Source: Asterionella formosa
Taxonomy: Eukaryota
DNA: 33,831 nt
NCBI GenBank assembly: GCA_002256025.1
Contig: NKIB01000289.1
Location: 1-33,831, forward strand
Direction of reading: 5' to 3'
Shown here: positions 1 through 33,831 of the stretch, in pieces
Layout of the letters: each line of letters starts with the position of its first letter
Position numbering within the stretch: the stretch's first letter is position 1
Position numbers and translations under genes: made by a program
The notes under the pieces: model-generated
Told to the model about the DNA's origin: nothing
What the model saw: only the letters and a program-made list of their open reading frames with translations
Database searches by the model: none

Positions 1-1827
1 GATGGTGTCATCGTCCAATATTAGCGTGCGTGCTGCGGATGATTGCTGACGTGTGCCTGCACGAGTAGGAGTAGGTGAGGTCACAAAGCCTGTAGATGGC
101 CTATTCATTTCTCGATCGAGCTTTGTTGATTTCGTAGCATTATTCGTACGAGGCTCATTCGTATTCATACCACCTGCGACGGAATCTGCAAAGCTCACTC
201 CCTTGGGAGTACTGGGATCATCTTGTTTTGTTGGTAGCAGTGTAGTAGAACATTGCTCGTCAGGAGGCATTGCGTTGGTAGGTTTAGTAGGAATGTCGAA
301 TTCCTCATCTATACCGGATCCGTCTGTGGTGAATTTGTCCATGTCCGCTGTGGGTTTGGCATTTCCATGCCAGTCGGCCCATTTAAGGTCTCTTGTGTTA
401 AAGACCTTTTTCGTTGTAAAGTTGTACATGCGGTAGGTATCACTGGCGTGGTCATGGCTGTATCCAAGCATGACACATTTGACACTTTTTGGGGTCAGTT
501 TCTGCCTTGGCGTCCGAATCGTGGCCCACCCCACCCTGCCAAACTGAATCTGGTGAGGATAAATCTTAGGCTGAAAGCCGTAGAAAAGCCAATCGGGGCA
601 TTTTCCCGTATTCGAGTTAGCGACAGAGTTCGTTAGTCGCGTGTGCATGTGGACACTCTCGGCCCACAGTAGCCCCTGGTATTTGTCTGACAATTTTGTG
701 TTGAACATGGAGGCACATGCTCGGTCTCGTATCGTCACAAATTATCGTTCCACGACTCCGTTCTGTTGAGGAGTATGGGGGGCAGTATACTCAATCTGAA
801 TACCCTGCGTGGTGCAGACGATACTTAGACTGGTCATGTTTTCACCGGCGTTGTCGCAGCATAGGAAGCGTACGACATACCCCGCTGACTTGAGTGTAGT
901 CAATAGGGCATCCGCGATGCTTGCCAAAAGACTCTTCCTGTTAACAAAATAACTCCATGCCTTGCCTGTGTACTGATCCACAAATAGAATCCAGTAGTTG
1001 CTTCAATTAGAGATTTCTTGTTGGGACCTGAAATGTCTACGTACAATCGTTCAGCAGGAGTAGTTGCCTTGAGGGTCGTGACTTTAGGTACCGCTTTGGC
1101 CTTTGCCTTAGCTAGTGCGCAGCCTTCACATGACTGAATCTTGCCGGTAGGTTCAATACCGAGGGACTTTAGCGTTTCGCAAAGGGATGCCTTGCTGATG
1201 TGGCCGTATTTGTCGTGGGCCTCGTTGATGTCAATTTGCGTTGGTTTCTTGGTAGTTTTTGCCGTAGGAAGTTGCGTCACTGTCTTGGTATTCATTGGAG
1301 TAGGATCAGGTGTACGGTTTGTTGTCGAGTCGTGGATAGACAAGACCGTTTCGGATTTTAGGGTACGTTTTCCCCTTAAGTAGTAAAGGACGCCTTGATC
1401 CTCACAAGAAAAGGTTAGCTTGTTGTCATACCCTTCCTTATGTAGACTCAACTCAGACCCCTTCATGCGTGCCTCGCACCCTCCGTTCTTGACAAATTGC
1501 CCGATGCTGACGATATTCTTGTGGAAGTGTGGAGTGTAGAGTACCTTGCGTAGTAACATGGAGCACGTCTTGTTGGTAATTAAAATGTCACCTCGTTTCG
1601 TGCATACCACCTCTTTACTGTCACCGACAACGACCGAGACGTTGACATTTTCGACGTTTGTCATGTATTCGTCAATCATAGTGATGTGCGTGGTAGCCCC
1701 AGTGTCCGCGAGCCAGCGCTCCGTTCCGTTGCTTGATGCGCAGTATTGGTCTTTGTACCACTCCTCTTCCATTGTAGGGACAAAACACACGCGTAGGAGT
1801 TCTTCAGTACGGTAGGAGTCTCGGCAT
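1..1827 (-). pseudogene. pol: Copia pol: aspartic protease, GAG-pre-integrase HHCC, integrase core and SH3-like region; disrupted
   Basis: Motifs WLADTGATTH, HDKYGH...CEGC, YVDISGP, CDNAGE, TPQQNGVVER, LWAE and KCVMLGYS...YRMYN. Lesions: frame change at about 1785-1827, a 1-nt loss near 1004 (ATT G-A AGC AAC TAC TGG) and an in-frame TAA at 742-744, after which the frame continues (FVTIRDRACASMF...). Confidence 0.92.
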
Positions 1828-2791
1828 CATTCTGCGTCACGTCCATGGTACCGGGGATATTGTCCGTCGCCTCCATACCAGTAATCTCCTCGCACATTCC
1901 GACGTACATGCCGGTTTCTTTTTTCTTCTCGCCGCATGGTGCACGTTTTGGTTCCGGGCAGTCTCTTGCAATATGCCCGACATATTTATTGCAATTATAG
2001 CACTTTATCTCATTTTTTTCGTTCGTACCGTTTGCATTCGTTCCGCTTGTGTTCGTTTTCGATCGGCACACGTCGGCCTTGTGCCCTTGTTTGCCGCAAT
2101 TCTTGCAGATACCTTTGTATTTCTGCGTGAATAGGGCAATCTCCTTTGTGCTCTTCGTGCCCTTTAGCTTTCGTTTGTAGAATGCTCGGATCTTTCCTTT
2201 CAATTCGTTGAGGCTGATTGTTGTCATGCCCTCGACGACTGTAACAACCTCGCTGTACTCCACTGGAAGCTTGTCGATTACGTTCGCAATCACTTCCATT
2301 TCTTTCTTCTCAAATGACGGGTCGATCGCCATCATCTTGCTTTGTATTAGATCGAGCTCAATGAACCATTCGTCTGGATCAGAGGAGCTATCGTTCAGCT
2401 TGCATTTGTTGAAATCGCTTGCCAGCTGGATCAGGTCCGACACAGAATGGGGGGCATACCTCGCTTCGAGGTTCTTCCACGCCATATATGCATCGCCATC
2501 GATCAACGTTTTCGTTTTGGCTTGGTTTACAAGTCCGAAGGCGATTCCGGTGCAGCTCATGATGAGCAACTGGTACGCCTTGTCGTTGGCCTCGTAGATT
2601 GCCCTGACTCCTTTGTCTGTTTCCAATTCGTACTCTTCGTCAGAACACGGGTTGTGGTTCTTGGAGTACATCGTTCGGAATCCTCTTGCCTTCGCCAGAG
2701 CAAGCGTTTTAACGCTCCACTGGTACCAGTTCGTTTCGTTGCCATCAAACTTGATGAGCCTCATGCTCTCTTCAGACATTTCTGTAGACAT
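1676..2791 (-). CDS. gag: Copia Gag with two CCHC zinc knuckles; the last ~40 codons are probably out-of-frame read-through past a frameshift
   Basis: N-terminal FDG.ETNWYQW motif typical of Copia gag; knuckles CKNCGKQGHKADVC and CYNCNKYVGHIARDC. Confidence 0.9.
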   Translation of the reverse strand: MSTEMSEESMRLIKFDGNETNWYQWSVKTLALAKARGFRTMYSKNHNPCSDEEYELETDKGVRAIYEANDKAYQLLIMSCTGIAFGLVNQAKTKTLIDGDAYMAWKNLEARYAPHSVSDLIQLASDFNKCKLNDSSSDPDEWFIELDLIQSKMMAIDPSFEKKEMEVIANVIDKLPVEYSEVVTVVEGMTTISLNELKGKIRAFYKRKLKGTKSTKEIALFTQKYKGICKNCGKQGHKADVCRSKTNTSGTNANGTNEKNEIKCYNCNKYVGHIARDCPEPKRAPCGEKKKETGMYVGMCEEITGMEATDNIPGTMDVTQNDAETPTVLKNSYACVLSLQWKRSGTKTNTAHQATERSAGSRTLGLPRTSL

Positions 2792-2819
2792 ATTAAACGC
2801 TTAAGTCTGTTTATAAACG

Positions 2820-3244
2820 TGTTAAAGTATTACCTTTTTGATAGATCTATATTGTTAGACAAAGAAGACTATAGATAGAGACGTTCGTTTCTCTTTCCTT
2901 TTCTATATTCTTATTGTAAGTTTACTAATCTAGTTTAGGTTGTTCTGTTTGCTTGAACAAAACAAACGAACTATTCTCCAAATGCTGTTTGCATTTCTAG
3001 AAACATACAATCATAGATGGACCCATGTCTATCTCACACTTACTGATCATAGGTTTTTAACCATGATCATTCATTTCAAACTATCGGTCTTCCGAAATAG
3101 CTTATATTGTCCGGCTCATTATAGTCGGAGTAACAAGTTATAATATGTGGTTGATGAGAGCTTGGTACATCAAAGTGGACTCATTCGAATCGTTTGACTC
3201 GTTTGACTCCGAGTCCTAACTACGCAGATGAGCTCACTTTTACA
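2820..3244 (-). repeat. 5' LTR (425 bp) of the Copia element
   Basis: Plus strand reads TGTTAAAG...CTCACTTTTACA. It is colinear end to end with 11911-12365 (shared blocks ctccaaatgctgtttgcattt, gacccatgtctatctcaca, tgtggttgatgagagcttggtacatcaaa), and similarity stops at the TG/CA ends. Confidence 0.9.
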
Positions 3245-3339
3245 CATAAATAGAGGGTACTGCTTTTTTCAGCAGTGGTGCAGGGTCCGCTTGACGAAAA
3301 TAGTGTGTGTACTTTCGATGATAAAATCGAGAAATGGTG

Positions 3340-3450
3340 GTCCATTATACTTTTGGCACAACTTAGTCTGAAACTGCGCCATGAGTTATTCCAGGGAATT
3401 TGTGATTACTTTTTTGACTAAATATCTAGCAAATAAGTAATTATTTATCT
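3340..3450 (+). repeat. Fragment of an old dispersed repeat, similar to 25464-25578
   Basis: Shared blocks in the same order: gtccatta.actttt.gca, atgagtt, gattact, ttttgactaaat..tagcaaat. Confidence 0.5.
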
Positions 3451-4338
3451 AATTTCCCATGTTAGCTTGGAATGTCTATCTCTGTCTATATTTCACGATC
3501 ACAGATTTATAATCAATGGACACAATGCCTGAATATGAAGACAAACTTAAACATGAAATATATACACACACAAGCAAACAATATATTTCCATACTTATAT
3601 AGCGACAATTACAAGCACACCAGGACGAAGTATGACTGAAATTGCTCCTATTTTACTTTTCATAGAATGGGTCTAATGCAATTGTTGAAAATTCGCGTTG
3701 CCCAAACAGGTTGCTGCGGTTGTAATGGTGCATCAACTTTGTTCATGCGCCGAAAATTGAGGAAACAAGAGCAATTATAAAATTGAGCGCTATCATTGGA
3801 AAATTGTTGTCGATTGCTTTACGTACCCAAAAGGAATCAATTTTACGAATTACAAATATACATACTTTTTAGTGCTCCTAAGACATGAGTATTTATGTAC
3901 TTTTTAACTGTATAATTGCCAAGTAGATGCCAGTATGTTCCTACACATTCAAATTAGGTATATATATATCTAACTGTGTATACATATGCACATCAATGAT
4001 CTCAGTTTGTTTCAGGCACTCCAGAGCGGCTTATGGTATTCAGTGGAGGAGGCCAACCACAATACAGAGACTCTGAAGTGTGTATTCATCCATGAACATT
4101 TTTGTTTTTCTTTCAAAAATGGTAGGATTAATCTCTTCATGGCTGCGTAAATCTTTGTTGACTTCACCTTGATCTATGCATCTATTTATAGTTTAATGAT
4201 GGGCAATATCGGACCTTTGGCAATTTTCGAGGTGAAGATAGGAAATTAGGAAATATATTTTCTATGATGGGCTATAGCGAGCTAAAATTGACATTTACAC
4301 TTGATGAGTGGGCAGTAGGTATGCGAATGGTGCAACGA

Positions 4339-4566
4339 TAGCTAGTTTGTGAATTGCCTCAGCAATACCCTTCTCAGTGGCTACATGCCTTCTAGTACAA
4401 ATGTGTACTTGGCTGGGATGGCACTTTTAGGGTGATCTTCTTGCAGTGCCAGGGGTGCCACTTGTACAGTCAACCTACTCATGCCACCCAGCCTTGAACA
4501 CATGTATACTTGCAGGCATGAGACCACCTTGGACGTGTATTGCCTTCAGCAGTTGGTGGTCTGCTA
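4339..4566 (+). other. Long imperfect inverted repeat / rod-like hairpin
   Basis: Arms 4362-4423 and 4482-4543 pair in blocks (gcaatac/gtattgc, gtgg/ccac, catgcct/aggcatg, agta/tact, atgtgt/acacat, ggctggg/cccagcc, tggca/tgcca). Pairing continues inward to a GGGG loop and outward. Confidence 0.8.
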
Positions 4567-4978
4567 CAAATCCATAGATTGCTTCAACATACATAAATAT
4601 ATATTGTCATACATATTTCCACCATACTGTGCCTGTTCACAATTGAATGACAATACCAGAGGTACATTCCAATATTTCTCCACTAACTACCTTTGTGTTT
4701 CAATATTAAATCTATGTCAAATATACTAAATTCTTGTGTCCGTATTATGTATTGCAGTTCGAATACATAGATGAAAGAAACAAAAAAGAAATCGAAATTG
4801 CTCTTGGATGCAGAACAATCTCTGTTTCTTTTGTCACGGCTAAGGGTACACATGGCAAGAGTCTTGCAAGTAAACTGGACTACATTCGCACAGTAGATGA
4901 GAATGTGAACACCATAACTTGAGAGTAAACCATTGATCCCAAAGAAGTCACGTCACAAGACAATTACTCATTCCCTTA

Positions 4979-5578
4979 TCAATTTTTTCTGGCACTCCAC
5001 TTTTGGCGTTTCTTCATTGACTTCTTCTTTCCTTTATAAAAATCCACGTAATTACATCGACCAGTGACACATTGATTTGGTTTTGGTTGTTCAATATCAA
5101 TGGTCCAATAACAATCTTTAATCTTTCCACATTTATATTGTCCACTCCAATGATCTGAATATCTTATAACACCGACAGTTCCATCCTTCCAATACAAACT
5201 ACCGCCCTTGGATGTATAGTCTGGTGCATGCGAAGGTTTGGAACAGGCAGTAAAATTCGCCACTGTTTGAATCCAAAAATTATCAAAATTAACCGCTACT
5301 ACGGGTTCATTGTCTTGGTATCGTTGTTGCTGCTGTTGGTAAGTCATGATATCAATGACTGAAGCAAATGATCGTCGTCCCATGAAACATGGTGGTGATA
5401 CTAGAATACGCTTCTGTACTCGTTGATTATTGAATGCAGTGGAAAAGGCAAATGTGTCCTGGCGTTGAAATCGAAATAGCAGGCACATGAAGAATAGTGC
5501 CATGCCAAAAGACGTCGTTGTATATCGTAACTTTCTTTGTTTCAGTTGATACTGTGTCATCATGTAGCCATACAACAA
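4979..5578 (-). CDS. Hypothetical protein, probable host gene with putative signal peptide + plastid transit peptide (true start may be the downstream Met of MALFFMCLL)
   Basis: Intact 199-aa ORF: hydrophobic stretch then TFAFSTAF, an Arg/Gln-rich linker, a compact W/Y/C-rich domain (PDYTSKGGSLYW...VIRYSDHW...IKDCYW) and a basic tail. Confidence 0.7.
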   Translation of the reverse strand: MLYGYMMTQYQLKQRKLRYTTTSFGMALFFMCLLFRFQRQDTFAFSTAFNNQRVQKRILVSPPCFMGRRSFASVIDIMTYQQQQQRYQDNEPVVAVNFDNFWIQTVANFTACSKPSHAPDYTSKGGSLYWKDGTVGVIRYSDHWSGQYKCGKIKDCYWTIDIEQPKPNQCVTGRCNYVDFYKGKKKSMKKRQKWSARKN

Positions 5579-6726
5579 AATTCTGAACTTCTGTTTTCAC
5601 TTCAGTCAACGGCCAATGACGATGAATGGACCTTCAAAAAAACAGTTTCGCTTTACAGGAATGGTTCCCCAAATACTATTTTACTCTCAATCGCAATGGT
5701 CACCTTCTCCGAAGAATTCACAGAGTGATGAATATGTATATGCCGGCATGTATATTTGCCATGACACTAAGAATGAAAATGCATTGACATAACTATAAGC
5801 GATTCATCTAAACAAAAAGCAAATCCGACGAAAACGAAGTAAACAAACAACAATCATACCAGTACACGCACATACCGCCGGGTATTCATACATGTATTGC
5901 ATACTATACAGGTAAAGAGTACTCCAACTCCGTATTCGTAGACCCATGTAGTTGCAATACACTATATTGGCTGTCAGACGTAGTACGTGGTGCGTAAATC
6001 TTCTCGTATGAATGCCGATATACCGCTATGTTTAGTATTATAGACAAGGGAAACAGGGGGATGTGCACGAAGCACGTATTGAAACCAAGGGAACGACAAA
6101 CAAACTAGGAGCAAGCGAAATTTGATGTAGAGGCCGAGTTAGCAACCACGGGAGCTAATTCTGTCTAGCCAAAAAATTTGAAGATGAGGTTCGATGGCTA
6201 GTGAATGACAGTAAACCATGCAAGAGGTCATGGAAGAGTCAATCAGCCAATGAACAACCATGTAAGGGTTTCAAGGCAGAAAGCTCACATTTCTTCCAAT
6301 CAGCTTTCAGCAAAGCAACATCGTTGAATCCAAGCCGTGCAAAATTTATAGTCAATATATAAAATTCACCCTCCCTACATCACACCCAGGGCTGAAGTGC
6401 AAACTCGACTGCAGCTACGGGGACCCGGAGGGGGAAATGAATCATACCACATAGAACCGATATCAAAAACCCAAACTACGCGTCTAAAGATTAACTATCG
6501 AGGAGAAGCAAGAGAAATATTTGCAGGAAAAGGCAGTCGAACAAGTCGGTAATTGAGTCGAACTAACTAAGTTTATCATATGCTGTTTACCAGTCCTCGG
6601 AGTACCAGGTCCTTTCTTAATTTTTCCCGGTCTCTATGCAGTATATGCACTGTATTAGTGAACCCCTTATTTGGTTATGGTGAATATTAAAATTGACGAT
6701 CACTGATTGGCTGCCCTCCACCCTAT

Positions 6727-8251
6727 GCGATGGTAGTAGAAATAAATGCTCTAATGGCAAAAGATACTTGGACTATTATACCACGAGCATCCATTCCGAA
6801 CAAAACTGTCCTACCGGGAACATGGGCGTTCAAGAGGAAGAGATTTCCTGATGGTCGTTCGTCTTCGAAAATTCAAAGCACGCTTCTGTGTCTGTGGTGA
6901 CAAACAAGTTGAAGGTGTTGATTATTTCGAGACATATGCACCAGTAGTGCAATGGTCCACGGTGCGATGCTTACTGGTTATGTCAATTGTGTTAGGACTT
7001 GAGACACAACAAATTGACTATAGTAATGCATTTTGTCAAGCAGAGATTGAAGAAGAAGTGTACGTGGAGTTACCGAAAGATTTCGACGACAAGCAAGGGC
7101 GCGACATGGTCCTAAAGCTAAATAAATCGCTTTATGGTACAAAACAAGCTCCACGGGCATGGTTCCTTAAACTTAAGGAAAGCCTAGAGGAACGTGGGTT
7201 TCAGCAGTCTAAGCTGGATCCATGTTTCTTCATGCACAAAGATATGGTGTACCTGAACTATGTAGATGATGGTATACTGATTGGGAAAGATGGTGCTAAG
7301 ATTGAGTCAGTGATTGACAATCTTGGTACTACATTAGAGTTAACAAGAGAAGGAGACCTTTCAGCCTTTCTAGGTATTCAAATTGATAAAAATGAGAATT
7401 GTTCTCTAAAACTAACTCAGGAAGGATTAATAATGAGAGTACTAGAGGCTAACAAGGTGCAAGACTGCAGGCGTACAACAACTCCAGCAATTAAGGAAAC
7501 TTTAGGTGCTGATGTCAATGCTGAACCTGCAGAAGAACAATGGAACTACAGGTCAATTGTAGGCATGTTATTGTACTTGGCTTCTAATTCTCGACCGGAC
7601 ATAGCATTTGCAGTTCATCAGTGTGCGCGATTTTCACATTGTCCAAAAGTACCACATGAAGGGGCAATTAAGAAAATTTGTCGGTATCTAAAAGGAACAG
7701 CAACCGAAGGGATCGTATTTACACCATCCAAGGAATTTGCAATTGATTGTTATGTGGATTCAGACTTTGCAGGATTATATGGTATTGAAGATTCACATGA
7801 TCCAGTTTGTGATAAGTCAAGGACAGGGTACATCATAACGTTAGCTGGATGTCCTCTACTATGGGTATCCAAACTACAGACCACTATAGCCCTATCTACT
7901 ATGGAAGCTGAGTACCAGGCCTTGTCAGCAAGTTGTCAGGATTTTATTCCATTAAGACAAATTTTCAAGGAGGCATCTGAAGCTCTAGAGATTACTGAGC
8001 GGTTCATAGTACGGTCACATTCAAAGATATACGAAGACAATAGTGCATGTTTGTCTCAAGCAACGATGCCGAAAATGACGCCGCGTACAAATCATATTGC
8101 AGTGGCATATCATTGGTTTAGAGAGTACGTGTCATCAGGTGATATTGAAATCTTAAAGATTGAAACTACGAAACAACTTGGGGACATTTTCACAAAGGGT
8201 TTAGTAACAGAGAAATTTACAGCAATACGCAAGTTACTATGTTGATGGTAG
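6727..8251 (+). pseudogene. pol: Copia reverse transcriptase + RNase H (CoDi-like), 5'-truncated
   Basis: Motifs AMVVEINAL...TW, GTWAFKRKRFPDG, FKARF, ETYAPVV, QIDYSNAF, KSLYG, YVDD, SRPDI, YVDSDFAG, STMEAEY, YEDNSAC and QLGDIFTK. A 4-bp TCGT duplication near 6859 shifts the frame. TGA at 8243-8245 probably replaces the Gly of a terminal LCGW*. Confidence 0.95.
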
Positions 8252-8266
8252 CAACATGCTTTTGCT

Positions 8267-8275
8267 GAGAGGGAG
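8267..8275 (+). promoter_or_regulatory. Polypurine tract GAGAGGGAG
   Basis: Purine run 15 nt after the end of pol, directly abutting the LTR. Confidence 0.8.
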
Positions 8276-8934
8276 AGTTGAAACACATAGAGATTCCTGA
8301 TTCCTGATCAGGTTATGAGTGTCAATATATTTTCGCCTCTAGTGACCTGATTAGGAACATGTACCACAATCCACTAGATGATTGATTCAAGATCACATGG
8401 TTGAATATCGCGTGTAAAATGCCACAGTTGAGAGAGGAACTTTCAGGAGAAGTTCTCTCTAACCTGTTAATTGGACTCTAGAAGACGATCAGACCTAGAG
8501 GCCAAATCAATAAATGATTGACTAGACAATTACAGATATGTCCGCAAAATCAAGGAACATTAAAGAAGCAAACTAGATATGATCTAGTTATGATTAACAG
8601 GATCATTCTGTAAGCAGTCTTCGATCAAACAGCATCTGGCCTAAGTTGAGACAGGCCAAGATTAAGACAAAAGTGTACTTAGGAAGAGGAAGTAGTTTAT
8701 TCTCAGTTCAAGTTGGGAACACAAATGAACCTCGCCTCCGAAGATCACCACTATTTTGAAACATGCATGAGCTTGGAAGTTTCAAAATTATACATTCAAT
8801 TTACATTTACATTAAGCTCACTCTTTTATAAAAACAATTATTAGCAAACAAAGTAAAACAAACAAATTGTGTAGAAACATTTTTCTAGCAAATTTTACTG
8901 TGTGAGAGCTACAGATACGCATCATCTACCAACT
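8276..8934 (+). repeat. 3' LTR (~659 bp) with apparent AGTTG...CAACT termini
   Basis: Follows the PPT. Its distal half is repeated inverted at 33525-33831, and homology ends just after CAACT, the reverse complement of the AGTTG start. Confidence 0.75.
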
Positions 8935-9026
8935 TATGTCCATTTTAAATAAGAAATCATAGGAAATATATATCTTATGTTTGAAATACAGGTATATGTA
9001 TGATGCCAATTTATTCATGGCTTTGA

Positions 9027-9184
9027 TCATCACAGTTCTATGATCAATGCATCATAGCTATGTGATGTACTTTATTCATTATTATGTATCATACTTTGGT
9101 GATGTATGCATCGCTGTAACCCTATCATGATATCACATTATCATCTTATCAATCATGATGAGATGATTGGGAAGCAACTGTATT
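9027..9184 (+). repeat. ATC/GAT-rich dispersed repeat, copy 1 (copy 2 at 18981-19135)
   Basis: Near-identical text atcatcacagttc.atgatcaatgcatcatagct...gtatcatactttggtgatgtatgcatcg...gatatcacattatcatctt. Confidence 0.9.
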
Positions 9185-9263
9185 ATGCATCGTGCTACGG
9201 GGTATATTATTACATCACGCAATTTAGTAGCTAACAAGTCACTCCGCCTGTAATGTACAAAAG

Positions 9264-9712
9264 TCGACAGTGCACATACTCACACGCTAATCAGGTTTGA
9301 GGAAACGGACAGTGGTTCCAACGAGCGAATAATGATACCACGAGTACCAATTTTTCCAGCAAAAGAACTTGTCTCTCTATTGATGAGGATGAAACGGACA
9401 CCGACTTTTCCAGGAGCAAACAACAATGAAGAAACCCACTTGTCGCTCTATTGATGTTAACAAAGATGCGAACAAGTTCAACAGTGAATACAAGAACAAC
9501 ATACCAATGAAACCAATTCGACAGTGTGTGTACGCACACGATAAGCAGGTTTGAGGCAACGGACAGTTCCAACAAGCAAATGACGATACGGATAGTATCA
9601 AATATTTCCTACGAGCAAACAACAATGAAAAGAGCCACTTGCTTTCGCTCTCTTGATGGTATCAAAGATGCGGACAAGTTCAACAGTTAATTCAAGTACA
9701 GTATGCCAAATG
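9264..9712 (+). repeat. Diverged tandem duplication (units start at 9264 and 9518; second unit shorter)
   Basis: Duplicated blocks tcgacagtg, caggtttgagg.aacggacagt, gagcaaacaacaatgaa and caaagatgcg.acaagttcaacagt. Confidence 0.85.
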
Positions 9713-10662
9713 CAGAAACGAGCGAGCGATATGAAAATGAAATTGTAATCAGAATCATTCTATAGCTATAGCTATGTGGACAGTAGTCTGTTACGCACAT
9801 TTTCGTATCTCCTTCTATGCTGAATCTCAATAGTAGATGTAGTATCATGTGAGAATTGAAAATGTCAACGAGAACAAGTAGAATGTGTTTGTTTCTGGGT
9901 TGATTGGCGAGATTGTCATGCTGAAGTGGACGAAATGGATATACTTTGTGCGCTGTGTGCGGAAATATTACGAGTTCGAATGGTTTCTTCTTTCCTGTAA
10001 ACTCTTAATTGAATGATTATGAACAAAGGTTCACTGCACATGACGATTACTCGAAGATATAAAGATCACTTGACCAACAAATTGAAGACGTTATCGCAAA
10101 CATTCATTCCGCTATTTCGTTGTTGTTGCAAAAATCGGAGTGATGACGGATGGAAATGACGAGCCAAATTATATTACTTGAACTGGTACATTATCCTACC
10201 AAGAAATTCGAATACAGGAATCAAATAGAAACAATACATATAACAATTAAATGTATGTAGTCAAAAGGGTTACTATTTAAATTACAAAGGCATTTATCAA
10301 AATTATTAGATGATATAACGAAATATTATGATCAGATGATCACAATTCTATGATGCATCATGGAAATATGATAGTTTTTATTTGCAGACGTCCACTACCA
10401 GGTATTTCCAAAATCGACTTTGAATACAAGCAAGGATGCCAAATTTGTAGTGACCAATGTAGGAAGTAGCGGGTTAGGTGCATCATTCCGACTTGGAATT
10501 GTTACATGAGCATCTTTATGGATGGGTATAGCCACAGGGAGGGTGACTGTTTTTGTCAATAATTCAAAAGTGGAAGCTCCTTTTTTACAAGTTCCATGGC
10601 ACTTGGTGAGTTGTGATTGACAAGATATTCAATGTTTTTACCTTCCTTCGTCCCCTTTTGTT

Positions 10663-11202
10663 TTGACATTGGAGGATATTGAAAATGCAACAGTACTTCC
10701 AGAATTAGATGCACGTGACTTGAGAAGGAGCGCCATAATTGATGATGCGTACCAAGGCCGACGTGTGTTGGTAGTAGAGACACGCCTAAATCCTCCTATT
10801 AGGAAATATAGAATTCAAATTCAAGTGAGGAACGCATTATATAAGAATGCCATGGAATTTATTGATTTGATTTCAGAACTGGATCGAAGATCTTTTTTGC
10901 AAGTGGTTACCAAACGCATCAAGGACTTGGATTCATTTGAAGGAGGTGTGCCAAAGGCTGTGCAACTGACTGACAATTTTTCGCATCGTGGGTACTCAAT
11001 GAGAGACGCTCATTTTCCTCATGCATTTTTGATTTATGCCGTTTCCAAACAAGCCCTATCAAATAAACTTGTGGCTGAGGCTCTGTCACCTGATCTGGAT
11101 CTTGACATAAATGTGGGATTGCTGGTGCGAAGATCTGACAAGTGCTATTCTGAACAAACCATTTGTTTTAAACATGAGCTCTACATGGAATTGATGATGT
11201 AG
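10663..11202 (+). CDS. Uncharacterised ORF, possibly an exon or decayed TE-associated gene
   Basis: 179-codon open frame with protein-like composition but no ATG start and no recognised motif. Confidence 0.3.
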   Translation: MTLEDIENATVLPELDARDLRRSAIIDDAYQGRRVLVVETRLNPPIRKYRIQIQVRNALYKNAMEFIDLISELDRRSFLQVVTKRIKDLDSFEGGVPKAVQLTDNFSHRGYSMRDAHFPHAFLIYAVSKQALSNKLVAEALSPDLDLDINVGLLVRRSDKCYSEQTICFKHELYMELMM

Positions 11203-11910
11203 ACACATGAAACTTTGTTCCAAATACCACACAACGTGCCAAGATTATACTAACGACAGCAGATCCTTTCATTCTGAATGCTTCGAAAGCGTATGAAGCC
11301 AAGGGCGACTTTCCCTTCAAATTTTTGACAAATAATCAAGACATTTTGCAAGGAACTGGTGCTCCTAGAATTTCCATTTGATGCTATTGTATATTTTGAG
11401 AGAAGGTTGTGGTGCGCACAGGAATCCATCATTGTTGTGTATGCAGGAACATCCTGATCGAAGGTTTAATATTTGTTGTTCTTGGACCAATTCACTGGAG
11501 TGCATCTTTGCTCACAATGCCACACGAAAAAGCGCTGGGTGACTCAATCTGAATGAATGGCAATCAGTAGATATAAAGAAGTTGCTGAAACAGTGGTATT
11601 GGAACTGCTGAAATGGGACTACTGGTACATAGTAATACTATTTCTCAGAGTATTAATTTAAAATTCAAATCAGAGCATTGAAATTTTAATTGCTAAATAG
11701 GCAATGATGCAAACACATTTGAAAGTAAGCCAAGCCAGCCCACCCTTCTTGTGCCTGCATGTAGCTAGATTGAAATCATCAGGCTATTTCTTGGCGGGAC
11801 GCAAATACAGACACATACATGCTTTTGTGTGTCTGTGTGTCAAATTTCATTGTCATTCATCAGAGCCAATACAATAGACAGCACAAATGGCCAATTTGCT
11901 TGTGGGACCA

Positions 11911-12365
11911 TGTTAAAGAATTACCTTTTAGTTGAGTCAGACAAAAAGGCTATATAAAGAGACGTTTGTTTCTCTTTCATTACTATAGTTTTATTGTGAG
12001 TTACTAAACTAGATAAGTTTGTCCAGTTTGAATAATCAAACGAAATATTGCTCCAAATGCTGTTTGCATTTGTTAGAACATACATTCATAAATAGACCCA
12101 TGTCTATCTCACATCTATTGAACATAGGTTTATAACCATTGATCATTGGATTCAATAATGGACCCATGTCTATCTCACACTTATCGATCCTAGTTTTATA
12201 ACCATTGATCATGGGATTCAAACTATCGGCCTTCCAAATAGTCAACTATATATTATCTGTCTCATCATGGCAGAATAATATTGTGTGGTTGATGAGAGCT
12301 TGGTACATCAAAAGTCGACTCGTTCGACTATTAGTCATGACTACGTATATGAGCTCACTCTGACA
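11911..12365 (-). mobile_element. Solo LTR related to 2820-3244, with internal 66-bp tandem duplication
   Basis: TGTTAAAG...CTCACTCTGACA; flanks ggacca/gggcca (5/6 match); duplicated unit gacccatgtctatctcaca... at 12095 and 12161. Confidence 0.88.
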
Positions 12366-15232
12366 GGGCCACACCAAAAACATTCCAAGAGGACATGCAA
12401 AACCCCCTCTCTGCTTTTCCTCGAATTTTTTCTTTATGTTGGCAGCACCAGAGTCAAATAGAACATCTATTTTTATTTTTATTAGACTACCATGACTAGA
12501 AATGTTGTGTTCCCACGTTCCCACCCAATAATATATTTATATTCTTATCATCATTTTTTTTATTAACAATTTTGTTGTTGCGTTGACTGTTGTTGTCGTT
12601 GTGTTCCTGCACCTTGTTATTATTAGCTGTGCTGCCTCTTCTCCTAGAATTGCATATCCTTGCCTACCATCTTGAATTCAAAAGTGATAAGTAAGGAATG
12701 ATCTTTTTGATTCTAAATTAATCATGGAACCATATCATATAACTAACTCATCTAACTAACCCTGCCAAAAATCCTTATTTTTATTTGGGGAATCGCTTGA
12801 GAAGTGTCAGAAGGCATGTCAACTCAACAAAATTAATGACTTGGAGAAAAAAATTCCTCGGATCACGTTGGGACCTTTGCCGCTTTGTATTCTTGAATGC
12901 ATTTCTTGTTGTAGCCCTGGTTGAATAACTTGTAATGAATTTCGTGTTCTGGATGCTGGAACATACAGATTTGATGGATTCCGAGTATATTGTAGGCCTG
13001 ACAGAGGACGAAAAATAATACAACACCAACGCCTGTACATTCCAATCACCAGGAGCTGCTACAACCATTGGAAGGTGACAGAAAGATTTAGCTGGGATGA
13101 ATTCTGATTATGGCAGTCCTGTTGCATAAATCAGTTGATTTTGAGCTCATGGTTATGACACTCTTGGAGGGCGCCAACCATCCAATTGCAACTACTAGAA
13201 CCAACAAAACAACTGAAACTTAGTTAAACAAAGATGACAAGGATGACAAGATACTTTTCAATGATAGCGTTGCTGGGGACAAAATCATTATGCCTTTGGC
13301 CACAAGTGTTGGTTTTATGGTGGCATACTTTTTATATCCTTCTTTTACATCTAAATCTCAAAGACAGCAATAAATAGAGCCTGAGTATGGAAGTAAGGGT
13401 GCAATCGAGATGTTGGTGAAAAAGGATGATTGGAATGAATCTTCTGGATGAGGCATAAGTTGAAGTAGCCTGTTCAAAGTTTAAATACGAGTTTTTTTTC
13501 TTTTAAAGTGCGTCTGCAAATAAAAAGTATCATACATATAGGATCAAGTGTGACGTACGCTAAGTGGCACAGTATTTTCGTATAAATGATAATTTTTGGA
13601 TCAAAACTTGTATGATCAAGGTATCTTGTAGCTATGATGATTTATTAATATATTACTGACCTTGAAGTATAATGATAATAAGAACATTATCATCACACAA
13701 TGTTTATCAACTGATCAACAACATTACTCATCAACATCATAAACCTTCTCATATTATTTTCAATTCTCGTGATTGCCTGATTTAAAATATTACCACAACG
13801 CATCCTAAAATTTGCTCAACTCTATGCTGTCATTTAAATTGTTTCATCGTAAATCTATTGTAAACATGATGATAATTCTAATCACAAGCATTGTTCAAAA
13901 TAGATTGAAATGGATCGTATTTTAACTATCAAATTTAGCAATGCTATCTATTATTCTACATGCCAGCGACCCAACATTTCTCTCTCTACTCGGCTCAATG
14001 TATATTGTTCCTGTCTCGCCCTTTTCTTCCTCTTTTCTGAATCTTGTGCCAAGCAATGCCTTACTAATGTTGCGTCTCTCTCCCTGCTGTTAGTGTCATT
14101 CTGAACTCGCCGACTATTCCGTTGTTTGATCAGTTTTATTGTCCTATGCAGTTACAGTAACAATGAGAAGGAATGACTTGTTAGCTAGACATGTTACACT
14201 GACACAACATCACGCCATTCCATCGTATCCTCTTGCTTGCTTCATTTACCACAGCCAAATCAAAGCAAGTGATGTATAAGTCTGTAATAGTAAATTGTCA
14301 GTAAATTCTTGAATAAGTAAGTTTCAGGTTTCCAATGTTGCCGAATAAACTTACCGATTCATTTTCGTTAGCTTATCTTTGTTGGTAAACGTGGCGTGTC
14401 CGTCAGTTATGTTCCATCAGAAGTGAATAATTCCAACAACAAGAGCACTTACCAATTCTGTTTTGTTTTACATTGGTGCTCCCCAACAAGCGAAACGAGC
14501 TGTTGATTCAACTGAGAAAAAGGAAAGGTGCGTTTAGTTTACAATTTGTTGTTGTCCTGCCTCCCAACGATTTTCATCCAAGTACCACATTGATGGCTTC
14601 ATTACCTTAAACATACTCCATCCTTCGAAGGCGCAATGTGTCGAAGCCACAATATTATTCGTTATTGCGTCAAACTTTCCTTTCTTGTCATGTGATTTAC
14701 GATATTTCTTTTCATGAAGCAGACATTGTTTGTTAACATGACAGAACGATTTCAAATATATTTGCCATGTATATAGTTATAAAATTTGTAAATATATAAA
14801 TATATCAAGTGTTGTACATTTATAAAAATCAAAGGCACTCTCAATATAGAACGTCTGGTATTGTTGAGATGATCATATTCGCATAAAGATAATTCGAAAA
14901 TATTCAATGCACGATATGTCCATTGCTTTGCACGACTTAGTGTACCAGTACTGTTTTTCTGAAATTTCTTCTCATCAATATTTTCTACGTCTGTTGGAAC
15001 TAATTATTTACCGGCCGACCAATCAATTGGTGTACTAAATCATAAACCATTTGTATCATTTTTTATATGCGAGGATTTTGGTAGCAAATTGCTTAAGCCC
15101 CTTTTTTGGGCGGGAGTTCTTCATGTGTACCGGTACATCATACGACGATAACATTTTATCTTATATATACAGAGTACCAGTAGCAGGTAGGAAGTGATAT
15201 ACTGGGGGTACCAGGTAGTCAGAGTACCAGGT

Positions 15233-15690
15233 ACTAGTAAGCGAGCAACAGAACACCATATGTTCATAACTGTTGCGACTGCAGTGGGACAGTAAATCAT
15301 CACAGTTTTCGGATCGTATGATCATAAAATTGAAAAAGAATAGTCTGAGCAGTGAGCAAGCAACAGAGCACCATATGATCATGACTGCTGCGACTGCAGC
15401 AGGACATTAAATCATCATTTTTTTAGGATTGTATGATCATAAAATTGAAAAAGAATAGTCGGAGTAGTAAGCAAGCAACACAACACCATATGTTCATGAC
15501 TGTTGCTACTGCAGCGGGACCATAAATCATCATAGTTTTAGGGTTGTACGATCGTGAAATTGAAAGAGAGTAATCAGAGTAGTAATCGAGCAACAGAACA
15601 CCATATGTTCATGACTGCTGCTACTGCAGCGGAACAGTATATTGTCATATTTTTACACTCGTATAATCCTATAATTGAAAACAAGATATG
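15233..15690. repeat. Tandem repeat, 115-bp unit, ~4 copies
   Basis: gcaaca...caccatatg.tcat.actg.tgc.actgcag recurs at 15245, 15360, 15475 and 15590. Confidence 0.95.
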
Positions 15691-15791
15691 CTATTACTCA
15701 AACTCGGTTCTGATTTTGTATCGTATGATAATGTAAATAGCACTGTTGGTTTTATGGTATCATATCTAGACAGCGTAACATATTATACGTA

Positions 15792-17680
15792 GTGGCTGAT
15801 GATGCATTTCATTGTAGCTTGCAACACCTGATTCTAAGATCATCGAACTTTAAGGAAGAGAAGGACAACACTTATCGAGTAGTACAAGCAATGTCCTCAA
15901 AATACCATAAAAAGGTTCATGGAAACAAGCGACATGTGGCAAATACTGCCGGTATGGAACAAAGAAGCAAGTACCAAAATGAGTTAACAAAGAAAAAGCA
16001 AATAGGCAATTACCCAAAGGAACCCAATCGGCGACAAGGAATTAGTGGGGTTGCTACCCCATCATCTATGGGGACACCATCAGCTAATAGTACAAAGGCT
16101 CCCGTAATTGATACTGAAAGCGATGATGACGTTTCTAAAATGGCTCCTGTCGATGATGATGATGATACCATTAATAACTCCCGGATGCAGATGGACGACA
16201 TGGTACCATACCATAAATTTTCTAATCGCACAGACCAACAAGTACATGACAAACTGAGGGAAAAACATTTTGCACTTGCCAAAGGATATTATCAATTGGT
16301 CAATAAACTCAATCACTACAAAGTCGCGTCGTAATTCGGTTAAAAACTCGTCCATACGAGGTTGTCAAGAATCTTCAATTTCAGCAGCCTTATCAGAACG
16401 TCGTTTCCGCTTAGCTAAAATTGAACCGAACTATCAATTGTAACAAAGGTTGTGAGTTTTATTTTCAAGACCAAGAAGTTTTGCTGTGAACATGTAAGTT
16501 TGAGGTTATAGTTCGCAAATTGGAGGTACTGTAAAAAGGAATATCAATCTAATGTGCTTTTTTCTGGTCCCAAAAGAGAATCAAACATCCCGCCCTGCCT
16601 ATCTGGTCCAAGTAGTGGTATGAAAAGCATTTCCAATCACAAAAAGGATTGGTTTGCCCAATGTTGCCTAACTTGTCTATTCACAGTGAAATCGGAGTTA
16701 GGCAAAGAAGTGGAGAGTGACCCAGAGCTTGCCGATTTCATATGGAATGGTTCTGATGCACTACTTCCAGTGAATCAGACCATTGAATGTACCAACAAGG
16801 CATGTTTAGATTATTTTAAATCAAAATTTGGAGTCATGTGCATTAAAAAGTTGAGAAAATGTCAGAATGTAATGAATAATCAATTTAAAGGAATCTGGGT
16901 AAGTTCTTGCAGGGCGGTAGATTCTCTGAAAGCATGATGTTTTGAGTCGGTGATTTTATTCTTATCAATTATGTTTGAATTAAAAATCCAGAATATGGAT
17001 ATTGATAACTTTATTAGGTGAGCGTTCACGCTTTATCGTTTTGCGCAGTCAAAGGACATTGACAGGGGAAGCCAAGGATAGCAAGTCTGGCGTGATATTT
17101 GCTCCAGTGTATTTTATAGGCAGGACAAGCCATGGAGAACCATTTGTAACAGGAGACAAATCTGGTGTGACCAGGCCAAATTTCAACTAAGTCTTCGGGC
17201 AAAATGTGAATTGCAATCACGTTTTGTTGGTTCGCTGATCAATGCCAGTACAGAAGCCTTTTGCTTCTTGGTGCTGAAAGGAAAATTCCAATTGCAACAA
17301 AAATATTTGGGTTTCTATCCCGATATACAGGAAATTTCAGAGAAGGAACGATATTCGTCATTCTACTGATTTTGTCGACATTGGTGGGAAACCACTTATC
17401 AAAAAAAGTCTGAGAGAAGAAAGTTCAGTTTCAATTGGTCTCACTGATCAATGGACTGACGATTTAATCGATCTGAATATGGAAGGAAACCTAGTGGAAT
17501 TGCTACTTCCACAACAAATATCATCTACCCACACTCATACTTATTTCCCAATGTAAGTGAAGAGGATATGCATCAATATGTTGAACCAATTCAATCAAAT
17601 GTTCCTGAGAAAAATATTGATTACAATGAACGCATTAATCAACTGGACATTGATGACAACATTGATTTTGAATGGATCTA
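15792..17680 (+). pseudogene. Fragmented, probably intron-containing gene; likely a decayed DNA-transposon accessory ORF
   Basis: Consecutive plus-strand ORF pieces (15792-16334, 16554-16937, 17002-17190), GTAAGT donor-like sites near 16494 and 16899, and an STEAFCFLVL motif near 17247. The TE assignment is inference. Confidence 0.35.
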
Positions 17681-18980
17681 ATAGAATCCAATGCATGCTT
17701 AGTAGTTACATAATAAATATAGTTAGTTTGAGACTTCTACAGTGCACAAACCATATCATAGATGTTAGAAAAACATTGATGTTGCTCTATACAATTCAAT
17801 TTTTTTCTTCAAACTTCGTTCCCGACTCAGTGCATCAACTGCATTAGCCAGCATCACATCTCTGTCTGCATTGATCTTCTTGATTTCGAGGTCTTGATCT
17901 AAATCGAACTTTTTCTTGAATATCTTCTCTTTTAGAAATGCAATAGTTTCTCTGCTTTCATGATGTTCTGGACGAATAGTGCGACATATTCTTTGGTTTT
18001 GCAACTTTTCAACCGTTTCTATTTCAGAAGTTAAGTCTCCCACATTTCCGCCGGTATTTTCATTCATCGCATGATTTTTCATCAAATGAATGAGAATCAC
18101 TGAGTTCTTCTTCATTATCAGCGATTTCAGGAGAATTAGGAGAAAAATACGACACTGGATGGAATCTGCGAAGAACAACGGTTTGGGTTTCCTCTTCGAA
18201 AGCAATCTTTTCTTTCCTTCTTTTCAATCTCTGCCACTATTGTATCGGCATACTTCATTATTTTTTCTGAAGTATTATGAATCTGTTCAATTCATTTGTT
18301 ATTTGAGTGTATTCAAAGGAATCTTCGATTGATTTCATAAGTTTCTTCATCTTCTTTTCCGAAAACATTGAGTCGTGTAGTGTACACAATGGAAGTAAAA
18401 GTCACGTTTCTTGTTTGACTTTTACTTTGCATGATATCCATGAAATGCCATTTGGAAAACAAGTTGTCAAAGGGCCAGAAGACTATGATGTAAAACAGTG
18501 GAAGCTTTTTGTGGCGCTTGTGGAGGTGCAGCTGGTGTGATGGTAGGCGAGTGTAGTAATTGTTGAACAGAGCACAGCAGTGTAATATGCATGTTCCGCC
18601 AGCTTAGTGTTTACACAATACACATGCCGGCATAAATATAGCTATAACAAGGAAAAACGACACGACAATGAACGTGATGGCTGGTTGTTGAGGATACCGG
18701 TATGTGATATGCATCAATCCATATCACAAATCATATAATAGTGATGTACATATTAACGCATCCAATACTTAGATCCTATCCACCATATAATACTATCATA
18801 TTAAGTGTTGGCTTTTACTGTATACATTAAAAGTCGAAGTAACATAATTATGATTTATTTATTTATCTTCTGTGATGTATCGATAACACTTGCGTACATA
18901 TTTTATCGTATTTCTTTGTCATTGTATTATGTTAACATGATCATATTTTGATCAAAATTATGTCATAAACATTTTAAGAA

Positions 18981-19135
18981 ATCATCACAGTTCAATGATC
19001 AATGCATCATAGCTTTGTGATATACTTTATTCAATATTACGTATCATACTTTGGTGATGTATGCATCGATGTAACTCTATCGTGATATCACATTATCATC
19101 TTGTCAATCCTTCAATGTTGATTGGGAACTGTATT
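18981..19135 (+). repeat. ATC/GAT-rich dispersed repeat, copy 2
   Basis: Direct repeat of 9027-9184. Confidence 0.9.
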
Positions 19136-19342
19136 CTCACAATCAATTTTTCTTTTAAGTGGGGGGAGGGGTGATTTTTTGGTTTTCAATTTAGTGATGC
19201 TAATGTATTCATTTTTCAAAAATAGTGAAAAATTTTAAAAGCTAAGATTGCCAACACGGTGGTACATAAGATTGCCTGGCGGGACACATGAGTTGGCACA
19301 AACCATCGCCCAAAAGCTATGTATTTTTGTCGATAATGAGTC

Positions 19343-20330
19343 ATGACGTTAAAACGTAATAGTGTTTCCATTGATACAAAATTAGCAGCAAGAAAGCTTC
19401 GCGGTGAAGGGAATATTGTTAGAGAAGTTGCTTTTAAACTCGCCATAAGCATTGAAACTGTTCAAAAAGCAAAGAAGAAGAAGGAGAATTTGCTGATGAA
19501 AGGAAAATCGATGATATCAATGAAAGTGGCTTGTCTTAATAGTGATACAGAAACCATCACAGTATTGTGAAGATTGTTTTGTAATGCTTGCGCAAATGGA
19601 TATTCAATTAGTGGACCCATCCTACAAAGCAATGCTTTATCGAATGCCAAAGCATTCGAAGCAGATCATCATTTTAAGGCATCTAATCAAGGCTGGCTTA
19701 AAAAATGGAAGAAAAGACACAATGTCGAATCCTATGCTATTTGTGGAGAGTCTGTGAATGTAGACATTGATGAGGCTGAAGAATGGAAAGCTTTCTTGGG
19801 CGATTTATGCGATCTGGCTAAGAAATTGCGGGTTAAAGATGAAATGAAGTTTATGGCTACATCCTGGGGAAATGTTACGACTGAATCACTTCACAAAATG
19901 CTTTAAATTTTATGGGTTTCGATAAAGTCTGTAATGAAGAATATGTATCAGCACCAGAGGAAACTGACAATGAAGTGGAGGAACTGATGGAGAGGCTTGG
20001 AGAAGTGGATGTTTATTATGTACAAAAACGTTTTGTTGAATTTGCAATCCTATTTGCTGAATCTTTAATTGAAAGTTTGGTTGCTGAATATATTGATGAA
20101 GGGGATGAGCAAGATGACAATGACTTGGATAAAGGCAGTATTATTGTAGCAATCAGTGATGTGTCCAATAAGGTTCCTATAACCTCATGAGATGCATTGC
20201 TTGGTGTAAAAACAGCACTGATGTATGTAACATAAAATGATTTATTTCAGCTGCAGCATCCATTGCTTGAAAAAATTGACTCTGCTCAAAAACAAGGTCT
20301 CATTCTAGACTTATTCAGCCTCCAATGGGG
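19343..20330 (+). pseudogene. Tigger/pogo (CENP-B-like) transposase remnant lacking the DDE core
   Basis: N-terminal HTH (KRNSVSIDTK...REVAFKLAIS.ETV) and Tc5-type HTH (ISGPILQSNA...FKASNQGWLKKWKKRHNV...ICGES..VD) join directly to the post-catalytic SWGNVT...GF motif and an acidic tail. In-frame stop at 19568-19570. Confidence 0.88.
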
Positions 20331-20515
20331 TCTTTTTTCTTCCAAATGAAAATCAAAATTTTAATAAACTGCAAATGAGATGTTTCAAGCTTCCTGCCTT
20401 GTTTTGGGCGCATGCTGTACACATTGAATCCTGGTACTGTAGTAAGTACAAAACAGCGCCATACTTACAGGAGCAAACAAGGTGCATCTTAGCTATGTAT
20501 AGGGAGGTTCCATTG

Positions 20516-21213
20516 GAAGGTGCGGTAATTGCGCCAACTGCGCTCTTTTTTTGGTCTCAGCCCGCCTGCAGGGCTTCGAAACCACAACGGCCCGATGGAG
20601 TCGGCTGACTTTCTAGCCAATGGTTTTTTCTAGAGTAAATTCAAATTATAACCGTAATTACAAAAAGGTAGTACCTGCTAAACCAAGCCAACTTTCAGTG
20701 AGCTAACATGTATGTTGTACTGGTAGCTTCAGGATGCAGCCAGCCATATAATATTTTTTTAGTGAAAACAAGATTTCGGACATGACTCCACATTGATAAA
20801 ATCTGGGCAAGCTCCTGCCTTTACCTTTAACTATTTGAAAATGAAATAGTTCATGGCAATGAGCAACTTTTTTAGCTATGAGCAAATATTTGAGGAACTG
20901 AGCAAATTTATTTAGCAATGAGCAATTCCTCTGAGTAATGAGCAAATGCTACTATGAGCAATGAGCAAATGCTGTGAGCGATGAGCCAATGCTATGAGCA
21001 GTAATGAGCAAAACTTTTTCGTGTAGTGAGCAAATTGGAGGGTTTGTTAAGGAGGGAACGCTAAATCACTAAGTACGGTTATAATTTATATTTACTAAAA
21101 AGGGCGTACATGGATAGGACGCCAGCCGACTCCAACAGTTGTTCATACTTGCAAAGCCCTTCAGGCCAGCTGAAAGCAAAAAAGCGCGCAGTTGGCGCAA
21201 CTACCGCACCTTC
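20516..21213. mobile_element. MITE/foldback element, 698 bp, ~142-bp imperfect TIRs
   Basis: GAAGGTGCGGTAATTGCGCCAACTGCGC... matches the reverse complement of ...GCGCAGTTGGCGCAACTACCGCACCTTC. Similarity extends to aaattataaccgta/tacggttataattt. No coding capacity and no TSD seen. Confidence 0.88.
20860..21035 (+). repeat. Cluster of TGAGCAA-type short motifs inside the MITE
   Basis: More than ten exact or one-mismatch copies, irregularly spaced. Confidence 0.85.
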
Positions 21214-23825
21214 GTGTAGTGAATGTATGATACTTGTAAGTACGTGGGGCCAACCACAACTTTCCTCAGCGTGGTGATGTACAGCTGAACCGTCTGACCT
21301 ACATACCTACAGTAAAATAAATATACCACGCAAGTACCAGTACAGTCATTTTTTTGCATTTCATCATTTGACATTGCATTCACAGGTAATGAGCTTTTTT
21401 AAGATGTCATCAGACTCTCGTGGCCATCTCTGGTTTGGTGGTTCTTGATTTCACTTTCGGCTTCTTGTTTGCCAGAAATTTCGGCGACTGCAATTTACCC
21501 GTAATGACCAGTGCGTAGTCCGAGTATTTTCCGTTTTACCGCACGCCGTCATCAGCACGAAACGATTCTAGCCCTCCCCCCTCACAGCTCCAATTATCGT
21601 GGTCCGCTCATGATCAAAGAACGCTGCTCCTCGACGATGAAGAAGCCCGTACATAAAATACCCCAGCAGTCTTCGTGGGCGGGCCGCTGGTAGACTACCT
21701 TTATATGCCGGTATACCTGTTAGCTATAAGGGGTCCACAAAATTTGGGTTTTGGTGTCGTCATTTGTTTGACTTCTCTCTTTTTCATTCATTCCGCCTTT
21801 AAATGATTGCAATGTTCATGCCACAGCACCAAAGGCAATCCGCAACCCTCTCCCATCTCTCAAAATAAAACCGTGCTTCAAATAAAGGTACGTGCTCAAT
21901 GTTTCACTCCCCCTCCCCGCTCAGACAAACTAGAGTTCTCGAACAAATGGAAACGAAATCGACCGATTGACACCAAATTGTGTTGTCGGAGGTTCCATGT
22001 TCCTTTCTTCAATGTTGAGAACTTCATATCGATGAGCCAAAAGAAACACGGGAATTAAAGCATCCGGATCGTCACCGCTATCATGAACCTTCTGGTGTTC
22101 CCTTCGTTAGGAGAGAGCGCCTCATGTGAAGGTCTTTCATGACGAAGGCAATCCAACAGTTACTCTAGTGAAAGGAAAGAGTTGATACTCACTCGTTTTA
22201 ACTTTCTTCTCTTTTTGGTGACATAGTGCAGTCACAATGGCGACGAGTTTATCAAGAGTCACGTTTGTTGACAAGCAAGCGCACTACTATACGAATGCAT
22301 GCAAACGCTTCGGGGATGGTAGCGATTGGCCTAGTCGTTTTTTGGTTACTATAAAACAAGTAGATCAAACCGAGTTTGTGAGCAACAACTTGGGTATAGT
22401 CTCCCTGGAACTGATACTGCTTTGGAGAAAGTACAAAAAGGCAGTTGCCAAAATTCGAACATCGAAAAATTGAGCCACATGAGGATCCTGCTAGTTGCAA
22501 ATGTACTTTATAGTCTTGGTTTTTTTTAATAGCAGATAACTCTTTCTGATATGAACAAGTAAAAAGATTATGGAAATGTTGACCAGTTTGGTTTGGGCAT
22601 AGTGCATGTTTTATTTAGATTTCCCAAGGTGATCAGCAACAGGATAATGGTATGCCCTACATTTTATTTAAGCGTTATCTTTCATTTGTTCTGGTATTGT
22701 AGTGACCACTACATTCTACCTGGTAGGAAGTGTGTGTTTCTCTAACTAGCTTGATAGCAACTTGTTGGTCAATTTTCTGTCAATTTCATACAGAGGGATG
22801 AGGCTTCACATCCCAATACATGATCATAAGATACAAGATGACATGATTTTGCAATTCAAGGTCGACCCTTTATTAGTCTATAGCTGGTAAAGTGTATAAA
22901 CAAGATAATAGTTATTCATATTGATTACAAAAACTAAAACTGTCATTCTATCAACCAGCCAGTTATACATATATTTTCAAAATTCAAATTCTGGCAATAT
23001 GTTTGGCTGGCATATTGTGTCTATCAAATAAGTCATTACTGAGTGCGCAGCATACATACTGGGACATGGAATAAGGAATCTTGACTCTTGACACTCAGAA
23101 TTGAGATTGGGGTGGAAAACACCCCCAAAGGGGGTTTGGAAACTGGTTTTTCAGAAAACCATTCTTAAATTTAGATTTTTATAAAATTGAAAATAACGGG
23201 CCAGCGTGAAACCATTAGCAATTTCTCAATGTTGAATTAAAAATACCGGAGGATTCGAATTGGAGTGCCTGCCGGCACCAAATTTCACTGTCGGCAAAAT
23301 GACCGCAACTTGCAGGCATCATCAGGTAGCTAGTACCATATACACAACTGCCCTAGTACCATCATACGTTGAACACTTCCGTCAACCGCCGTAAGGGACC
23401 ATCCAAAGCAAAAATGGAATATGGTACATCGCTTGCATTTCAATGAATTACCTGAAAACAGGAAAGAATCTTCGGCTAAGGCAAAGGAAGGCTTCCATGC
23501 ACAGAATCCACCTTTGCATGTCCTGCCCTCTCTTGGTTCTCAATCATTGTTTTCTATTTCAAATCCTATCACTCATTTGCAAGGAATCCATGATTCTGAA
23601 TCCTGTGTAGAGGTGCTGATCCCAACACCCTTCGAATCCCATCATTACTCAAGATCTTCAATTCTTCTCCTGACACTTATATCATTTACCCTCAAGTTCT
23701 GGGCGTTCCTTTCAGTTTCACTCCTCATCTACAATGCTCTGACTACATTTCAACAGATACTGCACAGGAATCTTCTTTGATTGCATGTCTACATAGCCAA
23801 ATATCAAGTGTGATCTTTCTCCATG

Positions 23826-24430
23826 GCCTGATGGCGGTATCCTTCTTTTGCTGCAAGATCAGGTTTGCAAAACCCATACTGGTGGTACTCTTCTACTCTG
23901 TGATCATGCTTGCAAAATTGCTGATGGGGTTCAGCTTCTATTCCAAGATCATGTTTGCAGACCGCCTGATATTTCTTTTGCCTTGCCTGTTTATTAAAAA
24001 TGTCCAGACTACATTGCTGATCAATCTTTGATAACAAATTATCATAGACTTACGCAATATCTCAAGTATGATATGTCCCAGTTGCCTGATGGTGGTACTC
24101 TTTGGCTCCAATATCATGTTTGCAAAAATTTAATATGCATCTCGTTTCTCCCACTCTCTGATTGTGCAGATTGCACTGCTCTATTCCAGGATAGCTACTC
24201 TCCTGCTCCAAGATCATGTGTGCAAAACCTCAATTTGCATCTCATTTATCCCACTTTCCAAAAGTGCAGATCACACTTCTTCATTCCCAGCTGCAAAGCT
24301 TACCTTTGACAATGCTCATCAGTGGTGACTTCTACCAGAATTGCAGTTGCACCTATCTATGCATACTGGCATGAATCTACCACTCAGCCCTAGTTTGGAG
24401 AAATACTCCCTTCCAGATCATGTGTTGTTT
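23826..24430 (+). repeat. Irregular repeats of CAAGATCATGTTTGCAAAA, including a ~100-bp tandem duplication
   Basis: Copies at about 23854, 23902, 23944, 24109, 24209 and 24414. Confidence 0.75.
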
Positions 24431-25463
24431 ATCCACCATGGTTGATTCAACCTCAATACATTTATTCATTCCATAATGATGACCATTCTACTCAGTGTGC
24501 TGATAATTGGTACTACTTCATCTGGCTTCCACCAGCATTGCATTTGCACCTATCTCTGTATCAATTTTGGACCTTGCAATTGCAATTCACTTCCCTCATT
24601 AATACCCTTGGTGTACCTATCTCACAATTCAAGGATCTTTCCTATGATGTAACACTTTTCGATACACTTTTTAGCCAAGTATAAAGGCAAGCATCATAGA
24701 GACTATATTACAGAGCAGAAAGGAATCCGCTGGTAGTGCGGCTAGGAAGGCTTCCGGGTTCCTTTTTGGAATAATTATAGAAAAGGCCCCGTCACCATGG
24801 CAAAATACAGCAATAAAGCGGAATACCATGCCATAGGCAACAAAGTAGCAACGACACTGACGCAAATCCAAACCAGCGCTATGGCACTCAAAGGAAGGAA
24901 AGCAATCGCTAGAAAAATCAGGAAAACTCCGCAAATCAACAAACGCAGCCAACTATGATCAAGATGACGTCGAGATAGCAATAGCTTCGAAACAAGAGAT
25001 ATTCGAAGCCAAACTGGCCAGAACAAAAGCTACAACCGGAGGCTACTAAATCAAGAAGATGACAACAAAGGAACAACCAACGACCGATCCAGAGTTTGAC
25101 TCTTTGATTGAACCGTGGAATACGAAAAAAATCAGCAATCCATCACTACATTTCTTAGGAAATCGACAGTGGACTCCAGCTCCAACACAGGTCCTGCGCC
25201 AAACTCAGGCTCATCCACTGCATACAAGGACAACGCCTTCGATTGACTGGTGCTCATGGCAAGGAATAAGGAAAAATCACACACTACATCACTACAACTA
25301 GTGGCTACAACATCGACAGAAGAATTTATCTCCAATTGTATTGCGTCAAAATCAGGTGTTCACTCTCTCTTAATCGGAATGAACTCAAGTTTGCCTCCAA
25401 GAAAGGGGAGGAGAATCAGGCAAACCTAAAGAAATCTTTCCCATTGGAAGCGCTGAAGGACAG

Positions 25464-25578
25464 TCCATTACACTTTTTGCATTGAAGTGTCGGAAAATGA
25501 ATAATGAGTTTGTTGGGGGAACTCGAGATTACTATATTTTTGACTAAATTTGTAGCAAATCAATATTAATTTCTATCA
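25464..25578 (+). repeat. Old dispersed repeat fragment similar to 3340-3450
   Basis: See 3340-3450. Confidence 0.5.
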
Positions 25579-27544
25579 ATGATAGAAACTTTTCCTAACA
25601 AAATTTTCAATGACTCTTTTTACTTAGCATATTGAAAATCGAAAAATAAAAATAAAATTTGTACTACTGTACATTTTGTCAAGAAATCGGATGCATAATG
25701 TATCAGATGTACTTGCGATTTCGACATGGAACACATCATACATACAACAAACCTTGTATACCGGTATACTTTGTACATTCCATATATATATTGCGTAACA
25801 TATTCTATATATTTGGCATACATACTACTGGGTATTACCAGTGCTTGCATGTGTGTTTGTACGGCTGCCTGTGGTATGGGATTGATGAGACAGCAACTCC
25901 ATCTTGACCATGACGAAATTATGGAGTTGAGTATCTTCACGAATATTGACAATGACAAATCCTATTTCGCACGTGTATGTAGACTAACATAGATGAGATT
26001 ATCGTTGAATAATAAAATTTTTTGCACTAGTATTGACAACAAAAAGTTAAAATCGGCGCTGGAAGTTTTTTTGGTCGTCATTTGCTCAGTTTTGAAGATA
26101 TGACCAAAGTAGCGACAGTGTTGAGTCCGCAGGATTAGCTCGATATCTTTGACTAGATTTGGTTTTCTATTTTTTGTAAAAATAGATGAAAAAACTTGAG
26201 CGACAGTATTCTCGGAGAGGGTACAACATTTCAAAAATTGTATTCTTTCGCTGAAGAACAGAGGAGAATCAGGTGCTTCACATGGTAATGCGCGCGGCGA
26301 AATCGGGTTCAGCAAAAAATGGTGGAAGCTTCGAGTGTTGCTAGATAAAAATAAGGAGAACTCGGACCATAAATTAAACTACTTCGCTTTTTCCTACAAG
26401 GTGATAGGAAGCTCTAAGGTCTCTATCAAGGCACAAGTGGAAGTTTTAGTGAGTTTATATGTACTTTAAATATTGGTTGTGAAACAATGTCACCTCGGAG
26501 TCAACAAGAATGTGGCTTTGAATGTGGATAAACTACTTTCCATCATGTTGGAAAGAGTGGAGAAAATCAGGTCATTATCAGTGATCAAAAAAAGAGCGGA
26601 AATAAGGTGGAATTGCACATACTTGTCATTACACCTCGCAAACGTGAAGCGGCTATGAGGTTCTTCAAAGAGCTGTCCTTTCCTTGACATCGGCCAACAA
26701 CAGATTATGGGTCAAGTCGGTAAAGATCAGGCGACTTGGTTGCTCATCCGGAGGGACTCTTTCCGTACAAAGTGGATCCTTGCCGAATGCTACTGGCAGA
26801 TGACAGGCAGGGCAATGTCCTTGGTTGCCTATGGCCCATTCACTGACAAAATGAAGATTTTTGACCCCAAACACATGACAATGTGAGCCACTTTTGGAAA
26901 ATGTTGTCAATGGTCATTCCCGGTTCTGTTACACAGCCCCTATTTGCTTGCAACAGGTAACGCAACCTAAGTCAGCAAAGGTATGCCACATACCTGTACA
27001 TTGTTGCACACTAACGTCGATTTGTCAAAGGTTTGTCAAGAGCCTCATTTTGTCTACCAGCATACAGACCTGGTAATCAATGATGTTGACACGAGTCTTC
27101 CTTGGGTATTGGATATGTCCCTCGGTTCTGGTGGGTACTCCATAAATATCTGAGATGGATAGTCATTAGACTGTAACTTTGACTTAGATCGAAAAGGTAA
27201 AGCAGCAGAGAATCAACATGCGATGTTACTTCGCATTCCTTTCAAATACATATTTTAAATGCGGGGTGATACATTTCATGCAGGTGCTACTATGGACAAT
27301 CACCTCACCAATGGAGCTTTGAGACTTCATATGTACTTGTGGTATGGTTCCATTTCAGAGAAAAACTCAGTTGCGGTCAGGAAACAAGCTTGGAATACCA
27401 TTAACACCAAGGCCTATGGAAAGAATATTATCCCTCCATCTCTAGTTTCATTTTTGCTAGATTCTTATGGAAAGGGGATGGTAAATTTATATTTAAAAAT
27501 GATTAGTTAATAGTAAGTTGTTCAATAAGTAAATCAATACCATT

Positions 27545-28050
27545 TGCATTACAATTGAGAGAAAGCGTTGTCAAGATGTCAAGACAGGATTGACCTTCTT
27601 GAGAGCATCTTCTATTCAATTGGCGCCATCAACACCAATTGAATCTGGCATTGACATGAATTTAATTGCCTCCGATATAAAGCGAAGTCAGCCAATCCAA
27701 TATTGACCTGCCTTGAGGGGGCAATGGCCTTGGCGCCAAACCCCAATTTAATTGCTTGGCATTGAGAGATCAAGTGTAGTCATGAAATTATTGACCTTGA
27801 AGACCTGTGTTGATATAAACCTCGATGGGGTAACGGTCTTCGCACCGTCATCACCAATTGAGTTGGCATTGAGATCAAGTGTAGTCACGACAGTATTGAC
27901 CTTGAAGACCTGTGTTTATGGCCTTGGCGCCATCAAGACCAATAGAATCTAAATCGAAAGTAACTGTAGTCAATGCAGCATTGACCTTGACAGCCTTTAC
28001 AATAGCCTTGGCGCCAACAACATCAATTGAATTCTTTGGTACATCAAGTT
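27545..28050 (-). pseudogene. Ribonuclease-inhibitor-type (28-aa, NLRC3-like) leucine-rich repeat pseudogene
   Basis: Minus strand translates to NSIDVVGAKAIVKAVKVNAALTTVTFDLDSIGLDGAKAI and FKVNTVVTTLDLNANSIGDDGAK, with several further broken units, frameshifts and stops. Confidence 0.85.
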
Positions 28051-28538
28051 TCGCCGCGATGCCGCTTAAACTAGCCGAAAATTTGAGTGCATACCTTGTT
28101 TTTTACCTAGTACCGGTATTTCGATTCGAGTAACGACAGCCACCATTCTATGACGTTCGTTTTCGTACAAAGCGACTCCATCAGCCGCCATGGCTGTACT
28201 TATGTTCGAACAGCATTAAGGATGTCCCATTACAGGTGTCGATACCGGAACCCACGTTGAGATTTGCCGTCCTGGCTAAATTATGTGGAAATACAATGGA
28301 TCATTTTCTACACATGCAACGACATAAAGCAATAGCAAAAAATAGCAAGGCGTGTTACCATAATAAATTTATGTACTCGCGATAAACCGGTACCCACATT
28401 GATACACCCCCAAGGAAGGAATGTTTGTGTTGATGTAGAGGAGAAAACTACTTATTAACTTAAATTAACGATGACGCTCTTCCATGTTGAGACAAAACTT
28501 GCTTACATCCCGACCCAGTGGTTTTGAAAACCACTGGG

Positions 28539-28817
28539 ATGGAAGATATTTCAGACAAAAGCGAAGAAGTGGCTGACGAAGATGACAGTCACAGCAACAG
28601 TGGCTGACAGTGACAGTTTTGCTATCGAAAACAGCCTGAATTTAAATAGGGTAATGAGGATGACTTCAACAGCTGCGATATCGAAGAAATCGAGGGTGGA
28701 GTGGGCACTACTGTCACAGAAGAGCCTGGGATCTCCTTGGAAAGCGGGGTTCTTTAAGCACTTGATGACGGTGTTTTCGTCAATCCACCAAATGAAACAA
28801 AAGCTGAGGTGTGGGTG
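28539..28817 (+). pseudogene. N-terminal acidic fragment of a MULE-like transposase; 28692-28817 is repeated inverted at 29688-29813
   Basis: MEDISDKSEE...GGVGTTVTEEPGISLESGVL*ALDDGVFVNPPNETKAEVWV matches the peptide in the minus ORF 29452-29904. Confidence 0.6.
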
Positions 28818-28820
28818 AAA

Positions 28821-29041
28821 AGTGGTTAGCACACATGTTGTGGTGGCAGGTTCGATTCCTGCATTCTCCACCTGTTTGTTCATGTAGTCCCTAGGGTCCC
28901 CGGGGGTTGCGGCTGACAAAAAGGCAGATCCTGTTGTACCATACAGACAAATAAAACTGGTACTAATTGTGTCCATTTATTCATTTATTTGGGCACGAGT
29001 GCGATTATTGGATAGCTTAAATGTACTATAACATTTGATTG
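28821..29041 (+). mobile_element. SINE-like element with tRNA-His-derived head (5' clipped), copy 1
   Basis: AGTGGTTAGCAC (D-loop), TTGTGG (GTG anticodon loop), a perfect T-arm GCAGG-TTCGATT-CCTGC and ATTCTCC-A-CC, then a ~170-bp body repeated at 29811-29989. Confidence 0.7.
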
Positions 29042-29813
29042 CTAATTTTTGTCTGTACGCATTCACCAACAAATTCTCAGTTGTTAGTACAGCTACCAAA
29101 GAGTGGTCTTCTGGTTGACAGTCTATGCCAAGTAGGTACATCGAATGTTGCGTGAAATTAAAGATATTTTCCTTCTTGTACGATTCAAGGATAGCAGCGA
29201 TTCCTCGTCCCCAGTTATAGCCTTGACCACCATTTATAACCACAACGATTTATTGCGTAAGCGAGTGAGTTGTCGTTTCATGCACTTCCTCAACAGGAAT
29301 TCCTTTTGCCCCAGCCTCAGCAATGCAAAGTGCTGGTTTCATGTTCAATCTATTTGGGGAAGTAATTAACACAGACTGATGGTATTTATGAATACGTTTT
29401 CTTATGCCATCCTTGACAACATTATGTTGCTTGTGTTTTAAATCACCAATCTCAATTGTGGTCAAATTTGATTTTGGTATTGAATAATTCCCGAATTACA
29501 AAGAGACATTTACAGGAATGAAAAAATGTGCATATTTTCTCGGTAACTCTAATGCCATCAGCTCTAAAGTATGGACGATCTTTTGCTGACCACATGAGAC
29601 TCCCGCCACCTCCACAATTCCGTTGTCCCAAATCGCAAAGAATTCCTTCAACCTCCCCAGGCTTGACAGCCGTGACAAAATAATTATTCACCCACACCTC
29701 GGCTTTTGTTTCATTTGGTGGATTGACGAAAACACCGTCATCAAGTGCTAAAAGAACCTCGCTTTCCAAGGAGGTCCCAGGCTCTTCTGTGACAGTAGTA
29801 CCCACTCCACCAT
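29042..29813 (-). pseudogene. Frameshifted MULE/Mutator-like transposase fragment (zinc-finger-like region up to just before the first catalytic Asp)
   Basis: Three consecutive minus-strand pieces with a C/H pattern (KICTFFHSCKC...HKQH) and VAVLTTENLLVNAYRQ. Family recognised from memory, not searched. Confidence 0.5.
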
Positions 29814-29989
29814 TCTCAACCTGAAGTTCTTTTATGAAGTCCCTGGTGCTCCGGGGTGTGTGGCCAACAATAAGGAGACAGGTCCTGATGTATCGTACGG
29901 ACAAATAAAATCGGTCCTAGTAGTGTCCATTTATTTGGGCACGAGTGAGATTATTGGATAGCTTTAACGTACACTATAAGATTTGATTG
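29811..29989 (+). mobile_element. SINE-like element body, copy 2 (head missing)
   Basis: Colinear with 28862-29041 (cattctc.acctg, agtccct, gacaaataaaa, gtgtccatttat, ttgggcacgagtg.gattattggatagctt, atttgattg). Confidence 0.8.
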
Positions 29990-30139
29990 AAAATTTCGTT
30001 GTATGTTATTTTTTTATATTTTCCAATGCATGGCTCCAAAGAATCAACACATCGATTGTTTTATTCATATTCGATCCCACATGTCTAGCGAAATTCTGAT
30101 GCAATAAGTATTACCATACATAAGAACAACCAAGTTTTA

Positions 30140-31920
30140 CATTGAGGAATACTGCCTTAAGAGCCTGGAAGAAGTGCAAGTTGGGTGGTTATTTGGGAAG
30201 AACTGTTTTCTAATGTCAAACAAGGGAGTTAAGGCATGGTTAAATAAAATGTTATGGACTGCAGCACAGGACTTAGATTACCAACTCCGCTGGCAAAGAA
30301 TTAGATTCCAGAAGTTTGGGATAAATTACATAACCTATGCCTGCGTTGTCAGGGCCAGTCAAGCCATGGCAATGCTAATATACAACGCCATCACCAAGGT
30401 ACTACTAATCTCAGAATCATCTATGGTGGGTTTTATCGGGTATAATGCATTGAACGTCTTTACAAAGGAAGACTATGAGTCAGTAGCCTAATTTTAGTCC
30501 CTGCAGACTTGATTACTGACTACGAGTAGAACCATGCTGATGCACGAGTTCACAGATACAGACACTCACACATAATACAAGGGCGTGCCACCACGTTTCG
30601 GAATTTCATGCTTGAATCTGTCAACGAATGTTAGATGCTGATTATGCGGCAAAAAAACTTATGATGATTTTCCCTAAGGATGATCATGAGCGGGCGGCAT
30701 AATTAGGGGCTAAAGAGCTCAATTCTCTGATTAGTTTATCGGAATATGAAGGCAAGAAACCAGCTGCATTCCCCTTGAAACAGTTCTTGCTGGGGGGACC
30801 AAGGTCAGAGAAGGATAAAATGGAGGTAAGTGCATTGCTGGCAAGGTCAAAAAGAGGTCTCCGTCTCATCAAGTCCTCACACAAGGATCAGTGACCTCCG
30901 ACAAGCTCACCGCAGGCAATACCCCCTCTAAACCAATAAAGACATGGGCTCAGACTGCTTCAAACATCATGTGGTCTCAGCATTAACAGCGGAATCCACT
31001 CTAAAAACGGTGTCTAGGACTCGCTAACTAGTAGAAGAAGGACTCCAAGAACCACTCCTATCCCGTCAGAAGAACACAGCTTCAATGCTGGTCAACAATT
31101 TAGATTCTGCCATGAACCAGCTGCTATTCCTCCAGTAGCTGGCTTCTACTCAAGCCACAAGAATTATGGAAACAGTGGAAAAACCATTAGCACAAGTTTA
31201 CCATAGTCTATGCATCTGATGGTGGACACTTTAGTGCACGCCCTCACACAGCACTGGATTCTCGGTAATCTAAGTTCTTCCAGGTCATCAGAACGGCTAC
31301 CAAGGCCAGTGTTACTTACGACACCACCAACATCTCTGATCTGCGATCCTTCTAGGGTTAATTAGCTTACCACAGCGGTCGCCCCTGGATCTCAGCTAAC
31401 CTCCCTGCTGGGGAATTCAGGCACGAATACCGGAATAAATTCTTGGCAACTGCCTACTAAGGAAAGGAAAAGGAAAGTGTCTCCTAAATGAACAATGGAA
31501 TCTGAGCCCAGCAGTTCTATCTCTCCGTCAAAATATTCGGTTCTGCAGGAAGACGATGACAATGATGGAGACATCTATGGCGCACCGCTTGCCTCCACAA
31601 CAATGGCGATAGTAGAAGAGCCTGAGCGAGGTAGTAGTCCTAGTACACATGAGACTCCAACAACTCAAACCAAGCTATCTGCTCACTTTTGTTTCAAGAC
31701 TGATAAATATTCAGTTACACTGACTCCAATAAGTATCCTTAATTTTAATTTCATTCGAGGGAGTGCATACACCTTCTCCCTTCGTTCCAGTGCCCTTTGT
31801 AACCACATCTGTTGGGTTGATCATGGGTTGATTCTCACTTTAGGATCTAGGCTGGCGCCAGGAAGCGCCATAGTACAAGCTGCACAATTCATAGTTGTGT
31901 AGTCTTAAGGCGCTTAAGAC
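30140..31920 (+). pseudogene. Heavily decayed ORF, possibly ORF1 of a non-LTR retrotransposon
   Basis: EEVQVGWLFG...LRWQRI motif and a low-complexity S/T/D-rich end, with many stops. The assignment is tentative. Confidence 0.25.
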
Positions 31921-32029
31921 AAGAAGTTATTATATAATAGAACTCTTTTGGATATCATCGATGATGGTGTATTAATAATGACGCACATCATATTATGTTA
32001 CAGACTTCCTTTGCTTGTAGTATTTTATC

Positions 32030-32850
32030 AGCATATTCCATGTGTTATTCAGGCCACTACTGAACTCACTACTGGCTTGAATCTATGATTTACAGAGCTA
32101 TCTACATTTTCCTGTATGAATCTCATTGGAAGGTTCATACAATGGCAGTTGTACCTCACCTAGAAGATTGCTCAGCTCTTTGCTTGGATTGGAAATCCTA
32201 CTGTGGTGATTGATATTGATGTTCACCTCCATTGTTGTAATGGTTTACATTAACAAGATTGCTTGACTCCCGAATGCATCTATCTTACTTTTCTGGACAT
32301 TTACTCTGGTTCTGCTTATTACATTTCTCATTAGCAAGTACATGAACTTTCATCCTCCTGAGGACTGCATTGGAACTGTTACAGAATTCTTTGCCTTTGT
32401 ACACCACCCAACAGTGAAATCCAATGAATTCTGTCGATACACTTTGCAACGCATGCGCTTAGGATCCTATCTATTCAGGAAATCAATTTTGTACCATTTT
32501 CTCCAGCAACATTGGTGATGTAGATCACTCATTTCCAATTCATTTTGATTTCATGTTAGCATATTCTATGGTGCCTCAACATACACTCACACTGGAATAT
32601 GCTCTTGGTGGTTCTACAGTCCTACTGAATCATTGAACAATCAAATTCATGCTCTGATGAGTCTCAGGAATCAACAGATCCATGTGTCCTATTTTCCTTC
32701 TGTTTACAACAGGACCAACACTCAAGTCCTACACGCAAATACCCAACTTGATCAAATCTCATTGTTCAAGATTGACTCCACTGTTTTCCTCTTGATGCTA
32801 AGAAGATTCTTTCATTGCCTTGCCTTTTGGTGCTCCCTTTTCACAATGCA
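32030..32850 (+). pseudogene. Very degenerate Copia RT/RNaseH relic
   Basis: Faint motifs in the expected order: TTGL (TPGLW-like), HLED, DWKSYCG and ISLFKIDST. Confidence 0.3.
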
Positions 32851-33224
32851 CCTGTATACTGGTGTTGATATGATATATTGCGCCTGCTCTAGCATGCTCC
32901 AGCACTACCCTGGAATGACTGGTCAAGATCTTTCTCACACCGCTTGTTTGCGTATTATTCTGCTCTATATAACTTAAATAGAGCAGAATAACTCCTGTCT
33001 ATTTCCATTTTGACATTCCTCATACTTCATCTATTCTTTGGACACCTGTCAACATCAACAGCCTAACAGACACACTCTGACATCCTCCCCTGTTGATGCT
33101 TGACATACCACATCATCCTAATGTGTATGCTCGACACATCCTTTCCTACAGGCTTTTTCATAGTGCCCTCTCTTTTCCTTCTTCTCTTTTTTCTTTTTCT
33201 CTTCATTTTTCTTTCTGTTCTTGC

Positions 33225-33288
33225 TGAGGACTCGAACTCTCGACCTCTATTTTCACGTACATCCTCGTGCCACTTGTACTAACCAGCC
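33225..33288 (-). promoter_or_regulatory. Degenerate tRNA-like sequence / Pol III A and B boxes inside the TRIM
   Basis: A-box TAGTACAAGTGG (33281-33270), variable-loop-like AGGTC and B-box GAGTTCGAGTCC (33239-33228) at tRNA-like spacing. Acceptor and anticodon stems are not intact. Confidence 0.55.
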
Positions 33289-33296
33289 CGCTACCA
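33283..33296 (-). promoter_or_regulatory. Primer-binding site, initiator-tRNA-Met-like
   Basis: TGGTAGCG immediately after the 5' LTR, complementary to a ...CGCTACCA tRNA end as in the Ty1 PBS. Confidence 0.75.
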
Positions 33297-33524
33297 TTTT
33301 GAAATATATGGCGCCTACTCGAGAGCGCGCTCCAGTACTGCCCTGGAATGATCGGTCGATCTTTCTCGCGCCTCTCGTTTGCATACATGATATTAAACTG
33401 CCATGTATAAATCCTTTCTATTTCCGTTTAGGCATTCCTCACACTACATCTTGCCTTCGGACACCTGTCGACATCAACAGCCTAACAGACACACTCTGAC
33501 ATACTTGTAGGTATGTAATACATA

Positions 33525-33831
33525 AGTTGGTAGATGCTACGTATCTGTAGCTCTCACGCAGTAAAATTTGCTAGAAAAATGTTTCTACACAATTTGTTTG
33601 TTTTACTTTGTTTGCTAATAATTGTTTTTATAAAAGAGTGAGCTTAATGTAAATTTGAATGTATGATTTTGAAACTTCCAAGCTCATGCATGTTTCAAAA
33701 TAGAGGTGATCTTCGGAGGCGAGGTTCATTTGTGTTCCCAACTTGAACTGAGAATAAACTACATCCTCTTCCTAAATACACATTTGTCTTAATCTTGGCC
33801 TGTCTCAACTTAGGCCAGATGCTGTTTGATC
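33525..33831 (-). repeat. Second copy (inverted, cut by window edge) of the 8276-8934 LTR
   Basis: Reverse complement of about 8623-8934 with only scattered substitutions and one small indel. Confidence 0.95.

Follow-up and report, generated by a model that had tools for sequence, protein, structure and literature searches.

The closest described systems to the element reported here are the Helenus elements (Kojima 2024, PMC10886601), which are TRIMs of fungi, animals and Selaginella that carry tRNA-derived sequence in their LTRs, with boxes A and B conserved and mostly without a functional tRNA. The same paper describes Ajax, with 5S-derived sequence in its LTRs, places Helenus, Ajax and Cassandra together in the class TRIMp3, and proposes that tRNA-bearing TRIMs originated by insertion of SINE2 into a TRIM or LTR; it reports no complementarity of the tRNA-like part of Helenus to the PBS (PMC10886601).

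The window (the whole stretch of 33,831 nucleotides that was analysed) is repeat DNA of eukaryotic type and contains fragments of copia-type gag, integrase and RT, and its end is occupied by a 639-nt mini LTR element on the minus strand (33501-32863). Like Helenus (PMC10886601), this is a short non-autonomous LTR element with a PBS, a polypurine tract and TSDs of roughly 5 bp; the hundreds to thousands of copies given there for Helenus are comparable to the abundance of the TRIM found here, and in both cases a tRNA-like piece keeps boxes A and B without being a functional tRNA, having likely entered a TRIM in the manner of a SINE. Unlike the module described here, the module of Helenus is located in the LTRs and thus occurs twice, upstream of the PBS, where initiation by Pol III is able to define the replicative RNA, whereas the LTRs of the present element lack the module and a single interior copy overlaps the 3' end of the PBS. 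The host is a freshwater eukaryote, as against the fungi, animals and Selaginella named for Helenus. The motifs also differ: box A of Helenus is given there as TRGCY...YGG and reads TAGTA...TGG here, departing at the C and the following Y, and box B is given as GGTTC and reads AGTTC here, a single departure, with both boxes fitting a looser tRNA-invariant pattern. The element is a positional variant of the published class of tRNA-bearing TRIMs, and the original prediction, which had ranked it as the best candidate in this DNA for an undescribed system, was pre-empted in kind in 2024 by Helenus and TRIMp3 (PMC10886601).

Three further systems are instructive. Cassandra and Ajax are likewise TRIMs with a Pol III promoter motif of small-RNA-gene origin, but theirs is 5S-derived and located in the LTR, whereas the present one is tRNA-like and interior; Rfam matched no 5S sequence in the window at the gathering score, nor at E of 10 or less over 32800-33600. 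The tRNA-based analogue of Cassandra that had been envisaged survives in part: an HMM makes a tRNA-related origin likely, but an interior module is not Cassandra-like. The module shares with tRNA-derived SINEs (SINE2) a head related to tRNA, in which the A and B boxes stand at tRNA spacing and the stems have decayed, and an A-rich tail behind it; it differs from them in being enclosed by LTRs and propagated by the LTR route, and in showing no LINE-related 3' part and no convincing TSDs. The tRNA-like element of HIV-1 also places a tRNA-resembling sequence next to the PBS, but mimics the primer tRNA in its fold and anticodon loop, whereas the likeness found here is one of boxes, with no support from folding. 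A literature search on LTR elements with tRNA or SINE modules returned, among the texts it covered, LTR-borne modules only (Cassandra, Helenus, Ajax) and no interior, PBS-adjacent one, and a search of the literature for the PBS string returned only unrelated primer sequences.

As it stands, the element is a modest positional variant of a published element type. Its interest is that the interior of a TRIM, and not only its LTRs as in Helenus, can carry pairs of tRNA-like Pol III boxes, that tRNA-bearing TRIMs are extended to a freshwater protist in a family that is very abundant in DNA and in metatranscriptomes, and that modules of this kind give rise to tRNA-like false leads and may also supply dispersed TFIIIC sites.

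Structure of the element

The 5' LTR (TGTCAG...CAAAA, 33297-33501, minus strand) is 205 nt long and forms a direct repeat with the 220-nt 3' LTR (33082-32863, minus strand); at 33297 it reads ...TTTCAAAA, where the family majority instead ends CAACA. Abutting it on the same strand, to which all the features below also belong, is the PBS TGGTAGCGGGCT (33285-33296), which occurs once in the window and is presumably complementary to an initiator-Met-type tRNA. Directly after the PBS comes GGCTGGT-TAGTACAAGTGG, followed by AGGTCGAGAGTTCGAGTCCTC, which carries the B-box-like AGTTCGAGTCC. The pattern of tRNA invariants against which these motifs were compared is U8 R9 G10 Y11 A14 R15 G18 G19 followed at 42-48 nt by G53 T54 T55 C56 R57 A58 Y60 C61; the A-box-like 12-mer TAGTACAAGTGG (33270-33281) fits all positions of its first half and the B-box-like 11-mer AGTTCGAGTCC (33228-33238) all positions of its second. 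The first T of TTC (33236) lies 45 nt beyond the T of the A box (33281). Together these motifs define a tRNA-like module (33228-33288) that corresponds approximately to tRNA positions 1-62 and overlaps the PBS by its first four nucleotides, and behind the module is a tail-like A/G-rich tract (33166-33225) that is 0.90-0.95 conserved between copies. The PBS that runs directly into an A-box-like and then a B-box-like motif on the minus strand, the spacing of 45 nt and the purine-rich tract had all been predicted, and the coordinates bear out each of them.

The remaining interior (33094-33165, 72 nt) has a 3' part that is invariant in all four aligned sequences, and ends at the polypurine tract ACAGGGGAGGA (33083-33093), which abuts the 3' LTR and is identical between copies at 10 of 10 positions. 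The 3' LTR (32863-33082) contains a copy-specific, hairpin-forming insertion at 32955-32991. A candidate TSD flanks the element, AAGTA at the 5' side (33502-33506) and CAGTA at the 3' side (32857-32861); the two agree at four of five positions, an imperfect duplication that is offset by one extra base, the C at 32862. Aligned with gaps (216 columns), the LTRs are only 76% identical, as against 82-87% within ungapped blocks, and the window element is an old, decayed copy. The features by which TRIMs are recognised are all present: two short direct LTRs (TG...CA) within less than 1 kb and without coding capacity, a PBS beside the 5' LTR and a polypurine tract beside the 3' LTR, and, for the family, a TSD (imperfect in the window), many dispersed copies and solo LTRs.

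The insertion in the 3' LTR, an almost perfect inverted duplication of 37 nt (TTATTCTGCTCTAT...ATAGAGCAGAATAA), lies across the TATA-like region and is missing from the 5' LTR and from two metagenomic relatives (L004 and L003, below); weak miRNA-like Rfam matches fall on it.

Family members, insertions and abundance

Relatives were sought with a 21-mer from the LTR terminus, chosen to avoid bias toward the tRNA-like part, which matched six metagenome loci (L001-L006). One of them, L004, is a full copy, younger than the one in the window, with LTRs that are 95.5% identical; L006 is a nearly full copy cut by the end of its contig, and both have the same element plan as the window copy, with the PBS unchanged in L006 and altered at one position in L004. 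L003 consists of the 3' part of the element and L002 is flank of the L006 locus, while L005 was rejected as a family member, being unrelated sequence with a chance match to the 21-mer. GGAGT is found on either side of the element in L004, and the 5' junction has an additional C. L001, with a single LTR between the same two flanks that enclose the full element in L004, represents a solo-LTR allele. Since L004, L006 and L003 share flanks, these copies and the window copy represent only two independent insertions.

The family was surveyed at 80% likeness or more in Logan contigs of two DNA runs (X1, X2) and two RNA runs (X15, X18), of which X1 yielded 11,561 matching contigs. The summed depth of X1 on the element is 0.25-1.3 million, versus approximately 800-1,040 for contigs identical to the window. 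Where the match of a contig ends at an LTR edge (33501, 33299 or 33082), the contig runs on into unrelated flanks (agreement 0.38-0.57). The depth excess and the diversity of flanks at the LTR edges therefore identify a high-copy family with many independent insertions, which comprises hundreds of copies or more as well as solo LTRs. Within the module the family majority differs from the window copy at 33239, at 33249 (together with one inserted base), at 33269 and at 33284, and each majority difference accounts for approximately 98% of the X1 depth and is shared with L006. Depth over 33168-33263 is low in all four runs, as the substitutions and indels of the window copy break alignments there, and this dip was given no weight. 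Neither blastn nor a search for the PBS found another TRIM copy or an autonomous partner in the window, and patterns for the module and the LTR had no match in collections of genome contigs and viral contigs.

Some further observations concern the DNA around these copies. In the window, open frames related to copia-type gag, zinc-knuckle, integrase and RT (RVT_2) sequences lie at 1-2800 (minus strand) and 6755-8245 (plus strand); none of these has the PBS or interior of the TRIM, and no autonomous partner is evident among them. The repeat directly upstream of the TRIM (33504-33831) is of very high copy number, with a summed depth of 0.47-1.4 million in X1. The solo LTR (L001, 954-1153) and the full element (L004, 766-1385) are alleles in different metagenome records with flanks that are 97-98% identical, and this pair, as its sequences indicate, is a case of LTR-LTR recombination as a natural polymorphism. 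Approximately 360 nt of 5' flank are common to the L004 and L006 loci at 85-88%, which would place either the TRIM inside a larger repeat or both copies in a duplicated locus.

tRNA likeness and probable origin of the module

The module is rejected as a tRNA gene because its stems are gone, and no dedicated tool recognises it as one. ARAGORN found no tRNA at the site with its default threshold or with thresholds of 90% and 80%; lowered to 70%, it reports 33217-33287, together with 121 other sites in the window. Rfam gave no tRNA-clan match in the window at the gathering score, and none at E of 10 or less on 801 nt of sequence, on the 96-nt module, on the whole of L004 and L006, or on the 101-nt L006 module. 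The covariance-model match (RF00005) that would have supported the original prediction was not obtained, and ARAGORN called the site only at the threshold that yields 122 calls in the window. Folding of three copies compared with shuffled sequences gave z-scores of +0.62, -0.79 and -0.54, none of them better than the shuffles.

Likeness to tRNAs is found at the level of primary sequence. A sequence-only HMM was built from 23 class I tRNAs of E. coli K-12, which are bacterial and not host tRNAs, and was controlled with 300 dinucleotide shuffles of the window. It matched L006 at tRNA positions 37-64 with 13.0 bits (E 0.0027), a score reached by none of the 300 shuffles. The window copy was matched at 33247-33226, equivalent to positions 43-64, with 8.2 bits (E 0.084; 7 of 300 shuffles), and L004 with 5.7 bits (E 0.49; 44 of 300 shuffles). 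The signal arises mainly from the stretch between the variable loop and the T loop, and likeness to tRNAs extends past the boxes in L006 and, more weakly, in the window copy and L004. The A-box half (33286-33270) is collinear with tRNA positions 3-19, yet scores -1.5 bits and is not significant alone. The likeness stops near position 62, where the purine tract begins, and the 3' strands of the T stem and acceptor stem are missing. Neither the HMM nor Rfam matched a tRNA in the LTRs. On the strength of these alignments, a tRNA-related origin of the module is likely.

The reading favoured on balance is that the module is a tRNA- or SINE-derived relic carried passively in the interior of a high-copy, transcribed TRIM. 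According to this model, a remnant of a tRNA, or of the head of a tRNA-related SINE, would account for tRNA positions 1 to approximately 62 and break off shortly past the B box, ahead of the A/G-rich tail; in a single event, the SINE-like unit would have inserted into the interior of an ancestral TRIM, beside the PBS or in overlap with it, and would have been copied along with the TRIM since. Replication would proceed by the ordinary LTR route, as suggested by the TATA-like motif of the LTR, the PBS, the polypurine tract and the RNA contigs that extend from LTR to module. The boxes, if still active, would yield a by-product RNA or a binding site for TFIIIC, as opposed to a replication promoter of the Cassandra or Helenus type. 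The 7-mers AGCGGGC and AGAGGGC, which are alike at six of seven positions, bracket the module and its tail, but are too weak to serve as proof of a TSD. In L004 the corresponding 7-mers are AGCAGGC and AGAAGGC (approximately 975-981 and 1108-1114; alignment columns 225-231 and 353-359), with the same G-to-A change in both; this is probably a coincidence, although conversion between short direct repeats would also fit.

Capture of the primer tRNA by read-through, another origin that had been suggested, is unlikely enough to be rejected: copying of a primer would leave an antisense tRNA, whereas the module is in sense orientation, and what follows the B box bears no match to the 3' strand of the acceptor stem implied by the PBS.

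Transcription and possible activity of the boxes

A TATA-like TATATAG is located inside the LTR (L006 1282-1288, found by eye). The repeat at 33504-33831, no less abundant than the element in both DNA runs (X1, X2), was taken as an internal silent control. In RNA run X15 the bins of the element reach 90,000-476,000, compared to 19-158 in the adjacent repeat, and in X18 the element has approximately 900-9,958, compared to 65-124; these are depths summed per contig, and contigs carry no information on transcript starts, strand or level. The TRIM family (32863-33501) is strongly present among contigs of lake and freshwater metatranscriptomes, with a maximum summed depth of approximately 476,000 in X15, and this non-coding family appears to be among the well-transcribed sequences of the host in nature. 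Of the three X15 contigs listed over the junction of LTR and PBS, two (33250-33338 and 33262-33342) cross it, with no fewer than 31 nt to either side, and RNA-library sequence therefore spans the LTR, through the PBS, into the module.

Whether the boxes contribute to this transcription depends first on their state in the family. The A-box-like 12-mer is identical in all three copies (window, L004 and L006). The B box is intact in the window and in L006; in L004, G53 is replaced by C. In three runs, represented by 25, 5 and 17 contigs, the B-box stretch (near 33250) is the consensus, with an agreement of 0.98-0.99, and the canonical distance of 45 nt from T8 to G53 is exact in L006 and in the family majority. 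The pair of boxes is a genuine family-wide feature, and conservation in the consensus, on which the original prediction had been staked, is found in the family majority and at canonical spacing. Preferential conservation, which was to be checked as well, is not: the module is conserved at 0.90-0.93 and the rest of the interior at 0.93-0.95, among three copies that represent two independent insertions.

One alternative to passive carriage is that the boxes form a working internal type-2 Pol III promoter, such that each copy is a Pol III unit, with SINE-like RNA, recruitment of TFIIIC or replication in tandem arrays fed by it as the outcome. Several observations are consistent with this: each invariant position of the pattern above is preserved, in both boxes, by the family majority at canonical spacing; the stems have decayed while the boxes have been kept, as reported for Helenus and for SINE heads (PMC10886601); from the module to the end of the element, the sense strand contains no run of four or more T (by eye), so Pol III would meet no early stop; and RNA of the family is abundant.

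At a type-2 promoter, Pol III starts roughly 10 nt upstream of the A box. The expected start is inside the PBS; an RNA begun there would be missing R-U5 and most of the PBS and so could not be a template for replication by the LTR route. The RNA-library contigs, by comparison, reach 42-46 nt upstream of the PBS into the LTR, and the ratio of X15 to X1 depth, a weak measure, already stands at approximately 1.0 upstream of any Pol III start, in the LTR bin 33312-33359. The boxes are, besides, no more conserved than their surroundings, and L004 has lost G53. With this evidence set against it, a working Pol III promoter in each copy seems unlikely.

More tentative still is a combination of the two modes, in which the interior boxes would be an active, selected Pol III or TFIIIC site in a TRIM that replicates via Pol II-type LTR transcripts. 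If it were so, the copies, in their hundreds, would all be dual-polymerase units, whose Pol III sites could produce a separate small RNA, define chromatin boundaries or act as beacons for integrases that target tRNA genes, and the element would represent a third architecture beside SINEs and the LTR-borne TRIMp3 elements. Active boxes would also provide a natural case in which to study the role of a Pol III site inside a Pol II-driven retroelement.

Chance resemblance and tRNA mimicry

A second alternative to the passive relic is that the resemblance to tRNA is accidental, an ordinary TRIM leader having acquired two short motifs that were then multiplied by amplification of the family. Taken singly, each box is at chance level: the B box with at most one mismatch has two matches in the window versus 0.73 expected (17 of 100 shuffles reach two), and a loose A box has 12 matches versus 10.6 expected (36 of 100 shuffles reach 12). 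Accident would also be in keeping with the lack of a covariance-model match or of structure, with the insignificance of the A-box half in the HMM, and with the fact that the site was picked by eye from a very large scan, in which a handful of chance pairs is expected overall.

The pair is another matter. An A box and a B box 30-60 nt apart occur once in the window and in none of 60 shuffles, while a looser definition of the pair gives six occurrences versus a shuffle mean of 2.8 (7 of 60 shuffles reach six). Simulation of the full invariant pattern at the composition of the window produced 13 pairs in 40 Mb, equivalent to 0.011 per window and 7e-5 per 215-nt interior. A box pair at tRNA spacing is unlikely to occur by chance in this position. 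Furthermore, the HMM score of the consensus-like L006 is equalled by none of 300 shuffled windows, the likeness continues past the boxes into the variable-loop stretch, and the majority sequence is more tRNA-like than the decayed window copy, both in spacing and in score. Chance had been tied in the original prediction to two outcomes, the lack of a covariance-model match and the lack of conservation of the boxes in the consensus; the former was observed, but the boxes are conserved. Accidental resemblance is not negligible, but it is a minority reading and quite improbable.

Mimicry of tRNA for priming or packaging, whereby RNA beside the PBS would engage a tRNA-binding host factor or place the primer, is very improbable: the module is immediately beside the PBS and the concept has been proposed for retroviruses with the tRNA-like element of HIV-1 (PMC5113203 and PMC5689005), but none of the copies surpasses its shuffles in folding, the three copies show no compensatory changes, and the HMM alignment (by eye) has TGA at the anticodon position and lacks U33, and hence offers no mimic of the initiator anticodon loop.

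Other hairpin-forming and tRNA-like sequences

Long palindromic arrays of GGTACC-type units (GGTACCAGGTACCTGG...) are present in the flanks of two metagenomic copies (approximately 790-1030 in L006 and 1420-1535 in L004), and yield hairpin-like and miRNA-like matches in Rfam.

A second tRNA-like stretch of the window lies on the plus strand at 28840-28872 (context 28800-28880) and consists of a perfect T arm, GCAGG / TTCGATT / CCTGC, followed by ATTCTCCACC. ARAGORN at its default threshold and Rfam reported no tRNA in this stretch; the E. coli-tRNA HMM matched it at positions 43-75 with 12.3 bits (E 0.0042), a score attained by none of 300 shuffled windows. It could be a tRNA pseudogene or the head of a SINE if read on the plus strand, or a long tRNA-complementary PBS if read on the minus strand.
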